Sequence record: OP555982.1
DNA from: Escherichia phage vB_EcoM-UFV11
Strand: one strand, 5' to 3'
DNA: 64,000 nucleotides
Shown here: one piece after another, positions 1 through 64,000 of the stretch
Numbering within the stretch: the first letter of the stretch is position 1
How the letters are laid out: each line of letters begins with the position of its first letter
Position numbers and translations under genes: made by a program
The notes under the pieces: generated by a model
The model's database searches: none
What the model was told of the DNA's origin: nothing
The model's input: the letters and a program-made list of their open reading frames with translations, nothing else

Positions 1-10
1 ATTTTCCTTA

Positions 11-2188
11 TTAGGCCGCAAGGGCCTTCATAGTTTTAGCGATTTGGGAAACTTCATCATCACTTAAAGAGTTGCGATAACCGATGAAGTCGGAAACAAT
101 ACGGAATTTCTTGGTAAACTCAGCAACCATTTTATCACTATTTTTTGAAGCATTACGTGATAATTCATCAAAGAGATTAGTTACTGTCCAGATATCATGA
201 CCGATGGTATCTTTTCCACCGTTGAAGTATACACCCTGTAATGAACTAACCATATTAGCGAGTCGTGTATATTCTTCAGAAACTTCATCTACACTGAAGT
301 ACTTCATCATAAAATCTAATTCAGGATACTTGATAATTTTATCAATATATCGTTTAGCTGAACTTGAATAACCTACATACTTATCATAATCTACATCATC
401 AAAAGCATCTACATATAAATCACGCAAAGCTTCAAAAATACATTGGCACTGACCGAGTTCTTTTACCTTTTTCTGTAAAAGCGGACGAATAACATAAAAT
501 TCATTAATGCCAATAAGATTAGCCATACGAATCAAAATATTCATAGATGGATGACAAAGCGATGTAGTACCATCCATAGAGAAAATATCAGAACGATGCA
601 TATACGCTACATAACCAGTAATTTCATCTGCTTCTGATGTGAGCGTAAATAGTTCCTCTTTTTCCCAGCGCCCGTCTTTAATTTCAAACTTAAATGCTGT
701 AGCAGCTTTAGGACGAGGAGCTTTACTTTTAACTACCTTTGGAATATAGCTTTTAACTAAAGCTTCAATTTCTGACAAATAATGAATGTTAACTTCATCA
801 CTTTCAAACATTGCCATAATATCAGGTAGTAAATCAATCTGCGATTCTACTTCCGGATTAATAAACAGAAGGCGTTCGTTATGATGAATATTCAAAGTGT
901 TATTAAATTCACTATCATCTAACGCTCGTGCTAATCCACGAACAATATTAACACGATTTTTAATATTATCAATAACGATATTAATTTTTGTTGTATTAAT
1001 ACCAAACAGACGATAACTTGATGCAACGGCTGAAGTTTCATGACTTTGCTTAATGCGCTTCAGTCGAGGGTCAAGATTTACTTCATACACAACTCCTGCA
1101 TTGCATAACTTACTGTCAGGTTCAAACATGCTCTGCATCTTCTTATATGACAGATTTTTAGTCGTGAATTTGACTGAATTACTAATCATATAATCTCGAG
1201 CAGAATACCCCATCTTCATCAATTCACGGTATGTGTGACGAGGAGATGTAGATTCTTTAAATCGTTTTACATCTTCATTAAATGCTTTCTCACTAAGCTC
1301 TTTAACTCGTTCAATAATATTTTTACGAGTGCGATCATCTAATGAAAGAGCTTCGCGTGATGGAGCAATATCCAGTGAACCCATTGGAAATTTAATGTAA
1401 TTCACTTCATTGCGAATGCTTAACCAGTTACGGTCTCTAATAACACCATCGATAGGATAAACAATACCGCCATAGATAGCGTACAATCCACCACGATCAG
1501 GCCAGTATCTTTCTGGATTTACACCGTAATAGTCATCAAAATCCGGAAAATAATCAATTTCGCGGTCAAGACCATTAATGATAGCCAAATCTTTGAATGG
1601 TCGCATGATATAAGAAACTTCATAAGCAAAGTTTCTAAAGTCTTTTTCTTCAACTGGAACTACGATTTCAATACCAGTTTTATCATTTGGACCCATTTCT
1701 TTTACGAATGTAGGTTTAATTTGTGGACCATCGCCATCCATGTAAGCTACATAACCACGAATTTCACCTTTATGATATGAAGTAATACTAAATGTATCAG
1801 TATAACTAAACGGAGATTTAGAACCTAAACCAAATCCACCAATGAAATCATTAGATTCAGCCTTAGATGAACTAAAGTATGAATTATACAACCCAGGAGA
1901 ATTATCATCACCCTGAATATCAAAATCACTCATACCCGGACCAAAATCTCGACAAACAAATCGTGGATCTAAACGTCCAGGAACTTGAATGATAAATTTT
2001 TCAGGATTTCCATTGAGAGCATGGGCATCAATCATGTTAGTAATCAATTCACGGACTACTGCGCGAATCTTGTTTGTATACAAATCAGATGACAGAATTT
2101 TAAATACTTTAGGAGATGCTGTGATGCTAAATGCTTTTGATTTAGAACCATTACCAAGAATTGTTTCTTTTTCAGTGGTGATAATCAT
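11..2188 (-). CDS. rIIA: rIIA protein (725 aa)
   Basis: 725-aa ORF, ATG at 2186-2188; N-terminus [16 protein letters not shown] and length match T-even rIIA as recalled. Confidence 0.93.
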
Positions 2189-2198
2189 AATTTCCTCA

Positions 2199-2402
2199 TT
2201 AATTCATATTACGCTTAATAACTTCGGCAACTTCTAGTAGTTCATCTTTAGTTGCGGTGTCGGATTGAATTTTATCTCTAATATCCTTAAAGCGGTTTTT
2301 AAATTCTTCGGCTTCTCCCATATCGAAAAAGCGTTGAATGATTCTATATTCTCGATGAACTGCTTTATCAAAAAGTTCTAAATTTACTTTATATGATTTC
2401 AT
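2199..2402 (-). CDS. hypothetical small protein (rIIA.1 position)
   Basis: 67-aa ORF after early promoter, SD GAGGA upstream of ATG. Confidence 0.6.
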
Positions 2403-2427
2403 TTCAATATCCTCATTTGCCCAATTA

Positions 2428-2458
2428 ATTATACCACATCCTTGTGGTAAAGTAAACT
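2428..2458 (-). promoter_or_regulatory. T4-type early promoter (GTTTAC-N17-TATAAT)
   Basis: minus strand GTTTACTTTACCACAAGGATGTGGTATAAT upstream of 2402 start. Confidence 0.6.
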
Positions 2459-4274
2459 ACTGGCTCATCCATTCTTTACGAAGGTCAGCATTATCTCCCA
2501 TGAGCATTTCAAAAAGCTCTTTCCAATTCTCAGGAAGTTTAACAACATCATATACTGGGTTTTGAATCATCTCACGATATTCAGATTTTTCCAAAGAGCC
2601 AAGTCCTTTAATATAACGGATGCTATGTTTAGGTAGAGCATCTTTGGCACTCTCATATTCAGCGACTGTATAAAACCATTCTTGTTTTTTACCGACCTGA
2701 GCGATGATTACAGGAGTTTTGACAAAGCGAATTCGTCCTTGCTCAAACAATTCTGGCCAATTACTAAAAAATCCGAGCAGAGAAGGATAAATGCTTCCTA
2801 AACCATCATGGTCAGCATCGGTCATAATAGCAATATTATGATAATTCAAGTTTTCAGCTTTTTCACCAAGAACTAATCCAGTGATTGCGCAAATATCAAA
2901 CAGTTCTTTGTTTTTAAGCATATCAGCATATGACATACCCCAGCTATTAAGAACTTTACCACGCAATGGATAACCACCGTGAAGTTCTTTATCACGAACA
3001 TCAATAAGATATCCGATAGCAGAATCACCCTCAGTCAAGAAAAGAGTAGTGTCAGCATCTTTACCACAAAGATTCGCTTTGATATGTTTATGAACCTTAG
3101 CTTTAGAAGCCTTTTTAGCTGCTTTAGTTTCTGCTGCTTTTTCTGCCGCCAATTTACGAGCAAGGGCAGCTTCAATGATTGGCATTAAAATTGCTTCATT
3201 ATTTAGAATAGCGCGTGAAATCTTTTTAGCATCAAGTTGAATATGACTACGAATTTCGCCAAATGGAGAAGTCAAACGCTCTTTAGTTTGAGAATCAAAT
3301 CGCATGTTTTTCATATCACGGACAAACATAACGATAGTCAAACATTCTTTGACACGTGCTTTAGTCACATCAATTTTGAACTTACGTTTGATTTGTGGAA
3401 TAAGGTCTTCACAAATATCATCCATAACACAGTCAATGTGATGGCCACCATTCTTAGTGTGAATGTTATTCACATAAGTTAATTGACGAAATCCATCCGG
3501 TGAACGACCAACAGCAATAGAACAATTTTCTTGTTCTTGAACAATAGCATGTTCATCATACTGTCGTGCATATTTCTTAAAATTGCCCTGAACCTTTTTA
3601 CCATTAAAGGTAAATTGAATATCAGGATAAACAACAGCAAGTGTCTGGAGACGATCTAGTGTAATGTCAAGATAAACTTGGGACAGCTCATTAGTTTCAA
3701 ATGACATAAAATCTGGAATGAAAGTAACACGAGTTCCTTTCCATTTTCCAGGAATAGTTTCCCAGGATTTATTTTCCATGCCATTTGAACAACGAACTAC
3801 AATATTATTTTGACCATCGCCAGTTTCACCGACAAACATCACAGAAAAAATGTTAGTTAAACTAGAACCAACACCATTCATACCACCGGTGACGCGTTCT
3901 TTATCATCACCAAAGTTACCACCCGCTTTTGGAATAGTCCATGCAGCAACAGGACCAGGAATTTCTTCACCGGTAGGTGTTTTAACCATCGCTTGCGGAA
4001 TACCGCGACCGTTATCTTCAACTGTCACCTGATTATTTTTAATGGTAACATTAATTTTATTCGCGAATTTAAACTTAGTACGAATACCTTCATCGACTGA
4101 GTTATCGATAATTTCATCAATAAGCTTAACAAGACCAGGTACATACTGAACACTTTCCCATTTACCAAACAGAAAGCGCTCATGCATTTCATTAGCAGAA
4201 GAGCCAATGTACATGCCACTACGCTTTTTGATATGTTCAATATCGCTCAGAATTTTAATTTCATTCTTAATCAT
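2457..4274 (-). CDS. 39: DNA topoisomerase II large subunit, uninterrupted gene 39 form (605 aa)
   Basis: 606-codon ORF; first in-frame codon is GTG, ATG at 4272-4274 with SD GAGGA 6 nt upstream; N-term MIKNEIKILSDIEHIKKRSGMYIGS; GyrB-like motifs. Confidence 0.9.
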   Translation of the reverse strand: MIKNEIKILSDIEHIKKRSGMYIGSSANEMHERFLFGKWESVQYVPGLVKLIDEIIDNSVDEGIRTKFKFANKINVTIKNNQVTVEDNGRGIPQAMVKTPTGEEIPGPVAAWTIPKAGGNFGDDKERVTGGMNGVGSSLTNIFSVMFVGETGDGQNNIVVRCSNGMENKSWETIPGKWKGTRVTFIPDFMSFETNELSQVYLDITLDRLQTLAVVYPDIQFTFNGKKVQGNFKKYARQYDEHAIVQEQENCSIAVGRSPDGFRQLTYVNNIHTKNGGHHIDCVMDDICEDLIPQIKRKFKIDVTKARVKECLTIVMFVRDMKNMRFDSQTKERLTSPFGEIRSHIQLDAKKISRAILNNEAILMPIIEAALARKLAAEKAAETKAAKKASKAKVHKHIKANLCGKDADTTLFLTEGDSAIGYLIDVRDKELHGGYPLRGKVLNSWGMSYADMLKNKELFDICAITGLVLGEKAENLNYHNIAIMTDADHDGLGSIYPSLLGFFSNWPELFEQGRIRFVKTPVIIAQVGKKQEWFYTVAEYESAKDALPKHSIRYIKGLGSLEKSEYREMIQNPVYDVVKLPENWKELFEMLMGDNADLRKEWMSQ

Positions 4275-4326
4275 CACTTATCCTCGTTTGGTTTCGGGAA
4301 TATTATACTCCGGCAATCATAAAGCT

Positions 4327-4344
4327 AAAGGCCCGAAGGCCTTT
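4327..4344 (-). terminator. hairpin terminator AAAGGCC-UUCG-GGCCUUU
   Basis: perfect stem with UUCG tetraloop on minus strand just downstream of 4344 gene. Confidence 0.5.
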
Positions 4345-4613
4345 TATTTAAAACGAATAGTTGAATCCTTAAAGAACAGCCCAGAACATACTGTTCCTTC
4401 TACTTTCTGCCCGGTAGGTCCAATAGCACGAAATCCAGTATGCTGGAAATCATTTTCAGAGCAACCGAACCAATTGTATCCAGTGATTTCAATATTCGTA
4501 AAACCACTTGATGATAAAATTTTAGTTGCATTATCAGCATCAGTACATCCTACTAAAGATACTGCTAATACTAATGCTGCGATAGAACGATTAACATATT
4601 TCATAATTTTCAC
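4344..4613 (-). CDS. putative lipoprotein
   Basis: 89-aa ORF; signal peptide with lipobox LVGC. Confidence 0.6.
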   Translation of the reverse strand: MKIMKYVNRSIAALVLAVSLVGCTDADNATKILSSSGFTNIEITGYNWFGCSENDFQHTGFRAIGPTGQKVEGTVCSGLFFKDSTIRFK

Positions 4614-4984
4614 TTAAATTTAATGGCTTGAAGGAGACTAATAATTCTCAAACGGCTTCTTTCATCTTTAACTGTAAAAGAAAGAGGGTCGCCAGATTTC
4701 ATGGTAATAGTGCATTCAAAATCAAAATCTTCAGTGACTTCTTCGAAGAAGTCAAATTCTTCATCATAAATTAGAACACTACTTTGCAGACTGTGAAGAG
4801 TTTTTCCAGCATTTCTGCTAACTGCTGTACTAATCATTGTAACATTATGACCTTTCATATCTTCAACGATAAATTCACTAGTCAATATTACAGCATTAAT
4901 AGAACTATTCCTATTACTAACAGAAAGTAGAAATTTCTGTTCTTCACCTTCACGAATACGATATTTCTTACCAATTTTAAACAT
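4610..4984 (-). CDS. hypothetical protein
   Basis: 124-aa ORF, start overlaps stop of downstream gene. Confidence 0.55.
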   Translation of the reverse strand: MFKIGKKYRIREGEEQKFLLSVSNRNSSINAVILTSEFIVEDMKGHNVTMISTAVSRNAGKTLHSLQSSVLIYDEEFDFFEEVTEDFDFECTITMKSGDPLSFTVKDERSRLRIISLLQAIKFK

Positions 4985-4986
4985 AA

Positions 4987-5163
4987 TTACCCTTTAAGTA
5001 AATCGTAAAATCCACCATTCACATGCTTAGGAGCAGAAGGCCGACGAGTAGACAAACGATGACATTTAGGACAAACATCATTTTCTCGTTCAGAAATCTT
5101 TTTAATTTTTTCATATTCATGCCCGCAATCTTCGGATTGGCATTTATAATCATACATTGGCAT
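4987..5163 (-). CDS. small zinc-ribbon protein (FmdB-like CxxC...CPxC)
   Basis: 58-aa ORF MPMYDYKCQSEDCGHEYEK...CPKCH; ATG 3 nt after upstream stop. Confidence 0.45.
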   Translation of the reverse strand: MPMYDYKCQSEDCGHEYEKIKKISERENDVCPKCHRLSTRRPSAPKHVNGGFYDLLKG

Positions 5164-5165
5164 AA

Positions 5166-5591
5166 TTATTCCTTAAAATGGGCTTTCAGCATCTGATACA
5201 AAGACCACGCCTGTTCATTATTTTCAATAGTAACTTTCATGACCGGGAATTCTGTGAAATCTTCTATCTGTTCTTGCTCTTTCTCTTCCTGCTCTTGCTC
5301 TTCGGCTGCCTGGTATGGATTTTCCACTTCATCAAAGAACACAGCTTCGCTCGTTGAAAGCCAGATAAAATCTTCATCCAAAATATCTTTACCAGAAGAT
5401 AACGCCAATTTTCCACTAGATGTCACAAGTTTAGTAGGACGACCAAGATAGTCAATATCTGTAACTCTAAAAGGTTCCATACCAAGACGACGTGCATAAA
5501 TTCCGTTTTCAGTATGGTCCTTGATAAAATCTTCTTGAGCTTGTTTATTTTTAAATTGATACCATTTATTAACTTCAAATTTAATAGCCAT
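5166..5591 (-). CDS. hypothetical acidic protein
   Basis: 141-aa ORF with [12 protein letters not shown] acidic stretch. Confidence 0.55.
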
Positions 5592-5806
5592 TAATAAGTT
5601 TCCTTCCAGTAAGTTGTGCCATCTTCAGTAATTTCACGAAACACACCATAAATTGGTTGTTTATCACCAACTTTTTCGTACACATAAACCGAAGTCAAGT
5701 GAGTAAACTTAACGGTATGTTCCTTTTGAACCACTACCAAATCTGGATCAAATAATACATCTTCAAATTCGTCATTAGTGCAATTCTGAACAATTTTACG
5801 TTTCAT
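5591..5806 (-). CDS. hypothetical protein
   Basis: 71-aa ORF, translationally coupled. Confidence 0.5.
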
Positions 5807-5819
5807 TACAATTTCCTCA

Positions 5820-6089
5820 TTAATTGAACAGTGGAGCGATGCGTTTCAGAAGAGTAGCAGCACCTTTAGCGAATTTTACATCATGAAAAACAGTTTCTTC
5901 TTCCGTTACAACACGAGCTTTAATGTTTTCACAATCCCAATTTTTGCGAACAATCTTCAAAAGCTGCAGTAAATCTTTACATTCAACAATATCGATAACA
6001 CATCCACGAGAATCTTCCATTATCGCACGATAACCGTAAGCCATACCATAATCGTTGAAAGATTGCTCGATGATAATTAAGTTTTCCAT
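5820..6089 (-). CDS. hypothetical protein
   Basis: ORF track starts at TTG; ATG at 6089 preceded by conserved leader TTGGAGAATAAAATG. Confidence 0.5.
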   Translation of the reverse strand: MENLIIIEQSFNDYGMAYGYRAIMEDSRGCVIDIVECKDLLQLLKIVRKNWDCENIKARVVTEEETVFHDVKFAKGAATLLKRIAPLFN

Positions 6090-6186
6090 TTTATTCTCCA
6101 AGTTATTTTCTGTATCAGTAGTTGATATTGATATAGTACCATAATCAACTACTGATGTATATAGTTTTATGAAAAAATTTTAAACT

Positions 6187-6678
6187 TTATGCATAGCGAG
6201 CTTTGCTATAGTGTTTAATCCAACTTTCAGGAATGACTTTGTATGTTCCTAAATATACCGCGTTGTACAGCTTAACACCGTCTTCTACCCACTGATCAGT
6301 AATGTATGCACACATAGCGCGAGTACGGTTAACAACACCTTCCTCACCTTCAGTAAATTCGAATTCATAAGGAGCAACGAACTTGATAGCTTGACCGAGT
6401 TTCCACTTAAAGTCTACACCTACATGTGAAGTATCAATCGTTTCAATTCCTTTAGCAGGAACAGCTTTCAAAAACGCAGACTCAAGAAATTTCGCACGAA
6501 CATAGCCAAACTGAGGTTTAGACTTTCCATCTTTAGGAATGATACGCACTTTTACTTCAGAATCTTCATCTTTAACACCATGTTTAAGCTGAATGCTTAC
6601 AATTTCGACCAATTTTCCTGCTGCTTTAGAGCGGGATTTATCAGATACACGAGCTAATTCACCAATATTAATAATCAT
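6187..6678 (-). CDS. hypothetical early protein (MotB-like position), paralog of 6752-7186
   Basis: 163-aa ORF; C-terminal motif TDQWVEDGVKLYNAVY shared with next gene. Confidence 0.5.
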   Translation of the reverse strand: MIINIGELARVSDKSRSKAAGKLVEIVSIQLKHGVKDEDSEVKVRIIPKDGKSKPQFGYVRAKFLESAFLKAVPAKGIETIDTSHVGVDFKWKLGQAIKFVAPYEFEFTEGEEGVVNRTRAMCAYITDQWVEDGVKLYNAVYLGTYKVIPESWIKHYSKARYA

Positions 6679-6722
6679 AGTTATCTCTCACTTGTTAAAA
6701 AGATTTTATACTCCACGGGACC

Positions 6723-6752
6723 ATTATACTCTGGTCCCAAGAGTTTGTAAAC
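6723..6752 (-). promoter_or_regulatory. T4-type early promoter
   Basis: minus strand GTTTACAAACTCTTGGGACCAGAGTATAAT. Confidence 0.55.
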
Positions 6753-7186
6753 TAGCTTACACGAACATTAATCACTGCGCTACGAGGAACTACAGAGTAT
6801 TCTCCAGCATGAACTACGTTCAGAAGTTCAACGCCATCTTCAATCCACTGGTCAGTTACCCAACCGCCGACCGGATTCGCGAATGGACGACGAATGTAAA
6901 CCGCCTTACACAACAAATCAGTCGGATCTTCAGGTTTTTCAATTTCTGTCAATAGATTAAAATCTTCTTCATAGATGATGAATGATGATACCCTTCCATA
7001 ATAGTTTCTAATTTCCATGTACACTGTACCAATGAGAATTCCGCTATTAACCCTAATAACAGTAAAAGGATATCCGCCAGTTGTACCAAGAAGTTCCCAA
7101 AACTTGCTATCAGTCGTATTCGACATTGTCTGGAAATCAATTTCAGATGGTTTTTTCATTTGATACGCAGTATTAATTTTAATCAT
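6752..7186 (-). CDS. hypothetical protein, paralog of 6187-6678
   Basis: 144-aa ORF; shares TDQWIEDGVELLNVVH motif. Confidence 0.5.
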   Translation of the reverse strand: MIKINTAYQMKKPSEIDFQTMSNTTDSKFWELLGTTGGYPFTVIRVNSGILIGTVYMEIRNYYGRVSSFIIYEEDFNLLTEIEKPEDPTDLLCKAVYIRRPFANPVGGWVTDQWIEDGVELLNVVHAGEYSVVPRSAVINVRVS

Positions 7187-7195
7187 AATTTTCCT

Positions 7196-7708
7196 TTAAT
7201 CTAAGGTAATAAAGCCTTTTAATTCGGCATGCGATTTGCGGAACATTACTTGGTGACCGCCAATGATAACTTGGTCATCAGGAACTTCATAAATCGCAAT
7301 GTACATTCCACGATCTTTTAAGTCTTCACGCTCTTCTCGAGTAAACCATCTCATTATATCATATTCACTAGCGAAAGCAAAATGATATAATGCAATAAAC
7401 CACAATGGAATATAATTTTCAATTCGTGAATAATCTTTATTCCATTTAGTTTTAATAGCATCATTAGCATTTTCAACTAATAACTTATCATCGTGTGGAA
7501 TAGGAATACTTTCATGACTTTCATAATCATTGCTATGATGATGAAATGACGATGAATTAATACCGCAAAATTTTAGCCAAGTTCGAGTTTTCATAGAATC
7601 AAATCCACGATAAGGAGTTGATTGAACGCATAACTCTTGCCTAATTTTCACTATACCACTATCATCATTTAATGCGCTAAACGATGATTCAACACGATAA
7701 ATTTTCAT
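7196..7708 (-). CDS. hypothetical protein
   Basis: 170-aa ORF downstream of early promoter at 7736-7765. Confidence 0.55.
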   Translation of the reverse strand: MKIYRVESSFSALNDDSGIVKIRQELCVQSTPYRGFDSMKTRTWLKFCGINSSSFHHHSNDYESHESIPIPHDDKLLVENANDAIKTKWNKDYSRIENYIPLWFIALYHFAFASEYDIMRWFTREEREDLKDRGMYIAIYEVPDDQVIIGGHQVMFRKSHAELKGFITLD

Positions 7709-7735
7709 TTTATTATCCTCAGTAGCTATGGTGTT

Positions 7736-7765
7736 ATAATACCATAACTAACCGAGGAAGTAAAC
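7736..7765 (-). promoter_or_regulatory. T4-type early promoter
   Basis: minus strand GTTTAC-N18-TATTAT upstream of 7708. Confidence 0.45.
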
Positions 7766-7771
7766 AACTTT

Positions 7772-8455
7772 TTATCGTTTTGTTGGAAGAGATAGAGGAT
7801 CACACTCTTCCTCTGATGGAGCGTCTTCAAGACCCATAGCATAGCGCAAAGCATACTTCATCATCAGGATGTCTTTCGCACAGTCATGAATAGAATCATG
7901 CGCAACGAATCCATCTAAAGTTCCTTTTGGAAGAGGACACGTGGTCATATCACGAACAAGGAGAAGTGCTTCAATTCTGGTACGAATATCACGCTGATTC
8001 CAAAATTTACAAGGTTCTAACTTAAATGTATCAAGCTCATTCTCGGAAACGCCGTTAAAACGTTGAATATCGCGAATGAGATCGACTAAAATTGGAAAAT
8101 CAAACGACATTCCACGGCACCAGCCTTGAGATTTCCAAGGATCGATATTATGCGCATTGATGTAATCATTAAATTTTGCAATACCATCGATAGTGCTTAC
8201 ATCTTCATCTGATGGCGCAATATTTTTTCGAGCTTCAGGAGATTGATTCTTCCACCATTCAATAGTGCTTTTAGTAAAAAGACGGTGTCCTTTTTGACTT
8301 TTTAAGTCAAATTTAATTTTAATGCCACGTGAAACTAGTTCATCGAATGTTTCAACAACTTCTGGGTTAGGGTCAAAAGCAATTACAGCCAAATCAATAA
8401 CAGCTGCTTTTTCACCACTTCCCATCGTTTCAAAATCTATAATAAAATCAAACAT
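7772..8455 (-). CDS. dexA: exonuclease A (DexA, 227 aa)
   Basis: 227-aa ORF MFDFIIDFETMGSGEK; DEDD-type exonuclease motifs; T4 order. Confidence 0.88.
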   Translation of the reverse strand: MFDFIIDFETMGSGEKAAVIDLAVIAFDPNPEVVETFDELVSRGIKIKFDLKSQKGHRLFTKSTIEWWKNQSPEARKNIAPSDEDVSTIDGIAKFNDYINAHNIDPWKSQGWCRGMSFDFPILVDLIRDIQRFNGVSENELDTFKLEPCKFWNQRDIRTRIEALLLVRDMTTCPLPKGTLDGFVAHDSIHDCAKDILMMKYALRYAMGLEDAPSEEECDPLSLPTKR

Positions 8456-8745
8456 TAAACTTTCCTCGCTAAATCGCGAATTTGACCTACAGTATAATCT
8501 TGGATATAAACTTTATTAATAGGCTCATCAATAAATTTTGCCATAGATTCAATATCTTTTTGCATCTCTTCAAGACTGTATACTATCTTTGAAGCTTTTT
8601 CACGAATAGTTGCATTTTCAGGTCCTGGATTTTCTTCAATGACAGCTTTAACATTTGCCATAAGAGATTTAAACTGATACCAACTTAATTCAATCATTAA
8701 TAACCGCCTTATAAAGATGGTTAATTTCACCCAAAACATAATCAC
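8455..8745 (-). CDS. hypothetical protein
   Basis: 96-aa ORF. Confidence 0.5.
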   Translation of the reverse strand: MIMFWVKLTIFIRRLLMIELSWYQFKSLMANVKAVIEENPGPENATIREKASKIVYSLEEMQKDIESMAKFIDEPINKVYIQDYTVGQIRDLARKV

Positions 8746-8950
8746 TGATTGTGACAGTTTTCACTTCGCCGCAAAAGAATTCTAACGCAATTAAATCTCG
8801 TTCAATTTCTTCTAATTGAAGCATTAACTTGCCAGATTCAATTTTTACATTTCTACGATTTTTACTATAAGCTATTTCATAAATTTCGCTCACTTTATCT
8901 TGAAGCAGATAAAACTGGTCTTTAGTTATTTCCACGAATAGCTTCCTCAA
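8690..8950 (-). CDS. hypothetical protein
   Basis: 86-aa ORF; true start may be internal. Confidence 0.4.
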   Translation of the reverse strand: MRKLFVEITKDQFYLLQDKVSEIYEIAYSKNRRNVKIESGKLMLQLEEIERDLIALEFFCGEVKTVTISDYVLGEINHLYKAVIND

Positions 8951-9182
8951 ATTTAATTAGTAATTTACAGACACTTTCATCTAGTGTAATTACCGTATCT
9001 GTATTACTGTGATATGATTGTTTTTCAATTCGTTTAATTGCTAATATAGTATCACTTATAAGATAAAGCTTATGAAGGAGCTCAGCTCCTGTTACCATAA
9101 CATCGAGATTATCTTGCTTATTAGTATGCTTCCTTATACCATCTATTAGACGATTTAAATATTTTGAATTGATGTTAATCAT
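8922..9182 (-). CDS. hypothetical protein
   Basis: 86-aa ORF. Confidence 0.45.
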   Translation of the reverse strand: MININSKYLNRLIDGIRKHTNKQDNLDVMVTGAELLHKLYLISDTILAIKRIEKQSYHSNTDTVITLDESVCKLLIKFEEAIRGNN

Positions 9183-9188
9183 ATATCC

Positions 9189-10508
9189 TCACACATAAAA
9201 TACGTCATAACGACCACGGGTAACACCAACATAAAGAAGTTGTTGAGCCAATTCAGCATCTGCATAATGAATACAAGGCGTATAAATGAAAGCACGGTCT
9301 ACAGACATACCCTGAGCTTTATGGAATGTTGATGCAGGAAGTGCTTTCACTTTACTAAACTGTGATTTAGCATCCCAAAAATCACTCCATGGAGCTTTTC
9401 CGCCTTTGTTCCAATTTTTATAAGTTTCTGCCGTTTTACCTAAAAATAAGTTAAACTTATACAGCTCTTCATCAGATGAAATTATTTTAATCTTTTCACG
9501 ATAATATTCATCATCGCCGTAAGTTTCTACTGTTAAATCCCAATGACGAATTAGATATTCTCCAGGAACACCACGAGCTTTAACAAATGTTGATGTATAT
9601 TCTGCTTCTATAATACGAACTAATTGTCCGTTATTAAAAATAATTTCTGACACAGGCTTTCCATCAATTTTATATGTTTTAATTAATGGTTCCTGCATTA
9701 CAATAATTTCACCGACAATAAAATCTTTATCAGTTTCAAAAATCTTTTTACGAATAATGCTATTTAACTTGTCAACAGATTTATTCGTAAATGCCATTAC
9801 GCGATTTTCAAACAAATCATCTAGTGATTTGACGATTGAAAAATAATTTACCATAAAATCGCGTAAAGCGGTATCACCAGTAAATCCACGTACTCCATGC
9901 CCGTCAACAACTTTATCATAAATCCACTTACCGTTGCGAACATCAGTAGCTACATCAATAATAGGAGCATTACTGCGTTTAACTTCAGTGAGTTCACACT
10001 GATAAAAATCTTTGTGTGTAAAAAATGGACTGATATAAGCAGTGTTTTCTCCTGGGTCAACAGGTCTAATTTGCTTATTATCACCTATTCCAATTATAGT
10101 ACACCACGGCGGGATAGTTGAAAGCAGAATTTTAAATAGCTTTCTATCATACATTGACACTTCGTCGCAGATTAATACCCTGCATTTAGCTAAATCTGGT
10201 ACTTCCTTCTGTTCAAAAAGAACGTTTTCTTCATATGTTACGGGGTTAATTTTAAGAATACTGTGAATAGTACTCGCTTCTTTCCCCGACAGTTTTGAAA
10301 GAATCTTTTTAGCTGCATGTGTAGGAGCTGCCAAAATGATACCAGTTTCGCCCGTAGATATTAAAGCTTCAATGATGAACTTAGTAAGAGTAGTCTTACC
10401 AGTACCAGCAGGTCCATTAATAGTTACATGATGTTTCTTTTCTTTAATAGCCCTCATAACGATGTTAAAGGCATTTTTCTGACCTTCGGTCAAATCATCA
10501 AATGTCAT
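9189..10508 (-). CDS. dda: Dda DNA helicase (439 aa, SF1)
   Basis: 439-aa ORF; Walker A GPAGTGKTT; matches recalled T4 Dda sequence. Confidence 0.95.
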   Translation of the reverse strand: MTFDDLTEGQKNAFNIVMRAIKEKKHHVTINGPAGTGKTTLTKFIIEALISTGETGIILAAPTHAAKKILSKLSGKEASTIHSILKINPVTYEENVLFEQKEVPDLAKCRVLICDEVSMYDRKLFKILLSTIPPWCTIIGIGDNKQIRPVDPGENTAYISPFFTHKDFYQCELTEVKRSNAPIIDVATDVRNGKWIYDKVVDGHGVRGFTGDTALRDFMVNYFSIVKSLDDLFENRVMAFTNKSVDKLNSIIRKKIFETDKDFIVGEIIVMQEPLIKTYKIDGKPVSEIIFNNGQLVRIIEAEYTSTFVKARGVPGEYLIRHWDLTVETYGDDEYYREKIKIISSDEELYKFNLFLGKTAETYKNWNKGGKAPWSDFWDAKSQFSKVKALPASTFHKAQGMSVDRAFIYTPCIHYADAELAQQLLYVGVTRGRYDVFYV

Positions 10509-10816
10509 CGTAAATTCCCTGCAATTGGTATACTAACAATACGCCCAGTATCTAAAATTCGCCGATATAATCTTTGTGTGTCTACATCAGGCTTAACGTG
10601 TTTAACTTCTATTTTATTAAACCAAAACTTGCGTGGAGTCTCAACTAGTCTTGGAATTCCCATACCTAAAGCTAGTTTATATTGGTCTTTGAGAGTAGTA
10701 AAAACTCTATCAGCAATCTCTCTTTCAAAAAACACAGCAGGACGATGTTCATCAAGAGGAACTGGCGCAGTAAATCCATCTTTGTCTCGGTAAACTATCG
10801 CATATACATAAACCAT
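10505..10816 (-). CDS. hypothetical protein (dda.1 position)
   Basis: 103-aa ORF. Confidence 0.55.
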   Translation of the reverse strand: MVYVYAIVYRDKDGFTAPVPLDEHRPAVFFEREIADRVFTTLKDQYKLALGMGIPRLVETPRKFWFNKIEVKHVKPDVDTQRLYRRILDTGRIVSIPIAGNLR

Positions 10817-10817
10817 A

Positions 10818-11573
10818 TTATCCTCGGATAAGTTTAAAAATTGAACAATTTAGCGGGTATCCTCTTTTCAGTTTAAGTTTATCAATAAAAGACAAGTTTT
10901 GATACCGCTCTACACCTTGAATAATTTTATCACACATATCATATTGCATTTCTGCTTCTGACAACTTTTTCACAATTTTCCAATCCGAGCCTTTAAGAAG
11001 AACGTTCAGTTTAACAACTTCAGCGCCTTCTGCTATGCGAGAACCATCAATACGAGCTTTAAGTGCTATAATCCTTAGCTTAATGTCAGAGGTCTGTTTT
11101 GATTTAGAAAGCTGAGAAATGTGTTCAATTCGATTTTCACGCTTTTTCTGTATAGCTTTAATTTGATTATAAGTCTTTTTGATTTTAGCCCATTTCTTTT
11201 CATCTAAATTTAGTTTATGAACTTTTTTCGCAGATGAACGACCAATTCGCAAAGCAAATAAATCACGCTTTTCAATCAACTCTTCTAAAGTATAATCAGA
11301 ACGAAATGTATTATACTTTTTCTTTACTGCAATAACGTTCCCTTTAATGTATCCAACGTTATTATCAAAACGTTCTAATGATAATTTCTCTCCTTCAATA
11401 CGATTATCAAAAGGTTCTCCTGAATAGGCACAAACTTTTTGATCTAAAATGTTCTTAATGTAATTGAAGTCTAAGTTAAAATCTTTAGAACGTCTTTTTG
11501 CAGATGCCTGAGTGTGCTCTAAACGACGTTTAATTTTACGAATTTGATTATTAGACATATTATGCAGTTTCAT
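10818..11573 (-). CDS. hypothetical basic protein (Srd-like position)
   Basis: 251-aa ORF between dda.1 and modA. Confidence 0.5.
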   Translation of the reverse strand: MKLHNMSNNQIRKIKRRLEHTQASAKRRSKDFNLDFNYIKNILDQKVCAYSGEPFDNRIEGEKLSLERFDNNVGYIKGNVIAVKKKYNTFRSDYTLEELIEKRDLFALRIGRSSAKKVHKLNLDEKKWAKIKKTYNQIKAIQKKRENRIEHISQLSKSKQTSDIKLRIIALKARIDGSRIAEGAEVVKLNVLLKGSDWKIVKKLSEAEMQYDMCDKIIQGVERYQNLSFIDKLKLKRGYPLNCSIFKLIRG

Positions 11574-11602
11574 ATTTTTCTCACATCTTACGGACGGTTG
11601 AC

Positions 11603-11637
11603 TACTATACTATAACATTTTTACCTTAGCTTGTAAA
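11603..11637 (-). promoter_or_regulatory. T4-type early promoter
   Basis: minus strand GTTTACAAGCTAAGGTAAAAATGTTATAGTAT. Confidence 0.5.
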
Positions 11638-11695
11638 CAACTTTATGCAAAAATGCTTTAAAAATTTCATGGTATAATGAATCTAAGTCCTTCCA

Positions 11696-12298
11696 TTATA
11701 GATTAAATCCTTCAAAATCAAGAGTATAGATAGTGTATGTTGAATACTTTTTATACTCATATCTATCTGCAATTCTAAATACACTTCCAGCTGGTATCAT
11801 TACTTCTTGTTCATCTGAAACTAATTCCATATTACGATAACGATGGCTATCCGGAAACTTAAAGTTTGGATTGTATTCTTTACAGCGTAGAGCTTTTATA
11901 GCATACTCCTGGAAATTGAATACCATAGGAGCTTTGAATTCAAAAATAACCTGTGTGTTATACTCTAAACCAGAAGCAAAATGTAGAGCTATATTTTTAT
12001 CATATGAAGCTGATACGACTTTATCAAATGTAATAATATCAATTCCTTGATTTAACACCTGCTTAGTCTCAGCTGGAACACCTCTCCAAAGAGGTTTATC
12101 GTTTGGAACCAAACGAGATTTGATTATTTCATTTAACCAAGTATGGTCATCTGGTTTGTTGGTAATACAATGAATTAAAAGTTCAATTTCAGATAAATTA
12201 AACCCTTCAGAAAGTAATTCTTCACGAATAGAAGCACGCACCGATGCATCCATTGATTTTATTTTAAAATCTTTTAGTTGCATTACTGAGTATTTCAT
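11696..12298 (-). CDS. modA: ADP-ribosyltransferase ModA (200 aa)
   Basis: 200-aa ORF MKYSVMQLKDFKIKSMDASVRAS; T4 order. Confidence 0.8.
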   Translation of the reverse strand: MKYSVMQLKDFKIKSMDASVRASIREELLSEGFNLSEIELLIHCITNKPDDHTWLNEIIKSRLVPNDKPLWRGVPAETKQVLNQGIDIITFDKVVSASYDKNIALHFASGLEYNTQVIFEFKAPMVFNFQEYAIKALRCKEYNPNFKFPDSHRYRNMELVSDEQEVMIPAGSVFRIADRYEYKKYSTYTIYTLDFEGFNL

Positions 12299-12918
12299 TC
12301 AACTACCTCAATATCATAAACTTTAAATGTTCCAAATGAATCGTGTAATTTTTCTTTTGAAATAGAAGTTATTCTATACTTTCCAATTGGAATCATCCAT
12401 TCTTGTTCACGCACAATCATCATTAAGTTATCAGTACGCTCTGAATCTAACCCATCAGTATCTTCATATGTATACTTAAACTCAGTATTAGGAGAAGAAA
12501 GTATAATATCGCTGATATGGTCAGAGTAATTAAAAGCTTTATCAGTTTTTAAGCGAAGTATTGTTTCAGTGAAATATTCAGCATAAGAAAAAGAACACGC
12601 TGTATGCAAACTAGTAGTAAATGAATCTACCCTGTTCGTTGAAAACACTTCTCCAACTTGTAAATCTTTAATGAGTTCTTTTGTCGATTTTGATATACCA
12701 CGATATAATTGATAAGGCGATTTAGTTAAATGCTTTTTAATGATTTTATTCAACTGTCTGTGAAGAGCTTCATTCTTTTTGGCTTCCATACATTGCCAAA
12801 GAATTGACTGTTCAAAGTCAGTAAATTTTTCACAGACCTTTTTATACATATCATATTGAAAATCAACGCTTTCGGCTTTTATAGATAACTGTTCAACATC
12901 TGCAAGATTAATAATCAT
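12295..12918 (-). CDS. modB: ADP-ribosyltransferase ModB (207 aa)
   Basis: 207-aa ORF adjacent to and similar in architecture to modA; SD GGAGG. Confidence 0.75.
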   Translation of the reverse strand: MIINLADVEQLSIKAESVDFQYDMYKKVCEKFTDFEQSILWQCMEAKKNEALHRQLNKIIKKHLTKSPYQLYRGISKSTKELIKDLQVGEVFSTNRVDSFTTSLHTACSFSYAEYFTETILRLKTDKAFNYSDHISDIILSSPNTEFKYTYEDTDGLDSERTDNLMMIVREQEWMIPIGKYRITSISKEKLHDSFGTFKVYDIEVVE

Positions 12919-12944
12919 GATAGCCTCCGTATACTTCAGAAGCT

Positions 12945-12975
12945 ATCATATCATCGTTAGAAAGGAAAGTAAACA
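12945..12975 (-). promoter_or_regulatory. T4-type early promoter
   Basis: minus strand GTTTAC ... TATGAT upstream of modB. Confidence 0.45.
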
Positions 12976-12985
12976 ACTTTTTGAA

Positions 12986-13168
12986 TTATTTTGCCCAGGG
13001 AGCCCAAGGCGGAGGGTCAAGATGGTATGAAGCTAGTTCTTCTAGAAGAGCATCTGGGGCTTCAATTCCATAATTCTGTAATACTATACGGTACTCTTTC
13101 TTATAATCACTAGAATCATTCTGGATATTCGTAGAATGATTATCTTCTAACATCTCAAATAAATCCAT
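12986..13168 (-). CDS. hypothetical protein
   Basis: 60-aa ORF. Confidence 0.45.
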   Translation of the reverse strand: MDLFEMLEDNHSTNIQNDSSDYKKEYRIVLQNYGIEAPDALLEELASYHLDPPPWAPWAK

Positions 13169-13176
13169 ACTAATTC

Positions 13177-13647
13177 CTAGCGATAAAAACCAAATTGACG
13201 ATTAGCTTCAATAATCTTTCTTTCTTCTTCGGACATTCTCCAGCGTAGTCCAACATCAAAATGAGCCCAGACCATCTTAACAAATGCATTTATATCTTTA
13301 ATATCTTCAATAATGAATGTTTTACTTTTAGAAGGTTGACTCGCTAATTTAACTTTATCGTCTTCAAACAGGTCAAAAAGACTATATTCATGAGCTCTTT
13401 TATAGCCTTTAATAGTTAAAGCTTCGGAAGAAGAAAACGGCGAATCAGTATTCTGCAAAATATCTTCAGTATGCTTTATAATTAGAATAACATTTTCTGG
13501 ATATTTTCTTTCTTTTATATCTTTAATTAAAATATCCGGATTTTCTGCTAAAGGAATAATTAATGAGCACTTTTTATCAAGTGTATTTACTGATTTACCT
13601 TCTTTAGACATAAATTCTATTGAATAATGTTTTGCTACTTCAATCAT
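13177..13647 (-). CDS. hypothetical protein
   Basis: 156-aa ORF. Confidence 0.55.
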
Positions 13648-13800
13648 GTGATTTCCTTTTGCCTACTAATGGACCGTCAGGAATTTTATTTTCCTGAATG
13701 TATTTCTCATTTTCTTCCATCATTTTACTGCCAATTTTAAGAAGCAAATCCATTGCTTCATTTGCTTTAGCCTTGGCCTCTTCCAGCGTCATATCTTTGT

Positions 13801-14004
13801 TCATGATTTATCACCATAGATGTCTCTCATCAATTTAAGCGCTGAGCGTTCTAATTTCTTTTCTTTCTCAGCACTAATCATTGATTTCATCCATTCTTCT
13901 GATTCGTTCTGCATTTCTTTATTTGCTTGTTCAACCCAACCATCATCAATATACATTGAGTTTGGTCTATTAAACCATTCAAGAATCTTCTTGAGAGCTT
14001 TCAT
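13801..14004 (-). CDS. hypothetical protein
   Basis: 67-aa ORF. Confidence 0.45.
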
Positions 14005-14464
14005 TTATTTTACCTAAAACAATAGTATGGACACCGTCAAATTTATGAATTTTTAGCAAATTAGGATTTAAATTATTCCATAAAGAGGTAATAAAATATG
14101 ATAGCGCACTTTCGTCCGTAATTATAAATTTATTTCCCTTATCAATTTTCCAGTCATATATTGAATCATATGAATAGAAGGATAACGGTTTATTGTTATA
14201 GTATGCTTTAGCAACATCAATATAGTTAGATTTAGTAAATGCTTGAATTGCCATAAATGGAGAATTTTGTACAGTTTCAATAATTCCGATCTTTTTAAGT
14301 TTTATTTCAACATCTTCTGGAACTGGCATTGAAATAAAATCTTCTACTAGATACATGTTATTGTCATATCTTTTATCAATCATTACTGCTACGGTAATTG
14401 GAACATCCTTGACAAACGCCATACTAATACTATTGATAGACATTTCAAACAAAATCGCTTCCAT
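13979..14464 (-). CDS. hypothetical protein
   Basis: start moved to ATG at 14464 with SD GAGGA 4 nt upstream. Confidence 0.5.
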
Positions 14465-14472
14465 AATTTTCC

Positions 14473-14814
14473 TCAATCGCAAGATGTAGATGAACAACTA
14501 GAATCACAAGAACTTCCACATGAATCGCCCGTCCATACATGAACAGGAACATTAGTATCATATGAATCAGAACTAGACTGTGTATTCTGTGCATTAGATG
14601 ATGTAGTAGGTGTTGACCAGCGCCAAGGATTTTTATAATATTCTTGGGCTTCTTCATAAGTCATAGTAACTGCTTCTACTGTTCCATCTCCCATATAAAC
14701 ATATTCAACTACAGTTAAAGGAAGATAGTCATTTGAAATAGGAACTACACCTTCTCCGGGAGTTGTAGAGAAAAAATCTGTAAAGAAATTTTTAAACCAA
14801 TTAAAGATAAACAT
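14473..14814 (-). CDS. hypothetical protein with Ser/Cys-rich C-terminal tail
   Basis: 113-aa ORF ending [18 protein letters not shown]. Confidence 0.5.
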
Positions 14815-15020
14815 TACAAAAAGCCTCTTTTGAATTCGACTTGTTTATCGCCATAATCATATCGAATCTCTGCGTTAAATTCAACAGAACCATCTGCGTA
14901 CATCATAAATGAATGCACAACAACTTCTGTAGACCATGGTTGCAATTCATATTTCTTCATTACATGCCGTGAAATGATAATATCTAAATCTTCATTTGGT
15001 TTAATCCAACGATTTAACAT
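14814..15020 (-). CDS. hypothetical protein
   Basis: 68-aa ORF, SD AGAGGAG, downstream of early promoter. Confidence 0.5.
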   Translation of the reverse strand: MLNRWIKPNEDLDIIISRHVMKKYELQPWSTEVVVHSFMMYADGSVEFNAEIRYDYGDKQVEFKRGFL

Positions 15021-15046
15021 AGTGCTCTCCTCTATAAGATAATTCT

Positions 15047-15076
15047 ATTATACCATACTCATTTTGGAAAGTAAAC
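15047..15076 (-). promoter_or_regulatory. T4-type early promoter
   Basis: minus strand GTTTACTTTCCAAAATGAGTATGGTATAAT. Confidence 0.6.
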
Positions 15077-15090
15077 CGGTAAAATGAAAA

Positions 15091-15112
15091 AAGGACTCCC
15101 GAAGGAGTCCTT
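15091..15112 (-). terminator. hairpin terminator GGACUCC-UUCG-GGAGUCC plus U-run
   Basis: perfect 7-bp stem with UUCG loop after soc. Confidence 0.6.
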
Positions 15113-15118
15113 GAATTA

Positions 15119-15355
15119 TTAACCACCTATTTCTGTGGGTGTAAACATTGCAGCATTCTTAGTTTTCCAGTCAGCTGCATCAGAAACTACAGTAGAATAT
15201 GCCGCCTTTTCAGAAGGAAAGGTCTGATAATGAGAATCTGCAATACGATGCTCGTTAGAATAAATTTCAAACGGAACAGAAACTTCCATACCTTTAACTT
15301 CTTTGCCTTCACCTGTTGGATGAGTAAAGGTCTTGATGTTAACGAAACCACCCAT
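15119..15355 (-). CDS. soc: small outer capsid protein Soc
   Basis: 78-aa ORF with HYQTFPSEKAAYSTV motif; late promoter upstream. Confidence 0.8.
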   Translation of the reverse strand: MGGFVNIKTFTHPTGEGKEVKGMEVSVPFEIYSNEHRIADSHYQTFPSEKAAYSTVVSDAADWKTKNAAMFTPTEIGG

Positions 15356-15386
15356 AATAAACTCCTTTATTGTTTAATTACAGGTG

Positions 15387-15394
15387 TATTTATA
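15387..15394 (-). promoter_or_regulatory. T4 late promoter TATAAATA
   Basis: exact TATAAATA on minus strand ~32 nt upstream of soc ATG. Confidence 0.6.
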
Positions 15395-15536
15395 ACTTAC
15401 AATTTAGCGGCTTTCCAGAGTTGTTCAATAATCTCTTGGTCTATTTCTTTAGTTATTTCATTACGTAATAAAGCAGTAAGGGCTTTCGCCCTTTTCTTAT
15501 TCAACTTTTTGAGTTGGCGTTTATTTAAACGGGACA

Positions 15537-16055
15537 TTAATAACCTCGGTCTTGACGTGCGAAATTTTCAGCATTTTTCAGATAATAAAGTTTAAAGATT
15601 TCTTCTGCTGTAAGACCAAGACCCTGGAACATATTCAGAACGAAATGAAGAATATCAATCATTTCAAATTTAATTTCTAACTGGTCTTGTGGAGACAAAT
15701 CAGTAATCAGAGTTTCACGACGTTCACCATGCTGCGACTTCCAAGGTTTCCATACAGCAGATGCGTCTTTTTCACCATTACTCATACCACCAAGAGAAGT
15801 CAGAAGTTCACGGAATTCATCGTCAATATAATCTTTCTGATTACGCAACCAATCAACAACTTCACCGGCAGTAGCTAAGTCATCAGGATGACGATTATAT
15901 TCAGGTTTATCTTTAGCTAAACGAACCTGCAAAGATTTCTGCATATCAAGCATTACCTGCAGCGGGTCTTTTTCATCGCCGAGAATATCCCAATATTCAT
16001 TTTGAGCTTTATCAGCGCCTTCAATCAGTTGTGAACATTCGTTAAAGTAAGCCAT
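15537..16055 (-). CDS. 56: dCTPase/dUTPase gp56 (172 aa)
   Basis: ORF track begins at upstream GTG; ATG at 16053-16055 gives MAYFNECSQLIEGADKAQNEYWDILGD, T4 gp56-like. Confidence 0.85.
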   Translation of the reverse strand: MAYFNECSQLIEGADKAQNEYWDILGDEKDPLQVMLDMQKSLQVRLAKDKPEYNRHPDDLATAGEVVDWLRNQKDYIDDEFRELLTSLGGMSNGEKDASAVWKPWKSQHGERRETLITDLSPQDQLEIKFEMIDILHFVLNMFQGLGLTAEEIFKLYYLKNAENFARQDRGY

Positions 16056-16126
16056 TATTTTTCCTTTCAATTCATGGGTTAGTAGATTAATTATACAATA
16101 AATATATAAAGCAATAAGGAGGACAT

Positions 16127-16327
16127 ATGGTACAAAAATTAATGGCACTTGTTAATGCCATCAAAGGTAATAAGAAACGTATAGCTTTTACTATTTCTGC
16201 TATGGTAGGAATTTTACTCTGGAACTTTATTTTATCACCAATTGCAATTGCGCATGGTGTTAATATTCCAGTAGTTACTCTTGATACATTCGTAGATCTA
16301 GCATTTGCTTTAGTTGGGTTGATTTAA
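16127..16327 (+). CDS. hypothetical small membrane protein (plus strand)
   Basis: 66-aa hydrophobic ORF; strong SD AAGGAGG 5 nt before ATG; between 56 and 61. Confidence 0.5.
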   Translation: MVQKLMALVNAIKGNKKRIAFTISAMVGILLWNFILSPIAIAHGVNIPVVTLDTFVDLAFALVGLI

Positions 16328-17352
16328 ATCTTAGCATATTTAGATAGCCGCATTTTAGCCATCAACCCCTGGGCAATATTATTTTTCATATATTCCATAA
16401 TTTGTTCAGGGGTTGCACCTTCCTTTCTAATCATATCATTAACATCTTTAGATTTCCAGGGAGATTTATCCCAAAACATAACCCTTTCTCCTGCATCAAC
16501 TAATTTAGTCATTCGTTTGATAGTGTCAGGGTGACGAGGTTCATTATCTAAAACCCACACTCGTCTATCTTTAAATGGAACAATTTCTAGGTCTAATTGA
16601 CCACCCGTAATAGCTATACCATTTTCAATAAAAAGTGAATCTATAGGTCCTTCTAGAACATATACATCGCCATCTTTAACTCGTTCGACTCCATAGATTT
16701 TTGTTGCCTCAGGATAAGCTTTAATGGTGATATATTTTTGAGGAGCATTTTTCTTTAATGCACGCCCTTGAAACGACTCGGCTTTTCCGTTAGCATTATA
16801 AATTGGAATAACAAGACGAGGCTCAGGTATTTCCTTTTTATATGTTCCCGGTGCTATGCTATTAACCAATTTAGGCCATTCGGTTGTAAACCAAAGATAT
16901 TTCCATTTATCCTTTGGAATACAACGAGCTTTTACGTATTTTATAATTGGATGGTCTTCCGCCAGTTTATCTAATCTAACACATGACGGAAGAGATTTAA
17001 TTATTTTCTTCTCAGGTTGTTTAGGAAGTTCTTTAGGTTTTTCTACTGGACGACTTTTACCTTTTTCTTTTCTTATTTCAAAGATATACTCACGATATAA
17101 ATCAGGTTCAAACTCCTTTAAATATATTCCGATTGGTGCGTGATAGTTACAGTTATAACAATGAATATTTCCTTCATTATTATCACCATAATACCATCCA
17201 CGAGCTTTATTCTGGTCGGTTTTTGAATCTCCACAAACGGGGCATCTAAACCGCAATTTAAAAGTTGAACTATTATTTACTTGTGTGAATTTAGGTAAAT
17301 GAGCCAATGCACGATACGCAAACTCATTATCAATCCAAGGTATTGATGACAT
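16324..17352 (-). CDS. 61: DNA primase gp61 (342 aa)
   Basis: 342-aa ORF; zinc-ribbon CPVCGDSK...CYNCNYH and TOPRIM-like region. Confidence 0.93.
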   Translation of the reverse strand: MSSIPWIDNEFAYRALAHLPKFTQVNNSSTFKLRFRCPVCGDSKTDQNKARGWYYGDNNEGNIHCYNCNYHAPIGIYLKEFEPDLYREYIFEIRKEKGKSRPVEKPKELPKQPEKKIIKSLPSCVRLDKLAEDHPIIKYVKARCIPKDKWKYLWFTTEWPKLVNSIAPGTYKKEIPEPRLVIPIYNANGKAESFQGRALKKNAPQKYITIKAYPEATKIYGVERVKDGDVYVLEGPIDSLFIENGIAITGGQLDLEIVPFKDRRVWVLDNEPRHPDTIKRMTKLVDAGERVMFWDKSPWKSKDVNDMIRKEGATPEQIMEYMKNNIAQGLMAKMRLSKYAKI

Positions 17353-17354
17353 TT

Positions 17355-17519
17355 TTACTCTTCTTTTTCTTTAGATTCCTCTTTTTTCTTTTTAGGAATC
17401 TGTTCAGGACCTTTATTTACTACAGCACCTGATGTTGTTCCAGTAGAGATATTTTCAGGATTACCACCTGAATCTCCAGCAACCATATCTTCTTTAATAA
17501 ATTCTTTATATGTTTTCAT
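17355..17519 (-). CDS. small protein with internal-protein-like N-terminus MKTYKEFIKE
   Basis: 55-aa ORF, Lys/Glu-rich tail, stop 3 nt before gene 61 ATG. Confidence 0.45.
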   Translation of the reverse strand: MKTYKEFIKEDMVAGDSGGNPENISTGTTSGAVVNKGPEQIPKKKKEESKEKEE

Positions 17520-17520
17520 A

Positions 17521-17877
17521 TTAACCTCTATTCATAAAAGCATTAAAAATTTGGTCATCAATCGATGGAATAGCAACTTTTTCTGCATCATTTAGCAAAT
17601 CATTAATTTCATCAGATAGCATAACACATGTACCTTTATTTCCTGTAATTGTTACTGCACAATTACGAACGTTTTCTTTATTAAATTTTAGGTTAATATT
17701 TTCGTAATGAAAATCCTTTAATGCTGAATATATTTTTAAAATAAAATTGTCTTTTACTACAATAAACCCAACCTCACTATTAAAACGTGGTTCATGGAAA
17801 CTGTAATAAACCTTTTCATCTATAAAATCGTATGAAATTTTTTCCATTTTTAAATATGAAAATTCAGAACTATACAT
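17521..17877 (-). CDS. hypothetical protein, paralog of 17879-18520
   Basis: 118-aa ORF; C-terminus SIDDQIFNAFMNRG shared with neighbour. Confidence 0.55.
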   Translation of the reverse strand: MYSSEFSYLKMEKISYDFIDEKVYYSFHEPRFNSEVGFIVVKDNFILKIYSALKDFHYENINLKFNKENVRNCAVTITGNKGTCVMLSDEINDLLNDAEKVAIPSIDDQIFNAFMNRG

Positions 17878-17878
17878 A

Positions 17879-18520
17879 TTAACCTTTATTCATAAAAGCA
17901 TTAAAAATTTGATCGTCAATAGAAACTTTTACTTTAGGATGTTCTTCAAACGGTAATTCATATCCACATATTACAATTTTGTGATCGATACCAAAATACA
18001 CAGAAGCAATATGATTAATATTATTTTCAGTGAAATCTAAATCAACATCAATATCTTTTTGACTAACGCTCAAAGGATAATTAATACGAATAATTCGATT
18101 ATCTTTAACAAAGATTCCACCGACATACTCTGTGTTGCGTTTAAAGTTTACACGTTTCCTAAATGAAAAATATTCAGGTTCTTTATGAGCCCGACTCATA
18201 GGACACAATGAGTAGCTAGAATAAGAGATGTCAAATCCTACACCTTCAATATGAGCCAACGTGTCATGATTAAACCAATTATAATCATACGCCAAATCCA
18301 TTATATTGTAATATGTGAAAGGCACCGGATTAACATCATATATTGTACCTTTAAAATCTGCCCAGGCAACGATTTCATTATCTTTAACAATTACAAAAAT
18401 TGTGCCAATAAGATATCCACGGTTATTTTCATCAGGCGTTATATTATAACATTGTGCATCAGGAAATTTACCGTATTTAAACGGTGGATTTTTGTGCATA
18501 TAATAAATCATATTATTCAC
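17879..18520 (-). CDS. hypothetical protein
   Basis: 213-aa ORF; C-terminus VSIDDQIFNAFMNKG. Confidence 0.55.
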   Translation of the reverse strand: MNNMIYYMHKNPPFKYGKFPDAQCYNITPDENNRGYLIGTIFVIVKDNEIVAWADFKGTIYDVNPVPFTYYNIMDLAYDYNWFNHDTLAHIEGVGFDISYSSYSLCPMSRAHKEPEYFSFRKRVNFKRNTEYVGGIFVKDNRIIRINYPLSVSQKDIDVDLDFTENNINHIASVYFGIDHKIVICGYELPFEEHPKVKVSIDDQIFNAFMNKG

Positions 18521-18806
18521 CTGTGATTTCGGTTACGATATCTTTGTTATCAAAATTAGGGTCACAATACAAAACATAGTTATACTGCATCACACCACCT
18601 GATTTAAGCTGTTTTTGTACTTCAACTTTCATATTGGGACGATCACGCTCAACGATATTCATAATATCCGCTTCAATTTGAGTTTCAACTTCAGTCTGAT
18701 CTGCAGTCATAGACCATTCACACAAATCTTTATCATAACCTGCCATAGCAGGCTGAGCAGCACAAGAAGCTAAAGCAAAAATTGCAGCAAAGATAAATTT
18801 TTTCAT
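18513..18806 (-). CDS. sp: Spackle periplasmic protein Sp (97 aa)
   Basis: 97-aa ORF with signal peptide MKKFIFAAIFALASCAAQPAMA. Confidence 0.75.
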   Translation of the reverse strand: MKKFIFAAIFALASCAAQPAMAGYDKDLCEWSMTADQTEVETQIEADIMNIVERDRPNMKVEVQKQLKSGGVMQYNYVLYCDPNFDNKDIVTEITGE

Positions 18807-18832
18807 GATAATCTCCTCAGTAGTTTATGTTT

Positions 18833-18864
18833 ATATAGTATCTCAATTTCCAACAAAAGTAAAC
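18833..18864 (-). promoter_or_regulatory. T4-type early promoter
   Basis: minus strand GTTTAC ... TACTATATAA upstream of sp. Confidence 0.45.
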
Positions 18865-18866
18865 AG

Positions 18867-19124
18867 CTATTTTAAAACTTCTGCATAATCACATGTTACA
18901 AACTGTTTCTCTAACTTGACGATTTTACGAAAATACCTTTTACACTGACGAATCTGTCGCTTCGTAGGACGTACAGCAAACTTAATAAATTCCACTCGAC
19001 CAAATGGAGGACTTTCTTCTGCTGGAATATCTAGCACCAATTCCCACGTATCTGCAATAAGTGCTTTGAATTGCGTATTTTTCCTGACGTTATACGGAGT
19101 AGGTTTAAATAAAACAATATGCAT
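18867..19124 (-). CDS. hypothetical protein
   Basis: start moved to ATG at 19124 with SD GAGGA; avoids overlap with dmd. Confidence 0.5.
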   Translation of the reverse strand: MHIVLFKPTPYNVRKNTQFKALIADTWELVLDIPAEESPPFGRVEFIKFAVRPTKRQIRQCKRYFRKIVKLEKQFVTCDYAEVLK

Positions 19125-19125
19125 A

Positions 19126-19308
19126 TTATCCTCGGCAATCCACTTCGCACACTTTCTTGTCATCAATGAAAGCTTCAACTAATGCTTTATTAACTTCAGC
19201 ATATTGAGTAGTAGCCCATTGAACGTCATCTTTCATCATTGTGGTTTCTTTAGTAAACATGCTTTCATTCTTAAACCACCCCATAAAAACTACCTTTACC
19301 AATTCCAT
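19126..19308 (-). CDS. dmd: Dmd, discriminator of mRNA degradation (60 aa)
   Basis: 60-aa ORF MELVKVVFMGWFKNESMFTKE; T4 order. Confidence 0.8.
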   Translation of the reverse strand: MELVKVVFMGWFKNESMFTKETTMMKDDVQWATTQYAEVNKALVEAFIDDKKVCEVDCRG

Positions 19309-19337
19309 AACAATCTCCTCATTTAACCAACAAAACT

Positions 19338-19367
19338 ACTATACCATAGTCTTGTCAGCTTGTAAAC
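19338..19367 (-). promoter_or_regulatory. T4-type early promoter
   Basis: minus strand GTTTACAAGCTGACAAGACTATGGTATAGT. Confidence 0.5.
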
Positions 19368-20794
19368 TAAAATTTTAATTCATTTGCCAAAGCATCTAAC
19401 TGAGCTCGAGCTGATTCGTTTCTTTGATAGCGATTCTGTTCAGCCTGAATCTGCTGTGAACCTGCTACTTCACTCACTTCGGTTGGAGTAGAATCTTGTT
19501 CAATTTCTACCCATTTTTGATTTCCTTTTTGAACACCCATCAAAAACTTATTCCACTTATTCTTATCACCATATCGTGATTTGATTTGCTTAATGAGTTG
19601 TTGTTCAGCAGCTGCTAGCTCCTCGGTTTCAATGACCGCAAGCATAAAATCAGCTGTTGCTGGAAGACCAGCAGATTCTGCAATATCGCTCATGTTAACA
19701 TCGGAAGAGTCCCAAGCTTGTTTACCGACCTGTGCTGCAGTCCAAAGAACAGTTTCTGTTTCAACAGCCAGAGCACGTAATTCCTCTGCAATAGCTTTAA
19801 CAGTGGTGTAACTATTTTCTGAATAAACTCTAATGCGGCAAGATTTACAAATACCTAGATAGTCGACAATAATGATTGTTGGAACAAAATTCTTTTTGAG
19901 CTTCAATTCATTCAAGAGAGACCTGAATGTGTTAGCGTCTGCTCCACCAGTAGGATATTGCTTAACGATTAAACGACCGAGAGTAGATTTCTCACGCCAT
20001 TTTTCCATTTTTCCTTTATACTCGGCATAAGAAATATGTCCATCATCAATATCGTCAAGAGAAACATCGAGCATGTTAGCATCAATACGTTTAGCACAGA
20101 CTTCTTCTGCCATTTCCATGGAGATATAAAGAACGTTATGACCAAGCTGCAAATAATCTGCTGCTAATGAACAAAGTCCTAATGATTTACCAACGTTAAC
20201 GCCAGCCATTAAAACGTTCAGTGTTCCAGTCTCAGCTCCGCCTTTAGTAATTTTGTTTAGAATTCTGAGTTTAAATGGAACCTTACGAGCTTTATTCATA
20301 TAAGATAGCCAACGCGCTTCATAGTCATCCATCCAATCATGACCAACGTAGCTATCAAATGAAATTGATAATGCTTGGCGCATGATGTCAGGAATAGCAC
20401 CTACATCTGGCATTTTCTTATTTCGTTTTTCCGGAGGAAGCTCAGCATTAGTTTGAATTTCAATTATTTTAGATGTGGCGTTAAACATCGCCCTTTGCTG
20501 AACATATTTTTCTGTTTCTTTTACTAACCAGCTATGGTCTTCCGGAGAATCGGCCAGTTTTGAAATAAGTGTTTTTACACCAGAATATTCTGTTTCAGTA
20601 AATGAACTATTTTCTAATGCAACATTTAACGCATTAATAGATGGAACGTTATGGTATTCATTAACATGAGATTTAATTAATTTGAATGTATTTTTAGCTG
20701 GACCACTTTCAAAATATTCTGAATCCATATATGGCCAAACTTTTGAAAAATAAGCTTGATCAAATATGAGATGAGAAAGAATAATTTCTACCAC
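19367..20794 (-). CDS. 41: replicative DNA helicase gp41 (475 aa)
   Basis: DnaB-family motifs; GTG start at 20794 with SD AAGGAG. Confidence 0.93.
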   Translation of the reverse strand: MVEIILSHLIFDQAYFSKVWPYMDSEYFESGPAKNTFKLIKSHVNEYHNVPSINALNVALENSSFTETEYSGVKTLISKLADSPEDHSWLVKETEKYVQQRAMFNATSKIIEIQTNAELPPEKRNKKMPDVGAIPDIMRQALSISFDSYVGHDWMDDYEARWLSYMNKARKVPFKLRILNKITKGGAETGTLNVLMAGVNVGKSLGLCSLAADYLQLGHNVLYISMEMAEEVCAKRIDANMLDVSLDDIDDGHISYAEYKGKMEKWREKSTLGRLIVKQYPTGGADANTFRSLLNELKLKKNFVPTIIIVDYLGICKSCRIRVYSENSYTTVKAIAEELRALAVETETVLWTAAQVGKQAWDSSDVNMSDIAESAGLPATADFMLAVIETEELAAAEQQLIKQIKSRYGDKNKWNKFLMGVQKGNQKWVEIEQDSTPTEVSEVAGSQQIQAEQNRYQRNESARAQLDALANELKF

Positions 20795-20803
20795 ACTTAC
20801 TCC

Positions 20804-21166
20804 TTAAAAGAATTTAAATTTTTTCTTTGACCTTTTATTAAATGCATCTTGTAGTTGCATTGTAATACATTTTTCTACATGAGGAGCTAACTCAGCTTTT
20901 CTTTCTTGGTCAAGAACAGCAAAGTCCATTACGACTTTTCCATCAACCCAATCTAATTTTGTCACATACACAATGTGTGTAGAACCGTCTTCTAGTTTAA
21001 TGACAATCTCCTGGATAACATTTTCCATGGCAGATTTAATTATCTTAAGAGATTCATTAAAAAGACGTTCTTTTCTTTCTTCTTCCCCCTCCGAAGAGGG
21101 GGATTCATCGATAATTTTTAGATCTAAATCTAAATCATCTTTATTCATTAAATTCTTCCATATCAC
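20804..21166 (-). CDS. 40: gp40-like protein
   Basis: 120-aa ORF between uvsX and 41. Confidence 0.55.
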   Translation of the reverse strand: MIWKNLMNKDDLDLDLKIIDESPSSEGEEERKERLFNESLKIIKSAMENVIQEIVIKLEDGSTHIVYVTKLDWVDGKVVMDFAVLDQERKAELAPHVEKCITMQLQDAFNKRSKKKFKFF

Positions 21167-22322
21167 TTAACTGATCTAGGTCAGTTTCTAAATCAGCTGC
21201 TGATTTACTTTTACTTTCTGGAGATTTAAATTTTTCAACCTTTGAGTTAATCAATTCATCAACTTCAGCTTCAACAATTTCATTACTATCAATAGCACCT
21301 AACTGATAAGCACGTTTAATAGCATCTCGGAACGGTTGATGCTTAAATAAAGGACCCCAGAATGTAGTGCAATTGGTATCTTTTGCACGCCAAGATTTTT
21401 CTTCGCGAATCATCTCGCCGGTTTCTTCGTCAAGAAATTCACGAGCATACCAGCCATTTTTAGGTTTTACCACAAATCCTAATTCTAAAGCCATATCTAA
21501 CAATCCAGAATAAGGATCGATGCCACCGTCAAATTTAACATCAATAAAGAATTTACTTTTTTCTTTGACGGTACGAGATTTTTCTACATTTAGAACAAAT
21601 TGATACCCCTGAAGATCAGAACCATCTTTAATCTGGCGCTTACCGATAATGAATACGGTATCAGCCGAATACATTACACCTGTACCACCTGTCATCACGG
21701 TTTTACTAAACATTTCAATTGTTTCAATTGTGTGGTTAACCGCAACACATGGAATATTTTTAATACTAAAATAAGGAGTAACAATACGGAATAATGACTT
21801 CAGTGATTTAGCACGAGTCATATCTGCCACAGATTTTTCATTCAAGGCATCTTCCGTTTCTTTCTTAGAAGCCATATTACCGATTGAGTCGATGAATACA
21901 ATAACTTTTTCACCACGCTCAATAGCTTCAAGCTGATTCACCATATCAATTTTCAGCTGTTCAACTGACTGAATTGGTGTATGAATTACTCGTTCCGGAT
22001 CAACTCCCATGGATCGCAAATAAGCTGGAGTAATACCAAATTCGCTATCATAGAATAGACACACCGCGTCAGGATATTTGTTCAAATACGCCGCAACCAT
22101 AGTCAAAGACATATTTGATTTAAAGTGTTTAGAAGGACCTGCAAAAATGGTTAAACCAGACTGCATACCACCATCAATCGCACCTGAAATAGCGATATTA
22201 AGCATTGGGATTTTTGTACGGATTACATCCTTTTCATTAAAGAATTTAGATGTAGTCAGTTCAGCAGTCATTTTAGAAGTGGAAGCTTTAATCAAACGGG
22301 ATTTTAAATCTGCAATAGACAT
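21141..22322 (-). CDS. uvsX: UvsX recombinase (RecA-like)
   Basis: 393-aa ORF; Walker A GPSKHFKS; matches recalled T4 UvsX. Confidence 0.95.
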   Translation of the reverse strand: MSIADLKSRLIKASTSKMTAELTTSKFFNEKDVIRTKIPMLNIAISGAIDGGMQSGLTIFAGPSKHFKSNMSLTMVAAYLNKYPDAVCLFYDSEFGITPAYLRSMGVDPERVIHTPIQSVEQLKIDMVNQLEAIERGEKVIVFIDSIGNMASKKETEDALNEKSVADMTRAKSLKSLFRIVTPYFSIKNIPCVAVNHTIETIEMFSKTVMTGGTGVMYSADTVFIIGKRQIKDGSDLQGYQFVLNVEKSRTVKEKSKFFIDVKFDGGIDPYSGLLDMALELGFVVKPKNGWYAREFLDEETGEMIREEKSWRAKDTNCTTFWGPLFKHQPFRDAIKRAYQLGAIDSNEIVEAEVDELINSKVEKFKSPESKSKSAADLETDLDQLSDMEEFNE

Positions 22323-22375
22323 TCATTTTTTCCATAGGCATCATTATATTTTCCTCACTGGTTAAAGATAAAGTA

Positions 22376-22402
22376 ATTATAACACAATAAATTTAGGCAT
22401 TA
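22376..22402 (-). promoter_or_regulatory. MotA-dependent middle promoter
   Basis: minus strand TAATGCCTAAA then 12 nt then TATAAT upstream of uvsX. Confidence 0.5.
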
Positions 22403-23248
22403 ATCAACTGCTATTGGATGAATAGCATTAAACTTATGAAACGCTTCTGATTTTTCTTTGCGCGAAACACACATGCGAAGAACCTTTAATGGCTCGTCTT
22501 CTTCACCCAACGATTTTCTCTTTTCAATATTAGAAGTTTTCCAACGAGCTTGCTCTGGAAACTCTCTATTGATTTGCTCAAGAGCTCTATTATGTTTTGA
22601 ATTACTACGAATTGAACTACATCCGCCTGGAGCTTGTGCTTTTCCAGATACAACCAGATATTTGAACAAGGCCAAATGCGGATAACCTTGATTAATTAAA
22701 TTGAGAAATGCATACATATCTTCGCATAAATCAATTTTTCCATACCCAATTTGTTCTGTTGTAAGTTTCCCGAGGTCATACCAAGTATTCGTGAATCCAT
22801 ATGAATTTTCACGATAATTACCCCAAGATGAAGTAATTTTAAAAATTGGTAAACGAGCATGGCCATGATAATACCCGCAATCCATGGCATCTTCAACGTA
22901 TTGAATCAATTCATAGAACTGTTCACGAGTTAACTGATTAATTTTATCTACGCAGCGACGGTCATCTTTCTTTCGCATTGAACTCATACGAATAGTAGTA
23001 TCATCGTCAATCATCCAAATTCGTTGACCTGCATACATATCAGTAATTGCTTTACGAGTACCAGCAATTCCGTTAACATCATCAGGAATAGTTATAATTT
23101 TAGCTCTAGACCCGTAAGCGTCATAATAAGCTTTTTCTTCGTGTTCACGTACTACAATATGTGGTTCATAATCAGTCGGAAACATATCAAGGGCAGAAAC
23201 TGCCCCTACGCGTTGATAGCTTGGAATTACGAATTGAATCATTTCCAC
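22400..23248 (-). CDS. putative GT-A fold glycosyltransferase (candidate hmC-DNA sugar transferase)
   Basis: 282-aa ORF; VIPSYQR and DXD (IWMIDDDTT) motifs; sits where T4 has beta-gt. Confidence 0.5.
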   Translation of the reverse strand: MEMIQFVIPSYQRVGAVSALDMFPTDYEPHIVVREHEEKAYYDAYGSRAKIITIPDDVNGIAGTRKAITDMYAGQRIWMIDDDTTIRMSSMRKKDDRRCVDKINQLTREQFYELIQYVEDAMDCGYYHGHARLPIFKITSSWGNYRENSYGFTNTWYDLGKLTTEQIGYGKIDLCEDMYAFLNLINQGYPHLALFKYLVVSGKAQAPGGCSSIRSNSKHNRALEQINREFPEQARWKTSNIEKRKSLGEEDEPLKVLRMCVSRKEKSEAFHKFNAIHPIAVD

Positions 23249-23979
23249 TCACCGTTATAATCTTTTTTCGCAATATGAGTTTCGCCAGTTTTCCACCAAT
23301 GGTCAACCAAATAAAAATGACGGGAATACACATGAAGGCTCCCGACATTCCATATAATGGAACCTGCTTTATACTGACGGGTTGAATCACCTGCATTCAA
23401 ATCAGATACTAATTTATCTAGTACGTATTTTTGCCATGCATAATCATTACGGAATCCGAAGACCACGTCATTTGAACGCATGCTTACTACTGCATTGACT
23501 TTCTTATCACGAATCAGGTACTGTACTGTATTCGTACACATGAAATCTGACATACCATCTTTATTGTAGTCAAACTGCATGGATGGACGAGTATAAATCA
23601 TGATACCACGCCGAGAATCAGGATTTTGACCAAGTTCAGCTAAACACATATCATACTGAGCATAGTTATCTTCTGACCAAATAGCCCAACCATAATTCGA
23701 GTTAATTTCGCCTTTAGAAGATGCTACCTGTTGCCAAATCTTCGGTGTTTCACCTGGAATATCTTTAACAAACAGGCTTTGAGACTTATACCATTCAAGT
23801 TCACGCTGAATGTATTCATCATTAAGAGCGCCAAAAATAAAAGGTTCATCTGCTACAAATGATGCACCAATAATTTCAATAGTTTTAACACCAGTTTTAT
23901 CAATTACGAAATCTTTTTCCTTTAATGCAAGACCCAAATCAAGACGGATTTCTTCAACTGTCATATAATCGTTAATCAT
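23239..23979 (-). CDS. 42: dCMP hydroxymethylase gp42 (246 aa)
   Basis: 246-aa ORF matching recalled T4 gp42. Confidence 0.95.
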   Translation of the reverse strand: MINDYMTVEEIRLDLGLALKEKDFVIDKTGVKTIEIIGASFVADEPFIFGALNDEYIQRELEWYKSQSLFVKDIPGETPKIWQQVASSKGEINSNYGWAIWSEDNYAQYDMCLAELGQNPDSRRGIMIYTRPSMQFDYNKDGMSDFMCTNTVQYLIRDKKVNAVVSMRSNDVVFGFRNDYAWQKYVLDKLVSDLNAGDSTRQYKAGSIIWNVGSLHVYSRHFYLVDHWWKTGETHIAKKDYNGEWK

Positions 23980-23986
23980 TTAAACC

Positions 23987-24136
23987 TCAATTGATGCATT
24001 CATATTTAATTTGTAACAGTAATAAACCCCAACCTATAATAAGTGTCGGAATCATACAAGGAACCGTTACGCTATAGTATATACTTATTATAATCATCAA
24101 GATTAAAAGCAATACTGCTAAAATTTTGCTTTTCAT
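23987..24136 (-). CDS. small hydrophobic membrane protein
   Basis: 49-aa ORF; ATG overlaps imm stop (ATGA). Confidence 0.35.
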   Translation of the reverse strand: MKSKILAVLLLILMIIISIYYSVTVPCMIPTLIIGWGLLLLQIKYECIN

Positions 24137-24384
24137 TCCTTCTCTCTGATGATAATTACTTGATTTGGTTGTACAGATTTTTTAGTTTCACCTGCAATTG
24201 ACCAAATAAATGTAATAAACCAACCAATGATTGACCAGTTAAACAGTAAAGATGTGAAAAAGATTCCTACTGTCGATTTTGACCCACGCATCAAGGCGAT
24301 GAACCATGGAAGCATGTATATAATAATAGCCAACACGCCTGAAACTAAAACCATAAAAATTGAACCTGCTACTAAAGTTTCCAT
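24133..24384 (-). CDS. imm: immunity to superinfection protein Imm (83 aa)
   Basis: 83-aa two-TM membrane protein. Confidence 0.85.
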   Translation of the reverse strand: METLVAGSIFMVLVSGVLAIIIYMLPWFIALMRGSKSTVGIFFTSLLFNWSIIGWFITFIWSIAGETKKSVQPNQVIIIREKE

Positions 24385-24391
24385 ATTTTCC

Positions 24392-24772
24392 TCACTTAGT
24401 CAAATTTTTTACGCATGAATTATAAGAATTCACTACATACTCCATCGGAGCATTTTTACCTGTACGCCATTGGTAATTATTAGCCCAATTAGCCCAAAGC
24501 TCAGCGCAGTAGTTTTCAATTTTTTCTTCGCGTGTAATTACATCTGAATTACGATATGCTTGAGCAGATTCATCTGGGCGAATAGCTTCGTCAAAATTCG
24601 CCTGCATCTGTTCTACTGTCTGTTTTGGAGCTTCTTTATAACACTTAACATTAGGATTATAAAATTTGCTTGAACAGTTTACAATTTTTCCTACATCAGA
24701 TTGATTTACTACCGGTCCTTGAGCTACACAGCCAGTAAGACCTAATGCAATAACCAAAATAGCGATTTTCAT
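24392..24772 (-). CDS. putative lipoprotein (imm.1 position)
   Basis: 126-aa ORF, signal peptide with lipobox LTGC. Confidence 0.6.
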   Translation of the reverse strand: MKIAILVIALGLTGCVAQGPVVNQSDVGKIVNCSSKFYNPNVKCYKEAPKQTVEQMQANFDEAIRPDESAQAYRNSDVITREEKIENYCAELWANWANNYQWRTGKNAPMEYVVNSYNSCVKNLTK

Positions 24773-24782
24773 AATAATTTCC

Positions 24783-25019
24783 TCAAATACAAGTAGTAAT
24801 TACTCCAGTAGTGCTTACACAGGTATTACCTAATTGAACACCCAACGTTCCATTAGTATTCATATGAAGATTATCATCAATTTTTGTTGATACTTTACCA
24901 TTCATGTGAATAATAGTATTAGATTCAATCACATTCTGAGTGTCATTTTCAATATCAATAAATGGAACAGTTGCTAATGCAACTAAACACACTGCTAAAC
25001 AACCATAAACAATTTTCAT
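24783..25019 (-). CDS. hypothetical secreted/membrane protein
   Basis: ATG at 25019 after conserved leader GGAGAATAAAATG; N-terminal hydrophobic segment. Confidence 0.5.
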   Translation of the reverse strand: MKIVYGCLAVCLVALATVPFIDIENDTQNVIESNTIIHMNGKVSTKIDDNLHMNTNGTLGVQLGNTCVSTTGVITTCI

Positions 25020-25053
25020 TTTATTCTCCAAATCCGTATCAGTTGATAGTTGT

Positions 25054-25083
25054 ATAGTACCATGGAAGAACGGGGATGTAAAT
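25054..25083 (-). promoter_or_regulatory. T4-type early promoter with conserved leader
   Basis: minus strand ATTTACATCCCCGTTCTTCCATGGTACTAT; 42-bp leader identical to 52671-52712. Confidence 0.5.
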
Positions 25084-25170
25084 AGTTTTGTGAAAAAATT
25101 TTTAATGAATTTACAGGACCTAGAATCATCTATTTTTCCTAAGTATAGATTTATATTACTTGTATGAAAA

Positions 25171-25188
25171 AGGGACCCGGAGGTCCCT
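25171..25188 (-). terminator. hairpin GGGACC-UCCG-GGUCCC
   Basis: perfect 6-bp stem downstream of gene 43 stop. Confidence 0.5.
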
Positions 25189-25200
25189 AGATTTATTCTA

Positions 25201-27897
25201 TCAGCCAAACAGGAAGTCTAACGAAGCTTTTTCCTCATAGTCCATACCTGCCGATTCACACATGCCCGCAAGCGGTTTAACAAACGATTTTTGGAACAAA
25301 GTTGAGTAGTCAATCCAAGATAGTACGTCAGAACGAATTTCTTTTGGAAGTTCCGTACCCGATGGCCAAGCAATGCACTTGTCACCAAATGGATTTCCCT
25401 CACGTAACGGAAGAACCATTACCTTATTTCCATCCAAAATTGGAGCTACACCTAAACCGCTAACAGCTCGACGATAAGTTAGCACCCCACGAATATGGAA
25501 CGGGCATTTAAACCCTGGCCAACCTTTATCGTCATATTTCGCTATATCGTTCGCGGTTTTTACTTCAGCAATAACTTTATAGTCAAGTTGACGGTATTCT
25601 TTCTCAAAGTTCTTATAGTATTCTTGGACAGACTCTTCGCCTTCCTGAAGAATACGACGAATACTTTCTTCGAGAGCTTCTTGCACTGCTTTTGGTGTTG
25701 AACTCTGCTGAGTTTCCATACCCATGATTTTTAGATGTGGTTCAGCGAATCGCTTATCTTCCATATCATAAACGTTCAGAGCATAACGCTTTTTCGCTTT
25801 CCAAAATCCACCAACGCCCTTTGAACCAAGTGGAGGGCAAGAAATAGCTTCACGGTCCATATGCATCAGATGCTCGCGGTTATTCATATAATCACATAAC
25901 TCACGATATGCAACATCAATCATAGGTTCCATCTTTTTCTTACCGAACTGATTCATGAATTCAACTAAATCGTTCTGCTCTTTGAATCGGTCAAGACCAA
26001 CTTTTTCAATAACTTTATCTACACAAACATATACCGAATCAGTATCACCTGCTGCAATGAAATCTTCGCCATTAGTTCCGCACACTTTATTCAGATACTC
26101 ATTAATTTTACGAGCAATCCACTGAATACCAACTTGGCCGAAAATTGTGATAGCAGTAGCATTTCGCAAATCATAGTAACGGAAATGAATATTACCAAGA
26201 GCACCATAAAGACTGTTAATAAGAATTTTACGGTTCAGCTGATTTGTGTTAGCAAGTGTAGCTGCTTTTTCACATTCTTCAATCAAACTATTGAGAACAG
26301 ATTCAGTGTAATTCGATAATTCATTTAAGAAATCATCGCTGAACTTAACATATCGTTCAACTTCTGGTTTAGTTGAACAAGACCCTGCACCTTTCATAAT
26401 AATCTTTTTAATAGCTTCGGCATTCATTTCTTCAGCGAACATTTTCTTTTTCCAATCTTTACGCTGGAAAAATACTTTAGCGATTTCCTTTGGAATGATA
26501 CCTTCTTGATGCTTATCATACATCCATCCATTCGGAGAACAAGAATATTCATCACTTGGCTTAGGAGCTGTTCCTGCGATATATTCATGAATTGGATGAA
26601 CTTTAAACTGACCACGAATAGTTTCAGGACTAATGTTAACCTGGCGAATAATGCTCGGATACAGAGACGTCAAGTCAAAACTCATAATATATCGACGAGC
26701 AATTGGTTTAGGTTCAAACACAAATGCACCCGGAAAACTCTGTTTAACGTGTGAACCTTGTTGAGGAATAACCTTATGTTCACCTTTCAATGAGTTAAAA
26801 ATAATAGCATCCCAAGTTTTAATAGGACTCATTACACCAGAAAAAGGCATTTTAGCGTAATAAGACATACTTAAAACTAGATCAATAAACCCACGAATTT
26901 TATCAATTGCTTGAACTGATTCTACGTCAATGATGTTATAACTAATGTATCGTTGATGATTAGTCTCACGAAGTTTATTAATAGGACCGTCGTATGGTAA
27001 TTTACCTTTTTTGGTTTCATGCTGAGCAACTGATTCCAAAGAGAATGACGGCAAATTAGTAAATGCGAATTTCTTATACAAATCTAAATAATCAAGAATA
27101 GATACGCCATCAATAGAATAAATTTCTTTGCTACCGTACATATTTTGGATAAGTTTAGATTTTACTCGACCGATTGGAGAGAAGCGTTTCATACTGCGTT
27201 CACCAAGAACCATTTTAACGCGATTCATGATATACGGAACGTCAAATCCCTCAATATTCCAACCAGTAAAAATAGCAGGTCGTTTCTGTTCCCAGAGATT
27301 GATATATTCCATGAGCATATCACGCTCATTATCGAATGGCATATAAATTACTCGGTCAAGAATTTCTTGAGGAACTTCATCACCACCTTCACAGTCAAGC
27401 TTAGCAGCTAACTTTGCATCCCATTTTGATACTGAACCGTACATTGAATTCAAAAGGTCGAAAACATAAAAACGATCATCAATTGAATCATAATGAGTGA
27501 TAGCATCAATTTCATATTCTGCTTTCATTGGGTCAGGAAATTTATCACCAGTAACCTCAATGTCACAGTTAGCTACACGAACAAATTTTCGGTCATAAAC
27601 AATTTCTGAACCGTATGTATCACTGATATAAGCGAGTTTAAAATCGTTCATACCGAGAGCTTCGAGACCGATGTCTTCCATTCGCTTCATCCAATCTCGA
27701 GCATCTTTCATTGATGGAAATTTTTGAGGAGCGCAATTTTTACCATAGATGTCTTTGTATTTTGACTCTTCCTTACAATGCCTAAACATAGTTGGAAGAT
27801 ATTCTACTTCACGAGTACGTTCCTTTCCGTTTTCATCAATATAACGTTCAACAATGTTATTTCCGACTGTTTCAATAGAGATATAAAATTCTTTCAT
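25201..27897 (-). CDS. 43: DNA polymerase gp43 (898 aa, family B)
   Basis: 898-aa ORF; exonuclease and polymerase motifs (YGDTDS). Confidence 0.97.
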   Translation of the reverse strand: MKEFYISIETVGNNIVERYIDENGKERTREVEYLPTMFRHCKEESKYKDIYGKNCAPQKFPSMKDARDWMKRMEDIGLEALGMNDFKLAYISDTYGSEIVYDRKFVRVANCDIEVTGDKFPDPMKAEYEIDAITHYDSIDDRFYVFDLLNSMYGSVSKWDAKLAAKLDCEGGDEVPQEILDRVIYMPFDNERDMLMEYINLWEQKRPAIFTGWNIEGFDVPYIMNRVKMVLGERSMKRFSPIGRVKSKLIQNMYGSKEIYSIDGVSILDYLDLYKKFAFTNLPSFSLESVAQHETKKGKLPYDGPINKLRETNHQRYISYNIIDVESVQAIDKIRGFIDLVLSMSYYAKMPFSGVMSPIKTWDAIIFNSLKGEHKVIPQQGSHVKQSFPGAFVFEPKPIARRYIMSFDLTSLYPSIIRQVNISPETIRGQFKVHPIHEYIAGTAPKPSDEYSCSPNGWMYDKHQEGIIPKEIAKVFFQRKDWKKKMFAEEMNAEAIKKIIMKGAGSCSTKPEVERYVKFSDDFLNELSNYTESVLNSLIEECEKAATLANTNQLNRKILINSLYGALGNIHFRYYDLRNATAITIFGQVGIQWIARKINEYLNKVCGTNGEDFIAAGDTDSVYVCVDKVIEKVGLDRFKEQNDLVEFMNQFGKKKMEPMIDVAYRELCDYMNNREHLMHMDREAISCPPLGSKGVGGFWKAKKRYALNVYDMEDKRFAEPHLKIMGMETQQSSTPKAVQEALEESIRRILQEGEESVQEYYKNFEKEYRQLDYKVIAEVKTANDIAKYDDKGWPGFKCPFHIRGVLTYRRAVSGLGVAPILDGNKVMVLPLREGNPFGDKCIAWPSGTELPKEIRSDVLSWIDYSTLFQKSFVKPLAGMCESAGMDYEEKASLDFLFG

Positions 27898-27955
27898 AGA
27901 TATTCCTTAGTTTATAGCCCGAGTTATTAGGCTCTTGATATATTATACTCCAAAT

Positions 27956-27974
27956 AAGGGGCCGAAGCCCCTTT
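27956..27974 (-). terminator. hairpin GGGGC-UUCG-GCCCC
   Basis: UUCG tetraloop hairpin between upstream gene and gene 43. Confidence 0.45.
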
Positions 27975-27978
27975 GCTT

Positions 27979-28215
27979 TTAAATTTCTATTGTATGACGC
28001 GATATAACGGACTTGCCATCTTTATTTGTGGTTTTGATAATCGCATGAAATACGCGTTGGCGTGGGTAAACTAATCGTTGGAATTCTTTTTGGAATTCTA
28101 TTTGTTTATCTTCTGGGAGGTCAAAAACCAGTTGGGTAGAAGACAGACCATATGTTTGTTTTAGATTTTCGAATATTAGAAAAGCTTCGGTAAACTGAAT
28201 CTTTGATTGTGTCAT
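27979..28215 (-). CDS. hypothetical protein
   Basis: internal ATG at 28215 with SD AAGG; avoids overlap with regA. Confidence 0.45.
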   Translation of the reverse strand: MTQSKIQFTEAFLIFENLKQTYGLSSTQLVFDLPEDKQIEFQKEFQRLVYPRQRVFHAIIKTTNKDGKSVISRHTIEI

Positions 28216-28225
28216 ATAATTTACC

Positions 28226-28594
28226 TTAATTACCAATCGTATATTTAGGAACGAGTTTCCATTCATGTTTTTGTTTAAAAGAAATAACTCGGAAGTTATT
28301 AGTTAAATCTTTCATAAAAGTTCTTTGACCAGGAACGATTTCAATCAGTCCCCAATCTTCTAACAGCCATGCAATCGAATCACGACGAACTTCATCTTCT
28401 TCTGTCATTTCAACTTGACGGCCATCCATACGAAGCATTTCTTTAAAATGAACGATATAGTATAGTCCTTTTTTCTGGAGAATGTGGCAGGACTGATACA
28501 GAACTTTATCTTTATTATTAGCAATTCCCATACGAGTCAAAGTTTCTTTTACTTTCAGAAAATCTTCAGGTTTTTTAAGAGTAATTTCAATCAT
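28226..28594 (-). CDS. regA: translational repressor RegA (122 aa)
   Basis: 122-aa ORF MIEITLKKPEDFLKVKETLTRMGIANN. Confidence 0.88.
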   Translation of the reverse strand: MIEITLKKPEDFLKVKETLTRMGIANNKDKVLYQSCHILQKKGLYYIVHFKEMLRMDGRQVEMTEEDEVRRDSIAWLLEDWGLIEIVPGQRTFMKDLTNNFRVISFKQKHEWKLVPKYTIGN

Positions 28595-28595
28595 T

Positions 28596-29159
28596 TTACC
28601 ATTCCAATGCTAGTTTTTTGAGTTGTTTCTGTTCTTTTACATTCTTAGTCACTTCTTTTAAAAAATCATCCGTGACTAAACCTTTTAGTTCTTTTAATAC
28701 TAAAGGAAGTTTTCCATTTTTAGTAAGAATTGATTTATAGTTAATTGCATCATTTGTATTAACTTGATACCGCTTAGCAAGTAACTTAATAATCAATACT
28801 TCAGTAGAATCTTCGACCAGTTTTGCCCATTTACCATATCTTTTACCCCGAGGAACAGCAGCCATCAGGTAATTAAAATGGGCTTCATCGCTTAAACCTG
28901 ATCCAATTAAATTCATAGCATATACAGCTGGCATGCATTCAGGAAATTGTGATAATGCATTCTCAACCATGTATTTTGAATAATCTTTTTGAGCAATAGA
29001 GCATTTAGTTTTATTATTAATAGCTCCAATTATTTCAAAAAACTCATTTTCAGCTTTTTCTTTAAAAGAATCAGCAGCAGATTGGACAGCTGTCCAATCT
29101 TTTGAATACCAAGCAACTTGATGCTCGTTTAATTGAATATCATCTTCAAATAAGCTCAT
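28596..29159 (-). CDS. 62: clamp loader small subunit gp62 (187 aa)
   Basis: ATG at 29159 (MSLFEDDIQ) overlaps gp44 stop; T4 order. Confidence 0.85.
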
Positions 29160-29160
29160 A

Positions 29161-30120
29161 TCACTTCCACTGCATTTCACATGCTAACTGAATGAAAAGA
29201 TAAACTAGATGCAATTCAGTATTAGCTGCAATACCATGATACTGATTATTTTCGCCGACAATTTCGTACATACGAATAATACTCTGTGGAGTTACACGTG
29301 AATAGATTTCTTCGGCAAGTTTACCCACGAACCACGAATAATCGGCTGCATATTTTGGCGCTAAAGCTCTGAGTTGTTTAACATCTTTATTTTTGAGAGA
29401 CTCAAGAACATCATCAATAGCACCACGATCGTTAGTAACCAGTGATAAAATACCAGCATCCAAAACACCTTTAGATGAATAACTATCGAGCTCGCCAATA
29501 GTTTTACGAAAATCAGGAAAATTCTTTTTAACCAAAGCTGCTACAACTTTCATATCAGCTATAGCAATTCCTTCATGCTTACAGATTTCAGTCAACCGAC
29601 GAATCATCTGCTTCATCATTTCAATTTTATCTTCATCGGTCGGTTGACCGAATGTGATAACTCGGCAGCGTGACTGAAGCGGTTTAATAATACCATCAAT
29701 ATTGTTAGCAGTAATAATAATACTACAGTTTGAGCTGTAAGCTTCCATAAAGGAACGAAGATGTCGCTGAGACTCTGCTAATCCTGAACGGTCAAATTCA
29801 TCAATAACGATTACTTTTTGACGACCGTCAAATGAAGCTGCGCTAGCAAAATTAGTCAAAGGACCACGAACGAAATCAATTTTACAATCTGATCCATTCA
29901 CAAACATCATATCAGCATTTACATCATGGCACAATGCTTTTGCTACAGTTGTTTTACCTGTTCCTGGAGAAGGAGAATGAAGAATAATATGTGGAATCTT
30001 ACCTTTACTTGTAATAGATTTAAAGGTTTCTTTATCAAAGGCGGGAAGAATACATTCATCGATAGTAGATGGACGATATTTCTGTTCAAGAATGTGTTCT
30101 TTTTCATTTACGGTAATCAT
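29161..30120 (-). CDS. 44: clamp loader large subunit gp44 (319 aa, AAA+)
   Basis: ATG at 30120 ([17 protein letters not shown]); Walker A GTGKTT. Confidence 0.9.
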
Positions 30121-30155
30121 AATTTCCTCATTCAAGTTTTAGTGTAAATTATAAA

Positions 30156-30169
30156 GGGCCGAAGCCCTC
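30156..30169 (-). terminator. hairpin AGGGC-UUCG-GCCCU
   Basis: UUCG hairpin downstream of gene 45. Confidence 0.45.
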
Positions 30170-30171
30170 TA

Positions 30172-30858
30172 TTAAAAATCGTGGGTAGAATCAGCTTCAA
30201 GAGCTACTACATAATTCGCGTGTTCACCTTCAAATTTAGCAGCACCTTGTTTACCTTTTGCCCAGAGCAGAAGTTTATAATTTCCTGGTTGCATTTTCAT
30301 ATTTGCCATATTGATAATGAAATTAAATGTATTTTCACCATCATAATCACCAAGAGTCAAAGAATATTTAACACGGGTCAGAGCAGAATCTTCTACTTTA
30401 TTAAAACCGTTAATTACGATTTTACCTTCTTTTACCGTGATAGCAATTGTATCAATCTGCAGACCACGAGATACACGCAACAGTTGTTGAAGGTCTTCAG
30501 CTTTAATTTCAGTAACAACAGATGCTACCGGGAATGGAATTGGTTTATTAGGAGCAACTACTGTACTCGGATCGGCTGCTGGCCAAAAAATTGTTGAACG
30601 GGCATCAGCAATTTTAATATTTCCATCTTCTGACTGGGAAATTTCTGCATCATCATTAACTAGAGACAGAATACCGAGAAAACCGTTCAAATCGTAAATT
30701 GCTACATCAAAATCAATAACGTCAGAAATATTTGCTTCCGCATAAGTTGTACCATTAACTGCGCGAGTCATAATAAATTGACCGGATTTAAGCATAATAC
30801 CAGAGTTAATAGTAGCGAAATTTTTAAGCAGAGCAGTAGTATCTTTAGACAGTTTCAT
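30172..30858 (-). CDS. 45: sliding clamp gp45 (228 aa)
   Basis: 228-aa ORF MKLSKDTTALLKNFATINSGI. Confidence 0.93.
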   Translation of the reverse strand: MKLSKDTTALLKNFATINSGIMLKSGQFIMTRAVNGTTYAEANISDVIDFDVAIYDLNGFLGILSLVNDDAEISQSEDGNIKIADARSTIFWPAADPSTVVAPNKPIPFPVASVVTEIKAEDLQQLLRVSRGLQIDTIAITVKEGKIVINGFNKVEDSALTRVKYSLTLGDYDGENTFNFIINMANMKMQPGNYKLLLWAKGKQGAAKFEGEHANYVVALEADSTHDF

Positions 30859-30913
30859 GTAATTTCCTTCAATTCAAATGAGATTTAATTTTATAACTAA
30901 TTTAATAAAGCAA

Positions 30914-31303
30914 TTAACGATTAAAATCAGCCGCAATTGTTTCCACAACAATTTGAGCAGCAACAATTAGACGTTCATCTGCATTACCACAATAATCATC
31001 TTCAAGGCGTTCACCGCATGAAGTCATAATAAATTTAGCACCGGCGTTTAGGGATTCTGTAGTATGTTTGCGCATTAGTTCAATCCATTTATTACTTACT
31101 TCACGATCGATAGCTTCATAATACGCATGACGAGCAGGTGCAGATTTAATTTTGTTCTGAATAACTTCCATTGCGTTATCAGAAAGAGACAAAACCCATG
31201 CTCGACGAATTTTATTTTGGTTTTGTGGATTTGATTCAGAACGCACGTGTTTTGGCTGAATATCTTTTACGTCAACAGTATAATTCACAGTAATTTTAGT
31301 CAT
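30914..31303 (-). CDS. rpbA: RNA polymerase binding protein RpbA-like (129 aa)
   Basis: 129-aa ORF directly upstream of 45. Confidence 0.6.
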
Positions 31304-31312
31304 AATACACCT

Positions 31313-31504
31313 TTAGTCATAATAATCAGTAACAGTCCAAGCTTCATTTCTATTGGACATTATTTTTGTATATTCTGCTTTAAATGCATTCCTAAGCATA
31401 GATTCAGTAACTATATGCTCTTCATTAGAAAAATTATTTCTCAGAATATATCGTTTTATTTCAGGAATAGTTAATAGATGCTGTCCAGTTGAATATTCTG
31501 CCAC
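31313..31504 (-). CDS. hypothetical protein
   Basis: 63-aa ORF. Confidence 0.5.
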   Translation of the reverse strand: MAEYSTGQHLLTIPEIKRYILRNNFSNEEHIVTESMLRNAFKAEYTKIMSNRNEAWTVTDYYD

Positions 31505-31514
31505 AGTTCCTCCG

Positions 31515-31522
31515 TATAAATA
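31515..31522 (+). promoter_or_regulatory. T4 late promoter TATAAATA (plus strand)
   Basis: exact TATAAATA ~34 nt upstream of HNH gene ATG. Confidence 0.5.
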
Positions 31523-31555
31523 TGTTTATCACTCGCTGTATCAAAAGGATATGTT

Positions 31556-32272
31556 ATGAATTATAAACTAATTTATGAAAAGTTAATCTCTAATGCTAAA
31601 TCTCGAAAACTTGATTGCTATACTGAATCTCATCACATTATACCGCGCTGTTTAAATGGAAGTGATGATGCTTCAAACTTAGTAGATTTAACACCAGAAG
31701 AGCACTATGTAGCTCATCAACTTTTAGTAAAAATTTATCCTTCTGAACCAAAATTAGTCTATGCTGCTAACATGATGACAGTTTCTACGAAATACGCTAA
31801 ACGCAACAATAAAACTTTCGGTTGGATTCGTCGTAAACTCTGGGAAATAGAAAAGAACAAAGAATTCTCCCAGGAGACACGAAAGAAAATGTCTGATGCA
31901 GTAGCTAATAAAGCAAGATTAACTTGTCCTCATTGCGGTAAGTCTGGATTAAGCGGAAATATGAATCGTTGGCATTTTGATAACTGCCCAAATCACCCTA
32001 ATCCTAAAATTAGACCACCAATGTCTAAAGAACACAGAAATAATATCTCAAACGGGCTTAAAGCAATCGTTCTTGAAGAAACATCCTGCGAATTCTGCGG
32101 AATGATAGGCAAGAAATGCGTTATCGCAGCGCATAGAAATTTCTGCAAGAAAAATCCAAATGGACGCAAGAAAACTGAAAAGACTGGTACTTGCGTCCAT
32201 TGTGGTAAAGTTACCACTTTCGGAAATTTATCAAGATGGCATAATGATAACTGTAAATATAAACTTAGCTAA
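31556..32272 (+). CDS. HNH homing endonuclease with three C-terminal Cys-His zinc-finger repeats
   Basis: 238-aa plus-strand ORF; HNH motif ESHHIIPRCLNGSDDASNLVDLTPEEHYVAH; three CxxCGK...RWHxDNC repeats. Confidence 0.8.
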   Translation: MNYKLIYEKLISNAKSRKLDCYTESHHIIPRCLNGSDDASNLVDLTPEEHYVAHQLLVKIYPSEPKLVYAANMMTVSTKYAKRNNKTFGWIRRKLWEIEKNKEFSQETRKKMSDAVANKARLTCPHCGKSGLSGNMNRWHFDNCPNHPNPKIRPPMSKEHRNNISNGLKAIVLEETSCEFCGMIGKKCVIAAHRNFCKKNPNGRKKTEKTGTCVHCGKVTTFGNLSRWHNDNCKYKLS

Positions 32273-33953
32273 TCTTAGCTAAACTAAATCTACCAACTTT
32301 TTCCATCTGAATATGCTGACCATATTCTTGTGGGTCATGGTCTTTATGTGAAATTATGAAGAAGTTGGTATCCTTCAAACCATCTAAAATTTTAGCTACA
32401 TTTTTAATACCTTCAGCATCAAATGCACCGTCATACACTTCATCAAGAAATAAACAACTTATTTTAACACCTGAAACTTTTTCAGCAATATCACGCCAAG
32501 TAAATAAAAGAGCAATATCAATTCGCGCTTTTTCACCTTGACTGAATGAAGCATAACTAAAATCTTCACGACCACGGGATTTAATTGTCTCATTAAATTC
32601 TTCATCTAATGTAAACACATAATCCGCTTCCATTATTTTAAGATAATGGTTAATCTGCTTATTAAATAATGGAATGTACTTTTTAATAATAGCACCTTTA
32701 ATACCAGAATCTTTGAGCATATCAGTCAAAATTCCTCGGTGGTATTTTTCCATTACTAAATTAGTTTTTGTCTTAACAATTTTATCAAGTTCTTCTTGAA
32801 GCAGTGCTATTTCATCAGCATGGTCAATAAACTCAGAAGATGCTTTTTCTATAGCCGCTTTAACCTTTTTAGCTTTATCTACTGCTGCGATCAGAGATTG
32901 CTTTTTATTGCGAATATCATTTGCCAACGACTGCTGGGTTTTAATATTATCTCGGTATTCATCAACAAGAACTTTTAAATTATCACGATGTGTTGAAAGA
33001 TGTTCAAACGAATGCGTGCATTCAGAAACTTTATCTTTAATTTTAGAAACAACTTTATCACCGGAACTTAATTGTGACAAACAGGTTGGACATAATCCAC
33101 CTTCGTGATACATATTAATGACTTTATTATACGAGTCAATTTTTGATTTAATTAAAACTGCTTCTTGACCGATTTTATTAAATGCATCAGTCGGGTCTTC
33201 ATCTAAAACAATATTAACTAATCTTTCATTAGCTTCTTCTATTTCCGATTTTAGCGTTCTAGCTTCTTTTGCCAAATCATCATACATATTTTGAAGACGA
33301 GTAAGGTTGTCACCCGTTAATTTTTTCTGGCGTTCAACGTTATCATTATATATTTTAATTTGTTGGATAATACTATCTTTTTTAACATCAAGCACTTGGT
33401 TTTGTGAATTTAATTCACGTATTAGTGCTTTATTAAGCTTATCCATTTCAGCTAATGTTCCTACCTCGAGCAGGTCTTCCACAAGCTTTCTTCGCGCAGG
33501 GGTCGACAAACCCATGAAAGGGGTATACCCTGCTGTACCAAGGACAACAATCTGCTTGAAACTGGCATATGACATTCCGATAAGCTGTTCAAATTCTGCT
33601 TGGAAATCTTTACTGCTGGCAGATTCATTAAGACGTGTACCGTTAACGGTGATTTCGAAAACGTTTGGTTTTTGTCCTCTTTTGATATAATACTTTTTCT
33701 CATCATATTCCATCCACAGTTCAACTAAAAGTTCTTTCTTATTTGTGCTGTTTATTAATTGACCTTTCTTTACATCACGAAATGGCTTGCCAAAAAGCCC
33801 AAATGTGATGGCTTCTAACATAGTAGACTTACCACCGCCATTTCGTCCAGTAATAAGAGTTTTTTGAACCTTATCTAATTGAATGTCAATAGGATTTCCA
33901 CCTACTGACATTATATTTTGATACCTAACTCGGTTTAGTTTAAAATTCTTCAC
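32265..33953 (-). CDS. 46: recombination endonuclease subunit gp46 (Rad50/SbcC-like)
   Basis: 562-aa ORF; Walker A GRNGGGKST, coiled coil with CPTC hook, signature SQGEKA. Confidence 0.93.
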   Translation of the reverse strand: MKNFKLNRVRYQNIMSVGGNPIDIQLDKVQKTLITGRNGGGKSTMLEAITFGLFGKPFRDVKKGQLINSTNKKELLVELWMEYDEKKYYIKRGQKPNVFEITVNGTRLNESASSKDFQAEFEQLIGMSYASFKQIVVLGTAGYTPFMGLSTPARRKLVEDLLEVGTLAEMDKLNKALIRELNSQNQVLDVKKDSIIQQIKIYNDNVERQKKLTGDNLTRLQNMYDDLAKEARTLKSEIEEANERLVNIVLDEDPTDAFNKIGQEAVLIKSKIDSYNKVINMYHEGGLCPTCLSQLSSGDKVVSKIKDKVSECTHSFEHLSTHRDNLKVLVDEYRDNIKTQQSLANDIRNKKQSLIAAVDKAKKVKAAIEKASSEFIDHADEIALLQEELDKIVKTKTNLVMEKYHRGILTDMLKDSGIKGAIIKKYIPLFNKQINHYLKIMEADYVFTLDEEFNETIKSRGREDFSYASFSQGEKARIDIALLFTWRDIAEKVSGVKISCLFLDEVYDGAFDAEGIKNVAKILDGLKDTNFFIISHKDHDPQEYGQHIQMEKVGRFSLAKIS

Positions 33954-34213
33954 AAAAGATTCCTTTTAATGTATCTTTTAGACCATTCTATCATATCATC
34001 ATAATCTAAAAAGTATTCATCAAATTCAGCCATGCAAACAACACCTTGTGCTGCTTTTGATGTGATATAAATTATTCCAACATATCTAGAATCTTCTTCG
34101 GTATAATCAATATTTGCTATGAATTCATCATTAATGTCAAATGTCGAAAACTTCACAGTATGCATCCTTAATACAAGATACAGCCATATCTTGTAATGAT
34201 TTAGGTGTATCAT
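33950..34213 (-). CDS. hypothetical protein
   Basis: 87-aa ORF. Confidence 0.45.
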   Translation of the reverse strand: MIHLNHYKIWLYLVLRMHTVKFSTFDINDEFIANIDYTEEDSRYVGIIYITSKAAQGVVCMAEFDEYFLDYDDMIEWSKRYIKRNLL

Positions 34214-34400
34214 TATCTAAAATGTTGAAGTTAAAAGATACAGCCCAATCTGTACAGACCGTAACCTTTTTAATACAATTATCTTCAACCTCTAACGGTT
34301 CAAACCAATATTCAATAATTTCTTTATGCCCAATATCATCTTTTACTTCGCATTCAAAATGCTGACTCATCATAACATTTTTAAATTCATCAAAAGTCAT
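34137..34400 (-). CDS. hypothetical protein
   Basis: 87-aa ORF, overlaps neighbour. Confidence 0.45.
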   Translation of the reverse strand: MTFDEFKNVMMSQHFECEVKDDIGHKEIIEYWFEPLEVEDNCIKKVTVCTDWAVSFNFNILDNDTPKSLQDMAVSCIKDAYCEVFDI

Positions 34401-35416
34401 TGTGTTGCCTCTACATATAGCTGGTTTGCATATTGAATAAGTGCTTCACGATCAGAATCAGTGATGTCTGGAATTGCATTAATGTATTCTTCCATCAACG
34501 TCTGAAGAGATTGAACTTCAACTTCTTCACTGTCATCTGACTCGACAGAGTTATCAATTTTTGACACAACTCGTAATGAATGCACAACTTTTTCTAGTTC
34601 AGATTCGAACTTCGTCAGATTTTTGTCTACTTCAGTTACTATAACACGTACTGATAGATTTGTAAAATCTTTATAGTCAATTTTTCCTTTAAATGGATAA
34701 TGAATTCTACGATGCCAGGTAGTATTGTTTGGAATAAATTCCATTCGTTCTGTTTCTGTATCAAACATCCAGAACCCACGAGGGTCATTCTCGTCACCTG
34801 CAGTTAGTGTCCATGGTGTCCCAATATATCTGACGTTAGCAGCCTCAGAGATAGTATGGAAGTGACCAGACCACACTTCTTTATAAGTCTTAAGGAAATC
34901 AGGTTCAAGACCATGAGATTTCATTCCTTTATAAAAATAAAATCCGTTCAGTTCCCAGTGACCGACGCAAAAAGAAGCAGATGAAGTTTTGATGTGCTCA
35001 AGAATTTCACCAGTATTTTCTTCACACATCCAAGGAATTAAATCAATTAAACATCCGTCAAAATCTACTGTAGTAGGCTTATCATATACTTTAACATTAG
35101 GATATTTAGCCAAAAGCTCAGTAGAAGCATTTGGATGCATTACATTTTTATAGTGGAGATCGTGATTTCCTACAATAGTATGTAGGGTAATACCAGCATC
35201 ATCAAGCATTTGAACTATTTCACGGGCAAACTCCATAGTTTTATGCGTGATCGCTTTTCGCACATCAAAAATATCACCGTATTGAATCCAAGTAGTAATT
35301 CCATTTTTCTTAGAATATTCTATCGCTTGCTTAATTCCATCAATTTGAATACCGCGAATCCACTCATCATCGGCTTTAACGCCTAAATGCCAATCACCTA
35401 AATTTAAAATTTTCAT
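34397..35416 (-). CDS. 47: recombination nuclease subunit gp47 (Mre11/SbcD-like)
   Basis: 339-aa ORF; phosphoesterase motifs GDWHLG, GNHD, GHFH. Confidence 0.93.
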   Translation of the reverse strand: MKILNLGDWHLGVKADDEWIRGIQIDGIKQAIEYSKKNGITTWIQYGDIFDVRKAITHKTMEFAREIVQMLDDAGITLHTIVGNHDLHYKNVMHPNASTELLAKYPNVKVYDKPTTVDFDGCLIDLIPWMCEENTGEILEHIKTSSASFCVGHWELNGFYFYKGMKSHGLEPDFLKTYKEVWSGHFHTISEAANVRYIGTPWTLTAGDENDPRGFWMFDTETERMEFIPNNTTWHRRIHYPFKGKIDYKDFTNLSVRVIVTEVDKNLTKFESELEKVVHSLRVVSKIDNSVESDDSEEVEVQSLQTLMEEYINAIPDITDSDREALIQYANQLYVEATQ

Positions 35417-35568
35417 ATATCAAGAACCGTCATTGAAATGCAAAATAAAATTATTGAAATAAAACCATCTGGAGTACTAAAGAATCCAACCCAACACGCT
35501 CTAGTGAAAAGATAAAACGCGAGAAAAAGTATCACATATCCAAGAAATATCATTATATCAAACTCCAT
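35413..35568 (-). CDS. small hydrophobic membrane protein
   Basis: 51-aa ORF; stop overlaps gene 47 ATG (ATGA). Confidence 0.35.
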   Translation of the reverse strand: MEFDIMIFLGYVILFLAFYLFTRACWVGFFSTPDGFISIILFCISMTVLDI

Positions 35569-35576
35569 ATAAAGCT

Positions 35577-35594
35577 AAAGGGCCGAAGCCCTTT
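35577..35594 (-). terminator. hairpin AAAGGGC-UUCG-GCCCUUU
   Basis: UUCG hairpin immediately after a-gt stop. Confidence 0.5.
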
Positions 35595-36795
35595 ATTTTG
35601 TAATAATGTCAAACTGCTCTTTAAAGCAGAAGCTTGAATCTTGGTGCTGATACAAAAATTCATAAGCTTTTTCGCGTTCACGGTCATAAAGAGTTCGGTC
35701 AGATGACAGTTCTTTAATACGTTCAAATGTTGATTCCATGTCATTTTCATCAAACCAAATGATACCGCTATCATGCGAGGTCAAAGGAGTATTATCAACA
35801 CGGAATTTTAAATTTTCGCCTGTAGATTTCCAAAATACCGGAATTGTTCCACATGCACCAAGCTCGAGATGAGTATATTCTAAAGAACGTTGTAGATATT
35901 TTTTGTCCAACTTACTCAGCTGATAACCAAATCCGGATTTACTCATGCGTTCAAGCATTTCGCTATTTACATAACGGTCAAGAATTTGCGTTGGCAAATT
36001 AGGAGCAATTTTAATTTGGTCTACTTGATGAAGACGATAATACTCGTATGGAATTCCTTTTTCTTTAATAGGAATGAACGCTGGAGAACGTTCCAGACCT
36101 TCCATAATAGTACTTAGTCCTGCAGGTTTAAGATGTTTTTCATGAAAATCAAACATCTGATAAAAACCTTTCCACGTAGTAGTACGACCAATCCAACGAT
36201 TGATATTCATGTTAATTTCAGAAACATCTTTCCAGTAGGTTGATCGAACCTTTGCAATATCCATCGGAGGCTGAAAGTTATATACTGTCGGTGCTTCTTC
36301 AATATCATCAAACAGAGAAACTGTTTCAGGATACCATTCTTTCATCAGAACTTTATTAAAATCGCCATTATCAGAATGGCTAAAAATAACATCAGCTCGA
36401 CGAACAGTTTCTTCTAATCCCAAATTTCGACGCAAAGAAAGAGAAGAATGGTCATGTTGATAAACTACAACACGAACAGAAGGTTTAATGTTATCAATAA
36501 TTTTTTTATAGTTATTAATAGTGTCTTCTTCAACTGAAGTAGCAGGAACTGAATTGATAATTAGAATATCACAATCATTTACCAGCTTAAGTGTTTTATC
36601 GTATTCTTTTGCCAATAAAACCGGAATTGAAAATGATTTATAATCATGCGCGCAATTACGAGTAAATGATTTATCTTTAGCATAAACCAAAGTTACTTCA
36701 TGACCATTTTTAATAAACCAATCACGTTGCTCAAGAGAAAATTTAGTTACACCACAACCTTCAAGACCTCGAGCCATAAAAATACATACTTTCAT
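35593..36795 (-). CDS. a-gt: DNA alpha-glucosyltransferase (400 aa)
   Basis: 400-aa ORF matching recalled T4 alpha-gt. Confidence 0.88.
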   Translation of the reverse strand: MKVCIFMARGLEGCGVTKFSLEQRDWFIKNGHEVTLVYAKDKSFTRNCAHDYKSFSIPVLLAKEYDKTLKLVNDCDILIINSVPATSVEEDTINNYKKIIDNIKPSVRVVVYQHDHSSLSLRRNLGLEETVRRADVIFSHSDNGDFNKVLMKEWYPETVSLFDDIEEAPTVYNFQPPMDIAKVRSTYWKDVSEINMNINRWIGRTTTWKGFYQMFDFHEKHLKPAGLSTIMEGLERSPAFIPIKEKGIPYEYYRLHQVDQIKIAPNLPTQILDRYVNSEMLERMSKSGFGYQLSKLDKKYLQRSLEYTHLELGACGTIPVFWKSTGENLKFRVDNTPLTSHDSGIIWFDENDMESTFERIKELSSDRTLYDREREKAYEFLYQHQDSSFCFKEQFDIITK

Positions 36796-36845
36796 TTAAT
36801 ATCCTCTTTGTTTTGGTTTATTTTACCAAAAATTTATAAAGCAAT

Positions 36846-36865
36846 ATAGGAGCCGAAGCTCCTAT
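36846..36865 (-). terminator. hairpin GGAGC-UUCG-GCUCC
   Basis: UUCG hairpin overlapping stop of small ORF. Confidence 0.4.
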
Positions 36866-37032
36866 CCGCATAATACACCATACAAAGGCTCATTAGAGCT
36901 TCTAAATTTTATGCGCTTATATGTTATAGTTCCTTCTGCTTTAGCTTTATCATGAGACTCTTTAAAGCGTCTCATCATTTCCTTTTTAGAGGAACGAATT
37001 TTATAATCTATTTCAGAAGTCTGGGTGTTCAT
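36862..37032 (-). CDS. hypothetical small protein
   Basis: 56-aa ORF between 37036 gene and a-gt. Confidence 0.35.
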   Translation of the reverse strand: MNTQTSEIDYKIRSSKKEMMRRFKESHDKAKAEGTITYKRIKFRSSNEPLYGVLCG

Positions 37033-37035
37033 CTT

Positions 37036-37242
37036 TCATAACTGCCACCATTTTTTGACTTGATAAGAATCAACCCACACTTTCATATTAGGGTCTGCTC
37101 TTACAATAGGAGGATTAACTTCTTTAATTGAACTATCATGGTATTCTTTTTCAGAAATTTTCACACAAAGATGACCATTCAAAGATTCAGTAAATCCTGC
37201 ATTAATTTTAAGACGCTTGAATTTTACGTGTGTAAGCATCAA
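37036..37242 (-). CDS. hypothetical protein
   Basis: 68-aa ORF. Confidence 0.5.
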   Translation of the reverse strand: MMLTHVKFKRLKINAGFTESLNGHLCVKISEKEYHDSSIKEVNPPIVRADPNMKVWVDSYQVKKWWQL

Positions 37243-37525
37243 TCATATCCTCAATCTGCGATCTAGTAGTCTTCCAAAGAATACTAATGAGTTCATCGTT
37301 ATATGGCTGTTTTAGAATATCCCGACTTTTCTTGATAGCATATTCGTATTGAGCAAAATTATTATTTTCAGCTGCAATCTGAGCGTGCTTATAAAGACGA
37401 TTCAGTTCGCGTTTGTTTTTAGACAATAACTTATTTGCTTTTCTTTCTGCTTCAAGACGGTTCTTTTCTTCAATAGAAGAAATAAGCTTTTCCACTTCAT
37501 CATTAATTTCGGGTTTATCAGTCAT
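37208..37525 (-). CDS. hypothetical protein
   Basis: 105-aa ORF, predicted helical. Confidence 0.5.
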   Translation of the reverse strand: MTDKPEINDEVEKLISSIEEKNRLEAERKANKLLSKNKRELNRLYKHAQIAAENNNFAQYEYAIKKSRDILKQPYNDELISILWKTTRSQIEDMIDAYTRKIQAS

Positions 37526-37526
37526 A

Positions 37527-37745
37527 TTATTTCTCTAATATAAAATAAAAATCATCATCTGTTAAATGATACCGATAGTTTAATTCTACACCATTAGATT
37601 TAAAAGCGGTATCATACGGATTTTCTGGATCAATATCAATGTCAAGAGCTAAAACTTCCCTGAGATACATTTTAAGTAAATAGGGAATAGCTTCAACTTC
37701 AGGTATTTCTTCCAAGAATCCGGAGAGGTTAATCGTTAGCCTCAT
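37527..37745 (-). CDS. hypothetical protein
   Basis: 72-aa ORF. Confidence 0.5.
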
Positions 37746-38286
37746 ATAAAAAATCCAAACTAGGAGAATCGTCTACAACACTTTTCTTTTCAGCCCCCGG
37801 TGTTCTATAGGTTGATTCTTCGTAATGCGTCATTTTATCGTAGATGTCTTGAATAAAAGTTTCATCTACTAACGCAACCATATCGTCGTCACGGCTGTCA
37901 TAGACATTGTGAACGAAGTAACTATATTTCTTTGCAACTTCCTTACGTTCTTTTTTAATACGTTGGACGAATGCATTAAAACAAGCTTGAGTTATATACG
38001 CATGTGGGTTTTTATATTTCGTTTCATCAAAATTATGAAGCCCCTTAATAGAAGCTTCTATACCATCTGCAATCATTTCTTGTTTCCAAGATTGGGTGTA
38101 TCCTGAAAAGTTGAAACGTTTAGATAAGCCTTCTGCAATAAGCATAATGGCTAATCCGATAGTATCATTCTGACGAACTACTTTATTTGGGTCTTTATTA
38201 TTTGCTAATTCTGTTTTCCAATCAATAATAGCTTGTAAAAGCTCTTTATTGTTTACGTAATTATATTTAGGCTTAGTTTCTGACAT
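37729..38286 (-). CDS. 55: late transcription sigma factor gp55 (185 aa)
   Basis: ATG at 38286 gives [24 protein letters not shown]4 gp55-like. Confidence 0.88.
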
Positions 38287-38364
38287 TTTCACCTCTTAGC
38301 TCAATTCATAGATCTATTATATCATAATATTTGAAGATCTATCTTAAAGCATAGAGGATATCAG

Positions 38365-38634
38365 TTATCTAAGTAAACAGTATGCTTGGAACACTTTCTC
38401 CATCATCTTTTTAAATTCATGAATATCTATATAATGACTAGTTAGATCAGCATGATATAAAAAGTCTAAAAACTTTTCATGTGTACTAACATATTCGCTT
38501 TCATTTAATTCAGAAACATGGCTTTCCCAATATCCAACACCAGTCTTATTTGGGAAAAATGAAATTTTCATGTATTGGTCAACATAGAAAATGCCATAAT
38601 TTTCAATAGTAATAGAAATATTAATAAATTTCAT
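38365..38634 (-). CDS. hypothetical protein
   Basis: 89-aa ORF. Confidence 0.5.
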   Translation of the reverse strand: MKFINISITIENYGIFYVDQYMKISFFPNKTGVGYWESHVSELNESEYVSTHEKFLDFLYHADLTSHYIDIHEFKKMMEKVFQAYCLLR

Positions 38635-38846
38635 ACATTCATCAACTTAGCCGCTTCAAGAGCTGCATCTAGTGAATCAAATTGGTCAACATATTCAATC
38701 AATTCGCCGTAATTAGCGTATAACCACCATTGACTGAATTCATATTCAAGGATAAATCCATTTCCCTCAATTTGAGTTAAACCATTGCCGTTTGTATTTA
38801 CTTCATATCCGGCAAGACGCAAATCGTTAATAAGAGCTTCGTTCAT
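38631..38846 (-). CDS. hypothetical protein
   Basis: 71-aa ORF. Confidence 0.5.
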   Translation of the reverse strand: MNEALINDLRLAGYEVNTNGNGLTQIEGNGFILEYEFSQWWLYANYGELIEYVDQFDSLDAALEAAKLMNV

Positions 38847-38848
38847 AA

Positions 38849-39175
38849 TTATACCTTAGTAATTTTCAGGTCTGCAAATTTTTTCTTGCGTTGATTTTTC
38901 ATGCGACGAATAGTTTTATCGGAAATTTCATGCTTTTGATAAGCTTTAGATTCTACACCGAAAGCTTTAACATCAAATTCTGACAAGATATATTGAACCA
39001 ACAATTCGCGGATAGTGTTGCGTCCAATCTTCTGATCATTCTGTTTCATCGTCTGATGAAGCTCTTTTTCCCATTTATCCAAAATTTGAGGAGTTACAAT
39101 ATCGCCTTTTTCTAACAAAGAAACTACTTTATCATATGCGTAAGAATTGATGGCGTTTTTAATTTGAATAGTCAT
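38849..39175 (-). CDS. hypothetical protein
   Basis: 108-aa ORF. Confidence 0.5.
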   Translation of the reverse strand: MTIQIKNAINSYAYDKVVSLLEKGDIVTPQILDKWEKELHQTMKQNDQKIGRNTIRELLVQYILSEFDVKAFGVESKAYQKHEISDKTIRRMKNQRKKKFADLKITKV

Positions 39176-39214
39176 ACATTATCCTCAATTGCATTAAAAT
39201 TTTATTATCCAAAA

Positions 39215-39230
39215 AAGGGCCGAAGCCCTT
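39215..39230 (-). terminator. hairpin AAGGGC-UUCG-GCCCUU plus U-run
   Basis: UUCG hairpin followed by T-run on minus strand. Confidence 0.55.
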
Positions 39231-39429
39231 AGCTAAACTTTTTGGCACCCTTCCAGCCTTCGTACATCATTGCGGCTGATATTAATATTGCTCCTGAGCA
39301 ACTTGAATATTTGTGATTCCAAAACCAGTTTAGAAAAACTTCGTCATCAATACCTTGGGCTATCATATTTTCAAAGAACTGACGACGAGATTCGGCAATT
39401 CGTTGCGATAATTTAGATTCAGGATTCAT
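39229..39429 (-). CDS. hypothetical protein
   Basis: 66-aa ORF. Confidence 0.45.
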   Translation of the reverse strand: MNPESKLSQRIAESRRQFFENMIAQGIDDEVFLNWFWNHKYSSCSGAILISAAMMYEGWKGAKKFS

Positions 39430-39561
39430 TTAAATTTTCCAGTTACCATTTTCATCAATAAATTTAATCCAGTCATTTACTGACCACTTAGTTGTATCAC
39501 CTTTTGGAGTAACATTTAAAGTATATAACCCCTGCTTAAAAAGCATTCGTTTGATATTCAT
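39430..39561 (-). CDS. hypothetical small protein
   Basis: ATG at 39561 with SD GAGGA; longer ORF-track start overlaps upstream gene. Confidence 0.35.
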   Translation of the reverse strand: MNIKRMLFKQGLYTLNVTPKGDTTKWSVNDWIKFIDENGNWKI

Positions 39562-39568
39562 ATTTTCC

Positions 39569-39862
39569 TCAGCTGTAACGATAACACTCGTTTGATTTAC
39601 GTTTAGCAACTCGTTGAGAAGTATTATAATCAAAATCATCGTCAATGTAAACTGATTTTTTCAACTTTCTTACTTCACCACGCAGTTGACGATTTAACTC
39701 ATCTTTAACTTCTGAATCAATACCTTTCATTCTACGCCATTTATCTGAGCGAAAAATGTTTTCAACCATATCTTTATGACTTACACCATCAGGAGCTTTA
39801 CGCTTTCCGAAATAGTCATAATCACGTACTTTTAAATCTCTACGACGATACGTTTTACCCAT
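39569..39862 (-). CDS. hypothetical basic protein
   Basis: ATG at 39862 with SD AAGGA; Arg/Lys-rich. Confidence 0.45.
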   Translation of the reverse strand: MGKTYRRRDLKVRDYDYFGKRKAPDGVSHKDMVENIFRSDKWRRMKGIDSEVKDELNRQLRGEVRKLKKSVYIDDDFDYNTSQRVAKRKSNECYRYS

Positions 39863-40171
39863 GGAGTTTAATTTCCTTAGCAACTGAACTAAATACAGCA
39901 CGGTCACAAATCATACGTTTGTTCCATTTAATCACGGTATAATGAACATCTAAATCATCGACTGCTGTGACAATAACGATATGTCCGTTAACACGATAGT
40001 ACTGGTCAATTTTAATCTCTTTATCAACCATATCAATTCCTCAAAGGTAATTCATATGTTAATAATACCACGGTTTGAACTTGTTGTAAACAACTTTGTG
40101 AAAAATATTTTATGGAATGATAAGAAAGGAACGATAGCTTACAATGGTAATATACAGAATGTGAGAAAGAA

Positions 40172-40186
40172 GGGCCCAGAGGGCCC
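40172..40186 (-). terminator. hairpin GGGCCC-UCU-GGGCCC
   Basis: perfect 6-bp GC stem after NrdH-like gene. Confidence 0.4.
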
Positions 40187-40189
40187 GTC

Positions 40190-40513
40190 TTAGTCTTCTA
40201 TGATATCTCTATCATATCCAAGTGAAATGAGAGTTTCTTTGAAGTGTTTAATGTTCTTTTGTCTAGAATCATTAATGAAAATGACAGGATACCGAATATT
40301 AAGAGATGTGAATCCGGCGCGTTTGGCAAGAGATACAATCAGTGGACGATCATACTCAATCTTACCATTATTAGTAAGAACTTTATAGAAAGTAAAAGGA
40401 GCATTGAGCTCCTTTAGAAGTTTTGTAACTGATTGACATCCAGGACAACGACCTACTTCATCTGGAATTCCATAGACTTCAATCTTATTCTTTAAGTTCG
40501 AGTTTTGTTCCAC
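40190..40513 (-). CDS. glutaredoxin/NrdH-like redoxin (CPGC active site)
   Basis: thioredoxin-fold ORF with RCPGCQ; no in-frame ATG after upstream stop; candidate GTG start at 40513 with SD AAGGA; alternative start at 40642. Confidence 0.45.
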   Translation of the reverse strand: MEQNSNLKNKIEVYGIPDEVGRCPGCQSVTKLLKELNAPFTFYKVLTNNGKIEYDRPLIVSLAKRAGFTSLNIRYPVIFINDSRQKNIKHFKETLISLGYDRDIIED

Positions 40514-40796
40514 GAGAAATAATTCCTTGGTAAGCCCAATAAGGAGGATTAACAGAATCCTCACCAGAGTTTTCTTCAGGAAAATAAACCTGGATAACGA
40601 AGCCGGATTCATCAAAGGTGAAATAAGTAGTAGGCAGTTCACCTAACAAATCGGCACGAGCATTAATTTCTTCGAGGTCTTGTTCACGTCCAACCCAGAA
40701 GCTTGGGTTCAGACTACATTCATAGAAATAATAGTCATTACCGAACATATCAAAACCATTCCAACTCTCTACTACATACCGCTCAAAACTAATCAT
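40485..40796 (-). CDS. hypothetical protein
   Basis: 103-aa ORF. Confidence 0.5.
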   Translation of the reverse strand: MISFERYVVESWNGFDMFGNDYYFYECSLNPSFWVGREQDLEEINARADLLGELPTTYFTFDESGFVIQVYFPEENSGEDSVNPPYWAYQGIISRGTKLELKE

Positions 40797-40798
40797 AA

Positions 40799-41014
40799 TT
40801 AAGCCTTTTTATCAAGAACAGCATTCAGCTTGTTAGTAATTTTATCCAGACGCTCATTGAACTCACTAGAAGATAAGCCCTTTTCTGGAGAAATTAAACT
40901 AATAACGAAAAATACAACAATAAAAGGAATAAGGAAAATAGCTCCAACTGCCATAAACAGAAAGAATGTTACAGTTGTAAGAAAATCAGCTAAACCTTTA
41001 CGAAATTTATACAT
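40799..41014 (-). CDS. hypothetical membrane protein
   Basis: 71-aa ORF with one long hydrophobic segment. Confidence 0.5.
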   Translation of the reverse strand: MYKFRKGLADFLTTVTFFLFMAVGAIFLIPFIVVFFVISLISPEKGLSSSEFNERLDKITNKLNAVLDKKA

Positions 41015-41129
41015 ATTTTACCCTTAATTGATTAACCAAGCATTGATAAACACTAAACTATATTGGGAATAAAATTCTGGACCAAAATGAAAAATCATAT
41101 CATTTATAGTATCCATAATGTAATTCAAT

Positions 41130-41600
41130 TTAATCATGTTTCCACACCCCATCGGTATTTGACCAAAGTCGCTGATTATCTGATCCTCGCCACAGCTTTT
41201 TAGTCGGAAGATTTTTCTCATACTTCCCATCAATAATAACATCAACATATTTAAGCATTTCTAGTTGTTTAATATCTTCAAACTTATATCCTGTCCACAA
41301 CCAAATGCTTTTATTAGGATAAAGATTTTTAATAGTTTGAACCACAGAGTGAATCACGTCTCTGTTATCAGGATAGAGAGGGTCACCTCCAGTTATAGTT
41401 AATCCTTCTATATAATCATTATTCAAACATTCAATTAATTGTTCTAGTGTTTCACCAGTGAATGGAACGCCATTTCTAGCATTCCATGTTGATTTATTAT
41501 AACACCCTTCACATTTATGCAAACAACCTGTAACGAAAAGAACGACCCTGCATCCAGGGCCATTCACAAAATCACAGGGATAAAATCTATCGTAATTCAT
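41130..41600 (-). CDS. nrdG: anaerobic ribonucleotide reductase activase NrdG (radical SAM)
   Basis: 156-aa ORF; CxxxCxxC cluster GCLHKCEGC. Confidence 0.9.
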   Translation of the reverse strand: MNYDRFYPCDFVNGPGCRVVLFVTGCLHKCEGCYNKSTWNARNGVPFTGETLEQLIECLNNDYIEGLTITGGDPLYPDNRDVIHSVVQTIKNLYPNKSIWLWTGYKFEDIKQLEMLKYVDVIIDGKYEKNLPTKKLWRGSDNQRLWSNTDGVWKHD

Positions 41601-43414
41601 TGGTGTTTAACCCTATGCATGATTTCTTTATTTTTGCCGAGATTAAATCCGCGTTCGTTCGGATTTCCCAAATAACCACATGTTCTTCTTATTGTGTTCA
41701 TCTTTTTAGGATCAGTTTCTCCACAAATAGAACAAACAAATCCGTTTTCAGTAGGAGTCATTTCATGGGTACTTCCACATGTAAAACATTTATCTACTGG
41801 CATATTAACACCAAAATAATCTAAATGTTGTGCAGCATAATCCCATACGGCCTCAAGACCCTTTAAGTTATTTTTCATATCAGGAAGTTCAACATAAGAA
41901 ATGTGGCCGCCTGTCGCAATGAAATGATATGGTGCTTCGCGAGAAATCTTTTCAAACGGAGTAATATTTTCTTCTACTGAAACATGGAAACTGTTAGTGT
42001 ACCAACCTTTATCGGTAACATCCTTTACACTTCCATATTTTTCGGTATCAAGTTTACAGAAGCGATAACAAAGGTTTTCAGCAGGAGTAGAATACAAACT
42101 AAAAGCAAACCCAGTTCTTTCAGTCCACTGTTTAAGACGAGCATTCATTTTAGTTAAAATTTCCTGTCCAATATCACGACCGACAAGAATATTCAATTCG
42201 TGAATACCAATGTATCCTAGAGACACTGAACTTCTGCCATTTTTAAATAACTCAATTATATCGTCATCAGGTTTAAGACGAACCCCGAATGCACCTTCTT
42301 GATAAAGAATAGGAGCAACAGTCGCTTTAACTCCTTTTAAGGAACTAATTCTACACATCAAAGCTTCAAAACATAAATCCATTCGTTCATTGAATAATTC
42401 AACAAATTTCTGTTCATTGAACTGTGTTCCAATATAAGAATCTAATGCGATACGAGGAAGATTCAGTGTTACAACACCGAGATTATTACGTCCATCAAGA
42501 ATTTCATTGCCAGTCGAATCTTTCCATACGCTCAAGAAACTACGACAACCCATTGGAGAAACAGGAATAGATGAGCCGGTGATAGCTTTATTGTTCTTAG
42601 CCGAAATAATATCAGGATACATTCTTTTGCTTGCGCACTCTAGAGCAAGCTGTTTAATATCATAGTTCGGATCGTCTTTATAAAGATTAACACCTTCTTC
42701 AACGAACATAACAAGCTTAGGGAAAATAGGAGTTATCCCATCACGACCAAGACCTTTAATACGATTTTTCAGAATTGCTTTCTGAATCATTCGTTCAGTC
42801 CAGTCAGTTCCTGTACCAAATGTAATTGTTACAAAAGGTGTTTGTCCGTTTGAGCTAAAGAGAGTATTTACTTCATATTCATAAGCTTGGAATGCATCGT
42901 ATACATCTTTTTCTGTTTTAGATTGAGCATAATTCAACGCATCAGCGATTTGCCATTTTTCTGCATCCTCAATATGTTTTGCATAGGTGCGTTTAACATA
43001 AGGAGAAAGTACTTTATCTACATTAGCAAAAGTCGTTCCGCCGTATTGATGGGAAGCAACCTGTGCAGTAATTTGTGCCATAATTGCAGTAGCAACACCG
43101 ATTGATTTAGGAGTTTCAATCTGTGCATTACCAAGCTTAAATCCGTTCTCAAGCATTCCTTTTAAATCTACTAAACAACAATTAGTAAATGGAAGAGCAG
43201 GGGAATAATCAATATCGTGGAAATGAATAATTCCGCTTTCATGCGCTTTCATAATAAAAGACGGGACCATATTTTTGGCAATGTGTTTAGACACAATACC
43301 AGCCATAAGGTCCCGTTGAGTTGGAAAAACACGAGAATCTTTATTAGCATTCTCGTTTAAAAGGTCTTTATTAGTTTTATGAATCAATCCTTCAATTTCT
43401 TTTTCAATTGTCAT
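41597..43414 (-). CDS. nrdD: anaerobic ribonucleotide reductase NrdD (605 aa), uninterrupted
   Basis: single 605-aa ORF; C-terminal zinc ribbon and glycyl-radical region RRTCGYLG. Confidence 0.95.
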   Translation of the reverse strand: MTIEKEIEGLIHKTNKDLLNENANKDSRVFPTQRDLMAGIVSKHIAKNMVPSFIMKAHESGIIHFHDIDYSPALPFTNCCLVDLKGMLENGFKLGNAQIETPKSIGVATAIMAQITAQVASHQYGGTTFANVDKVLSPYVKRTYAKHIEDAEKWQIADALNYAQSKTEKDVYDAFQAYEYEVNTLFSSNGQTPFVTITFGTGTDWTERMIQKAILKNRIKGLGRDGITPIFPKLVMFVEEGVNLYKDDPNYDIKQLALECASKRMYPDIISAKNNKAITGSSIPVSPMGCRSFLSVWKDSTGNEILDGRNNLGVVTLNLPRIALDSYIGTQFNEQKFVELFNERMDLCFEALMCRISSLKGVKATVAPILYQEGAFGVRLKPDDDIIELFKNGRSSVSLGYIGIHELNILVGRDIGQEILTKMNARLKQWTERTGFAFSLYSTPAENLCYRFCKLDTEKYGSVKDVTDKGWYTNSFHVSVEENITPFEKISREAPYHFIATGGHISYVELPDMKNNLKGLEAVWDYAAQHLDYFGVNMPVDKCFTCGSTHEMTPTENGFVCSICGETDPKKMNTIRRTCGYLGNPNERGFNLGKNKEIMHRVKHQ

Positions 43415-43884
43415 TTTAAACTCTTTCTAAGCTGCTTCTTAAATGAAGCTATTAATTGTGTTTTAGTGTCAGATTCATTATATTCAAATCCTCTTTGAAG
43501 CATCTCGGCCATCATTTCCTCTTTTCCCAAACGAGAAAATTCCTTTGATTTATCTCCAACAAAGTTAGGGTGAATATTATTTTGGGTGTAATCGGATTTT
43601 AAATAAGTAAGTAAATTTTCTAACCATTCAAGATAATCAACACCTTGTCCCTTTAAGCCAGAACGATTAAATTTATGCTTCATTTGACCTTCTGCGGCAT
43701 TACAGAGATTACAAAGCAATCCACGCACCTTTCCTGCTTTCGGTCCATTTAATTCATGGTCATGGTCGAGGTGATTAGCTTGAACATCAGGATTTAGTTC
43801 TCGTTGGCAAATTAAACATTTACCATTTTGTGCATCATAAAATTTCTGTTTTTCTTCTTTGTATAATTTGCCAGTCAATAACAT
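43411..43884 (-). CDS. 49: endonuclease VII gp49 (157 aa)
   Basis: 157-aa ORF MLLTGKLYKEEKQKFYDAQNGKCLICQRELNP. Confidence 0.93.
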   Translation of the reverse strand: MLLTGKLYKEEKQKFYDAQNGKCLICQRELNPDVQANHLDHDHELNGPKAGKVRGLLCNLCNAAEGQMKHKFNRSGLKGQGVDYLEWLENLLTYLKSDYTQNNIHPNFVGDKSKEFSRLGKEEMMAEMLQRGFEYNESDTKTQLIASFKKQLRKSLK

Positions 43885-43925
43885 AATAAACCCTTACCTT
43901 AAATAGATAAGGGTATTTATTATTT

Positions 43926-44102
43926 TCAAGTATTGTAAAAGGCTCGATGCAATCGCTTATACTGCCGAATCATCTTTTTAGTAGGACGAGAATAAGTTCC
44001 TACACAAGTGGTCATATTAGGGTCGGTAGGACTTCCTTTAATAAAAAGTTTCCAAACCTTACCACCATTTAACTTTTCAGTATAAATCAATTCAGTTTTC
44101 AT
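43926..44102 (-). CDS. hypothetical small protein
   Basis: 58-aa ORF; ATG overlaps upstream stop (TAATG). Confidence 0.35.
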   Translation of the reverse strand: MKTELIYTEKLNGGKVWKLFIKGSPTDPNMTTCVGTYSRPTKKMIRQYKRLHRAFYNT

Positions 44103-44566
44103 TAAAACGCTCGGTCAGAAAAAGATTTTTGGGTTTCAAGCCATTCAATATATTCTGCCGCAGCTTGCATCAAATTTCCTTCATAGCCATCGTTATTTTC
44201 TTGTGCAGCTAATTTAGCCAATGCGTATGAAATACGTTCACCTTGAAAATCAGCTTTAGGCTTCTGGACAACTTGATTAGTTCGCTCTACAACTTCTTCA
44301 ATTTCGCCATTTTCGACTGATTCAGTATTCCACAAGCACCAATACGTAATTGGCTTATCGTAGATGTTAATAATCTTTCCATCAGAAAGTTCAATTTCAA
44401 TAATTCCAGTGTCAGGCTCTATATCATCTTCACATTCTTTTGCAAGTTCACGAACTTTAAAGACAGTACCTGCACTAAGTTCCGGCCAGTAATTACATAG
44501 CCCTGTATCAGCACGATTAATTCTAAACCACTTATCTACTGTAATCATGTCCCATCTCCATATCAA
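44102..44566 (-). CDS. hypothetical protein (Pin-like position)
   Basis: 154-aa ORF between nrdC-side genes and 49. Confidence 0.5.
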   Translation of the reverse strand: MIWRWDMITVDKWFRINRADTGLCNYWPELSAGTVFKVRELAKECEDDIEPDTGIIEIELSDGKIINIYDKPITYWCLWNTESVENGEIEEVVERTNQVVQKPKADFQGERISYALAKLAAQENNDGYEGNLMQAAAEYIEWLETQKSFSDRAF

Positions 44567-44671
44567 TTAAGTCATTTATCGTTGGTTCATTATATACTGT
44601 TTCTTCATCAGTGTAAACCGGTTCTTCCGGCTCTGGCTCTACAGTTTCCCATCTAGCCGCCCACCAAGGTT

Positions 44672-44992
44672 TTATAGCGTAATCCATTCTCGTACTATCT
44701 GAGTTACTACACGTTCACGGGGCTCGACTAGTTCAACAGTCGGAACTGCATAATACCAGTCAGAATGATAGGAACCTGACCGAGATTCATTTACAGCCAC
44801 ATGTACATTATGTTTTGGACTAAAGTAAACACACTGACGATATTGGCATTTACCATCTTGCACCCAGTCTTCTATTTCGATAGGTTTAAGATAATCGGAA
44901 AAATCGAAATCATAGTTTTCCGAAAATGCATCATGGTCTTCAATGATTTCGCTCAGAACTGCATCAACATCTAATTTATTTTCAATAGTCAT
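44672..44992 (-). CDS. hypothetical protein
   Basis: 106-aa ORF. Confidence 0.5.
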   Translation of the reverse strand: MTIENKLDVDAVLSEIIEDHDAFSENYDFDFSDYLKPIEIEDWVQDGKCQYRQCVYFSPKHNVHVAVNESRSGSYHSDWYYAVPTVELVEPRERVVTQIVREWITL

Positions 44993-45175
44993 TTTTCACC
45001 AATTAATTTCGCAATTTATTAAGTTCTTCATCATCAATCCAGGATTCTAATCCTGATGGCAGGGCACATTCAATTTCCCAAAGAAGTTCTTCAATTTTCT
45101 GAAGACGATCTAGTTCTTCGGCTGGAATAGTAACCATTGACGGAGCTCGTGATACATTAATATCGTAAATCATAT

Positions 45176-45391
45176 TTACCCCAATTTAACCATACAATCG
45201 CCGTATTTCCACTTAGAAATAGACTTTTCACCATTAGAATAATAAACTTCGAGTTTAGCACGATTATTTTTAATTTGAATAACCTTTGCTGTCATCAAAG
45301 TTCCATACCCATAATAAACTGCAACTTCATCACCTACATATACCGCGCTTCCGCGGTAATCATGGATATAATCAGTTCCTTCGAGAATCAT
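45176..45391 (-). CDS. hypothetical protein
   Basis: 71-aa ORF. Confidence 0.5.
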   Translation of the reverse strand: MILEGTDYIHDYRGSAVYVGDEVAVYYGYGTLMTAKVIQIKNNRAKLEVYYSNGEKSISKWKYGDCMVKLG

Positions 45392-45651
45392 TTAAAGTAT
45401 TCTCGCAGTTGGTCAAATCCACCAATATGACTTCCATCAGGAGCAAATACCTGAGGCATTGTCAAGCCGATTTGAGTATCACGACTTAGTTTAGTCAGAA
45501 GCTCAGCGATTTTCTCATCATCAAAAACACCTTTTTCCGGCATAATGTTGATAAATTCAAACGGCTGTTTCTTCACGGTCAAAAGACGTTTTGCATTATC
45601 ACAATACACACATTTATGGATGTTGCTATCATAACCATATAATTTAAACAT
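45388..45651 (-). CDS. nrdC: thioredoxin/glutaredoxin NrdC (87 aa)
   Basis: 87-aa ORF with CVYC active site; matches recalled T4 thioredoxin. Confidence 0.9.
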   Translation of the reverse strand: MFKLYGYDSNIHKCVYCDNAKRLLTVKKQPFEFINIMPEKGVFDDEKIAELLTKLSRDTQIGLTMPQVFAPDGSHIGGFDQLREYFK

Positions 45652-45652
45652 A

Positions 45653-45895
45653 TTATTCCTTAATTCCTAGTACTTGTTTAAAAGTCTCGTCGTAATCAAG
45701 ACTTTGGCCCGTTTGTTCTTTATGTTTGTATATAATATCACTTACTTCTGATAGCATATTTTTATATGAACGAGTTAAAGCAGATTTAAGCACGCTGTAT
45801 CTATCAGGAAATTTACCGTGTTCATTATAATAAGCTATTGCTAATTCACGGACTGCCTTTTCAGCAGCCTCCATATATTCTTTACGCTTGGTCAT
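45653..45895 (-). CDS. hypothetical protein
   Basis: ATG at 45895 ([13 protein letters not shown]). Confidence 0.5.
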
Positions 45896-45896
45896 T

Positions 45897-46286
45897 TTAA
45901 TCCAAAATATTATTAGGCATTGGTTGAACACTCACAAGTTCTTTAAAGAACTCAGTAGAGTCAGGCAATTTAACCATTTCCGGAGCATGCTTACTGAATT
46001 TATGTTTACATTGACGGCATTTATATTCAAGCTCTGGTTTACGCCAGTTAATCAATTGAACTTGTTCAGTACCGCATTCAGGGCAATTAGGAACGTTTTT
46101 AGAAGCTCTTTCACGTCGTTCAACCATAGCCATAATAGCATCCCATGCTGGAGGTTTAAAATCTAAATCGTCGCAGCCGTGAATCTTTCCACGCATTTCC
46201 ATATCATCTTCCTCACCAGCCATAATAATTTTAATTAGACTAGAATTACTTGAAGCTGCAATGTCTTCTAATAAACGCTTTTTCAT
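45897..46286 (-). CDS. hypothetical zinc-ribbon protein
   Basis: 129-aa ORF with CPECG...CRQCKHKF. Confidence 0.5.
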
Positions 46287-47209
46287 TTCAATACCTCAAT
46301 AGCATTACGTAAACCATTTGCTTTTGCGTTAAGAGATTTTAACAATTTGGTGTGTTCTGCAATTTGGGCTTCAACTTCAATCAAACGGGCATTGAGATAT
46401 TCGCGTTCTTCTTTCATAGTATCATTCCCATGATTGGGTTTTGGTGCAGATTTAAATTCACTAGGGTCCTTTAACTTAATAACAAATTTAGTTTCAAACA
46501 GTGAAAGACCATAATTCGTATTATCATCAAAGGATTTAACTACATCCATATTAGATAATAACTCATGCAAATTATAAGACAAAGAACTAATAGTTTCATT
46601 GTGTTTATTAGCTTCGCGTGGTTTCATATACGGAAGATTTTTATATATCTCATGCGGAGCACAAATGATAATTGACAATTCAAATTGTCCATTCTGGGAC
46701 GATGGAGTGAATTTAGCCGTAACCCAGTCTTTTACATTCACATTAATAGTACGGTTATCACCATGACAAAACAATCTACGAGAATGCTTAAAAAGCATAT
46801 TCACGTTATTATTGAATTCGTGTGAAAATTCACTGGCAAATTTTTCTTTACTATCTTTAGAAAACCATTCTTCTAAATAAGTTCTTTTCACGTCGTTAAT
46901 AATATTAAATGTAACAACATTAGCATTTGATACATTAGTCTCAATGTAGCTTGGATACATAAATTTTTTAACATTATTAACAGCTATCACAGAAGATAGT
47001 AATCGGGAACGTTTGAACCACTCGAGCAAAGAACCAAGAGAATGTGAATACGCGTTTTGCGTATCTTTACAAATATGGTTTTCCCATCCAATATAGTCTA
47101 AAAAATCACGAAGAATATTATTGATTACTGCTCTGTGTCCTATCTGATAATTACGATGTTTAGTAATAAGACTGTCAAAATAATCAATATAATGTTTACG
47201 AGTTTTCAT
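46283..47209 (-). CDS. hypothetical protein, C-terminal coiled coil (tandem set 1 of 4)
   Basis: 308-aa ORF ending in heptad-rich tail. Confidence 0.55.
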   Translation of the reverse strand: MKTRKHYIDYFDSLITKHRNYQIGHRAVINNILRDFLDYIGWENHICKDTQNAYSHSLGSLLEWFKRSRLLSSVIAVNNVKKFMYPSYIETNVSNANVVTFNIINDVKRTYLEEWFSKDSKEKFASEFSHEFNNNVNMLFKHSRRLFCHGDNRTINVNVKDWVTAKFTPSSQNGQFELSIIICAPHEIYKNLPYMKPREANKHNETISSLSYNLHELLSNMDVVKSFDDNTNYGLSLFETKFVIKLKDPSEFKSAPKPNHGNDTMKEEREYLNARLIEVEAQIAEHTKLLKSLNAKANGLRNAIEVLK

Positions 47210-47263
47210 GTTCTTCTCACTTGGTTAATGATTTATACTCCGAGCCATCCTTGGCTTTAAATT

Positions 47264-48265
47264 TTACTTAATTAACTGTAAAGCTTGTTCAAGACGATCA
47301 AGACGATTAACGGATTCTTCCCAAATCTTTTTAGCCTTCTCATATTCTTTCTGTGCTTTATTAGAAATTTCTAGAGCTCCTTTATAAGCTTTTTCTAATG
47401 CAATAATTTCTGGACGAATTTCTACCGGTTCAGGCGAATCATCAAGATTATCCATTAGTTCCTCAAGGGTAGTTTCTTCTTTAGGGGTATTCACAATTTC
47501 TTCGCATTTTTGTTGGTAAATTTCTTTATCAGTCGGTGAATACGCACATTTCACTTCACGAAGACTAACTACAATTTTGTATCCTTCCCAACCACACATA
47601 TTCTTAAAAGGATATGTATGAATATTTTCTACTGTTTCCATACAAAGTAATGCAGTCTCTAACTGACGAGTTATAGTGCTAGCAATTGAGAAAAATTTAT
47701 TAATATTCTTTTGGTTAGCGTTTGGTGTAAAAAATCCATAATTCACAAAAATAGCTACTTTATTTTCGTCAAGCTCATATTCTTTTACGATAATCATATC
47801 AGAAGCCAAAGGATGAATTTGACGATAATCGCCATAACATAATTTAGAAGCTGATTTTAGAATTTGTCCTTTGAAAAGTCTGAAATTACTAATCCAACGA
47901 CGAGTAAAAATATTCTCAGGGTCTTCTTTATTATTAAGATGATAAGAATTAACATCACCGAACCAATTGTATCCTACTACATTTTTAGTTCGTTTAATTT
48001 CTTTCCCAAATTTACCAAGAATATCTCTGTTAACTAAATATGAAAGAAGACGAGACCCTTTAAAGGTTTCCTTAATATCATCTTTATCTGCACGACTAGA
48101 AATTTTATGAACTTCATGAATAAATTTGCTGGAAGAAACAATGCTTGCATCAGTATTATTGAGCCATTGATTGATAATAGAAATAACACTATTCTGACTA
48201 GACATAGGTTTAACTTTATCATCAATAACGCTATTGAATGATTTGATATATTCGTTGCGAGTCAT
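47264..48265 (-). CDS. hypothetical protein, C-terminal coiled coil (set 2 of 4)
   Basis: ATG at 48265 with SD GAGGAG; the ATG at 48295 lies within the promoter -10 box. Confidence 0.55.
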   Translation of the reverse strand: MTRNEYIKSFNSVIDDKVKPMSSQNSVISIINQWLNNTDASIVSSSKFIHEVHKISSRADKDDIKETFKGSRLLSYLVNRDILGKFGKEIKRTKNVVGYNWFGDVNSYHLNNKEDPENIFTRRWISNFRLFKGQILKSASKLCYGDYRQIHPLASDMIIVKEYELDENKVAIFVNYGFFTPNANQKNINKFFSIASTITRQLETALLCMETVENIHTYPFKNMCGWEGYKIVVSLREVKCAYSPTDKEIYQQKCEEIVNTPKEETTLEELMDNLDDSPEPVEIRPEIIALEKAYKGALEISNKAQKEYEKAKKIWEESVNRLDRLEQALQLIK

Positions 48266-48293
48266 ATTAATCTCCTCAGTAGAAAGTAAGAAC

Positions 48294-48323
48294 ATTATAC
48301 CACATCCTTGTGGCGAAGTAAAC
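48294..48323 (-). promoter_or_regulatory. T4-type early promoter
   Basis: minus strand GTTTACTTCGCCACAAGGATGTGGTATAAT, near-identical to the promoter at 2428-2458. Confidence 0.6.
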
Positions 48324-49342
48324 TAGTTTAGTGCATTTAGTGCATTGTTCAATTTAGAACGTTGCTTTGTCAGATTTTGAACCCTTGACTGAGCTTGTTC
48401 TAACACCTTTTCAGCTTCTAGCACTTCATTGGTCGCTTTAATGAGTTCAGCATCTACTGCCTTAAGAGACTTCTCAATCGCGTCAGCGTGCCATTTTTCT
48501 ACAGGTTTAAAATTTGAATTTTCAGTAGGAAGAAAATTCACTTTATTAAATTTCCATGCATCTTTATTACCTGAGCTATACATCCAAAATTTAGGATCGT
48601 TTGATGAGCAATTAGATAAATTTAAGTTATCTTGTACTTCCTGCTTTTTCTCTTGCGGGACTTCATCCTTTCTCAAAAAATCGTATTTAAATGAAACGAT
48701 CATATCAAGTTCATACGTTGTTGTATGTTCCCAATTTCGCTCAAAATGAGGTAAAATCTTAGACTGAACAGCGGCAACAACATCCATATACTTAAATGCT
48801 TCTGTCAACTGTGATTTAAGGCATTCACAAATTGAAAGAGAATTTTTTGTATTAGGCTTAAAGCTAATTCGTGCAGTTCTATTATTTTCTTTTAACGGTC
48901 TTACTTCCATCTGAAGAGTATAACCATCAAATTTCAGGTTCTTTAAGTTAATGTCAGAACCTTTTAATCGACTAGCAGTAGACAAAATTTGCTTTAATTG
49001 TTTACGGAATAAAGCAATAAATCTCCATTCAAGACGATAATGATTTGGATTAAAAAATCCTGTTGATAAATCAACCTTACTCTGACCAACGCCTTGAACA
49101 AATAGAGGATTTTTATAATCAATAGTTTTACAGAAATCGGTGAGCTGCTCACGAGCAGTCATTTGTGTAATATATCCCGCTTTACTAAAATGACGTAACC
49201 ATTCACTGCTATTCATATACTTAAAGTGAATGGAACTATTAACTCTATCAGGGTCTAAATTATTTTGGCACAAAAATGTCATAACATTACGGGTATAGCT
49301 AGCATTACGAACCATATCTTCAATTTGAGAACGAGTTTTCAT
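48323..49342 (-). CDS. hypothetical protein, C-terminal coiled coil (set 3 of 4)
   Basis: 339-aa ORF. Confidence 0.55.
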   Translation of the reverse strand: MKTRSQIEDMVRNASYTRNVMTFLCQNNLDPDRVNSSIHFKYMNSSEWLRHFSKAGYITQMTAREQLTDFCKTIDYKNPLFVQGVGQSKVDLSTGFFNPNHYRLEWRFIALFRKQLKQILSTASRLKGSDINLKNLKFDGYTLQMEVRPLKENNRTARISFKPNTKNSLSICECLKSQLTEAFKYMDVVAAVQSKILPHFERNWEHTTTYELDMIVSFKYDFLRKDEVPQEKKQEVQDNLNLSNCSSNDPKFWMYSSGNKDAWKFNKVNFLPTENSNFKPVEKWHADAIEKSLKAVDAELIKATNEVLEAEKVLEQAQSRVQNLTKQRSKLNNALNALN

Positions 49343-49350
49343 AGTGTTCC

Positions 49351-50259
49351 TTAAGATTTAAGTAAATCAACAATTTTAATTAATTTTTCACGCTCAGATT
49401 TAGCTTTACTACTCAATCCAGATAGTCTGAAAATTTCATCGTCATACTGTTGAATAGAAATATTTAGCTCTTCAATTTGCTTATTAAAATAATCAATTTG
49501 CTCAGAATGTTTTTCATTACTGCGAACTGGTATAGGGTTTGTAGGCAATTTAGTTGAACTAGATTCATCCGGGCGATAAATTAAAATACAACTTGAACCA
49601 ATTGGACATTTTGCACCAGATGAATATTCTAATGTTCCGGCTTCTTTTAAAACTTCAAAAGCTAAACAGAGATGATGCCCCATATTAACATAATCTGTAG
49701 AGCGAGCTCTGATGTAATAATCATCTCCGCGAATACTAAATTTAAAGCATTTAAGGTCTTCTGTATTATTGGTCTTAAAAATCATTTGTTTATCTAGACC
49801 TTTAGCTAATCGAGCGCCTAATGCTAATAATCGTCGTTGATTTTCCCACAAATCTGCGATCATTTGGTCAAATGATAATTTCGGCATTAGTCGACCATAA
49901 AGGTCATATCCTTTATTATAATTACGAAGGATTTCACTCGCGTTAATACGAGACAATGCTCCAATTTTATTAAGGGCTTTCATAATGCGATTAGATAAAC
50001 CCATTCCAGACCCGTTTGTTCGCTGCAAATGTTTTTCTAATCCAAATCCAATATCAACTTTAAACTTATCTAAAATTTCTGCATGAACATCTCTGTCAAT
50101 AACATTCAAATCCAAAGTTGGGTTAAATCTATGAAAAAATTTATCTGGCTCTCCACGACGAAGTACAGTCCATTCATTCATTTTTTTATTAACTAAAGAT
50201 TTAATTACTGTATTGACATTATTAATTACTACTGACATATTTTCCTCACTCAATTTCAA
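49351..50259 (-). CDS. hypothetical protein, C-terminal coiled coil (set 4 of 4)
   Basis: 302-aa ORF. Confidence 0.55.
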   Translation of the reverse strand: MKLSEENMSVVINNVNTVIKSLVNKKMNEWTVLRRGEPDKFFHRFNPTLDLNVIDRDVHAEILDKFKVDIGFGLEKHLQRTNGSGMGLSNRIMKALNKIGALSRINASEILRNYNKGYDLYGRLMPKLSFDQMIADLWENQRRLLALGARLAKGLDKQMIFKTNNTEDLKCFKFSIRGDDYYIRARSTDYVNMGHHLCLAFEVLKEAGTLEYSSGAKCPIGSSCILIYRPDESSSTKLPTNPIPVRSNEKHSEQIDYFNKQIEELNISIQQYDDEIFRLSGLSSKAKSEREKLIKIVDLLKS

Positions 50260-50653
50260 TTTTACTAAATATACAGAATATGATGGAAAAGACTATATAA
50301 GCACCACAAACAGATTGAACTAATACCATTCCAAAGAACCAAACAATATTATCAAACCATGTCTGTTTTACGTCGAAAGGACGTAAACTTACAGTAATAT
50401 TATCACCTTTTTCTATTGAAGAATACATCTCTGGGGAAATATATTCACTAAATCTATAACCGTCTTTGAGTTCATATACAGCAATAAACGATAAACTAGA
50501 CCCCTTTCCTTGTGTTCCTGTAATAGTATTAACTACAGTAACATCATAATCTTTATAATGCATATAATCATTAATTGCGTAATAACCATATGCAACTACT
50601 ACACATAAACAACATATCAATAAATTCAATCTTTTAATTATCAACTGTTTCAT
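50246..50653 (-). CDS. hypothetical membrane protein
   Basis: 135-aa ORF with N- and C-terminal TM segments. Confidence 0.5.
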   Translation of the reverse strand: MKQLIIKRLNLLICCLCVVVAYGYYAINDYMHYKDYDVTVVNTITGTQGKGSSLSFIAVYELKDGYRFSEYISPEMYSSIEKGDNITVSLRPFDVKQTWFDNIVWFFGMVLVQSVCGAYIVFSIIFCIFSKIEIE

Positions 50654-50708
50654 AATAATCTCAATTAAAAGGGCTTAGAACCATTATACCATCCTTGGTA
50701 TAAAGCGG

Positions 50709-51236
50709 TTATGCGAGTACCGTCTTTAACCGTTCTTCAAACTTCCGAAGAGTATTCTGGCGTTCAGCTCTTTGCTTTTTGTAAGTTTCAATACGCTCTG
50801 AAATGAGAGTGTATCGTTCATTTACTGATTCTTTCATAAAATCAGGAATTTCACGAGAAGCTTTAATCTCGTCAAATTTATCAATAACAGCTTGCTCTTC
50901 AGCAATTAAGTTATCATACATCAAAATATCTTTCTTGATGAACTCAATATCTTCTTGAGTTACACGAGATAATTTAAATGCTTTATCCTTTTTGTACTGT
51001 TCGTTAGTATCACGAGACCAGTGTAATGTACGATTTTTATTCGTATTCTTATAAATTTCTACAATACCAATATCATCAATAATAACGATCCAATTCCAAC
51101 GGGATTTGTAAATTTGTCCTCCATCAACTGTGATTTCACCTCCGATTGAGATGTCATTAAAGAACTTGCTTTGTGCTTCTGATTTAAATTTACCATCGTT
51201 GTAATTTACCAAGTTGAAAATATCTTTAGCGTTCAT
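50709..51236 (-). CDS. hypothetical protein
   Basis: ATG at 51236 downstream of promoter; ORF-track start is inside the promoter leader. Confidence 0.5.
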   Translation of the reverse strand: MNAKDIFNLVNYNDGKFKSEAQSKFFNDISIGGEITVDGGQIYKSRWNWIVIIDDIGIVEIYKNTNKNRTLHWSRDTNEQYKKDKAFKLSRVTQEDIEFIKKDILMYDNLIAEEQAVIDKFDEIKASREIPDFMKESVNERYTLISERIETYKKQRAERQNTLRKFEERLKTVLA

Positions 51237-51265
51237 TTTCTGTTCCTCCGTAGTTGATAGTTGTA

Positions 51266-51295
51266 TAGTACCACAGAGGAACAGTCTTGTAAACA
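51266..51295 (-). promoter_or_regulatory. T4-type early promoter
   Basis: minus strand GTTTACAAGACTGTTCCTCTGTGGTACTAT. Confidence 0.5.
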
Positions 51296-51296
51296 A

Positions 51297-51599
51297 CTAA
51301 AAGAAACTTCTTTCACAATTTTTTCCACTGAACCACGCGCTCACTGCTTTCTTAGTCTCAGGAGCAGTGTTATCCATAAACCATTCAAAGGCAGCCTTTT
51401 TATGATTCTGGAGGGCTTCTCGGGCTTTAATCTGCTCACGGTCTATTAACACTAACATATGAGCCTTTCTTGTCACCATGGGCTTCTTATGATTTTTTGA
51501 ATATTCCCAATCATTTGTCCATCGCATCGTTGTTGCGAATTGAAGTACAGCTTCTTTAATTTTAGTTTCGTAAATTTCACGAGCCTTTGAGTATAACAT
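51297..51599 (-). CDS. hypothetical protein
   Basis: ATG at 51599 with SD GGAGG. Confidence 0.5.
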   Translation of the reverse strand: MLYSKAREIYETKIKEAVLQFATTMRWTNDWEYSKNHKKPMVTRKAHMLVLIDREQIKAREALQNHKKAAFEWFMDNTAPETKKAVSAWFSGKNCERSFF

Positions 51600-51700
51600 T
51601 ACTACCTCCATTTACCAGTTTAATTCTAGTCATCTTTTTGATGGCAGTCCATATAATCTATTTCTGAACTGCCTTTTTATCTTAGAAGGCCTCTTATGAA

Positions 51701-52669
51701 TTATTTCAGAAGAGTAACCTCAGCGATTTCTTCCCAACCGTTTTTGTCGGTCATAATAAAGTCAGCAAGATAAAGAGCAGTACGCAGTGAAACATTGCGT
51801 AAACGATTAACATTGACTTTCATCCATGATAATGCTTTATAAGTTTCTTCATCAGAAAGACCGCGCTTTTGCATCATGTCAGTTGAAAGAATAACATCTT
51901 CAACCCTGACCATAATTTCTTCATTAGTGTGAACACCCAAATCCAAATAAACTGAGCGGGACACTAATGCTTGTAAATGTGGAGCAAGTTTAGTACCACG
52001 GTCTAATTCGCGGTCAATGTCAACGTTTGTGATAAAAACAATCGTTCCTTTAAATTCAAACTCACGCTCAATGCCTTTTTCTTCTAAGTAAGAAGATGCA
52101 GTGCTCCAGCAGACTTTACGGGTCTCTCCAGTGTCCAGAGCAGCTTTCAGAAGATTAAGAATGTCCATATCAGAGAAAACATCCACATCATCAATCAAAA
52201 GGACAGAATTCTCTTCACGATTATTCCAAAGCTGCTCATAAAGACCAATACCAGAGATTTTACCATTAATGCTTTTATATTCAATGTATCCAATATCATT
52301 TGCTTTATTTAAAGCTTTATCTAAAGAATACGTTTTACCAATACCCGCCGCACCAGAGATAATTAATGAACGAATGTTTCCGTTAATAATACCATTCGTC
52401 ATCATTCCCATAACATTAAATCTTTTATTAATGCGGGTTTTCATATCTTCATATGATTCTTTAACTTCTTCAACTTTTACACCATCATATGAAATGTCTG
52501 ATTTGTAAACCCAAACACCGCGACGTTTACCGTCAATTTCAACAAAAACTTTACCATCTCCTTGTGCATCTACTGGGGCATTATCAGGGAACCACTCACC
52601 TAAGAGTTCAAAAGTTCCAGAGATTTCTTTGCCAAAGTAGATACCCTTATTGATAGTTACAGTTTTCAT
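51701..52669 (-). CDS. P-loop NTPase (AAA-like)
   Basis: ATG at 52669 after leader GGAGAATAAAATG; Walker A GAAGIGKT, Walker B VLLIDDVD. Confidence 0.6.
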   Translation of the reverse strand: MKTVTINKGIYFGKEISGTFELLGEWFPDNAPVDAQGDGKVFVEIDGKRRGVWVYKSDISYDGVKVEEVKESYEDMKTRINKRFNVMGMMTNGIINGNIRSLIISGAAGIGKTYSLDKALNKANDIGYIEYKSINGKISGIGLYEQLWNNREENSVLLIDDVDVFSDMDILNLLKAALDTGETRKVCWSTASSYLEEKGIEREFEFKGTIVFITNVDIDRELDRGTKLAPHLQALVSRSVYLDLGVHTNEEIMVRVEDVILSTDMMQKRGLSDEETYKALSWMKVNVNRLRNVSLRTALYLADFIMTDKNGWEEIAEVTLLK

Positions 52670-52703
52670 TTTATTCTCCAAATCCGTATCAGTTGATAGT
52701 TGT

Positions 52704-52733
52704 ATAGTACCATAAAGCTTTATGCTTGTAAAC
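52704..52733 (-). promoter_or_regulatory. T4-type early promoter with conserved leader
   Basis: minus strand GTTTACAAGCATAAAGCTTTATGGTACTAT. Confidence 0.55.
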
Positions 52734-52764
52734 TGTTTTGTGAAAAAATTTTTGAAATAAAAAA

Positions 52765-52782
52765 GGGAGCCCGAAGGCTCCC
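52765..52782 (-). terminator. hairpin GGGAGCC-UUCG-GGCUCCC plus U-run
   Basis: 7-bp stem, UUCG loop, TTTTTT after it on minus strand. Confidence 0.6.
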
Positions 52783-52784
52783 TA

Positions 52785-53798
52785 TCATTTATAATAACTT
52801 CGGTGGTTTTCAAGATAGACCTTCTCAAGGAAGTCATCCCAGAAACCCATGTCTACTTTTTGCTGCATACCGTTCTTAGAAGCTTCAGTAGATGCTGCTT
52901 CTACTTGATCGACCACATCTTCCAAAAACTCTTGAACTGTTTTAAATGGATGTTTACCCAACTTCACGTCGAGAATAAATGGAGCGTCTTGAAGTGGATA
53001 AACTAAGTCACCAGTTTTGTAAATTTCCAATAGTTGAAGTCCACCACGACAGGCATGGCTCAGAGCTTTCCAGTCAATACCTTCATTGGCTTCGGCCTTA
53101 CGAGCACGTTCACCATATTCAGCATCTAATTTGTTCAGTGACTGCTTAAGCTCAATAAGAGAAAGCGTTGTCTGATATTTACGACCCAACACAGTGTAGA
53201 ACGTTTGTGGGCCTGTTTTCTCATGATTATGGAACACCCATTCACAGAATTCGTTTTCTGGAAGACGATGCTTAATATCTTCAATTTTAGTGCGACGTTG
53301 TCCTTGTGTTCCATCTTCTCGGTAGACATTCCGTTGATCAGGAATTTGATTAACTACTTTCAACACATCACGTAATGCAGCCAAACGAGAACCCTTGACA
53401 CCGTATTTAGAAGCTTGCTTGCGAACATATCCTAAATAGGATTTCATGTTAGTCGTATAAAAACGAGAACGATTGTCTTGAATAAACTTCCACACATCAG
53501 GCAAATCAGATTTAACCACTAGTTCAGGTGGAGTGTGAAGCATATCCAATGCTACAGTTTCACCATCTGCTGCTAATTTAAAGAAATACTTAAGACTATA
53601 CAATTCGTGGTCAATATCATCTTTAGTGTTTTTAGATGATGTGTTGTTAGTGTTTTTACTCATGTGCTCTTTGACATTTCCAATAAGAATATCGCGAGCA
53701 GGAGGAACAAAGATTTCTTTAAAATCTACATCAGATTCTGGAGTAGAAGTTCCATAAAGATGACTACCAAAATAGCTTTTCATTACTGTTTTCATCAT
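52785..53798 (-). CDS. putative polymerase-beta-type nucleotidyltransferase
   Basis: 337-aa ORF; N-terminal GS-x11-DVD motif (GSHLYGTSTPESDVDF), later acidic residue near LDMLH, helical C-terminal domain. Confidence 0.5.
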   Translation of the reverse strand: MMKTVMKSYFGSHLYGTSTPESDVDFKEIFVPPARDILIGNVKEHMSKNTNNTSSKNTKDDIDHELYSLKYFFKLAADGETVALDMLHTPPELVVKSDLPDVWKFIQDNRSRFYTTNMKSYLGYVRKQASKYGVKGSRLAALRDVLKVVNQIPDQRNVYREDGTQGQRRTKIEDIKHRLPENEFCEWVFHNHEKTGPQTFYTVLGRKYQTTLSLIELKQSLNKLDAEYGERARKAEANEGIDWKALSHACRGGLQLLEIYKTGDLVYPLQDAPFILDVKLGKHPFKTVQEFLEDVVDQVEAASTEASKNGMQQKVDMGFWDDFLEKVYLENHRSYYK

Positions 53799-54256
53799 TC
53801 AGCCTTATATTCAATAACAGGACATACTTTAGCTTTACGGGCTTTTAAAAATTCGACGATAATAGATTTCTTGGGTTGAATAGGAGGTAAACCTTTATAC
53901 GCCCTATCAATATTTTCTACATGTAAAGCATAATCCTTTTTCCATTTATAATCTTTATATTTTTCATGCAGTTGTGCAGGAATAACAAATGAACCAATAA
54001 TAAGTAAAACAAGCAAAATGGCAAGTATAAATGCCGATGGAATAAGAGTCCATAAACTACCAAAAATAAGCCATTTCTGTATGATTTCTGCGCAGATAAT
54101 AGTTAGACCTGCGAGTATAGTACATCCGAAAAAAGAAACGAAAAATGTAGGGATAACAATAGACCAAAAGTATGCACACAGTGTCTTAGGTCGTTTCCAT
54201 TCGTCGTTAAACAGTTTGAATAATTTATAGTGCCAAGAGTTTTCATTAATAATCAT
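53795..54256 (-). CDS. hypothetical multi-pass membrane protein
   Basis: 153-aa ORF with ~3 TM segments; stop overlaps nucleotidyltransferase ATG (ATGA). Confidence 0.55.
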   Translation of the reverse strand: MIINENSWHYKLFKLFNDEWKRPKTLCAYFWSIVIPTFFVSFFGCTILAGLTIICAEIIQKWLIFGSLWTLIPSAFILAILLVLLIIGSFVIPAQLHEKYKDYKWKKDYALHVENIDRAYKGLPPIQPKKSIIVEFLKARKAKVCPVIEYKAE

Positions 54257-54258
54257 AA

Positions 54259-54780
54259 TTATCCTTTCATTGAAGGTGTAACAGTTGTTAAATACTTAAT
54301 CATAGCTTCAGCTTCTGATTTTGATAATGAAATTTCTCCATTGTTTTGACGAATAGAAATAAAATCCGGATGACGGTCACCACCAGCTTTTAAAACACAC
54401 ATATAAGTATCAGTTTCATCTTCAATATCTGAAATGATTGAAGCAGTTCCGCATGAATGTGGTTTTTGATAAATCAATACAGCTTTTCTTCCACCATTTG
54501 ACTGTTCATAGGCTTTTAATACATCAAACAAATCAGTTCTTTTATCAATAGCTAAAATGTTATTTTCATCTTCAATGTTAAATCCTTCGGATACTTCATA
54601 AAGTGTTACCCATAAATCACCGATGTCAATAACAGCATTTCCTTTTCCACGACTTTCAAGAATATGACAAATTTTCTTTATTTCGTCATAACTCATTTTA
54701 ATAATATCATCTCCTTGAATAAGGAAGATGTCATTTTTAAATTTAACGCGAATTAAACCGCTTTCACTAGAAATAAACAT
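54259..54780 (-). CDS. hypothetical protein, paralog of 54787-55344
   Basis: 173-aa ORF; C-terminal SIRQ...EAEAMIKYLTTVTPSM matches neighbour. Confidence 0.5.
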   Translation of the reverse strand: MFISSESGLIRVKFKNDIFLIQGDDIIKMSYDEIKKICHILESRGKGNAVIDIGDLWVTLYEVSEGFNIEDENNILAIDKRTDLFDVLKAYEQSNGGRKAVLIYQKPHSCGTASIISDIEDETDTYMCVLKAGGDRHPDFISIRQNNGEISLSKSEAEAMIKYLTTVTPSMKG

Positions 54781-54786
54781 ATTTCC

Positions 54787-55344
54787 TCACTTTGAAATCA
54801 TAGTTGGAATAACAGAATCAAGATAAGTTTTTAGTGCAATAGCTTCGTCTTTGTTTAATGTAATGATATGTGATCGAAAATCGTCAATTTGACGAATAGA
54901 TACTACATCTCCCTCTTCATAGCATTTTGAAACATTTAAAATAGTTTCATCATTCTGATTACAGGAGTTAGTAATAATAGCATTACATTTTTTAAACCAT
55001 TTTAAATTATGTTTTCTTTTAGTAGAATCATAAAAATATTTAATGTTAGTTATAAAATTATCCCAATTATTAATTGATAAGCACATTGACTCGCTTTTAA
55101 TATTAAATCCTGGGCATGAAGAATAAAAATGAATTTTATGCTCATCATTAATGCTTACAATTTTATCAGTGTAAGCATATTCAATTTGGGTTAAACGAAC
55201 AATTTCACTAGGCGTAAAATATAACATGTCGTCTTCTTGCGTCAAACGATACATGTTATTTACTTTTTCGATCGCTAATTCACCAAAAAGCACACTATCT
55301 TCTAATACTAATCGTTTCATATTGATTCTCTTCGACTCACTCAC
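54787..55344 (-). CDS. hypothetical protein, paralog of 54259-54780
   Basis: 185-aa ORF; GTG start with SD GAGGAG. Confidence 0.5.
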   Translation of the reverse strand: MSESKRINMKRLVLEDSVLFGELAIEKVNNMYRLTQEDDMLYFTPSEIVRLTQIEYAYTDKIVSINDEHKIHFYSSCPGFNIKSESMCLSINNWDNFITNIKYFYDSTKRKHNLKWFKKCNAIITNSCNQNDETILNVSKCYEEGDVVSIRQIDDFRSHIITLNKDEAIALKTYLDSVIPTMISK

Positions 55345-55478
55345 AATTACATACTCCTCTGAATCATATCAATAATGTTGTTCACCAGATTATAAGTAAA
55401 CATTGGGTAATTATATTGAATCATCACATACACAACAAACAAAACTTTCATTCTCTTCTCCTTGGCAGTTGACAAGAT

Positions 55479-55509
55479 TACTATACCATAACCTTGCCAA
55501 CTTGTAAAC
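55479..55509 (-). promoter_or_regulatory. T4-type early promoter
   Basis: minus strand GTTTACAAGTTGGCAAGGTTATGGTATAGT. Confidence 0.5.
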
Positions 55510-55511
55510 CA

Positions 55512-55784
55512 TTAAATGACGTTTTCAATAAAATTCTGAAGCTTTGTGTGAGCATCAACCATGATTTTCATTTCTTCTTTGGCGAAAGCTGTACCTCTTT
55601 CCCGAGAAGAACACTCATAGTCAGAAACTGCATTAGCATATTCTTCAATTAGTTTCATTAAAAACATCTGCTTTTCAGTTTTCATTATTCCACCTAATCC
55701 CCGAGAAGAACACTCATAGTCAGAAACTGCATTAGCATATTCTTCAATTAGTTTCATTAAAAACATCTGCTTTTCAGTTTTCAT
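55512..55784 (-). CDS. hypothetical protein with internal 33-aa tandem duplication
   Basis: 90-aa ORF; MKTEKQMFLMKLIEEYANAVSDYECSSR occurs twice. Confidence 0.5.
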   Translation of the reverse strand: MKTEKQMFLMKLIEEYANAVSDYECSSRGLGGIMKTEKQMFLMKLIEEYANAVSDYECSSRERGTAFAKEEMKIMVDAHTKLQNFIENVI

Positions 55785-55798
55785 TATTCCACCTAATC
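55601..55798 (-). repeat. perfect 99-bp tandem direct duplication (2 copies)
   Basis: 55601-55699 identical to 55700-55798; each copy carries SD GGTGGA plus ATG. Confidence 0.85.
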
Positions 55799-55968
55799 AT
55801 TTCAAGATATTGAACTAACTTAGCTTTAGATTTATCCAAATCCTTTTTAGCTGCTTCTATACCGTCGTATGAATATCCTTCACAATGCTCAACTGCTAAT
55901 TGATATGAATCTATTTCAACATCACGTGCTAATTTAATGATTTTTTCAAACTGTTCGTGTGTCAGCAT
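55774..55968 (-). CDS. hypothetical protein
   Basis: 64-aa ORF. Confidence 0.45.
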   Translation of the reverse strand: MLTHEQFEKIIKLARDVEIDSYQLAVEHCEGYSYDGIEAAKKDLDKSKAKLVQYLEMIRWNNEN

Positions 55969-55970
55969 AC

Positions 55971-56174
55971 TTAAACTCTCGTATTGTGATCGATAATTTC
56001 ATCAAGAAACATATCTAAAGCTTCCACAGCATTATCAACTTTAGCTTCAAGTTCATCAATACCTTTATTTGCAATGCCTGACGAAAACCAAGCAAAGTCG
56101 CTAAGTTCCTCATCTGCTTTACGAATTAAAGCTACCAATTCCTTAATTTTATCCGCTTGTTCGATACTAATCAT
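55971..56174 (-). CDS. hypothetical protein
   Basis: ATG at 56174 with SD GGTGGA, overlaps upstream stop. Confidence 0.45.
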   Translation of the reverse strand: MISIEQADKIKELVALIRKADEELSDFAWFSSGIANKGIDELEAKVDNAVEALDMFLDEIIDHNTRV

Positions 56175-56362
56175 TATTCCACCACATATGAAAGAGAGAA
56201 TATTGCACATGCCATGTGAGTTGCAACTTCATCACACATATTATAACGTTTCTTAAGAAGTTCTACAAGTTTTTCACTAGTAACTTCATCCATGTTGACG
56301 AAAAAATCACCATTAATGATGACGTAGATATTTCCTTCTTGATTGAGTGCTTCAATTTTCAT
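56174..56362 (-). CDS. hypothetical protein
   Basis: ATG at 56362 with SD GAGGAG; ORF-track start lies within promoter. Confidence 0.45.
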
Positions 56363-56390
56363 GATGTTCTCCTCTTTATCCGATAGTTGT

Positions 56391-56420
56391 ATAGTATAAC
56401 AGCTCAAACGGAAAGTAAAC
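56391..56420 (-). promoter_or_regulatory. T4-type early promoter
   Basis: minus strand GTTTACTTTCCGTTTGAGCTGTTATACTAT. Confidence 0.5.
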
Positions 56421-56435
56421 CGGTAAAATGAAAAA

Positions 56436-56453
56436 AGTCTCCCGAAGGAGACT
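56436..56453 (-). terminator. hairpin AGUCUCC-UUCG-GGAGACU plus U-run
   Basis: 7-bp stem with UUCG loop; same cassette layout as 15047-15112. Confidence 0.6.
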
Positions 56454-56457
56454 AATG

Positions 56458-56844
56458 TTATTCGAGGGAAAGAAGATACTTACTCTGGTAAAACATCCCA
56501 GTAATATCATCTATCGTGCTTTGGATGGCTGGAGGCATTTCTTTATAAATGCTGTTAGATTGGTCTAGTATGCGATCAATCATTTTAATTGTGTCGGTAG
56601 GAAGTTTACTGGCATCTGGAATTGAAGGCGTGTATTTTCTACCAGAATACCCCAAATATTGCTCACCAAATTTATCAATCAAATCTGGCAACTCGGAAAA
56701 AATAAAATCGTATGCTTTGTGTCTAGCATAACTTTTAGTTTCAAAATGTGCAGAATGAAAATAAGCTTGTGCAGCCATTAATAAACCTAAGTATTCATCT
56801 GCCTTTGAAGGTTTTCCACTTTGTGAAAAGTCGCTGAATTTCAT
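56458..56844 (-). CDS. hypothetical protein (rI.-1 position)
   Basis: 128-aa ORF translationally coupled to rI. Confidence 0.55.
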
Positions 56845-57134
56845 TCAGTCTCCAATTTAATGTTCATAATTCTAGCGTATGATTGTGCCATCTCCGCGCC
56901 TCGTTCTATACATTCAAAATCAGAAGAGCACGGGTCATTTTTATAGGTCGTTCTCATAAAACTATAGAATTGTTCAGACGATTCTACGCTTTTATTTTCA
57001 AAAAGTGTATAAACGTGCCTAATACCAGATTCCATAAATTTATCAAAATGAGGATCGACATTCGCTTCAATTGATGGAGATAAAACAAATGACAATCCTA
57101 GCATGGCAAAAAGTGCCGTTGCTTTTAAGGCCAT
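56841..57134 (-). CDS. rI: lysis inhibition regulator RI (97 aa)
   Basis: 97-aa ORF MALKATALFAMLGLSFVLSPSIEA with N-terminal signal-anchor. Confidence 0.9.
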   Translation of the reverse strand: MALKATALFAMLGLSFVLSPSIEANVDPHFDKFMESGIRHVYTLFENKSVESSEQFYSFMRTTYKNDPCSSDFECIERGAEMAQSYARIMNIKLETE

Positions 57135-57146
57135 AAAGGCCTCCTA

Positions 57147-57359
57147 TCATTTTTGTCCTGTATTTACTTTATGCCGATGCACGGCCTTAACTTTATCAAG
57201 GTATTTTTCAAAATTTCGCAATCTAGTATAGTCTGCCGGAGATTGGTTGAGTGATACTTCTCGACGCAAAGCTGAAATGATATTTCCAACTTCCCTACGA
57301 ATTTCATCTAATTGAAGCACAGTAAGATTGCGAAGTTGCTTTTCAGTTAATTGTAGCAT
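57147..57359 (-). CDS. hypothetical protein (rI.1 position)
   Basis: 70-aa ORF. Confidence 0.5.
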
Positions 57360-57401
57360 ATATACCCCTTTAGTTAGATAAACCTATTTATAACTTTTGC
57401 A

Positions 57402-57983
57402 CTAACCGAGCTTTTTAGTTAATTCATTCCAATGTTTTCTACACAAAGAAACATAAATTTCATCACCAATACAGATTTGATTACCTTCTTTAACTGGTGT
57501 TCCATCTTCCATTAATCGAGCTGTCATAATCGCTTTTTTACCGCAATGACAAACTGCCTTTAGTTCAATAAGTTTATCTGCAATCGCTAAAAGTTCTTTA
57601 GAACCTTCAAACAATTTTCCAGCGAAATCAGTCCTTAATCCATAAGCCATAACAGGAACATTATATGTATCAACAATTCGACTTAATTGATGCACCTGTT
57701 CAGTTTTTAAAAACTGAGCTTCATCTACAAATACGCAATGAATATCTTTTTGTGCTTCAGCCCATTTATAGAACTCGAAAATATCCATATCATCTGTAAT
57801 AATATTCGCTTCCTGTTTAATTCCAATGCGAGAAACAACTTCACAGACAGAATCGCGAGTATCAATAGCAGGCTTAAGAACTAATACACTCATTCCACGT
57901 TCTTTATAATTATGTGCAGCAGTCAAAAGAGAAGCAGATTTTCCAGCATTCATTGCTGCATAAGTAAAAATTAAACTCGCCAT
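57402..57983 (-). CDS. tk: thymidine kinase (193 aa)
   Basis: 193-aa ORF; P-loop NAGKSAS and zinc site CHCGKKA. Confidence 0.93.
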   Translation of the reverse strand: MASLIFTYAAMNAGKSASLLTAAHNYKERGMSVLVLKPAIDTRDSVCEVVSRIGIKQEANIITDDMDIFEFYKWAEAQKDIHCVFVDEAQFLKTEQVHQLSRIVDTYNVPVMAYGLRTDFAGKLFEGSKELLAIADKLIELKAVCHCGKKAIMTARLMEDGTPVKEGNQICIGDEIYVSLCRKHWNELTKKLG

Positions 57984-57992
57984 ATCACCTTC

Positions 57993-58178
57993 TTAAAGCG
58001 TATTCACATAAGCTATTAATTCATTTTCTTTCTTATCAAACCGATCAGCAAATTCTTCCTGCTGCTCGGGAGATAGCGGGCCGTATTCATCATAAAAGGT
58101 GTTTGCTTCTATATGCTCATCTAGAAGTTCATGGATAAGCTCAAACAATTTATCTTTTTGTTCTTTGCTTAGACTCAT
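57993..58178 (-). CDS. hypothetical acidic protein
   Basis: 61-aa ORF. Confidence 0.5.
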   Translation of the reverse strand: MSLSKEQKDKLFELIHELLDEHIEANTFYDEYGPLSPEQQEEFADRFDKKENELIAYVNTL

Positions 58179-58348
58179 ATATTAATTTCCAGGAGTTTTA
58201 AAATAATTCGCTTTTGCTTAAATATTTCCATAGTTAAATGACCAGTATCTTTTTGACCGATTCCAATGGCAAAACCTTTATTAACAGCGAGTTCAATTAA
58301 ATTATCAAGCTCACGTAACACTTCGTATTGTAACTCAAAACTATTCAT
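58175..58348 (-). CDS. hypothetical small protein
   Basis: 57-aa ORF coupled at both ends (ATGA overlaps). Confidence 0.35.
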   Translation of the reverse strand: MNSFELQYEVLRELDNLIELAVNKGFAIGIGQKDTGHLTMEIFKQKRIILKLLEINI

Positions 58349-58557
58349 TTTGGTTTACCTTCTTTAACGAAATCAGGATAAGGGTAAAATCCTGAATAAA
58401 ATCCTTCACCTTTATGATTGATGCATCCTTTATTAGAACAATAGCACCAATAATCGAAATCACAAGCCATTTCATCGTTGCATAAAGCAAAAACAACCGG
58501 CCACTTACACTTTTCACAGTGGGCATTTTTAAGAATACTAGTTTGGCTCATAACCAT
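58345..58557 (-). CDS. hypothetical Cys-rich protein
   Basis: ATG at 58557; CEKCKW...CNDEMAC...CYCSNKGC. Confidence 0.45.
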   Translation of the reverse strand: MVMSQTSILKNAHCEKCKWPVVFALCNDEMACDFDYWCYCSNKGCINHKGEGFYSGFYPYPDFVKEGKPK

Positions 58558-58760
58558 GTAACCTTTAAGCAATATTCTTCTACATGTTGTTTACGACCTT
58601 TCTTATCAATAAAGGTATATTCAACGAATGTTCCAATGTAGTCTTTATCTACATCATGTGGACTATTAATTGGACATTTAGTACGGCAAATGCGTTCCCA
58701 TTGACGAATAATTTCCACTTTGTTTTTAGGATCAAACGGATGTGGGTAATGTACTTTCAT
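58548..58760 (-). CDS. hypothetical protein
   Basis: 70-aa ORF. Confidence 0.45.
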   Translation of the reverse strand: MKVHYPHPFDPKNKVEIIRQWERICRTKCPINSPHDVDKDYIGTFVEYTFIDKKGRKQHVEEYCLKVTWL

Positions 58761-59211
58761 AATCCACCACTATTAAATCAATATCAGGAGTAAACATGTC
58801 GATTAATTTAGAAACCTTATCCCAATCGCCGCCAGCAATACCACAACCTATGCGTGGAATGTAAATTACTGGTTTAAACAAAAGGGTTTCTGCCTGTAGA
58901 TTTAATTCTATCATGCAGTTTACTAAAGCACCATAATCAAGATTAGGACCTGGTTCGTATTGCGTATACAAGTTATAACATATGCCAAAACCATTAGGTT
59001 TATGTTTAAAAACAATAGACATATCGCCTAATTTATCACGAGAACCGTACTCGGTAGTGGTTTTATCTATTTCTAAAATTTTGGGATAGGCTCTTGCTAA
59101 TTGACCAGCTACACCACTGCCCATTGTATGAAAACAATTGCACCCGTGCGCAATAATATTACCTTCAAGAAAGAGGGCGACAATATCGCCCTTGATATAT
59201 TTTACAATCAT
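58732..59211 (-). CDS. putative macro-domain protein (ADP-ribose binding/processing)
   Basis: 159-aa ORF; HGCNCFHTMGSGVAGQLA and IGCGIAGGDW motifs resemble macro domains. Confidence 0.5.
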   Translation of the reverse strand: MIVKYIKGDIVALFLEGNIIAHGCNCFHTMGSGVAGQLARAYPKILEIDKTTTEYGSRDKLGDMSIVFKHKPNGFGICYNLYTQYEPGPNLDYGALVNCMIELNLQAETLLFKPVIYIPRIGCGIAGGDWDKVSKLIDMFTPDIDLIVVDYESTLPTSV

Positions 59212-59555
59212 CTAGTACTCAATCCTCGATTATAAGAATCTACCAAACGGTCAACCATTGAATGACAAGCGGCTTTATCTTTCTCCTCCGCAACTGAACA
59301 TTCTAAGGTATTCCACTTTTTAGCATATCGTTTTAATAATGTATCGTTTTTGTATCTGCTTGATTTATCTCTTTCTCCGTCTTTATATGCATATATTAAT
59401 TTCTGCGCAAATTCAGCTTGGCATGCTTTATTTTTCCCACAATAATCTGCCGCAGTGCGGTTCACATACTCCCTAATTTCAGTATATGATGTATCTGCTG
59501 ACGCATAAGCAGAAAATGAAATTAATCCTATACATAAAACCAAAATTTTAGTCAT
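59208..59555 (-). CDS. hypothetical secreted protein
   Basis: 115-aa ORF with signal peptide MTKILVLCIGLISFSAYASA. Confidence 0.5.
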   Translation of the reverse strand: MTKILVLCIGLISFSAYASADTSYTEIREYVNRTAADYCGKNKACQAEFAQKLIYAYKDGERDKSSRYKNDTLLKRYAKKWNTLECSVAEEKDKAACHSMVDRLVDSYNRGLSTR

Positions 59556-60093
59556 TTACTATTTCCAAAAGTTTATTATTTTTAAGGTAGTTAGCCTTTT
59601 CTAGGACTTCAGAAGCATATTTAGAACCTGCTTTAACATTCCATCCCGAATTATAAGAGGATATTGCTTTTCTTATATCGCCCTTATGTATATTTAACCA
59701 ATAAGAAAGTTCAATGTACGCCCAGGAAGCTGAATTGGATCGTTTATTCAACATTCTTTTTATTTCAGCATCGGTCATATTATAACCAAGTTCCTTAACT
59801 CTTGCTCGCATAGTAGGCAAATAATTTTGGAACATTCCATAAGCGTGATGCTTTGGTTTAGATTTTAAATTAACTCCGCCAGAGCTTTCTTGCCATAAAA
59901 TAGCAGCCATTATATGACCTAATCCGCTCTTGTGGATATTTTTATGTGTTTTATATTTTCCATCCTTAGAAAACTGTTCCCCGAATTGATACGCGTAACG
60001 CATGTTATCGAGTTGGACATTACTGAAAGTATGCTCGGAGCTATGTGCCATCATTGAAATGGCCAATAGACCAGCGAGTAGTGCTTTTCTCAT
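59548..60093 (-). CDS. putative secreted lytic transglycosylase-like protein
   Basis: 181-aa ORF; signal peptide; WQESSGG...YGMFQ resembles SLT catalytic motif. Confidence 0.5.
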   Translation of the reverse strand: MRKALLAGLLAISMMAHSSEHTFSNVQLDNMRYAYQFGEQFSKDGKYKTHKNIHKSGLGHIMAAILWQESSGGVNLKSKPKHHAYGMFQNYLPTMRARVKELGYNMTDAEIKRMLNKRSNSASWAYIELSYWLNIHKGDIRKAISSYNSGWNVKAGSKYASEVLEKANYLKNNKLLEIVND

Positions 60094-60100
60094 GCTTACC

Positions 60101-60562
60101 TCATTGAGTTTTAATTACTGCTTTAGAAGCCTTTCCTGGTAAACGACGACTGTTAATAATTGCCATCCTGCATTGAAGCGACGGGTCTTTGAACTTCGCA
60201 TTAGGTTTACAAACTGTAAATCCAAGCCAAAGATTTCCATCTGTGATTTCTAAACGTCCAGGACGATATTCAACCCCATCAATAAAATCCTCGTCAATGT
60301 CAGGACGCGGAGGCATACTCAGGAATTCATTAACTTCTAAAACATGGTCTTTTATTTTATGGAATAATTCAAAAACGTATGTCTCATCAATCTCCCGTTG
60401 AATTGCGCGATCAAGAAGATGTTGAGAATATTTTAGATGAAACGATGAGACCCCTGCTGCTTTTGATGCCTCACGAATCTCATTGTTAATTTGACGAAAC
60501 TCCGACTCAAAGTGACGACGAAGCTTATTTCGACGGATAAAAACTTCTGTGTTGATAGTCAT
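60101..60562 (-). CDS. regB: endoribonuclease RegB (153 aa)
   Basis: 153-aa ORF MTINTEVFIRRNKLRRHFESEFRQINNEIREASK. Confidence 0.9.
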   Translation of the reverse strand: MTINTEVFIRRNKLRRHFESEFRQINNEIREASKAAGVSSFHLKYSQHLLDRAIQREIDETYVFELFHKIKDHVLEVNEFLSMPPRPDIDEDFIDGVEYRPGRLEITDGNLWLGFTVCKPNAKFKDPSLQCRMAIINSRRLPGKASKAVIKTQ

Positions 60563-60589
60563 GTTATTCTCCTCTTAACTGATAGAAAA

Positions 60590-60619
60590 ATTATACCACA
60601 GTCAAGAGGAAAAGTAAAC
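60590..60619 (-). promoter_or_regulatory. T4-type early promoter
   Basis: minus strand GTTTACTTTTCCTCTTGACTGTGGTATAAT upstream of regB. Confidence 0.55.
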
Positions 60620-60621
60620 AG

Positions 60622-60942
60622 TTATTCTTTAAATCTAATCAATTTATTCATAGACTTTGAAACTTCTGTACGAACCTCATGTAGATTTTTGAGTTGTTCA
60701 AGACGCTGCGTATAGTAAGCAATTTCATCTTCTTCGAGACAGTCCTGTGAATCTTCTTTAAGATAGCGTGCATAGTCCTGGAAAGCGTTACGGATTACTT
60801 CCTGGAAATCATCAAGACTTTGAATTTTCTTAGGAGCAGCAGATACACGACGAGGGGCAGTATAATACTCATAACCAAACCCTGCGCTTAATTGAGCCAT
60901 TAGTATTTTTCCTCTGGTTGGAACACAGCACGACAAGCCCAC
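60622..60942 (-). CDS. hypothetical protein
   Basis: 106-aa ORF. Confidence 0.5.
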
Positions 60943-61202
60943 ATACTGGCTTCTTTGAGTTTCGTTTTAGCAATAGTTAACTGATCGAGGCTTTCGGCGT
61001 AATTCTTCGCGAGTTCATCATCTTCACAGCTATCAAATGCTTCCCAAAATTCATCGTATAAAGCATCAAAGATAAGTCCTAAACGAACTTCAGCGTCTTT
61101 AATAGCATTTACTTTACCGATTTTTTCGTCGGTATGTGGCTTATAACCTTTAATATCTTCAATCATATTTGACTTCCTCACCAGTACATAAATCGTATTC
61201 AA
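60900..61202 (-). CDS. hypothetical acidic protein
   Basis: 100-aa ORF. Confidence 0.5.
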
Positions 61203-61380
61203 CTAAACGAATAGGTTCATGAATGCCATATCCCTGAACAGAAATTTCTGTCGTAGGATAAATTCCATCAATATCACCCATATTCCAGGCTTCGTTAAAT
61301 TGCTGTTCGCCTGAATTACTAAACCACTCGGCGAAAGCATTTAGCACATCTTTAGAACCTTCAATAATTATCTTTGCCAT
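61159..61380 (-). CDS. hypothetical protein
   Basis: 73-aa ORF. Confidence 0.45.
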   Translation of the reverse strand: MAKIIIEGSKDVLNAFAEWFSNSGEQQFNEAWNMGDIDGIYPTTEISVQGYGIHEPIRLVEYDLCTGEEVKYD

Positions 61381-61742
61381 TACAAACTCTCGGTAAAGGT
61401 ACGAGCGATAACGTCGCGCTGCTGTTCCGGAGTCAGAGAGTTAAAGCGAACTGCATAACCGGATACACGGATGGTCAGCTGCGGATATTTTTCCGGATGC
61501 TTAACTGCATCTTCCAGAGTTTCACGACGCAGAACGTTAACGTTCAGGTGTTGACCACCTTCAATTTTAACTGTAGGCTGTTGCTCAATTTCAATTTCAC
61601 GGGCATGCAAACCGTAGAAAATTTCTGGGTCTACAAAAGAGTCCTCTTTAAAAGTTTTAGAGACAATAATTCGTGCTTGAATACCATCTTCAAAATAAAT
61701 AGTACCTTTATGCGTGCCTTCAAGAATTTGATATGCTTTCAT
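61380..61742 (-). CDS. autonomous glycyl radical cofactor (GrcA/YfiD-like)
   Basis: 120-aa ORF; glycyl-radical motif [13 protein letters not shown]; GC-rich 3' half. Confidence 0.85.
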
Positions 61743-61749
61743 ATAAACC

Positions 61750-62079
61750 TCAATTAGAAAATAAATTTATCCAAGATTGTTCTTTAATTAAAAATGGCTC
61801 AGAATCATATGCCATTAAACTCTGCGTGATTAGTCCTTTAAAAGGTCCATCAATAAATTCCATGGTAAAATATGGAATTTTATTCATTAGCCGTGCGTTA
61901 GGAGCAGTACATAAAACTCTGCATCCTTTGAATACGCCTTTTTGTAATTTGTATTGCTTAGGATAAAATTCGCTCAAGACGTTGTTATTTGCCAAAATTT
62001 CAAAATGATTCACCAATTTATTTTTAATAGTTTTTGGCGAAAAATAAAGATATTCGAAAAGTTGCGTGTCTGTCATCAT
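61750..62079 (-). CDS. hypothetical protein
   Basis: ATG at 62079 overlaps upstream stop (ATGA). Confidence 0.45.
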
Positions 62080-62615
62080 TGCATTCCGATTATGAAAAAC
62101 TGTGGACGAGTAATACCACCAATGCAACATTTAATATTACAGCAGCAGTGTACAGTTTCAATATGGACACTATAAATCTTATCCATATCAGGAGATTTGA
62201 CAGGTTCATCAATTATATACAAAATTCGCGAAAGCGATAAACCTCTGAACTTGCTTCCTTTATTACCAATAAAACTGCGCACAGAATCAGCAAATAAACG
62301 AAAACGTATATCATCATTAGAATAACGCGAAAATTCCTTTTTAATGTTATTTGAAGAAATTTTAGCGTAAGCTGAAGTATTAGAAAGAACAATAACTGTT
62401 CCGCCATCATACAACCAATTAGCGGCAAAATTAGTTACTGCAGTTGATTTACCGGATTGACGTCCACCATCTAGTCGAAGTGTGCAATACTGCTTAAGTA
62501 AGTCTTCAAATGGTGGGATATAATCGTTTTTACAAATTTCTTCTACTCTAGCGTCAGAATGGTGTGTAAAAGCATTCATCAGGGATAGATAAGGACCAGT
62601 TAAAAATGTTCTCAT
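62076..62615 (-). CDS. small P-loop NTPase
   Basis: Walker A GGRQSGKST, Walker B ILYIIDEP; start set at ATG 62615 with SD AGAGAGAA. Confidence 0.45.
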   Translation of the reverse strand: MRTFLTGPYLSLMNAFTHHSDARVEEICKNDYIPPFEDLLKQYCTLRLDGGRQSGKSTAVTNFAANWLYDGGTVIVLSNTSAYAKISSNNIKKEFSRYSNDDIRFRLFADSVRSFIGNKGSKFRGLSLSRILYIIDEPVKSPDMDKIYSVHIETVHCCCNIKCCIGGITRPQFFIIGMQ

Positions 62616-62768
62616 TTTATTCTCTCTAAATTTGGGCCATTCCATGGCGCATGAATTGTCCATTTCTGTATTTACCCATTACCGCACTTGGGCTCGACCT
62701 TATTACAGGTTGGCGGGAATCCCTCACAGAATCATGAGGTCCAGCTTGTTCCCATATTTCTTATTTGC

Positions 62769-63242
62769 TTATTTGAATGATTTAACGTACTGAATAGAAC
62801 CTTTACTATTCACAAAGGCAATTTTACCATTTTTGTTATACATAGTAGCAGTACGTTGATAGCCATAAGTTTGTTTACCAGATTGATAACCAACTAATGC
62901 GAAATTATCTTCACCCATTTTATTCTGTTTAGCGCGAATGCGTTCATGACCATGTGCCATAAGAACCTTAGCATCACCAGTTGCAATGGACCGACGAGTT
63001 TTTTCATCTTCAACTGTATTAACAAAGTCGTCAAATGAATCAAATTTAGCATGAGATTTATTATACAGTTTTCCATCTACTGCATAATTATATCCTTGTA
63101 CATCCATCTCAACTTCTGTACCATCATCTAATACCGCAGTAATTTTCTGTCCTTTTTTAAATTTCAAAAGATCAGTAAAAGATTCAGCAATAATTTGAGA
63201 ATTAATAGCTGCTTCAGTAATAAATTCTTTATACGTTTTCAT
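62769..63242 (-). CDS. capsid internal protein (IPIII-like)
   Basis: 157-aa ORF; N-terminal MKTYKEFITEA as in T4 internal-protein targeting sequences. Confidence 0.65.
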   Translation of the reverse strand: MKTYKEFITEAAINSQIIAESFTDLLKFKKGQKITAVLDDGTEVEMDVQGYNYAVDGKLYNKSHAKFDSFDDFVNTVEDEKTRRSIATGDAKVLMAHGHERIRAKQNKMGEDNFALVGYQSGKQTYGYQRTATMYNKNGKIAFVNSKGSIQYVKSFK

Positions 63243-63258
63243 GTGTATCCTTTAATTT

Positions 63259-63576
63259 TTATTCTTTAGGGAAGTTTTTAGAATATGCATCATAAAGCTT
63301 ATTTCCAATACGGCGGAAAACTCTAGCCGCAAAACGATTTTCTGGGTTTTTAATCATGATTTGCATCATATAAGTACCCGCGTCAGAAAGAGCTTCTTCA
63401 TAGTACCCGTTAATTTCTTTAAGAGTCCTACGTTTACCACCAGGACCATCAACAGTGATTTTCCATTTACCTGTAGAAGTGCGACTTGGCGGTTCAACTT
63501 GTTCAATCCAGATATAACCGCCTTCTACACGCTGTCCTGCAACAGATTCTGCAATAAATTCTTTATACGTTTTCAT
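63259..63576 (-). CDS. capsid internal protein (IPII-like)
   Basis: 105-aa ORF; N-terminal MKTYKEFIAES; 5' DNA near-identical to neighbour. Confidence 0.65.
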   Translation of the reverse strand: MKTYKEFIAESVAGQRVEGGYIWIEQVEPPSRTSTGKWKITVDGPGGKRRTLKEINGYYEEALSDAGTYMMQIMIKNPENRFAARVFRRIGNKLYDAYSKNFPKE

Positions 63577-63612
63577 GTGTTTCCTTTAAATATTTTAATT
63601 AGTAACTGTGAA

Positions 63613-63643
63613 TATACTATCACAGTTTTAGGAGAAAGTAAAC
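63613..63643 (-). promoter_or_regulatory. T4-type early promoter
   Basis: minus strand GTTTACTTTCTCCTAAAACTGTGATAGTAT. Confidence 0.45.
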
Positions 63644-63647
63644 AACT

Positions 63648-64000
<353 letters not shown>

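Follow-up and report, generated by a model that had tools for sequence, protein, structure and literature searches.

In phage T4 the C-terminal part of the topoisomerase II large subunit is encoded not by gene 39 but by a separate gene 60, with a 50-nt translational bypass, and this description, on which an earlier sequence-only reading of the present locus had relied, agrees with both the annotation of the T4 record and the literature. The question raised by the corresponding locus of Escherichia phage vB_EcoM-UFV11 (OP555982.1), of which a stretch of 64,000 nt was analysed (hereafter the window), is whether its gene 39 is divided in the same manner or intact and, if intact, for what reason. 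The comparisons presented below indicate that the frame is almost certainly gene 39 of a T4-like phage (Tequatrovirus) in the unsplit, 'parental' form, which is continuous for want of the MobA homing-endonuclease element.

A single uninterrupted gene 39 of 605 codons had been claimed for this locus, and both the six-frame ORF list and the raw sequence bear out the claim together with its coordinates (Table 1); the strand, which the sequence-only reading did not name, is the minus strand. The gene spans 1818 nt, comprising 605 sense codons and a TAG stop, and extends from an ATG at 4274 to the stop at 2459..2457. The entry in the ORF list is 606 aa long because an in-frame GTG at 4277 directly precedes this ATG, which is the start used by gp39 of T2, T6 and T4. 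The short GAGGA motif upstream of the ATG would plausibly act as the Shine-Dalgarno-like ribosome-binding signal of the gene. At the 34.5% G+C of the window, the chance of 605 stop-free codons in a random frame is approximately 2e-20, and the frame is therefore rejected as a chance ORF. Gene 39 is neighboured by rIIA (11..2188), rIIA.1 (2199..2402) and 39.1 (4344..4613), and the same three genes flank the topoisomerase gene of T4 in the same arrangement.

Table 1. Gene 39 of the window, the domains of its product and the landmarks of the empty MobA-element site
Feature	Window position	Strand	Basis
Gene 39, topoisomerase II large (GyrB-like) subunit	2457..4274	minus	ORF, T6/T2 alignment, UFV09 annotation
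Shine-Dalgarno-like GAGGA (putative)	4281..4285	minus	6 nt upstream of gene 39 ATG; read from sequence
GHKL ATPase domain (HATPase_c), residues 47-149	3828..4136	minus	Pfam PF02518, E 1.9e-9
GyrB transducer (DNA_gyraseB), residues 250-384	3123..3527	minus	Pfam PF00204, E 1.5e-13
TOPRIM core, residues ~409-518	2721..3050	minus	E415, D486/D488; single-stretch alignment to ParE, GyrB, eukaryotic Topo II
TOPRIM C-terminal associated domain, residues 519-604	2463..2720	minus	Pfam PF16898 (TOPRIM_C), E 4.1e-7
Empty MobA-element site, codons 474-494 (ENLNYHNIAIMTDADHDGLGS)	2793..2855	minus	blastn break points and junction sequences
T4 bypass-equivalent point, codon 491 GGT then codon 492 TTA	2799..2804	minus	junction comparison

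The HATPase_c, DNA_gyraseB and TOPRIM_C matches in gp39 of the window all exceed the curated Pfam cut-offs, with PF02518 scoring 38.4 bits (cut-off 26.4) and PF00204 scoring 51.1 bits (cut-off 27) on their respective domains. The GHKL ATPase motif residues Asn58 and Asp87 are found, and the TOPRIM residues Glu415, Asp486 and Asp488, whose metal-binding roles are taken from the structural study of the T6 topoisomerase (PMC11461880), are intact, with Asp490 also in place. The TOPRIM domain and its E...DxD metal-binding motif are continuous within one polypeptide. With these GHKL, transducer and TOPRIM features, the predicted protein qualifies as the ATPase/TOPRIM subunit of a type IIA topoisomerase. 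A phmmer search of the PDB aligned human TOP2A/B, pneumococcal ParE and GyrB to gp39 in a single stretch across the point at which the T4 protein is split and, since homologues this distant align without a break, continuity is the general state of the family. The order GHKL-transducer-TOPRIM is likewise shared with GyrB/ParE and with the N-terminal half of eukaryotic Topo II, and the alignment is continuous over residues ~6-603, although the sequences are distant (E 1e-36 to 1e-60) and the phage protein, at 605 aa, is shorter than the approximately 800 aa of GyrB.

The closest characterized relative is gp39 of T6, with structures available as PDB entries 8YLU, 8YO1 and 8YOD and with ATP-dependent relaxation shown for gp39 together with gp52 (PMC11461880). 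In the phmmer search, the T6 protein (8YLU_C, with five other entries) aligned over the whole of residues 1-605 with Q526H as the only substitution; 604 of 605 residues are identical, and the window carries Gln526 where T6 has His. The alignment with T2 and T6 that the sequence-only reading had proposed as a check was run in full; both proteins have 605 aa, and T2 gp39 differs at two positions (603 of 605 residues identical), where Phe70 and Thr173 of the window are replaced by Leu and Asp, respectively (F70L, T173D). The DNA identity of the gene is 96.9% to T6 and 96.4% to T2. The T2 (AP018813) and T6 (AP018814) records each carry a 605-codon gene at the corresponding place, between rIIA.1 and 39.1, with the same domain order, and point substitutions are the only differences. 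Four further Escherichia phages of Tequatrovirus, vB_EcoM-UFV05/06/09/10, are 100% identical over window 2100-4700 (megablast) and again over 31450-32330, with no differences in the compared stretches; window coordinates are shifted by 1 relative to MZ291552.2. The records of these phages annotate the gene 39 ORF as 'DNA topoisomerase large subunit'.

Comparison with the split genes of T4 locates the difference precisely. Residues 1-473 of the window protein are collinear with T4 gp39 1-473 at 98% identity, with eight scattered substitutions, and residues 474-605 follow on T4 gp60 29-160 at 96% identity, with five substitutions all confined to 474-481. The C-terminal 132 residues, which the sequence-only reading took to be the counterpart of gp60, are thus related to it along their length. 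The five substitutions on the gp60 side all lie within the short part of the gene of which the T4 insert carries a re-encoded copy. An artificial fusion of T4 gp39 and gp60 (8YO3_C) aligns as residues 1-473 and 472-605, flanking an insert found only in T4. At the DNA level (blastn), two blocks of homology are seen, one pairing window 4606..2857 with T4 5661..3911 (95.8% identity) and the other pairing window 2805..2101 with T4 2806..2102 (98.6%). The intervening DNA measures 51 nt in the window and 1104 nt in T4 (break points 2857/2805 vs 3911/2806). According to the T4 record, these 1104 nt cover the gene 39 3' end, mobA and 60.1, together with the gene 60 5' end and a 50-nt 'non-coding translational bypass region'. 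Without counterpart in the window are the two protein extensions of T4 (43 residues at the C-terminus of gp39 and 28 residues unique to the N-terminus of gp60), mobA/60.1, the copy of the deleted stretch carried by the insert, the hairpin with the take-off GGA-UAG and the 50-nt gap.

Certain features of the T4 reference record itself are also apparent from this comparison. In the mobA region, the interval 2807-3910 of NC_000866 is 11 bases longer than its equivalent in T4T and most other T4-type records (1104 vs 1093 nt), and mobA is annotated there as a defective fragment together with 60.1, whereas the re-sequenced T4T record has an intact mobA of 272 codons. Residues 326-328 of gp39 read LIR in the T4 reference and FDS in the window, T2 and T6.

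The junction sequences show where the two arrangements part. On the left, the window reads GGT GAA AAA GCT and continues with GAA AAC TTG AAT, where T4 switches to TTT GAA GAA AAA. On the right, T4 reads GAT GGA [TAGCCTTCGGGCTATC...TTATTGGA] TTA GGT TCT and the window GAT GGT TTA GGA AGC. The window protein consequently passes through the junction as GEKA|ENLNYHNI without interruption, carrying the parental ENLNYHNI in place of the insert-encoded SSMNYANV of T4, and no counterpart of the extensions FEEKEDGEWF... (gp39 end) or MKFVKIDSSS... (gp60 start) was found in gene 39 of the window. In T4, approximately 1.1 kb takes the place of a stretch of approximately 51-63 nt of the window; this insert comprises the gp39 C-terminal extension, mobA, a gp60 N-terminal extension that includes the re-encoded copy ('HomR') of the deleted stretch, the 50-nt gap and an additional 9 nt.

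The MobA element has been described as 1097-1106 nt long, entering at residues 466-473, ending at or just after the landing codon, with an additional 9 nt in 'clade 1', and deleting 55-75 nt of the parental gene, which it re-encodes in diverged form (Manning and Atkins, bioRxiv 10.1101/2022.08.31.505936). The break points found here agree with that description, and the T4 junctions resemble the form with the additional 9 nt; when these are included, the segment lost by T4 is codons 474-494, the empty site listed in Table 1. At the bypass-equivalent point, codon 491 is GGT where the T4 take-off codon is GGA, and the window has no UAG, no hairpin and no second (landing) GGA. The sequence-only reading had further held that the bypass element and any homing endonuclease insertion are absent from the locus, and both statements stand: the T4 take-off hairpin and coding gap gave 0 matches anywhere in the 64-kb window with up to 3 mismatches allowed, and the 51 nt of the window face 1104 nt in T4, with tblastn of the intact T4T MobA giving no match inside or beside gene 39. 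The 81 nt around the site differ from T2 at two synonymous positions: codon 485 is ACC in the window and ACT in T2, and codon 492 is TTA and CTA, respectively.

A MobA gene displaced to another part of the window was considered and rejected, as the sole tblastn match belongs to a different Mob-like HNH ORF (31556-32272, plus strand, 238 aa). This ORF lies on the strand opposite to its neighbours, as an insertion into the interval from gene 45.2 to gene 46, which in T4 measures only 72 nt. At its N-terminus it shares 38-57% identity with MobA, MobB, MobC and MobD of T4, and Pfam gives a weak HNH match; the match to T4T MobA amounts to 38% identity over the N-terminal 109 residues (tblastn). UFV09, RB33 and other records annotate it as a homing endonuclease, and of 454 phage records with a match only 59 contain the complete ORF.

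The synteny of the window with T4 positions 1-72,000, its order read by hand from blastn matches, displays a number of other differences. None of the T4 homing endonuclease genes mobA, segF, segA, mobB, mobC and mobD, nor the nrdD intron with I-TevII, occurs in the 64-kb window; the sites other than that of mobA lie at 15395-15536, 22311-23256, 36787-36810, ~41590, ~42877 and 53800-54761, and nrdD is a single ORF of 605 codons (41597..43414). Gene 56, beside the empty segF site, has 76% DNA identity to T4, compared to 90-98% for most other long matched blocks. T4 dam (the gene for DNA adenine methyltransferase; approximately 900 nt including flanks) is cleanly missing at 16096-16115, between gene 56 and the region upstream of gene 61, and tblastn with T4 Dam was empty across the 64 kb. 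Where T4 has segA and beta-gt (beta-glucosyltransferase), an ORF of 280 aa on the minus strand (22400-23242) gives a match to the Pfam family TAGT (TET-associated glycosyltransferase, E 1.2e-9). T4 beta-gt has no tblastn match in the 64-kb window, and alpha-gt is retained with 91% identity to T4 (35596..36795); together these observations suggest a set of hydroxymethylcytosine sugar modifications different from that of T4. At 62758-63543, 786 nt stand in place of the 1440 nt of T4 with denV, ipII and ipIII and contain two ORFs, one for a DUF7412 protein of 157 aa and one of 105 aa, both beginning MKTYKEFI; no denV homologue was found in the 64-kb window by tblastn. Closer to gene 39, the 39.1 ORF measures 89 aa from a GTG start in the ORF list, 86 aa in the UFV09 and T4T annotations and 65 aa in the T4 reference, and an extra minus-strand ORF of 124 aa without a Pfam match (4610-4984) separates 39.1 from 39.2; T4 has no ORF at this place, and T2 and T6 have one of 318 nt and one of 372 nt, respectively. 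A dispersed repeat of approximately 100 nt occurs at 6082-6184, 25009-25105 and 52663-52757, and each copy matches several T4 positions (~6550, 27007, 55310, 70616) at 76-86%, making it a repeated intergenic sequence common to the window and T4.

The best account of the locus is one of absence: gene 39 is continuous because the phage is without the MobA element. In T4 and a minority of its relatives, this element sits in the TOPRIM-coding region, splitting the gene into 39 and 60 and bringing with it the 50-nt coding gap that ribosomes bypass. In the window, the target region, codons 474-494, is kept intact by the absence of the element, and the GHKL ATPase, the transducer and a complete TOPRIM are encoded on one polypeptide; with a one-piece gene, the subunit should not have to be assembled from two fragments after translation, and ribosomes should have no gap to bypass. 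By analogy with T2 and T6, gp39 and gp52 would form an A2B2 type IIA topoisomerase, with gp39 of the window presumably the working GyrB-like subunit of that pair. Gene 52 presumably lies beyond the 64-kb window, its place on the T4 map being near the other genome end.

The continuous gene could instead be secondary, an ancestor having lost the MobA cassette or genes 39 and 60 having fused. Both 'gene fusion' and 'gene separation' are left open by the T6 topoisomerase study (PMC11461880), clades that lost the endonuclease and the bypass after insertion have been described (Manning and Atkins, bioRxiv 10.1101/2022.08.31.505936), and loss by recombination with an uninvaded allele would be expected to leave no trace. 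The locus nonetheless carries no scars: neither the C-terminal extension of gp39 nor the N-terminal one of gp60 has left any residue, the parental octapeptide occupies the place of the insert-encoded one, and the junction DNA departs from T2 only at the two silent positions described above. Continuity at the split point in the cellular and eukaryotic homologues also speaks against a secondary origin, as does the distribution among phages. The gene region is uninterrupted, i.e. at least 80% in one piece, in 505 of 652 matching phage records, and the 1.1-kb cassette of T4 occurs in only 43, so that among related phages the uninterrupted form outnumbers the split form by approximately 12 to 1. 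A secondary origin is accordingly judged improbable. Apart from T4 itself, phages of the T4 group have been reported to encode the subunit in one ORF (PMC3014915); an undivided gene 39 is the usual condition and has been described before, with T4 as the exception.

With the target region of gene 39 intact, the expected behaviour in mixed infection with a MobA-positive phage would be that of a recipient, not a donor. Passages of the preprint of Manning and Atkins that cite Bonocora 2011 describe 'parental' Topo2L genes and MobA homing into T2 (bioRxiv 10.1101/2022.08.31.505936), and gene 39 of the window would probably be nicked and invaded by MobA in the same way, a susceptibility predicted from the intact target region and its near-identity to that of T2. 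The allele might alternatively be naturally resistant to MobA through its own synonymous changes, with no bypass insert needed, as the two differences from T2 lie near the target. However, according to the same passages, nicking is blocked only by the 50-nt insert and not by the many substitutions of the insert-encoded copy; since that heavier divergence failed to block nicking, two silent changes are unlikely to protect, and resistance of this kind appears very improbable. If true, a MobA-refractory allele would represent a second route to immunity without the bypass insert. Finally, the notion that the long ORF is no functional gene, but a decayed copy or an assembly artefact, is effectively refuted and of negligible probability in view of the chance estimate for its openness, its single difference from a T6 protein of determined structure and relaxation activity, the integrity of all catalytic residues checked and the identical sequence in four independently deposited phage genomes.

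The finding has little significance beyond correct annotation, in that the locus should be annotated as a single, complete topoisomerase II large-subunit gene that involves no recoding. The split gene and ribosomal bypass of T4 are defined by comparison with the unsplit gene 39 as the reference, and this phage can serve as a 'parental', MobA-free comparator or as a recipient in studies of homing.

What the first reader, a model, noticed from the sequence alone, without database searches (positions are those of the whole stretch)
14473..14814. Small protein with Ser/Cys-rich C-terminal tail
The 113-aa ORF has a hydrophobic N-terminus and ends in [18 protein letters not shown], a low-complexity Cys/Ser cluster unusual for phage early proteins. 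It could bind metal or be a site of post-translational modification.
Basis: seen in the sequence. Interest (0 to 1): 0.35.

Follow-up and report, generated by a model that had tools for sequence, protein, structure and literature searches.

The report
Phage T4 Mrh.1: conserved Cys-Asp tail
This ORF is the phage T4 early gene mrh.1, a catalogued small protein of unknown function that is mostly disordered, and its serine-rich tail ending in Cys-Asp is the most strongly conserved part of the family, so the tail is a real functional module (most likely thiol/metal-based) and not random low complexity.

Summary
Window 14473..14814 (- strand) encodes a 113-aa protein ending [18 protein letters not shown]. 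The window is a Tequatrovirus, 100% identical to phage vB_EcoM-UFV09. The ORF is the orthologue of T4 mrh.1 (3 aa differences) and belongs to Pfam DUF7206 and PHROG 2031, both of unknown function.

About 100 family members were found, all from T4-like phages of Enterobacterales and none in cellular genomes. The tail is the most constrained segment:
- 100/102 proteins end in Cys-Asp-COOH.
- 96/102 have exactly two tail Cys (four in the T4 type).
- 75% of tail Asp residues directly follow Cys or Tyr.
- In the JS98/RB69-like group, dN/dS is 0.04 for the tail and 0.18 for the rest.
- Synonymous codon changes and unrelated downstream contexts rule out a DNA-level constraint.

AlphaFold gives an N-terminal amphipathic helix, one beta-hairpin (EYVYMGDG) plus a helix, and a disordered tail. 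Published data class the T4 transcript as early and mrh.1 knock-down as "Semi-Fit".

Function is unproven. My best guess (about 0.35) is a flexible thiolate/carboxylate chelating arm whose terminal Cys-Asp binds a metal ion, free or enzyme-bound. Rivals are a redox dithiol arm, a C-terminal docking peptide or degron, and a modification site. The gene is already known; the motif description appears new. Interest is moderate.

The parts
14473..14814 (-). mrh.1 orthologue: 113-aa CDS plus TGA stop; Pfam DUF7206 / PHROG 2031
   Evidence: ORF. PF23836 E=6.5e-30, 104 bits against a cut-off of 25.6, full length. phrog_2031 E=9e-34. Same position and length as T4 mrh.1, NP_049642. dN/dS 0.06 among Tequatrovirus alleles.
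14767..14814 (-). Residues 1-16, N-terminal aromatic amphipathic helix ([16 protein letters not shown]); family consensus M-[IF]-x-W-[LF]-K-x-[LF]-F
   Evidence: AF2 helix at residues 4-15 and 3-6 in the JS98-type member. K8 and F15 are nearly invariant. Hydrophobic moment 0.49-0.60, family mean 0.47, mean z 1.0 against shuffles. It resembles the lipid-binding helices of MinD and ARF1 listed in PMC3189734.
14659..14715 (-). Residues 34-52, beta-hairpin carrying the family signature E37[10 protein letters not shown]47
   Evidence: Invariant or nearly invariant E37, Y38, Y40, M41, G42, D43, G44, E47. AF2 strands 34-40 and 46-52 with block pLDDT 77-86. The same hairpin appears in the second model.
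14632..14658 (-). Residues 53-61, short helix following the hairpin
   Evidence: AF2 helix at residues 53-61. Non-T4-type members have a longer basic helix further downstream (H60-78 in the JS98 type).
14536..14631 (-). Residues 62-93, variable linker rich in Ser/Thr/Asn/Gln and predicted disordered, ending in a short hydrophobic stretch VPVHV
   Evidence: pLDDT below 50 for residues 70-98. This is the least conserved region and is replaced by an unrelated basic segment in other genera.
14476..14535 (-). Residues 94-113, conserved acidic Ser/Cys/Asp tail [20 protein letters not shown]. Cys codons are at 14518-14520, 14506-14508, 14494-14496 and 14479-14481. The terminal Asp codon is at 14476-14478.
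   Evidence: 100/102 homologues end in CD and 95/102 in SCD. 96/102 have exactly two tail Cys. An upstream S-C-D-S-[SG] motif occurs in 87/102. 213/285 tail Asp are preceded by Cys or Tyr, against 41.5 +/- 5.6 in shuffles. Tail dN/dS is 0.04-0.05. Synonymous codon variation occurs at the conserved Cys, Asp and Ser. The tail is predicted disordered.
14824..14827 (-). GAGG Shine-Dalgarno-like element 9 nt upstream of the mrh.1 ATG. The mrh.2 stop and mrh.1 start overlap as TAATG at 14812-14816.
   Evidence: Read directly from the sequence. ORF coordinates.
14814..15020 (-). mrh.2 orthologue (68 aa, PHROG 1873, unknown function), overlapping mrh.1 by one base (TAATG), which suggests translational coupling
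   Evidence: 97% identical to T4 Mrh.2.
15047..15075 (-). Promoter-like site (TTTACT, 17-nt spacer, TG, TATAAT; 10/12 matches) upstream of mrh.2 and mrh.1. This is a consensus match only.
   Evidence: The count of promoter-like sites in the region is not above the shuffled expectation, so this is only a candidate. It agrees with the 'early' RNA class of T4 mrh.1.
15091..15112 (-). Terminator-like hairpin (9-bp stem, T-run) after soc, separating soc from the mrh.2-mrh.1 unit
   Evidence: 7 terminator-like sites against 1.2 +/- 1.1 in shuffles.
13979..14464 (-). mrh orthologue immediately downstream. Its GAGGA ribosome-binding site (14470-14474) overlaps the mrh.1 stop codon.
   Evidence: PF24070 T4_MRH E=1.7e-40. 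Annotation. Sequence. The 172-aa TTG-started version listed (to 14497) is probably an over-extension.

Best explanation
SHOWN. The ORF is a real, early-transcribed accessory gene. It is the orthologue of T4 mrh.1 and a member of the phage-only family DUF7206. The protein is a string of short conserved modules joined by disordered linkers:
- an N-terminal amphipathic helix;
- one beta-hairpin ([11 protein letters not shown]) followed by a helix;
- a flexible acidic tail built of [Cys/Tyr]-Asp-Ser units, which invariably ends in Cys-Asp with a free carboxylate.
The tail is the most strongly selected part of the protein.

INFERRED (mechanism). The tail acts as a flexible multidentate chelating arm. 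Two (in the T4 type, four) thiolates and their neighbouring Asp carboxylates and Tyr phenolates would hold a soft or borderline metal ion (Zn, Fe, possibly an Fe-S centre). The terminal unit contributes a thiol, a side-chain carboxylate and the alpha-carboxylate. The metal could be free, or it could be one already bound in a host protein's active site. In the second case the tail would work as a pseudo-substrate plug. The N-terminal helix (membrane- or partner-docking) and the hairpin would set where this happens. The result is a modest gain in phage fitness during host takeover.
For: Identity and reality of the gene:
- Window is 100% identical to phage UFV09.
- Positional and length equivalence with T4 mrh.1, 3 aa differences.
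- DUF7206 and phrog_2031 hits are full length.
- Synteny 56-soc-(mrh.2)-mrh.1-(mrh/srh)-modA.x-modB holds across genera.
- dN/dS is 0.06-0.16 and all length variants are in frame.
- T4 mrh.1 RNA is classed 'early'.
- CRISPRi-ART knock-down is 'Semi-Fit' (score 0.79, adjusted p 0.069), while mrh.2, mrh, srh and soc are 'Not Fit'.

The tail as the functional end:
- CD-COOH in 100/102 members, and exactly two tail Cys in 96/102.
- No Cys elsewhere in 95/102, and no Lys/Arg/Glu/His in the last 25 residues in 93/102.
- Tail dN/dS is 0.04 against 0.18 for the rest of the protein.
- Synonymous TGT/TGC, GAT/GAC and TCN/AGY changes, with three unrelated downstream contexts.
- A stand-alone 58-aa gene in Citrobacter phage Ci1 keeps only a basic segment plus the tail.

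Chelator reading:
- Asp is paired with Cys or Tyr five times more often than in shuffled tails.
- Extra Cys were gained independently in several lineages: 4 in the T4 type, 3 in P0052 and P0098.
- The tail is disordered, hence adaptable.
- From general knowledge: conserved Cys pairs in cytoplasmic proteins are most often metal ligands. A thiol next to a free C-terminal carboxylate is the classic zinc-binding arrangement of captopril- and thiorphan-type inhibitors.
Against: No metal-binding experiment or computation was possible, so the mechanism rests on sequence logic alone.
- The Cys spacing is loose (4-12 residues, mode 6) and there is no CxxC knuckle or known metal-site signature.
- Pfam, NCBIfam, PDB sequence searches and Foldseek give no link to any metal-binding family.
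- The strict positioning at the very C-terminus would be explained equally well by a peptide-binding pocket on a partner protein.
- The Ser richness is not explained by chelation.
- The fitness effect in T4 is weak and borderline significant.
- The protein was not classified in shotgun proteomics. Its tryptic peptides of 8, 53, 4 and 48 aa make that uninformative.
- The amphipathicity of the N-terminal helix is only moderate (mean z about 1).
Confidence: 0.35

Rival explanations
1. C-terminal docking peptide or degron. The free ...S-C-D-COOH end is a short linear motif read by a pocket on a host (or phage) protein, such as a protease or unfoldase, an adaptor, or a carboxylate-clamp type domain. 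No metal is involved. Mrh.1 would either be targeted for rapid turnover or would competitively occupy that partner.
For: The motif sits at a fixed distance from the C-terminus in 100/102 members, and Asp is replaced only by Asn. The tail is disordered, as expected for a linear motif. The tail persists without the N-terminal modules in the Ci1-type mini-protein. The modular 'beads on a string' architecture is typical of disordered binders.
Against: This reading does not explain why a second Cys-Asp unit 4-12 residues upstream is equally conserved. It does not explain why Asp is systematically paired with Cys or Tyr, or why extra Cys were gained repeatedly. No known bacterial C-terminal recognition motif (ssrA-like LAA, PDZ ligands) resembles SCD; this comparison is from general knowledge and was not tested.
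Confidence: 0.2
2. Redox-active dithiol arm or decoy. The two tail cysteines cycle between dithiol and disulfide, like the flexible C-terminal Cys pair of class Ia ribonucleotide reductase alpha subunits. The tail would be a substrate, competitor or trap for thioredoxin or glutaredoxin (host Trx/Grx or T4 NrdC).
For: E. coli NrdA ends ...DDG-C-E-S-G-A-C-K-I and T4 NrdA ends ...ADD-C-A-A-C-K-L. Both are acidic, flexible C-terminal tails with a Cys pair within the last 4-8 residues. The first Cys of E. coli NrdA is followed by E-S-G, which compares with C-D-S-G or C-D-S-S in the Mrh.1 family. The T4-type tail has CX3C spacings, closer to those of RNR.
Against: The family spacing (mode 6, up to 12 residues) and the terminal residue (Asp against Lys-Ile/Leu) differ from RNR tails. 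The conserved Tyr-Asp units and the fixed free carboxylate have no role in a simple dithiol shuttle. There is no sequence homology, so the resemblance is one of design only.
Confidence: 0.15
3. Substrate for post-translational modification. One possibility is a RiPP-like core (Ser/Cys dehydration, cyclisation, azole formation). Another is Ser/Tyr phosphorylation. A third is ADP-ribosylation by the neighbouring ModA, ModB or Alt enzymes.
For: The layout of a conserved N-terminal part followed by a Ser/Cys-rich C-terminal 'core' mirrors RiPP precursors. The tail gives a weak hit to the FxLD lanthipeptide precursor family TIGR04363 (E=0.034, 14.1 bits). The gene always lies next to ADP-ribosyltransferase genes: modA/modB in most phages and an Alt-like ART plus an ADP-ribosylglycohydrolase in Ci1.
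Against: The TIGR04363 hit is far below its cut-off (30 bits) and is driven by composition. T4 and E. coli K-12 encode no lanthipeptide synthetase or cyclodehydratase, and the T4 ADP-ribosyltransferases are Arg-specific, whereas the tail has no Arg; both points are general knowledge and were not tested here. In RiPPs the core is usually more variable than the leader, whereas here the tail is the most conserved part.
Confidence: 0.1
4. No protein-level function of the tail. The apparent conservation would reflect low-complexity drift, or DNA/RNA constraints such as the ribosome-binding site of the downstream mrh gene overlapping the mrh.1 stop codon.
For: In the window the mrh.1 stop TGA is part of the GAGGA ribosome-binding site of mrh. 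Occasional frameshifted or truncated alleles exist (P0006, L008/L021, P0005), so the gene is dispensable.
Against: The terminal Cys-Asp is kept with TAA or TGA stops and three unrelated downstream sequences. The conserved residues show synonymous codon changes, including TCN/AGY switches. Tail dN/dS is 0.04-0.05. The Cys/Tyr-Asp pairing is far outside the shuffle range.
Confidence: 0.02

Closest known systems
T4 Mrh.1 (NP_049642, UniProt P20706) / Pfam DUF7206 (PF23836) / PHROG 2031
   Same: It is an orthologue: 110/113 identical residues, the same 342-nt length, and the same position between mrh.2 and mrh. It matches the family model end to end.
   Different: Nothing of substance differs. The family itself has no assigned function. 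No main-text literature on it was found in the held library.
C-terminal redox tail of class Ia ribonucleotide reductase alpha (E. coli NrdA ...CESGACKI; T4 NrdA ...CAACKL)
   Same: Both are flexible acidic C-terminal tails with two Cys close to the free end. The C-[DE]-S-G context is shared with E. coli NrdA.
   Different: There is no homology. Cys spacing is 2-4 residues in RNR against 4-12 in Mrh.1. RNR tails end in Lys-Ile/Leu and not Asp. Mrh.1 has no catalytic domain to serve and carries extra Tyr-Asp units.
RiPP precursors with Ser/Cys-rich cores (lanthipeptides, e.g. FxLD family TIGR04363; microcin B17 McbA)
   Same: Both are small proteins in which a conserved N-terminal part precedes a Ser/Cys(/Gly)-rich C-terminal segment.
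   Different: The hit is sub-threshold (14 bits against a 30-bit cut-off). T4 and E. coli K-12 have no cognate modifying enzymes (general knowledge). The tail is more conserved than the 'leader', and the protein is cytoplasmic and early-expressed with no export signal.
Amphipathic membrane-targeting helices (E. coli MinD C-terminus ...KKGFLKRLF; ARF1 N-terminus MGNIFANLFKGLFGKK; FtsY N-terminus)
   Same: The family N-terminus M-I-x-W-L-K-N-L-F-K has the same length, the same alternation of aromatic/Leu and Lys residues, and a similar hydrophobic moment (0.47 against 0.45 for the MinD MTS).
   Different: This is a resemblance only. Membrane binding was not tested, and the z-score against shuffles is modest (about 1). 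The Ci1-type mini-protein lacks the helix altogether.
Thiol-carboxylate zinc-binding groups (captopril/thiorphan-type inhibitors; the 'cysteine switch' of metalloprotease zymogens); general knowledge
   Same: A thiol one residue from a free C-terminal carboxylate, as in ...Cys-Asp-COOH, is the arrangement these inhibitors use to ligate a catalytic Zn.
   Different: This is a purely chemical analogy. No target metalloprotease has been identified and no test was done here.

Membership tests
Pfam DUF7206 (PF23836) / T4 Mrh.1 | Full-length match to the family HMM above the gathering threshold | tested here: met
   E=6.5e-30, 104.3 bits against a cut-off of 25.6; residues 3-113 match profile positions 1-107 of 107. 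phrog_2031 E=9.2e-34.
Pfam DUF7206 (PF23836) / T4 Mrh.1 | Orthologous genomic position in the T4 early region (soc - mrh.2 - mrh.1 - mrh - srh - modA.x - modB - modA) | tested here: met
   Gene order in the window is identical to the T4 annotation. The order is conserved in distant genera.
Pfam DUF7206 (PF23836) / T4 Mrh.1 | Signature motifs derived here: EYxYMGDGxxE core and a C-terminal S-C-D-S-[SG]...[SG]-C-D-COOH | tested here: met
   E37-E47 and S102-C103-D104-S105-S106 ... S111-C112-D113 are present.
Lanthipeptide precursor, FxLD family (TIGR04363) | Score above the curated NCBIfam cut-off | tested here: not met
   14.1 bits against a cut-off of 30; only residues 95-109 match.
Lanthipeptide precursor, FxLD family (TIGR04363) | Cognate modifying enzyme (LanB/C/M/KC/L-type) encoded nearby or in the host | not tested
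   Neighbouring genes within about 3 kb are soc, mrh.2, mrh, srh, modA.x and modB, none of which is a RiPP enzyme. The absence of such enzymes from the rest of T4 and from E. coli K-12 is general knowledge and was not scanned here.
Classical zinc-ribbon / zinc-finger or metallothionein-type metal sites | CxxC/CxxH knuckle pairs, or more than 15% Cys with Cys-x-Cys / Cys-Cys clusters; match to a known metal-binding family | tested here: not met
   The spacings are CX3CX3CX4C in the window and CX4-12C in the family. Cys content is 4/113. There is no Pfam, NCBIfam or PDB match to any metal-binding family. This argues against membership of known families, not against metal binding as such.
Secreted or integral membrane protein (signal peptide / transmembrane helix) | An uninterrupted hydrophobic stretch of at least 15-20 residues at the N-terminus | tested here: not met
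   The first 16 residues contain K8, N5, N9 and D13. Mean hydrophobicity is 0.25-0.52 with a hydrophobic moment of 0.49-0.60, which is amphipathic. Most homologues have only about 10 such residues before a Lys/Pro-Gly-Glu-Gly linker.
Peripheral-membrane amphipathic-helix proteins (MinD/ARF1-type targeting sequence) | Terminal helix with a high hydrophobic moment that binds lipid | tested here: inconclusive
   The moment is comparable to the MinD MTS (0.47 against 0.45), but the mean z against shuffles is only 1.0, and 54% of the 50 distinct N-termini have z above 1. The helix is predicted at low confidence. Lipid binding cannot be tested here.
Class Ia RNR alpha C-terminal redox tail | Cys pair with CX2-4C spacing, 2 residues from the C-terminus, attached to an RNR catalytic domain | tested here: not met
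   NrdA tails were read directly. Mrh.1 has a different spacing and a different terminal residue, and it has no RNR domain.

The most novel reading that the evidence does not exclude
The terminal ...Ser-Cys-Asp-COOH would be a genetically encoded thiol-carboxylate 'warhead'. Mrh.1 would be tethered at the inner membrane by its N-terminal amphipathic helix and would thread its disordered tail into a host zinc enzyme, for example a membrane metalloprotease such as FtsH (which controls sigma-32, the theme of the neighbouring mrh and srh genes) or Lit. The thiolate and the C-terminal carboxylate would ligate the catalytic metal. The upstream Cys-Asp and Tyr-Asp units would act as back-up or auxiliary ligands. 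That would be a new class of phage-encoded, intrinsically disordered metalloenzyme inhibitor.
Probability: 0.1. Interest if true: 0.7.

Novelty: already known. Interest (0 to 1): 0.38.

Why it matters
T4 is the reference lytic phage, yet close to half of its genes have no function. mrh.1 is one of only five T4 genes of purely unknown function whose knock-down gave a measurable fitness cost in the CRISPRi-ART screen.

This analysis shows that the family's selective constraint is concentrated in a 20-residue disordered tail. The tail has an invariant free Cys-Asp end and paired Cys/Tyr-Asp units. That turns a 'hypothetical protein' into a sharply testable object, using point mutants of two Cys, deletion or extension of the last residue, and a synthetic peptide for metal and partner binding.

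If the tail proves to be a metal- or thiol-based effector, it would add a new type of small disordered host-takeover factor. It would also help annotate about 100 sequence clusters in T4-like phages of Enterobacterales. If not, it remains an ordinary accessory early gene.

Tried and rejected
- Single-sequence homology searches found only close relatives: 7 hits from the word index and 12 hits in 1.84 billion representatives with exhaustive HMMER, two of them spurious Ser-rich giants. A profile was needed to reach further.
- tblastn against phage records masks residues 1-15 and 95-113 as low complexity, so it could not report on the tail.
- PDB sequence searches with the full-length profile and the tail profile found nothing. 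Foldseek of the AF2 model against PDB gave no hit with E below 1. Both models have low pTM (0.27 and 0.22), so fold comparison is meaningless beyond the hairpin.
- A tail-only profile search of the 5.8-billion-protein collection returned only the two Ci1-type mini-proteins. HMMER's bias filter evidently removed even true family members. The absence of the motif from other families is therefore not established. Two earlier attempts failed on parameter limits.
- A degenerate DNA pattern for CDS[SG]...[SG][SG]CD-stop could not be scanned in IMG/VR because it has too few fixed bases.
- The NCBIfam lanthipeptide hit was rejected as sub-threshold and compositional.
- A DNA-level explanation (the mrh ribosome-binding site overlapping the stop codon) was rejected on codon evidence.
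- Literature searches for mrh.1, DUF7206 and P20706 found no main-text mention, and one search was swamped by unrelated matches. PMC8076793 deals with Mrh, not Mrh.1. PMC12676376 is not about T4. The T4 genome review (PMC150520) is not held.
- A scan of 185,579 cellular species genomes found no relative.
Full report
**1. The observation**

The window carries an ATG-started ORF of 113 codons at 14473..14814 on the minus strand. Its product is [113 protein letters not shown], exactly as described.

The four cysteines (C99, C103, C107, C112) are all in the last 15 residues. The chance that four Cys placed at random all fall in the last 16 of 113 positions is 2.8e-4. The protein is very acidic (pI 4.05, net charge about -11). 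Apart from one spurious 27-aa ORF, no other ORF in the window ends in such a tail.

**2. What it is**

The surrounding 1.5 kb is 100% identical to Escherichia phage vB_EcoM-UFV09. It matches 718 phage records, almost all Tequatrovirus.

The neighbours on the same strand are gp61 primase, gp56 dCTPase, Soc, Mrh.2, then this ORF, then Mrh, Srh, ModA.4, ModA.3, ModA.2, ModB and ModA. This is the T4 early region. In the T4 reference annotation the gene of identical length and position is mrh.1, 'Mrh.1 hypothetical protein'. The two proteins differ at three residues: N9S, A74T and T95A.

The ORF matches Pfam DUF7206 end to end (E=6.5e-30, 104 bits, cut-off 25.6) and PHROG 2031, 'unknown function'. 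It is therefore a catalogued gene of unknown function, not a peculiarity of this genome.

**3. Is it a real, expressed gene?**

- Among Tequatrovirus alleles dN/dS is 0.06. Among the JS98/RB69-like group it is 0.16. Every length variant (318-360 nt) is a multiple of three.
- The start overlaps the mrh.2 stop (TAATG), and a GAGG lies 9 nt upstream.
- A terminator-like hairpin follows soc (15112-15091). A promoter-like site (TTTACT-17-TG-TATAAT, 15075-15047) precedes mrh.2. This is a consensus match only.
- In a published T4 multi-omics data set, mrh.1 RNA is classed 'early' and the protein class is 'NA' (PMC9697503 supplement). The missing protein class is uninformative, because trypsin gives peptides of 8, 53, 4 and 48 residues.
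- In the CRISPRi-ART screen of T4, mrh.1 is 'Semi-Fit' (score 0.79, adjusted p 0.069), whereas mrh.2, mrh, srh and soc are 'Not Fit'. The authors list it among five semi-fit genes of purely unknown function (PMC11879866 supplement).
- Occasional frameshifted or truncated alleles exist, as expected for a non-essential accessory gene.

**4. Homologue survey and the tail**

Single-sequence searches reach only close relatives. IMG/VR loci and a profile search then gave about 100 full-length members at 90% clustering. The named sources are phages of Escherichia, Shigella, Yersinia, Salmonella, Citrobacter, Serratia, Edwardsiella, Enterobacter and Cronobacter. No relative exists in 185,579 cellular species genomes.

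Identity to the window protein falls to about 26-30%, and the middle of the protein is replaced by unrelated basic segments. Three blocks persist:
- an N-terminal M-[IF]-x-W-[LF]-K-x-[LF]-F;
- a core E-Y-x-Y-M-G-D-G-x-x-E;
- the tail.

Tail statistics over the 102 full-length members:
- The last two residues are Cys-Asp in 100 and Cys-Asn in 2. The last three are Ser-Cys-Asp in 95.
- 96 have exactly two Cys in the last 25 residues. Four Cys occur only in the T4 type.
- 95 have no Cys anywhere else.
- The upstream Cys is followed by Asp-Ser-[Ser/Gly] in 87.
- The spacing between the last two Cys is 4-12 residues (mode 6).
- 93 have no Lys, Arg, Glu or His in the last 25 residues.
- Tail composition is Ser 45%, Asp 14%, Gly 12%, Cys 8% and Tyr 8%.

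The tail also has internal order. Of 285 Asp residues in 77 distinct tails, 213 directly follow Cys or Tyr. Shuffled tails give 41.5 +/- 5.6, with a maximum of 57. The tail is therefore an array of two to four [Cys/Tyr]-Asp-Ser units, mostly 5-9 residues apart, the last of which is the C-terminus itself.

The constraint acts on the protein, not the DNA. The conserved Cys, Asp and Ser codons vary synonymously (TGT/TGC, GAT/GAC, TCN/AGY). The stop codon is TGA or TAA, and three unrelated sequences follow it. Tail dN/dS is 0.04 against 0.18 for the rest of the gene in the JS98/RB69-like group.

In the window, the canonical upstream unit is S102-C103-D104-S105-S106. C99 and C107 are lineage-specific additions.

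A tail-only profile search also found a stand-alone 58-aa gene in Citrobacter phage Ci1, with a 47-aa variant, seen on 15 contigs. It has only a basic segment plus ...SSYDSCDSSSPSCD. It lies directly after a Dda-like helicase, close to an Alt-like ADP-ribosyltransferase gene. The tail module can therefore exist without the helix and the hairpin.

**5. Structure**

AlphaFold2 with a 69-sequence alignment gave mean pLDDT 59 and pTM 0.27. It predicts a helix at residues 4-15, a hairpin at 34-40 and 46-52, and a helix at 53-61 (block pLDDT 77-86). Confidence is low, with most residues below pLDDT 50, from about residue 70 to the end, tail included.

A second model of the JS98-type member agrees. 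It shows a short N-terminal helix, the same hairpin, a helix at 60-78 and a disordered tail.

No solved structure is related by sequence or by fold.

The N-terminal segment is amphipathic and not a membrane-spanning segment. Its hydrophobic moment is 0.49-0.60 in the window protein. The family mean is 0.47 and the mean z against shuffles is 1.0. Its pattern W-L-K-N-L-F-K is of the same kind as the lipid-binding helices of MinD (KKGFLKRLF) and ARF1 (MGNIFANLFKGLFGKK) tabulated in PMC3189734. That is a lead, not a demonstration.

**6. How it most likely works**

Shown: this is a small, mostly disordered, early phage protein made of short conserved modules. Its C-terminal tail is the principal target of selection, and the free Cys-Asp end is essentially invariant.

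Inferred: conserved Cys pairs in cytoplasmic proteins are most often metal ligands (general knowledge). Here each thiol (or Tyr phenol) sits next to a carboxylate. The last unit adds the alpha-carboxylate. Extra thiols were gained repeatedly in different lineages. The chain is flexible and free of competing basic residues.

My preferred reading (confidence about 0.35) is that the tail is a multidentate thiolate/carboxylate chelating arm that binds a Zn- or Fe-type ion. The ion could be free, or it could sit in a host enzyme's active site. The helix and the hairpin would provide localisation or partner specificity.

Members with two Cys might pair up to supply four thiolates, while the T4 type supplies four on its own. 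This is speculation.

The rivals are:
- a metal-independent C-terminal docking motif or degron (0.2), which explains the fixed terminus but not the paired units;
- a redox dithiol arm or thioredoxin/glutaredoxin decoy (0.15);
- a modification substrate (0.1);
- no protein-level function (0.02), which is excluded.

For the redox rival I checked the RNR alpha tails directly. E. coli NrdA ends DDGCESGACKI and T4 NrdA ends ADDCAACKL. The design is similar but the spacing and the terminal residues differ. For the modification rival, the only database support is a sub-threshold compositional hit to a lanthipeptide precursor family (14 bits against a cut-off of 30).

**7. Comparison with what is known, and novelty**

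Membership of DUF7206 / T4 Mrh.1 is met on every test: HMM score, synteny and signature motifs. Membership of known metal-site families, RiPP precursor families, secreted or transmembrane proteins and RNR tails is not met.

The gene is already known and deposited, both as T4 mrh.1 and in the identical UFV09 record. Three points appear undescribed in the literature I could search:
- the family's constraint is concentrated in a terminal [Cys/Tyr]-Asp array with an invariant Cys-Asp-COOH;
- a mini-version consisting of little more than the tail exists;
- the family is confined to T4-like phages of Enterobacterales.

**8. Verdict**

The feature is an already catalogued gene of unknown function. 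It is of moderate interest (0.38), because it is one of the few unknown T4 genes with a fitness signal and it now has a precise, cheap experimental handle.

Noticed in passing
L036 3001-3177 (Citrobacter phage Ci1, OR515478.1 168703-168879); proteins P0112 and P0113: A stand-alone 58-aa (variant 47-aa) gene consists of a basic segment plus the same tail (...SSYDSCDSSSPSCD). It lacks the N-terminal helix and the EYVYMGDG hairpin. It lies directly after a Dda-like helicase, close to an Alt-like ADP-ribosyltransferase and an ADP-ribosylglycohydrolase. It was seen on 15 contigs.
   Followed up: partly
Protein P0003 (Escherichia phage 235Ecol030PP, 164 aa): This Mrh.1 is chimeric. A T4-type N-terminal half is fused in frame to the basic middle segment typical of JS98/RB69-like phages, followed by a T4-type four-Cys tail. 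This suggests modular recombination within the gene.
   Followed up: no
window 15355-16330, compared with T4 15573-17935 (L001): tblastn finds no homologue of T4 segF or dam anywhere in the window. A 46-aa ORF (15397-15537, - strand) sits where segF lies in T4. Only a 66-aa + strand ORF (16127-16327) lies between gene 56 and gene 61, where T4 has dam.
   Followed up: partly
window 15119-15355 (soc) and 14814-15020 (mrh.2): The region shows mosaicism. The window Soc is only 47% identical to T4 Soc, although mrh.2 and mrh.1 next to it are 97% identical to T4. Conversely, IMG/VR locus L016 has Soc 99% but Mrh.2 only 60% identical to the window.
   Followed up: no
GenBank MZ291552.2 12987-13805 (window 12986-13804): The deposited record annotates modA.2, modA.3 and modA.4 as 'molybdenum ABC transporter, periplasmic molybdenum-binding protein'. 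This is evidently a confusion of the T4 gene name modA with the bacterial ModA. modA.3 is in fact a paralogue of Mrh (PF24070, E=8e-38).
   Followed up: no
window 13979-14497 (- strand) and 14445-14657 (- strand): The mechanical ORF list extends mrh to an upstream TTG (172 aa), so that it overlaps the mrh.1 tail. The annotated ATG at 14464, preceded by GAGGA, is the likely start. A 70-aa alternative-frame ORF inside mrh.1 corresponds to the reading frame entered by the frameshifted allele P0006.
   Followed up: partly
L008/L021 (IMGVR_UViG_3300006879_000208); proteins P0005, P0006 and P0009: Frameshifted or truncated mrh.1 alleles occur in a few contigs and genomes. They could be sequencing errors or genuine loss, and the latter would fit a dispensable accessory gene.
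   Followed up: no
PMC8076793 (T4 Mrh, the downstream neighbour): The authors report that recombinant Mrh forms a megadalton assembly. They mention an unpublished 3.3 A cryo-EM structure 'revealing a novel mechanism ... to respond to heat shock'. This is relevant context for the mrh.2-mrh.1-mrh-srh gene cluster.
   Followed up: no

Follow-up and report, generated by a model that had tools for sequence, protein, structure and literature searches.

A putative terminator/early-promoter cassette at two gene junctions in the early region of the T4-like phage vB_EcoM-UFV11

The stretch of 64,000 nucleotides of Escherichia phage vB_EcoM-UFV11 analyzed here in its full length (sequence record OP555982.1; hereafter, the window) carries, at 15047–15112 and again at 56391–56453, a hairpin with a UUCG loop, a run of T and promoter-like elements, packed between two genes. 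An initial annotation, made from the letters alone, described these sites as recurrent terminator-promoter cassettes with hairpins under selection. The locus therefore raises the questions of whether this reading is correct, how far the likeness between the two sites extends, and whether the arrangement is new. As argued below, each junction is very probably a composite terminator/early-promoter cassette of a T4-type phage, acting at both the RNA and the DNA levels.

Layout and genomic context of the two junctions

By its sequence, the window covers the first 64 kb of a Tequatrovirus genome. A 3-kb stretch around the locus is 100% identical to Escherichia phage vB_EcoM-UFV09 (Straboviridae, Tequatrovirus) and 96–98% identical to many T4-like phages, with about 750 phage records matching. 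The G+C content is about 34–35%, the GC skew is negative throughout, and essentially all the genes, as judged by the open reading frames and the T4 annotation, are on the minus strand. This part of the genome, from rIIA towards ipIII/e, is the early region as classically defined in T4. Junction 1 is the gap between soc and mrh.2, and junction 2 is the gap between rI.-1 and mobD.5. In the deposited record of vB_EcoM-UFV11, a spurious 41-aa ORF spans cassette 1, and neither a terminator nor a promoter is annotated there. The features of the two junctions are as follows.

15119–15355, minus strand: soc, small outer capsid protein, 78 aa (ORF and soc annotation of relatives); the gene ended by cassette 1
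15091–15112, minus strand: cassette 1 hairpin, 9-bp stem with UUCG loop, AAGGACUCC-UUCG-GGAGUCCUU (RNA fold; conserved with compensatory changes in four genera)
15087–15092, minus strand: cassette 1 T/U-run, TTTTTT and then C-ATTTT, at about -52 to -47 of the downstream promoter
15071–15076, minus strand: cassette 1 -35 element GTTTAC, of the T4 early-promoter type (pattern match)
15047–15052, minus strand: cassette 1 -10 element TATAAT, with TGG before it (extended -10); its T4 counterpart is annotated 'early promoter 14.95'
14814–15020, minus strand: mrh.2 (ORF and T4 annotation), the first gene that the cassette 1 promoter would drive; Shine-Dalgarno sequence GAGGAG at 15027–15032
56458–56844, minus strand: rI.-1, 128 aa (ORF and T4 annotation); the gene ended by cassette 2
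56436–56453, minus strand: cassette 2 hairpin, 7-bp stem, AGUCUCC-UUCG-GGAGACU, then UUUUU; identical in T4
56415–56420, minus strand: cassette 2 -35 element GTTTAC (pattern match)
56391–56396, minus strand: cassette 2 -10 element TACTAT (N18); ttaTACTAT here versus tggTACTAT in T4
56174–56362, minus strand: mobD.5 homologue, with its ATG at 56362; the first gene that the cassette 2 promoter would drive
15066–15093 and 56410–56437, minus strand: 28-nt exact repeat CTTTTTTCATTTTACCGGTTTACTTTCC (family D20; repeat finder, 100% identity)

Read along the minus strand, the soc stop codon (15119–15121) is followed after 6 nt by the hairpin AAGGACTCC-TTCG-GGAGTCCTT (15112–15091), by TTTT-C-ATTTTACCG, by GTTTAC (15076–15071), by 18 nt ending in TGG and by TATAAT (15052–15047), and the junction ends with GAGGAG and the mrh.2 ATG at 15020. 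At junction 2, the rI.-1 stop codon (56458–56460) is followed after 4 nt by the hairpin AGTCTCC-TTCG-GGAGACT (56453–56436), TTTTT-C-ATTTTACCG, GTTTAC (56420–56415), 18 nt and TACTAT (56396–56391), with GAGGAG and the mobD.5 ATG at 56362 closing the series. Each cassette, on the same strand as the gene before it, fills the gap from a stop codon to the Shine-Dalgarno sequence and ATG of the next gene.

The initial annotation had placed both junctions at the right coordinates, and the layout it had claimed to be common to them is indeed shared: stop codon, C(UUCG)G hairpin, T-run, GTTTAC, 18 nt, -10 element, Shine-Dalgarno sequence and ATG are found at both. Its promoter formula, GTTTAC-N17/18-TATAAT, holds for junction 1 but not for junction 2, where the -10 element is TACTAT (N18) or, as an alternative, TATACT at N16. 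The spacer, which it had called near-identical, proved to be an exact repeat over 28 nt (15066–15093 = 56410–56437).

In both cassettes the loop reads CC-UUCG-GG, a C:G pair closing the UUCG at the top of a Watson-Crick stem. Folding gave -15.1 kcal/mol (z = -4.3) for the hairpin of cassette 1 and -10.8 kcal/mol (z = -4.7) for that of cassette 2; both are the minimum-free-energy fold, and 0 of 200 shuffles were as stable. As expected by sequence for intrinsic terminators, both combine a G+C-rich stem (9 bp and 7 bp) with 5–6 T directly after it. The pattern of a T4 early promoter, GTTTAC at -36 to -31 and TAnnnT 18 nt downstream, is likewise present at both junctions. Bidirectional termination was rejected, since the plus-strand reading, with its CGAA loop, has no T-run after the stem at either junction. 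A search of the whole window against Rfam, at gathering thresholds, returned no family match.

The extended -10 element (TGn) is seen at junction 1 as TGG-TATAAT, while junction 2 reads TTA-TACTAT, compared with TGG-TACTAT in T4 and other relatives; the junction 2 promoter of vB_EcoM-UFV11 has lost the TG that T4 carries. With this loss and a non-consensus TACTAT, the junction 2 promoter may be weak.

Hairpin pairing and the UUCG hairpins of the window

Beyond the 28-nt repeat, the hairpin tops (CTCC-TTCG-GGAG) are also identical at both junctions. The stems differ at two pairs and, in agreement with the claim that they differ while staying complementary, both differences are compensated (A-U to U-A, and G-C to A-U). 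Across the 43 nt of homology, the two cassettes are identical except at two bases of the 3' arm, which have to match the altered 5' arm. On sequence grounds, this difference within one genome makes a fair, if small, argument for covariation.

A broader basis was provided by the junction downstream from soc, which was collected from T4, T2, NBG2, fPS-2, RB69, JK42, JS10, PSD2002, ESCO10 and RZ, as well as from 16 IMG/VR contigs. In every junction collected, soc is followed by the UUCG hairpin, the loop being UCCG in one of them (NBG2), which is still of the UNCG type. Although both of its arms have changed, the hairpin persists in four genera (Tequatro-, Mosig-, Dhaka- and Gaprivervirus), and five stem variants were found: GGACUCC/GGAGUCC; GGAAUCC/GGAUUCC; GGAAUCC/GGGUUCC, with a wobble pair; AAGGAACC/GGUUCCUU; and AGGGAACC/GGUUCCCU. 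In a loop-anchored alignment of 14 distinct sequences from these four genera, 95.2% of the cells pair and both-sided change is seen in four of the nine pairs, although some of these 'double changes' are one base pair lost from both arms, which is still compensated. The covariation score was 0.359; shuffled alignments scored 0.109 ± 0.029, with none of 500 as high, and sliding the partner columns by 1–3 gave at most 0.087. Judging from this alignment, the soc hairpin is clearly maintained for pairing, which bears out the earlier proposal of selection on the hairpin and supplies, at this site, compensatory changes across related phages. The hairpin of cassette 2 is identical in T4.

Both parts of the cassette exceed chance in the window. 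There are seven exact matches to GTTTAC-N16-19-TATAAT, where 0.07 would be expected, and all of them are on the minus strand. A generic sigma-70 promoter scan stayed at background (98 sites versus 88 expected, and 84 versus 84) and was uninformative; only the T4-specific GTTTAC pattern is significant among the promoter scans. Regarding the hairpins, UUCG is the commonest tetraloop, and 10 strong UUCG hairpins (stem of at least 6 bp) were observed on the minus strand; 200 dinucleotide-preserving shuffles yielded 0.84 on average and never more than 3. They are listed below with their positions in T4.

4327–4344, minus strand: UUCG hairpin, T4 position 39.1/39; MotA-box-like motif downstream
15091–15112, minus strand: UUCG hairpin, T4 position soc/mrh.2 (cassette 1); at least 5 T and a GTTTAC promoter downstream
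21084–21103, minus strand: UUCG hairpin, T4 position inside gene 40; within the coding region
27956–27973, minus strand: UUCG hairpin, T4 position regA/43
30151–30172, minus strand: UUCG hairpin, T4 position 45/44
35576–35595, minus strand: UUCG hairpin, T4 position a-gt/47.1; MotA-box-like motif downstream
36846–36865, minus strand: UUCG hairpin, T4 position a-gt.2/mobB; MotA-box-like motif downstream
39215–39230, minus strand: UUCG hairpin, T4 position 55.3 (inside the gene); at least 5 T downstream
52764–52783, minus strand: UUCG hairpin, T4 position nrdC.11/nrdC.10; at least 5 T and a GTTTAC promoter downstream
56436–56453, minus strand: UUCG hairpin, T4 position rI.-1/mobD.5 (cassette 2); at least 5 T and a GTTTAC promoter downstream

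All 10 are at the same position in T4, where eight lie 8–18 nt after the upstream gene and the remaining two map within genes 40 and 55.3. A run of at least 5 T directly after the stem was found in only four (15091, 39215, 52764 and 56436), and a GTTTAC early promoter downstream in only three (15091, 52764 and 56436). Downstream of 4327, 35576 and 36846 is the motif GCTTTA-N11-12-TATAAT/TAAAAT, which fits the consensus of MotA-dependent middle promoters, (a/t)(a/t)(a/t)TGCTTtA-N11-13-TAtaAT, quoted in PMC1524935. Half of the hairpins (5/10) are closed by G-C instead of C-G (GC-UUCG-GC).

Where the initial annotation had counted at least nine hairpins 'of this type', the number of UUCG hairpins stands, at ten, but the type does not, as only three of them precede an early promoter and four have a U-run. 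The possibility that all ten belong to one cassette type was rejected, their downstream sequences falling into at least three classes. The 'recurrent cassette' is two near-identical copies plus one looser copy, which is located at the nrdC.11/nrdC.10 junction and has a hairpin folding at -17.3 kcal/mol.

52704–52783, minus strand: third, looser cassette; AGGGAGCC-UUCG-GGCUCCCU, TTTTT, a 30-nt A/T-rich UP-like stretch, GTTTAC, N18 and TACTAT

About 20 early-type promoters are present in the window, about 40–60 nt upstream of T4 genes, and most of them have no hairpin. By BLAST, the sequence was found at only two places per genome. An exact-pattern scan of IMG/VR for CATTTTACCGGTTTAC gave 14 stretches, about half of which are chance matches in unrelated GC-rich contigs; in the others, the contigs are T4-like and the match is one of these two junctions. 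The spacer is thus not a mobile motif of wide distribution.

Known counterparts in T4 and related phages

In the T4 record M30001 of GenBank, 'early promoter 14.95' is annotated exactly at the junction 1 promoter, and the records of fPS-2 and NBG2 carry a 'terminator' and a 'predicted early promoter' at junction 1. GTTTAC at -36 to -31 is the T4 early -35 consensus (PMC1524935), and the early promoters of T4 combine -35, TGn, -10 and UP elements (PMC2988021). The T4 early consensus of Wilkens & Rueger is taken here in the form in which PMC2988021 and PMC1524935 cite it. The junction 1 promoter matches T4 P_E 14.95 exactly from GTTTAC (-36) to TATAAT (-7), including the TGG before the -10 element, and differs from it in three clustered bases just upstream of the -35 element (TTACC here versus TAAAT in T4). 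Unlike most early promoters in the window, it has a T-run upstream of the -35 element, without an A-rich proximal UP subsite.

T4 mRNA is where the UUCG tetraloop was discovered, in 1988; the loop is exceptionally stable (PMC4371310). The hairpins of both cassettes share with the C(UUCG)G hairpins of T4 the same loop, the C:G closing pair, the genome family and the intercistronic site, and nothing of substance sets them apart. Those hairpins of T4 mRNA were reportedly described by Tuerk et al. in PNAS in 1988.

The composite also has a published counterpart, the PeSL (promoter-early stem-loop). PeSL stem-loops were effective terminators when tested in RB49/phi1 (Arbiol et al. 2010, PMC2839356), and PeSL copies recombine to mini-circles, as detected by inverse PCR in RB49/phi1 only (PMC2839356). 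PeSLs have also been reported from the PST/T4 pair, where their promoter consensus is TTTACW-N17-TAYWAT (Comeau et al. 2014, PMC4122927). As in PeSLs, the stem-loop of our cassettes is intergenic and lies just upstream of a sigma-70-type early promoter, which is followed by a Shine-Dalgarno sequence and a start codon. The arrangement is also repeated within one genome, here as the 28-nt repeat and identical hairpin tops at two sites with a looser third copy, and both cassettes fit the PST/T4 consensus (PMC4122927). Junction 1 also lies at a mosaic boundary, and junction 2 does not. The RB49/phi1 stems, however, are G-run/C-run and the -35 element there is TTGACA, whereas here GTTTAC takes that place, and the stems, of mixed sequence, carry a UUCG loop; furthermore, a stem-loop accompanies only three of the window's early promoters, which number about 20.

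Another arrangement with a terminator and the next promoter in one short intergenic stretch, and with the terminator T-tract inside the promoter footprint, is that of the bacterial promoter-coupled terminators (Fletcher et al. 2026, bioRxiv 10.64898/2026.08.19.745784). In those systems, termination takes place about 10 bp ahead of the transcription start, the -35 element is formed by the DNA of the stem-loop and the T-tract is the spacer, whereas here the hairpin is at -72 to -51, the T-run at -52 to -47, and a separate -35 element lies downstream. Membership in that architecture was rejected, as the spacing differs by about 35 nt, and any sharing between terminator and promoter here would be limited to the position of the UP element.

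Taken one by one, the hairpin, the promoter and the composite are already known, from the T4 UUCG hairpins, from the T4 early promoters, including P_E 14.95, and from the PeSLs in T4/PST, respectively. The initial annotation had recognized neither textbook T4 regulation nor the published name PeSL. Our search of the T4 Term-seq, ONT-cappable-seq and RNA-seq literature found no transcript-end data mentioning either junction.

Proposed function, alternative explanations and late units

The reading of a terminator hairpin with a U-run followed by a promoter, put forward in the initial annotation, is supported by the anatomy of the junctions, by the annotation of relatives and by the covariation. 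In the mechanism that we propose, the C(UUCG)G-capped hairpin with its U-run, 4–6 nt past the stop codon, would work at the RNA level as a factor-independent terminator or attenuator and would also be a stable 3'-end cap for mRNA arriving from upstream. At the DNA level, the early promoter 10 nt beyond, made of GTTTAC at -36 to -31, an 18-nt gap and TATAAT or TACTAT at -12 to -7, would recruit unmodified host sigma-70 RNA polymerase right after infection and restart the downstream early genes (mrh.2-mrh.1-mrh... and mobD.5-mobD.4...). We infer termination at both hairpins, and its efficiency, from these elements, as well as transcription starts near 15040 and 56384. Given that the U-runs are short (5–6 U before a C), the sites may only attenuate.

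An explanation at the RNA level that would dispense with termination is that the hairpins are mainly protectors of RNA 3' ends or processing barriers (blocks to exonucleases, e.g., for the soc mRNA), while most polymerases read through. Such a role, which we consider possible although rather unlikely as the main one, agrees with the exceptional stability of UUCG loops (PMC4371310) and with the study of the soc mRNA 3' end as a discrete end (PMC3014915). Six of the 10 UUCG hairpins have no proper U-run and yet are equally conserved in T4; therefore, the UUCG hairpins here have a role that needs no U-tract. However, the 5–6 U directly after the stem are found precisely in cassettes 1 and 2 and in the hairpins at 52764 and 39215, and a promoter directly downstream makes most sense if transcription from upstream is largely stopped. 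The roles of protector and terminator are not exclusive.

The near-identity of the two cassettes calls for an explanation of its own. It could result from convergence on the T4 early promoter consensus, the two hairpins being unrelated. Among 17 early promoters of the window, mean pairwise identity is in fact as high as 17.7/30 over -36 to -7, and other pairs reach up to 28/30 (families D1–D6). Over -53 to -37, however, the mean falls to 7.1/17, while the pair formed by junctions 1 and 2 has 17/17, the best upstream match of 136 promoter pairs; the shared block thus reaches 17 nt upstream of -36, and the 12-nt hairpin tops are identical. Because of this 17/17 upstream identity, cassettes 1 and 2 are homologous copies and not two promoters of one class, and convergence is very improbable. 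Alternatively, the likeness may be kept at the DNA level by PeSL-type recombination linkers, ectopic gene conversion or module-swap crossovers, with the stem differences as edges of conversion tracts, an account that we regard as doubtful though worth weighing. The copies of the 28-nt exact repeat are 41 kb apart. The junction 2 spacer, CATTTTACCGG, does not vary among the relatives retrieved, whereas junction 1 has several alleles (CATTTAAATGG in T4 and fPS-2, CGTTTTTGCAG in T2, CATTTTATGG in NBG2, and the window type, CATTTTACCGG); among these, the window type alone coincides with junction 2. With 40-nt probes, about 139 records match the window-type allele and about 121 the T4 type; as both are common and the outgroup spacers resemble the window type (CGTTTTACTGG), plain ancestry could also account for the pattern. 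Identity to T4 is about 50–75% in soc and jumps to about 97% exactly at the junction 1 hairpin, a break that resembles the mosaic boundaries reported for PeSLs (PMC2839356 and PMC4122927), but no such break is seen at junction 2. Moreover, 28 nt is at the low end of homology for T4 recombination, for which the cited work gives patches under 50 bp (PMC2839356), and the other compensated changes, in Dhaka- and Gaprivervirus, are beyond the reach of conversion. Since conversion explains the identity of the sequences and not their function, it complements the composite cassette as the main explanation.

What the composite cassette may do for its neighborhood is suggested by the late promoters. An exact-match search for TATAAATA, the T4 late-promoter motif, found three sites in the window, against 10.6 expected, only two of them on the minus strand.

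15387–15394, minus strand: late-promoter motif TATAAATA upstream of soc, about 30 nt upstream of the soc ATG at 15355
57385–57392, minus strand: late-promoter motif TATAAATA upstream of rI.1-rI-rI.-1, about 27 nt upstream of the rI.1 ATG

Cassettes 1 and 2 stand exactly where the late units soc and rI.1-rI-rI.-1, respectively, come to an end. Therefore, the cassettes probably insulate the early genes from the embedded, co-directional late units while giving those genes an early start of their own, a proposal based on two cases and on exact motif matches.

The T-run may also have a place in the promoter. Over the 17 early promoters, the column profile is T-rich at -50 to -46 (9–11 of 17) and A-rich at -56 to -51 and at -44 to -40. 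Measured against the UP-element consensus that Estrem et al. are said to have established, this profile is UP-element-like. In cassettes 1 and 2, the terminator T-run, at -52 to -47, falls on the T-block, and the A-rich proximal block is absent (TTTTACCG).

A bolder reading, in which each cassette is a 'late-unit cap', requires three properties jointly: that the cassettes close both late units, that the T-run is at once U-tract and UP block, and that the copies are identical via ectopic conversion, with junction 2 as the donor and junction 1, 41 kb away, as the acceptor. Taken as a whole, this reading is tentative and unlikely; if true, it would be a natural case in which the copies of a dual-use terminator/promoter element evolve in concert. 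Late-unit capping, the coincidence of the T-run with the UP T-block and the hint of concerted evolution are the mildly new points of this analysis. Its components and the composite having been published, the finding opens no new question, and its main value is correct annotation: recognizing the cassette mends a record that carries a spurious 41-aa ORF in its place. For phage engineering, the hairpin and promoter would form a compact, portable insulator unit that could be reused. For the phage and its relatives, the cassettes define transcription units for many unnamed early genes and mark likely crossover points for module exchange among T4-like phages.

The soc allele and its boundary

The soc gene of vB_EcoM-UFV11 (15119-15355) has a DNA identity of only ~50-75% to that of T4 (15331-15573), and is similar to the 78-aa soc of RB69-type phages. 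On the mrh.2 flank, by contrast, identity with T4 is ~97%. This difference between the two sides indicates a probable module swap at soc, with the terminator hairpin (15091-15112) as the putative breakpoint. Furthermore, T4 carries segF upstream of soc, whereas vB_EcoM-UFV11 does not. The matching phage record, as annotated on deposition, has a 41-aa GTG-start ORF at 15001-15126 (minus strand), spanning the hairpin, the T-run and the early promoter of the cassette at the soc/mrh.2 junction; this ORF is almost certainly a gene-calling artefact.

UUCG hairpins without a U-run

Among the minus-strand UUCG hairpins that lack a U-run are the following:

4327-4344, minus strand, upstream of the gene 39 homologue
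35576-35595, minus strand, upstream of the 47.1 homologue
36846-36865, minus strand, upstream of the mobB homologue
21084-21103, minus strand, 8-bp hairpin UCCCCCUC-UUCG-GAGGGGGA, very stable (-16.7 kcal/mol)

Directly after each of the first three lies GCTTTA-N11-12-TATAAT/TAAAAT, which matches the MotA-dependent middle-promoter consensus, and these elements look like "stem-loop + middle promoter" composites, of the same type as PmSL of Vibrio phage nt-1. The fourth is located in the gene 40 homologue, within its coding sequence and ~50 nt past the uvsX stop, and its counterpart is kept in T4, at 22338. No Rfam matches were obtained at gathering thresholds on either strand of the whole window; in the nrdD region, where T4 has the I-TevII intron, no group I intron was detected in vB_EcoM-UFV11 by Rfam at the same thresholds.

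Late-promoter motifs and a tandem duplication

For TATAAATA, the late-promoter motif of T4, depletion is strong, with three sites in the whole window against 10.6 +/- 3.0 expected (at least three were counted in 100 of 100 shuffles):

15387-15394, minus strand
31515-31522, plus strand, antisense to early genes, near the 45.2/46 junction
57385-57392, minus strand

A tandem duplication of 99 nt was also recorded:

55593-55790, in a minus-strand ORF, perfect register, 97% identical

It is in frame within a 90-aa ORF (55512-55784, minus strand), in which 33 residues are repeated (MKTEKQMFLMKLIEEYANAVSDYECSSR...). Because the record of the near-identical vB_EcoM-UFV09 is offset by ~99 nt from the window between 17 kb and 56 kb, the duplication may be polymorphic among near-identical isolates.

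Repeated early-promoter regions

Further families of repeated early-promoter regions were found at:

6071-6184
25009-25105
51220-51293
52659-52755

The promoters upstream of imm.1 and nrdC.10 have ~55 nt in common (98% identity), a block that takes in the 5' leader and the start codon (TACTATACAACTATCAACTGATACGGATTTGGAGAATAAAATGAAAA), and they also share the UP-like block AAAAATTTTTTCACAAAAC. Those of rIIA.1 and nrdC.4 are identical at 28 of 30 positions over -36 to -7. Given these families, duplication or homogenisation of promoters is a general feature of the vB_EcoM-UFV11 genome.

Follow-up and report, generated by a model that had tools for sequence, protein, structure and literature searches.

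Comparison across phages indicates that the 66-codon open reading frame (ORF) at positions 16127..16327 (plus strand) of this DNA is a genuine protein-coding gene of T4-like phages that is maintained under purifying selection. Its product is most likely a micro-protein of the inner membrane, made late in infection and oriented with its N terminus in the cytoplasm and its C terminus outside (N-in/C-out). We consider it probable that the best explanation of the locus is a genuine gene encoding a late-transcribed membrane protein, with the absence of dam as a separate matter; late transcription, translation, topology and function are all features that we infer from sequence. The gene belongs to a family that is already catalogued and functionally uncharacterised, and the finding is real and largely ordinary. 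What is new here is the presence of the gene in the T4 reference, the evidence of purifying selection, a distribution over at least seven genera, and the conservation of a late-type promoter together with a Shine-Dalgarno (SD) sequence.

The interval between genes 56 and 61

The window, by which we mean the whole 64-kb stretch of DNA that was analysed, is 100% identical to Escherichia phage vB_EcoM-UFV09 (MZ291552.2) and to three sister isolates in the three stretches that were compared (window 1-1500, 15900-16500 and 62500-64000); UFV09 and these isolates are Tequatroviruses of the RB32 type. Two minus-strand genes border the ORF, namely gene 56 (dCTPase/dUTPase, 15537..16055; 76% identical to its T4 counterpart in nucleotide sequence) and gene 61 (DNA primase, 16324..17352), both identified by Pfam and PHROG matches as well as by 97-100% matches to annotated phages. 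The interval between them, 16056-16327, measures 272 bp, in agreement with the ~270 bp given in an earlier, sequence-only reading of this DNA, and it contains what that reading had described: an ORF on the plus strand encoding a hydrophobic product of 66 aa behind a near-perfect SD sequence. The ORF begins with ATG and encodes MVQKLMALVNAIKGNKKRIAFTISAMVGILLWNFILSPIAIAHGVNIPVVTLDTFVDLAFALVGLI. Its TAA codon overlaps the stop codon of the convergent gene 61 by 4 nt, and the overlapping stops sit inside the palindrome GATTTAAATC. Early and middle genes of the minus strand surround this plus-strand ORF.

A length of 66 aa alone is not significant in DNA of 35% GC, and many spurious ORFs of at least 60 aa appear in the ORF list. 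It is because of its conservation, the purifying selection acting on it and its conserved expression signals that this ORF stands out beyond chance.

Family membership and distribution

Residues 2-66 of the product match the PHROG 2024 profile over positions 1-65 of 65 (E=1.5e-31), making the ORF a member of that family. Its exact protein is deposited at NCBI as hypothetical protein RB68_032 and occurs on 154 contigs. The gene is the same as RB32ORF030w, designated 'hypothetical protein' in RB32, RB14, RB51, RB68, wV7 and AR1, and likewise in hundreds of other Tevenvirinae records; our literature search returned no paper describing the PHROG 2024 ORF and no expression data for it.

Neither outcome that the sequence-only reading would have counted against itself applies, since relatives carry the ORF and dam is not found at another locus. 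tblastn detected the ORF in 692 phage records, 502 of them at ≥90% identity and 190 below 60%. The records inspected in the first group were Tequatroviruses, and those inspected in the second, where identity ranged from 44 to 56% among the matches listed, were Mosigviruses and Gapriverviruses. More distant copies were traced by searching for gp61 and then reading the DNA downstream of gene 61, so that they were located by synteny; at the equivalent place, Dhakavirus, Marfavirus F48, Klebsiella phage Lion_ER11 and Kanagawavirus CIP9 each have an opposite-strand ORF of 63-66 aa, which in Marfavirus F48 is unannotated. These distant copies share 20-27% identity with the window protein, match PHROG 2024 with E values of 1e-20 to 1e-28, and align with the family in a profile-profile comparison at 97% probability (E=9.6e-11). 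The family is thereby present in at least seven genera of T4-like phages.

All copies lie on the strand opposite gene 61 and adjoin its 3' end, except in some Gapriverviruses, in which the ORF is separated from gene 61 by the remnant of a pseudogene or by a gene for a homing endonuclease. Tequatrovirus, Mosigvirus, Dhakavirus, Marfavirus, Kanagawavirus and VR25 show an overlap of 1-4 nt with gene 61, and the copies of DK-13 and TH40 are intact although other DNA separates them from gene 61. Gaprivervirus VR25 has two tandem paralogues (VR25_031/032), one from each subfamily, and in TH40 the second paralogue survives as a frameshifted remnant. The gene is absent at the gene 61 locus from Krischvirus GEC-3S and Karamvirus EnC15, and because of these absences we conclude that it is not universally required. 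A motif scan of the present genome revealed no second copy or paralogue.

Searches of wider scope returned little beyond this family. An IMG/VR scan yielded only 5 near-identical loci, and phmmer against 1.8 billion representative proteins retrieved only homologues from T4-like phages, apart from P0032, P0036 and P0037, three long repetitive proteins that we judged to be compositional or short-motif artefacts; P0037, for instance, repeats LLWN[FY]TTG…SSPAVANG. No characterised family was matched in Pfam, NCBIfam, PADLOC or PDB sequence searches. The AlphaFold2 model of the product, compared with viral structures, recovered only family members (OE5505, CIP9) and noise, a tiny helical hairpin carrying little information in such a comparison. 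As for type I toxin-like hydrophobic peptides (Ldr), one family member reached E=0.1 against PF13940, which is not significant.

Purifying selection on the reading frame

Between the window and two loci (L016 and L018), the ORF differs at 11 synonymous and 4-5 non-synonymous positions (dN/dS 0.10-0.12), and in the better-sampled pairs within Tequatrovirus dN/dS lies at 0.06-0.2. Between genera dS is saturated and dN is about 0.43. Across seven genera, the functional copies examined are 63-66 aa long and free of frameshifts, and their replacements are conservative; W32, N33, P38, G44 and P48 are invariant in all genera aligned, the distant copies included. Upstream and flanking non-coding DNA is unalignable between genera.

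These data bear on whether the ORF could be fortuitous and the 270-bp interval a stretch of non-coding regulatory DNA for the minus strand, for example as a terminator for gene 61, as a site for the promoters of gene 56 or dam, or as part of a region close to oriA, a reading that we consider highly improbable. Some features are indeed of the kind that it predicts. A terminator-like hairpin followed by a T-run is present on the minus strand (16129..16164), ~160 nt downstream of gene 61 and within ORF codons 5-13, and the minus strand also contains, at 16090..16112, a GCTT-N13-TATAAT element that resembles a middle promoter for gene 56; both are annotated in SA20RB, the latter at identical sequence (L002 1691-1713). 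Moreover, record X01416 has a putative dam promoter marked in the corresponding spacer of T4, and the curated T4 annotation has no gene there. Since these minus-strand elements lie in the ORF and its promoter, nucleotide conservation within Tequatrovirus could partly serve the other strand. Yet amino-acid identity of 45-56% persists in genera that conserve neither the nucleotide sequence nor the hairpin nor the flanks (in Mosigvirus the nucleotide sequence of the hairpin is lost and the protein is kept); synonymous changes prevail within Tequatrovirus; the frame is intact in seven genera, even at loci that do not adjoin gene 61; and each promoter-proximal copy examined has both an SD sequence and a late-promoter core. 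A pure minus-strand spacer is excluded, in our assessment, because of the selection pattern, the intact frame and the unalignable non-coding DNA, and a protein-coding gene remains our preferred reading.

Absence of dam and a variable slot beside the ORF

The sequence-only reading had reported that no adenine methyltransferase is visible in the window and had called for a search of the whole genome. Neither yields one: a tblastn search for T4 Dam in the window and in the remainder of the UFV09 genome, which together cover the whole of that genome except 97 bp inside gene e, identified no homologue (best E=1.6); the parts of the UFV09 record outside the window carry no methyltransferase annotation; and a scan for the catalytic motif [DNS]PP[YFW] gave incidental matches only, with no credible methyltransferase ORF. 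An N6-adenine methyltransferase of the Dam family (MethyltransfD12-type, DPPY motif) is accordingly absent from both window and genome. Such a state is ordinary. A Dam at least 90% identical to that of T4 occurs in 182 phage records, compared with 502 for the ORF at the same threshold, and in 396 records the dam-less arrangement of gene 56, ORF and gene 61 is found in one piece; on these counts, the dam-less state is the majority among sequenced Tequatroviruses and an ordinary polymorphism. The dam result matters less than the ORF; Dam methylation is seen to be dispensable and to be lacking in most sequenced Tequatroviruses.

The same reading had also placed the ORF where T4 carries dam, and here the T4 genome contradicts it. 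T4 has the same 66-aa ORF (17738..17938, plus strand), differing by 2 aa (97% protein identity) and likewise equipped with AAGGAGG; it occupies a gap of 309 bp, left unannotated, that separates dam (16846..17625) from gene 61 (17935..18963) in NC_000866 14000-20000. In blastn alignments, window 15537-16095 matches T4 16270-16825 at 76% identity, and window 16116-16700, comprising the ORF and the adjoining portion of gene 61, matches T4 17725-18311 at 97%. Between the two blocks lies a junction of 20 bp in this phage (16096..16115) versus 899 bp in T4 (16826-17724, dam and its flanks). In T2 and HY03, the slot between gene 56 and the small ORF contains dam plus a further ORF of ~185 aa. Because the segment thus holds nothing here, dam in T4, and dam with an extra ORF in T2 and HY03, it is a variable slot, and the small ORF remains attached to gene 61.

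A cassette swap, in which the membrane ORF would have taken the slot that dam fills in T4, has next to no probability in our estimation and was rejected. The position of T4 dam is represented here by merely 20 bp, after which the SD sequence of the ORF follows, as a swap would have it; dam and the ORF nevertheless coexist in T4, T2 and HY03, and the ORF, nearly the same protein in T4 and in this phage, stays joined to gene 61 in both. The ORF has no homology to T4 Dam, and their likeness is confined to map position between genes 56 and 61. The missing dam is an independent, common indel polymorphism that adjoins the ORF.

The T4 copy is unannotated in the reference records NC_000866 and AF158101 (AF158101.6) and in the 1984 record X01416. 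A recent T4 assembly does contain it, called by Pyrodigal/pharokka and labelled PHROG 2024; for the exact protein variant of the T4 reference we found no accession in NCBI or UniRef.

Conserved signals for translation and probable late transcription

The SD sequence AAGGAGG (16116..16122, plus strand) lies 4 nt upstream of the ATG, an optimal spacing; the heptamer occurs only twice in the 64 kb, this copy included. An SD of the AAGGA(G)G/AGGAGG type is present in all promoter-proximal homologues examined.

Further upstream, 22 nt before the ATG, is the T4-type late promoter motif AATAAATA (16097..16104, plus strand), which matches TATAAATA at 7 of 8 positions. In all promoter-proximal copies examined, representing 7 genera, NATAAATA occurs 12-22 nt upstream of the ATG, and the motif is kept in 56-adjacent, dam-adjacent and T2-type contexts despite the lack of shared upstream homology among them. 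The first base of the octamer is A in this phage, Mosigvirus and Dhakavirus, G in T4 and T2, C in Gaprivervirus and Lion_ER11, and T, giving a perfect TATAAATA, in F48 and CIP9. The T4 late consensus occupies positions -13 to -6, and most of the T4-like phages in the study of Nolan et al. 2006 (PMC1524935) are reported to have A or T at -13. The -13 base thus departs from the consensus T here (A), in T4 (G) and in Gaprivervirus (C).

Motifs of this kind are sparse in the genome. ATAAATA is found 6 times on both strands of the 64-kb window, versus 40.6 ± 7.1 expected from shuffles (~7-fold depletion), and 4 of the 5 other sites are followed, after 25-33 nt, by an ORF with its own SD sequence, namely soc, gene 49, a 70-aa ORF and an ORF for an HNH endonuclease; genome-wide, NATAAATA has 53 sites where about 121 would be expected. 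In the same genome, exactly the AATAAATA variant also stands ahead of holin gene t, gene 15 (gp15) and gene 49. The sequence-only reading had called the late element merely an approximate match, which holds insofar as 7 of the 8 consensus positions agree; its reserve, on the other hand, gives way before a core that is conserved at this place and depleted elsewhere, and the AATAAATA upstream of the ORF is very probably a real late promoter. This TATAAATA-type element stands shortly upstream of the ORF on its coding strand, in the place of a -10 box. The ORF also has the plus (clockwise) orientation of most late transcription units, a weak indication, since some late genes (soc) are on the minus strand. 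In the T4 omics paper PMC9697503, the words 'antisense', 'unannotated' and 'dam' do not occur.

According to the mechanism that we propose, the late machinery (gp55/gp33/gp45 with host RNA polymerase) would start at AATAAATA once DNA replication begins. Initiation would occur ~6 nt past the motif, near 16110, giving a plus-strand mRNA whose leader (5' UTR) of ~17 nt would contain the consensus SD sequence. The middle-promoter-like element of gene 56 overlaps this late promoter, the two promoters diverging from one spot.

Predicted topology of the product

Residues 1-18 of the product are basic (net charge +5). They are followed by a predicted transmembrane (TM) helix at codons 19-42 (16181..16252, plus strand), as judged by hydropathy (Kyte-Doolittle 19-residue maximum 2.02, residues 23-41) and by an AlphaFold2 helix at residues 16-42 (block mean pLDDT 82-86), and this helix carries the invariant W32, N33 and P38. 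The remaining codons, 43-66 (16253..16324, plus strand), encode the predicted periplasmic part HGVNIPVVTLDTFVDLAFALVGLI, which has a net charge of -2, two acidic residues, the invariant G44 and P48, and a short AlphaFold2 helix at 52-63. Overall, the model consists of helices 2-14, 16-42 and 52-63, with a mean pLDDT of 77.6. Among 34 unique family members, the net charge ranges from +1 to +6 in the N-terminal part and from 0 to -2 in the C-terminal part, and it is by applying the positive-inside rule to this charge bias that an N-in/C-out topology is predicted. The 66-aa protein would accordingly insert in the inner membrane with its basic N-terminal helix in the cytoplasm, a single TM segment (~19-42), and an acidic/hydrophobic tail of 24 residues on the periplasmic side. 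The invariant W-N...P...G...P residues are placed in the outer half of the TM helix and in the loop, a placement that suggests a specific interaction, late in infection, within the membrane or at its periplasmic face.

Upstream of a conserved [HQNY]G, position -5 of the family is P, position -3 is A in 28 of 34 members, and position -1 is A, S or T in all 34. This P-x-A-x-(A/S/T) pattern, present in most members, is similar to a signal-peptidase I site, and a peptide of ~24 aa might therefore be released; signal peptidase may cut at the conserved P-x-A-x-A motif and set the tail free. The h-region of ~24 residues is anchor-like in length, and, together with its invariant W-N and the L at -3 in Mosigvirus, argues for an uncleaved anchor.

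Comparison with lysis and envelope proteins

Our best guess, a speculative one, is a role in the envelope or in the control of lysis timing rather than in DNA metabolism, perhaps together with antisense effects on gene 61. In T4, the holin T and the antiholin RI are late-expressed, single-pass proteins of the inner membrane with N-in/C-out topology that control the timing of lysis, and the lysis set comprises t, e, pseT.3/pseT.2, rI and rIII. We weighed whether the ORF product is itself a lysis protein of the holin, pinholin or antiholin type, and we regard this as unlikely. The product resembles a holin in being small and membrane-embedded, in having a late-type promoter whose AATAAATA variant also precedes t, and in its predicted topology, which it shares with T and RI along with restriction to T4-like phages; in addition, a UniRef/BFVD entry for the OE5505 homologue bears the name 'Holin'. 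That label, however, is an unsupported automatic UniRef name, and no holin family in Pfam, PHROG or NCBIfam is matched at E≤1. Apart from the predicted TM domain, the usual marks of a holin are lacking, namely a charged C-terminal tail, a location in a lysis cassette and a family match. More specifically, the C terminus is hydrophobic (…DLAFALVGLI) and the positive charges are N-terminal; the neighbours encode dCTPase and primase, while e lies at ~63.5 kb and t at ~156.7 kb of the genome; and the T4 lysis set is already complete. A dual start (holin/antiholin-like) at M1 and M6 was considered and rejected, the second in-frame Met (M6) being unconserved outside Tequatrovirus.

Compared with individual lysis proteins, T (218 aa) and RI (97 aa) each have a folded periplasmic domain, whereas only ~24 residues of the ORF product lie outside the membrane; it shows no sequence or profile similarity to either and is encoded outside the lysis gene neighbourhood. 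Class II holins or pinholins such as phage 21 S21-68 (~70 aa) are similar in size and, like the ORF product (residues 19-42 and 47-66), have two hydrophobic stretches. In the ORF product, however, the second is modelled as a 12-residue helix with two Asp that would be too short to span the membrane, and the pinholin features of a charged C-terminal tail, a conserved dual-start motif and a family match are missing.

The T4 proteins Imm, Sp (spackle) and Ac offer another comparison, being small envelope proteins from the same early-region neighbourhood as the ORF; the sp homologue lies at 18513..18806 (minus strand) of the window. Genes imm, sp and ac belong to the early (minus) strand, with expression in the early or middle period, whereas the ORF belongs to the late strand and follows a late-type promoter, and its product has no sequence similarity to theirs.

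Predicted transcription into gene 61

Because the stop codon of the ORF overlaps that of gene 61, the ORF transcript must run antisense into gene 61. The RNA itself might consequently be what matters: a convergent late promoter could, through antisense RNA or polymerase collision, shut down primase late in infection, the peptide being secondary. We assign this a low probability. In its favour, the 1-4 nt overlap of stops in six groups leaves no room for a terminator, making read-through antisense unavoidable, and we found no convincing intrinsic plus-strand terminator just downstream of the ORF. Antisense transcription alone, on the other hand, would not preserve a frame of 63-66 codons, the invariant W/N/P/G/P residues, a consensus SD sequence and a low dN/dS; the gene is intact in DK-13 and TH40 though parted from gene 61; and a candidate downstream stem-loop lacks covariation. 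This stem-loop (16363-16416) has a single-sequence z-score of about -3 in both Tequatrovirus and Mosigvirus, and was rejected as a terminator or stabiliser of the late transcript because the alignment fold contains no compensatory changes and T2 breaks the stem. A protein role and an antisense role are not mutually exclusive.

Consequences for T4

T4 is among the most thoroughly annotated viruses, and its reference records lack this conserved gene. As a result of that omission, the gene is skipped by studies that rely on the reference gene list. CRISPRi-ART guide libraries, for example, target annotated CDSs (PMC11879866), and proteomics databases built from annotated proteins skip the ORF product too. 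Trypsin-based proteomics would miss it in any case, because LMALVNAIK is the sole convenient peptide and the remainder is a hydrophobic fragment of 48 residues.

Annotating the gene in T4 could reveal a new envelope or lysis-related factor. Tentatively, and with the odds against it, we suggest that an unrecognised late gene of T4 supplies a new late player in the envelope, either the 66-aa product or a released periplasmic peptide of ~24 aa. If true, it might modulate holin T and lysis inhibition, superinfection or membrane integrity, or act on membrane-based host defence, and the ORF transcript would simultaneously be antisense to primase gene 61. The tandem pair VR25_031/032 would then suggest a hetero-oligomeric membrane complex.

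Late-promoter cores and their downstream ORFs

Our count of the ATAAATA late-promoter core over the whole length of the window returned six sites against 40.6 ± 7.1 expected, i.e., an approximately 7-fold depletion. These sites lie at 15387-15393 (-), 16098-16104 (+), 31516-31522 (+), 43914-43920 (-), 57385-57391 (-), and 61695-61701 (+). At five of the six, an ORF led by a Shine-Dalgarno sequence follows 22 to 33 nt downstream, namely, soc, the 66-aa ORF (16127-16327 [+]), gene 49, a plus-strand ORF of 238 aa resembling HNH homing endonucleases, and a minus-strand ORF of 70 aa. No obvious ORF was found at the site at 61694 (+), from which an antisense transcript may be driven.

Minus-strand elements and a downstream stem-loop

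The probable plus-strand late promoter AATAAATA overlaps a middle-promoter-like element for gene 56 on the minus strand (GCTT-N13-TATAAT; 16090-16112). As the spacer of this element contains the late motif as its reverse complement, the two form a compact divergent promoter pair. A second minus-strand element, a terminator-like hairpin with a T-run (16129-16164), is located ~160 nt after gene 61 and falls within codons 5 to 13 of the plus-strand 66-aa ORF; this hairpin is kept in Tequatrovirus, but not in Mosigvirus.

On the plus strand, a long stem-loop (CAACCCCUG…CAGGGGUUG; 16363-16416) lies 36 nt past the stop codon of the 66-aa ORF, within the 3'-terminal part of gene 61. The folded 111-nt segment reached -24.9 kcal/mol (z = -3.0), and a stem occurs at the same position in Mosigvirus. 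The alignment fold contained zero compensatory pairs, and the stem is broken in T2. The stem-loop probably arises incidentally from the codons of gp61 (ATPEQ / AQGL).

Mosaicism and variation at the locus

Identity to T4 changes sharply between 15537-16095 and 16116-16700, marking a mosaic boundary, with 97% for the small ORF and gene 61 but only 76% for gene 56. The DNA next to gene 56 differs as well, in that the SegF homing endonuclease gene adjoins it in T4, whereas small ORFs (15397-15537 and neighbors) occupy that place in the window. In T2 (565-1110 of the T2 locus) and HY03 (550-1110), dam and the small ORF are separated by an extra minus-strand ORF of ~181 to 186 aa. This ORF is absent from both T4 and the window phage, and the variable slot between gene 56 and the small ORF thus has a third configuration. 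In DK-13, the small ORF and gene 61 are separated by an inserted homing endonuclease gene.

Among the Gaprivervirus copies, the VR25 locus holds two tandem family paralogues (1595-1792 and 1801-2001), one of T4 type and one of Dhakavirus type. The late motif is absent from the DNA upstream of the second copy, an arrangement that makes the pair look like an operon. A frameshifted remnant of the second copy was located at ~2200-2420 of the TH40 locus.

Annotation and database matches

The family is annotated inconsistently among deposited records. The gene is present without annotation in Klebsiella phage F48 (2511-2711 [-] of the F48 locus), T4 (NC_000866, 17738-17938 [+]), and T2 (LC348380), and tblastn matches in VR7, IME08, and others likewise had no annotation beneath them. 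Searching with the 66-aa protein, phmmer also returned short-motif matches to three long repetitive proteins (P0037, P0032, and P0036), the repeat units of P0037 (LLWN[FY]TTG…SSPAVANGVVY) being similar to LLWNFILSPIAIAHGV; we judged this short-motif resemblance to be due to chance or composition.

Window coordinates equal those of MZ291552.2 (phage vB_EcoM-UFV09) minus 1 at 16 kb and plus 98 at 62.5 kb, and the window is therefore ~99 bp longer somewhere within 16.5-62.5 kb.
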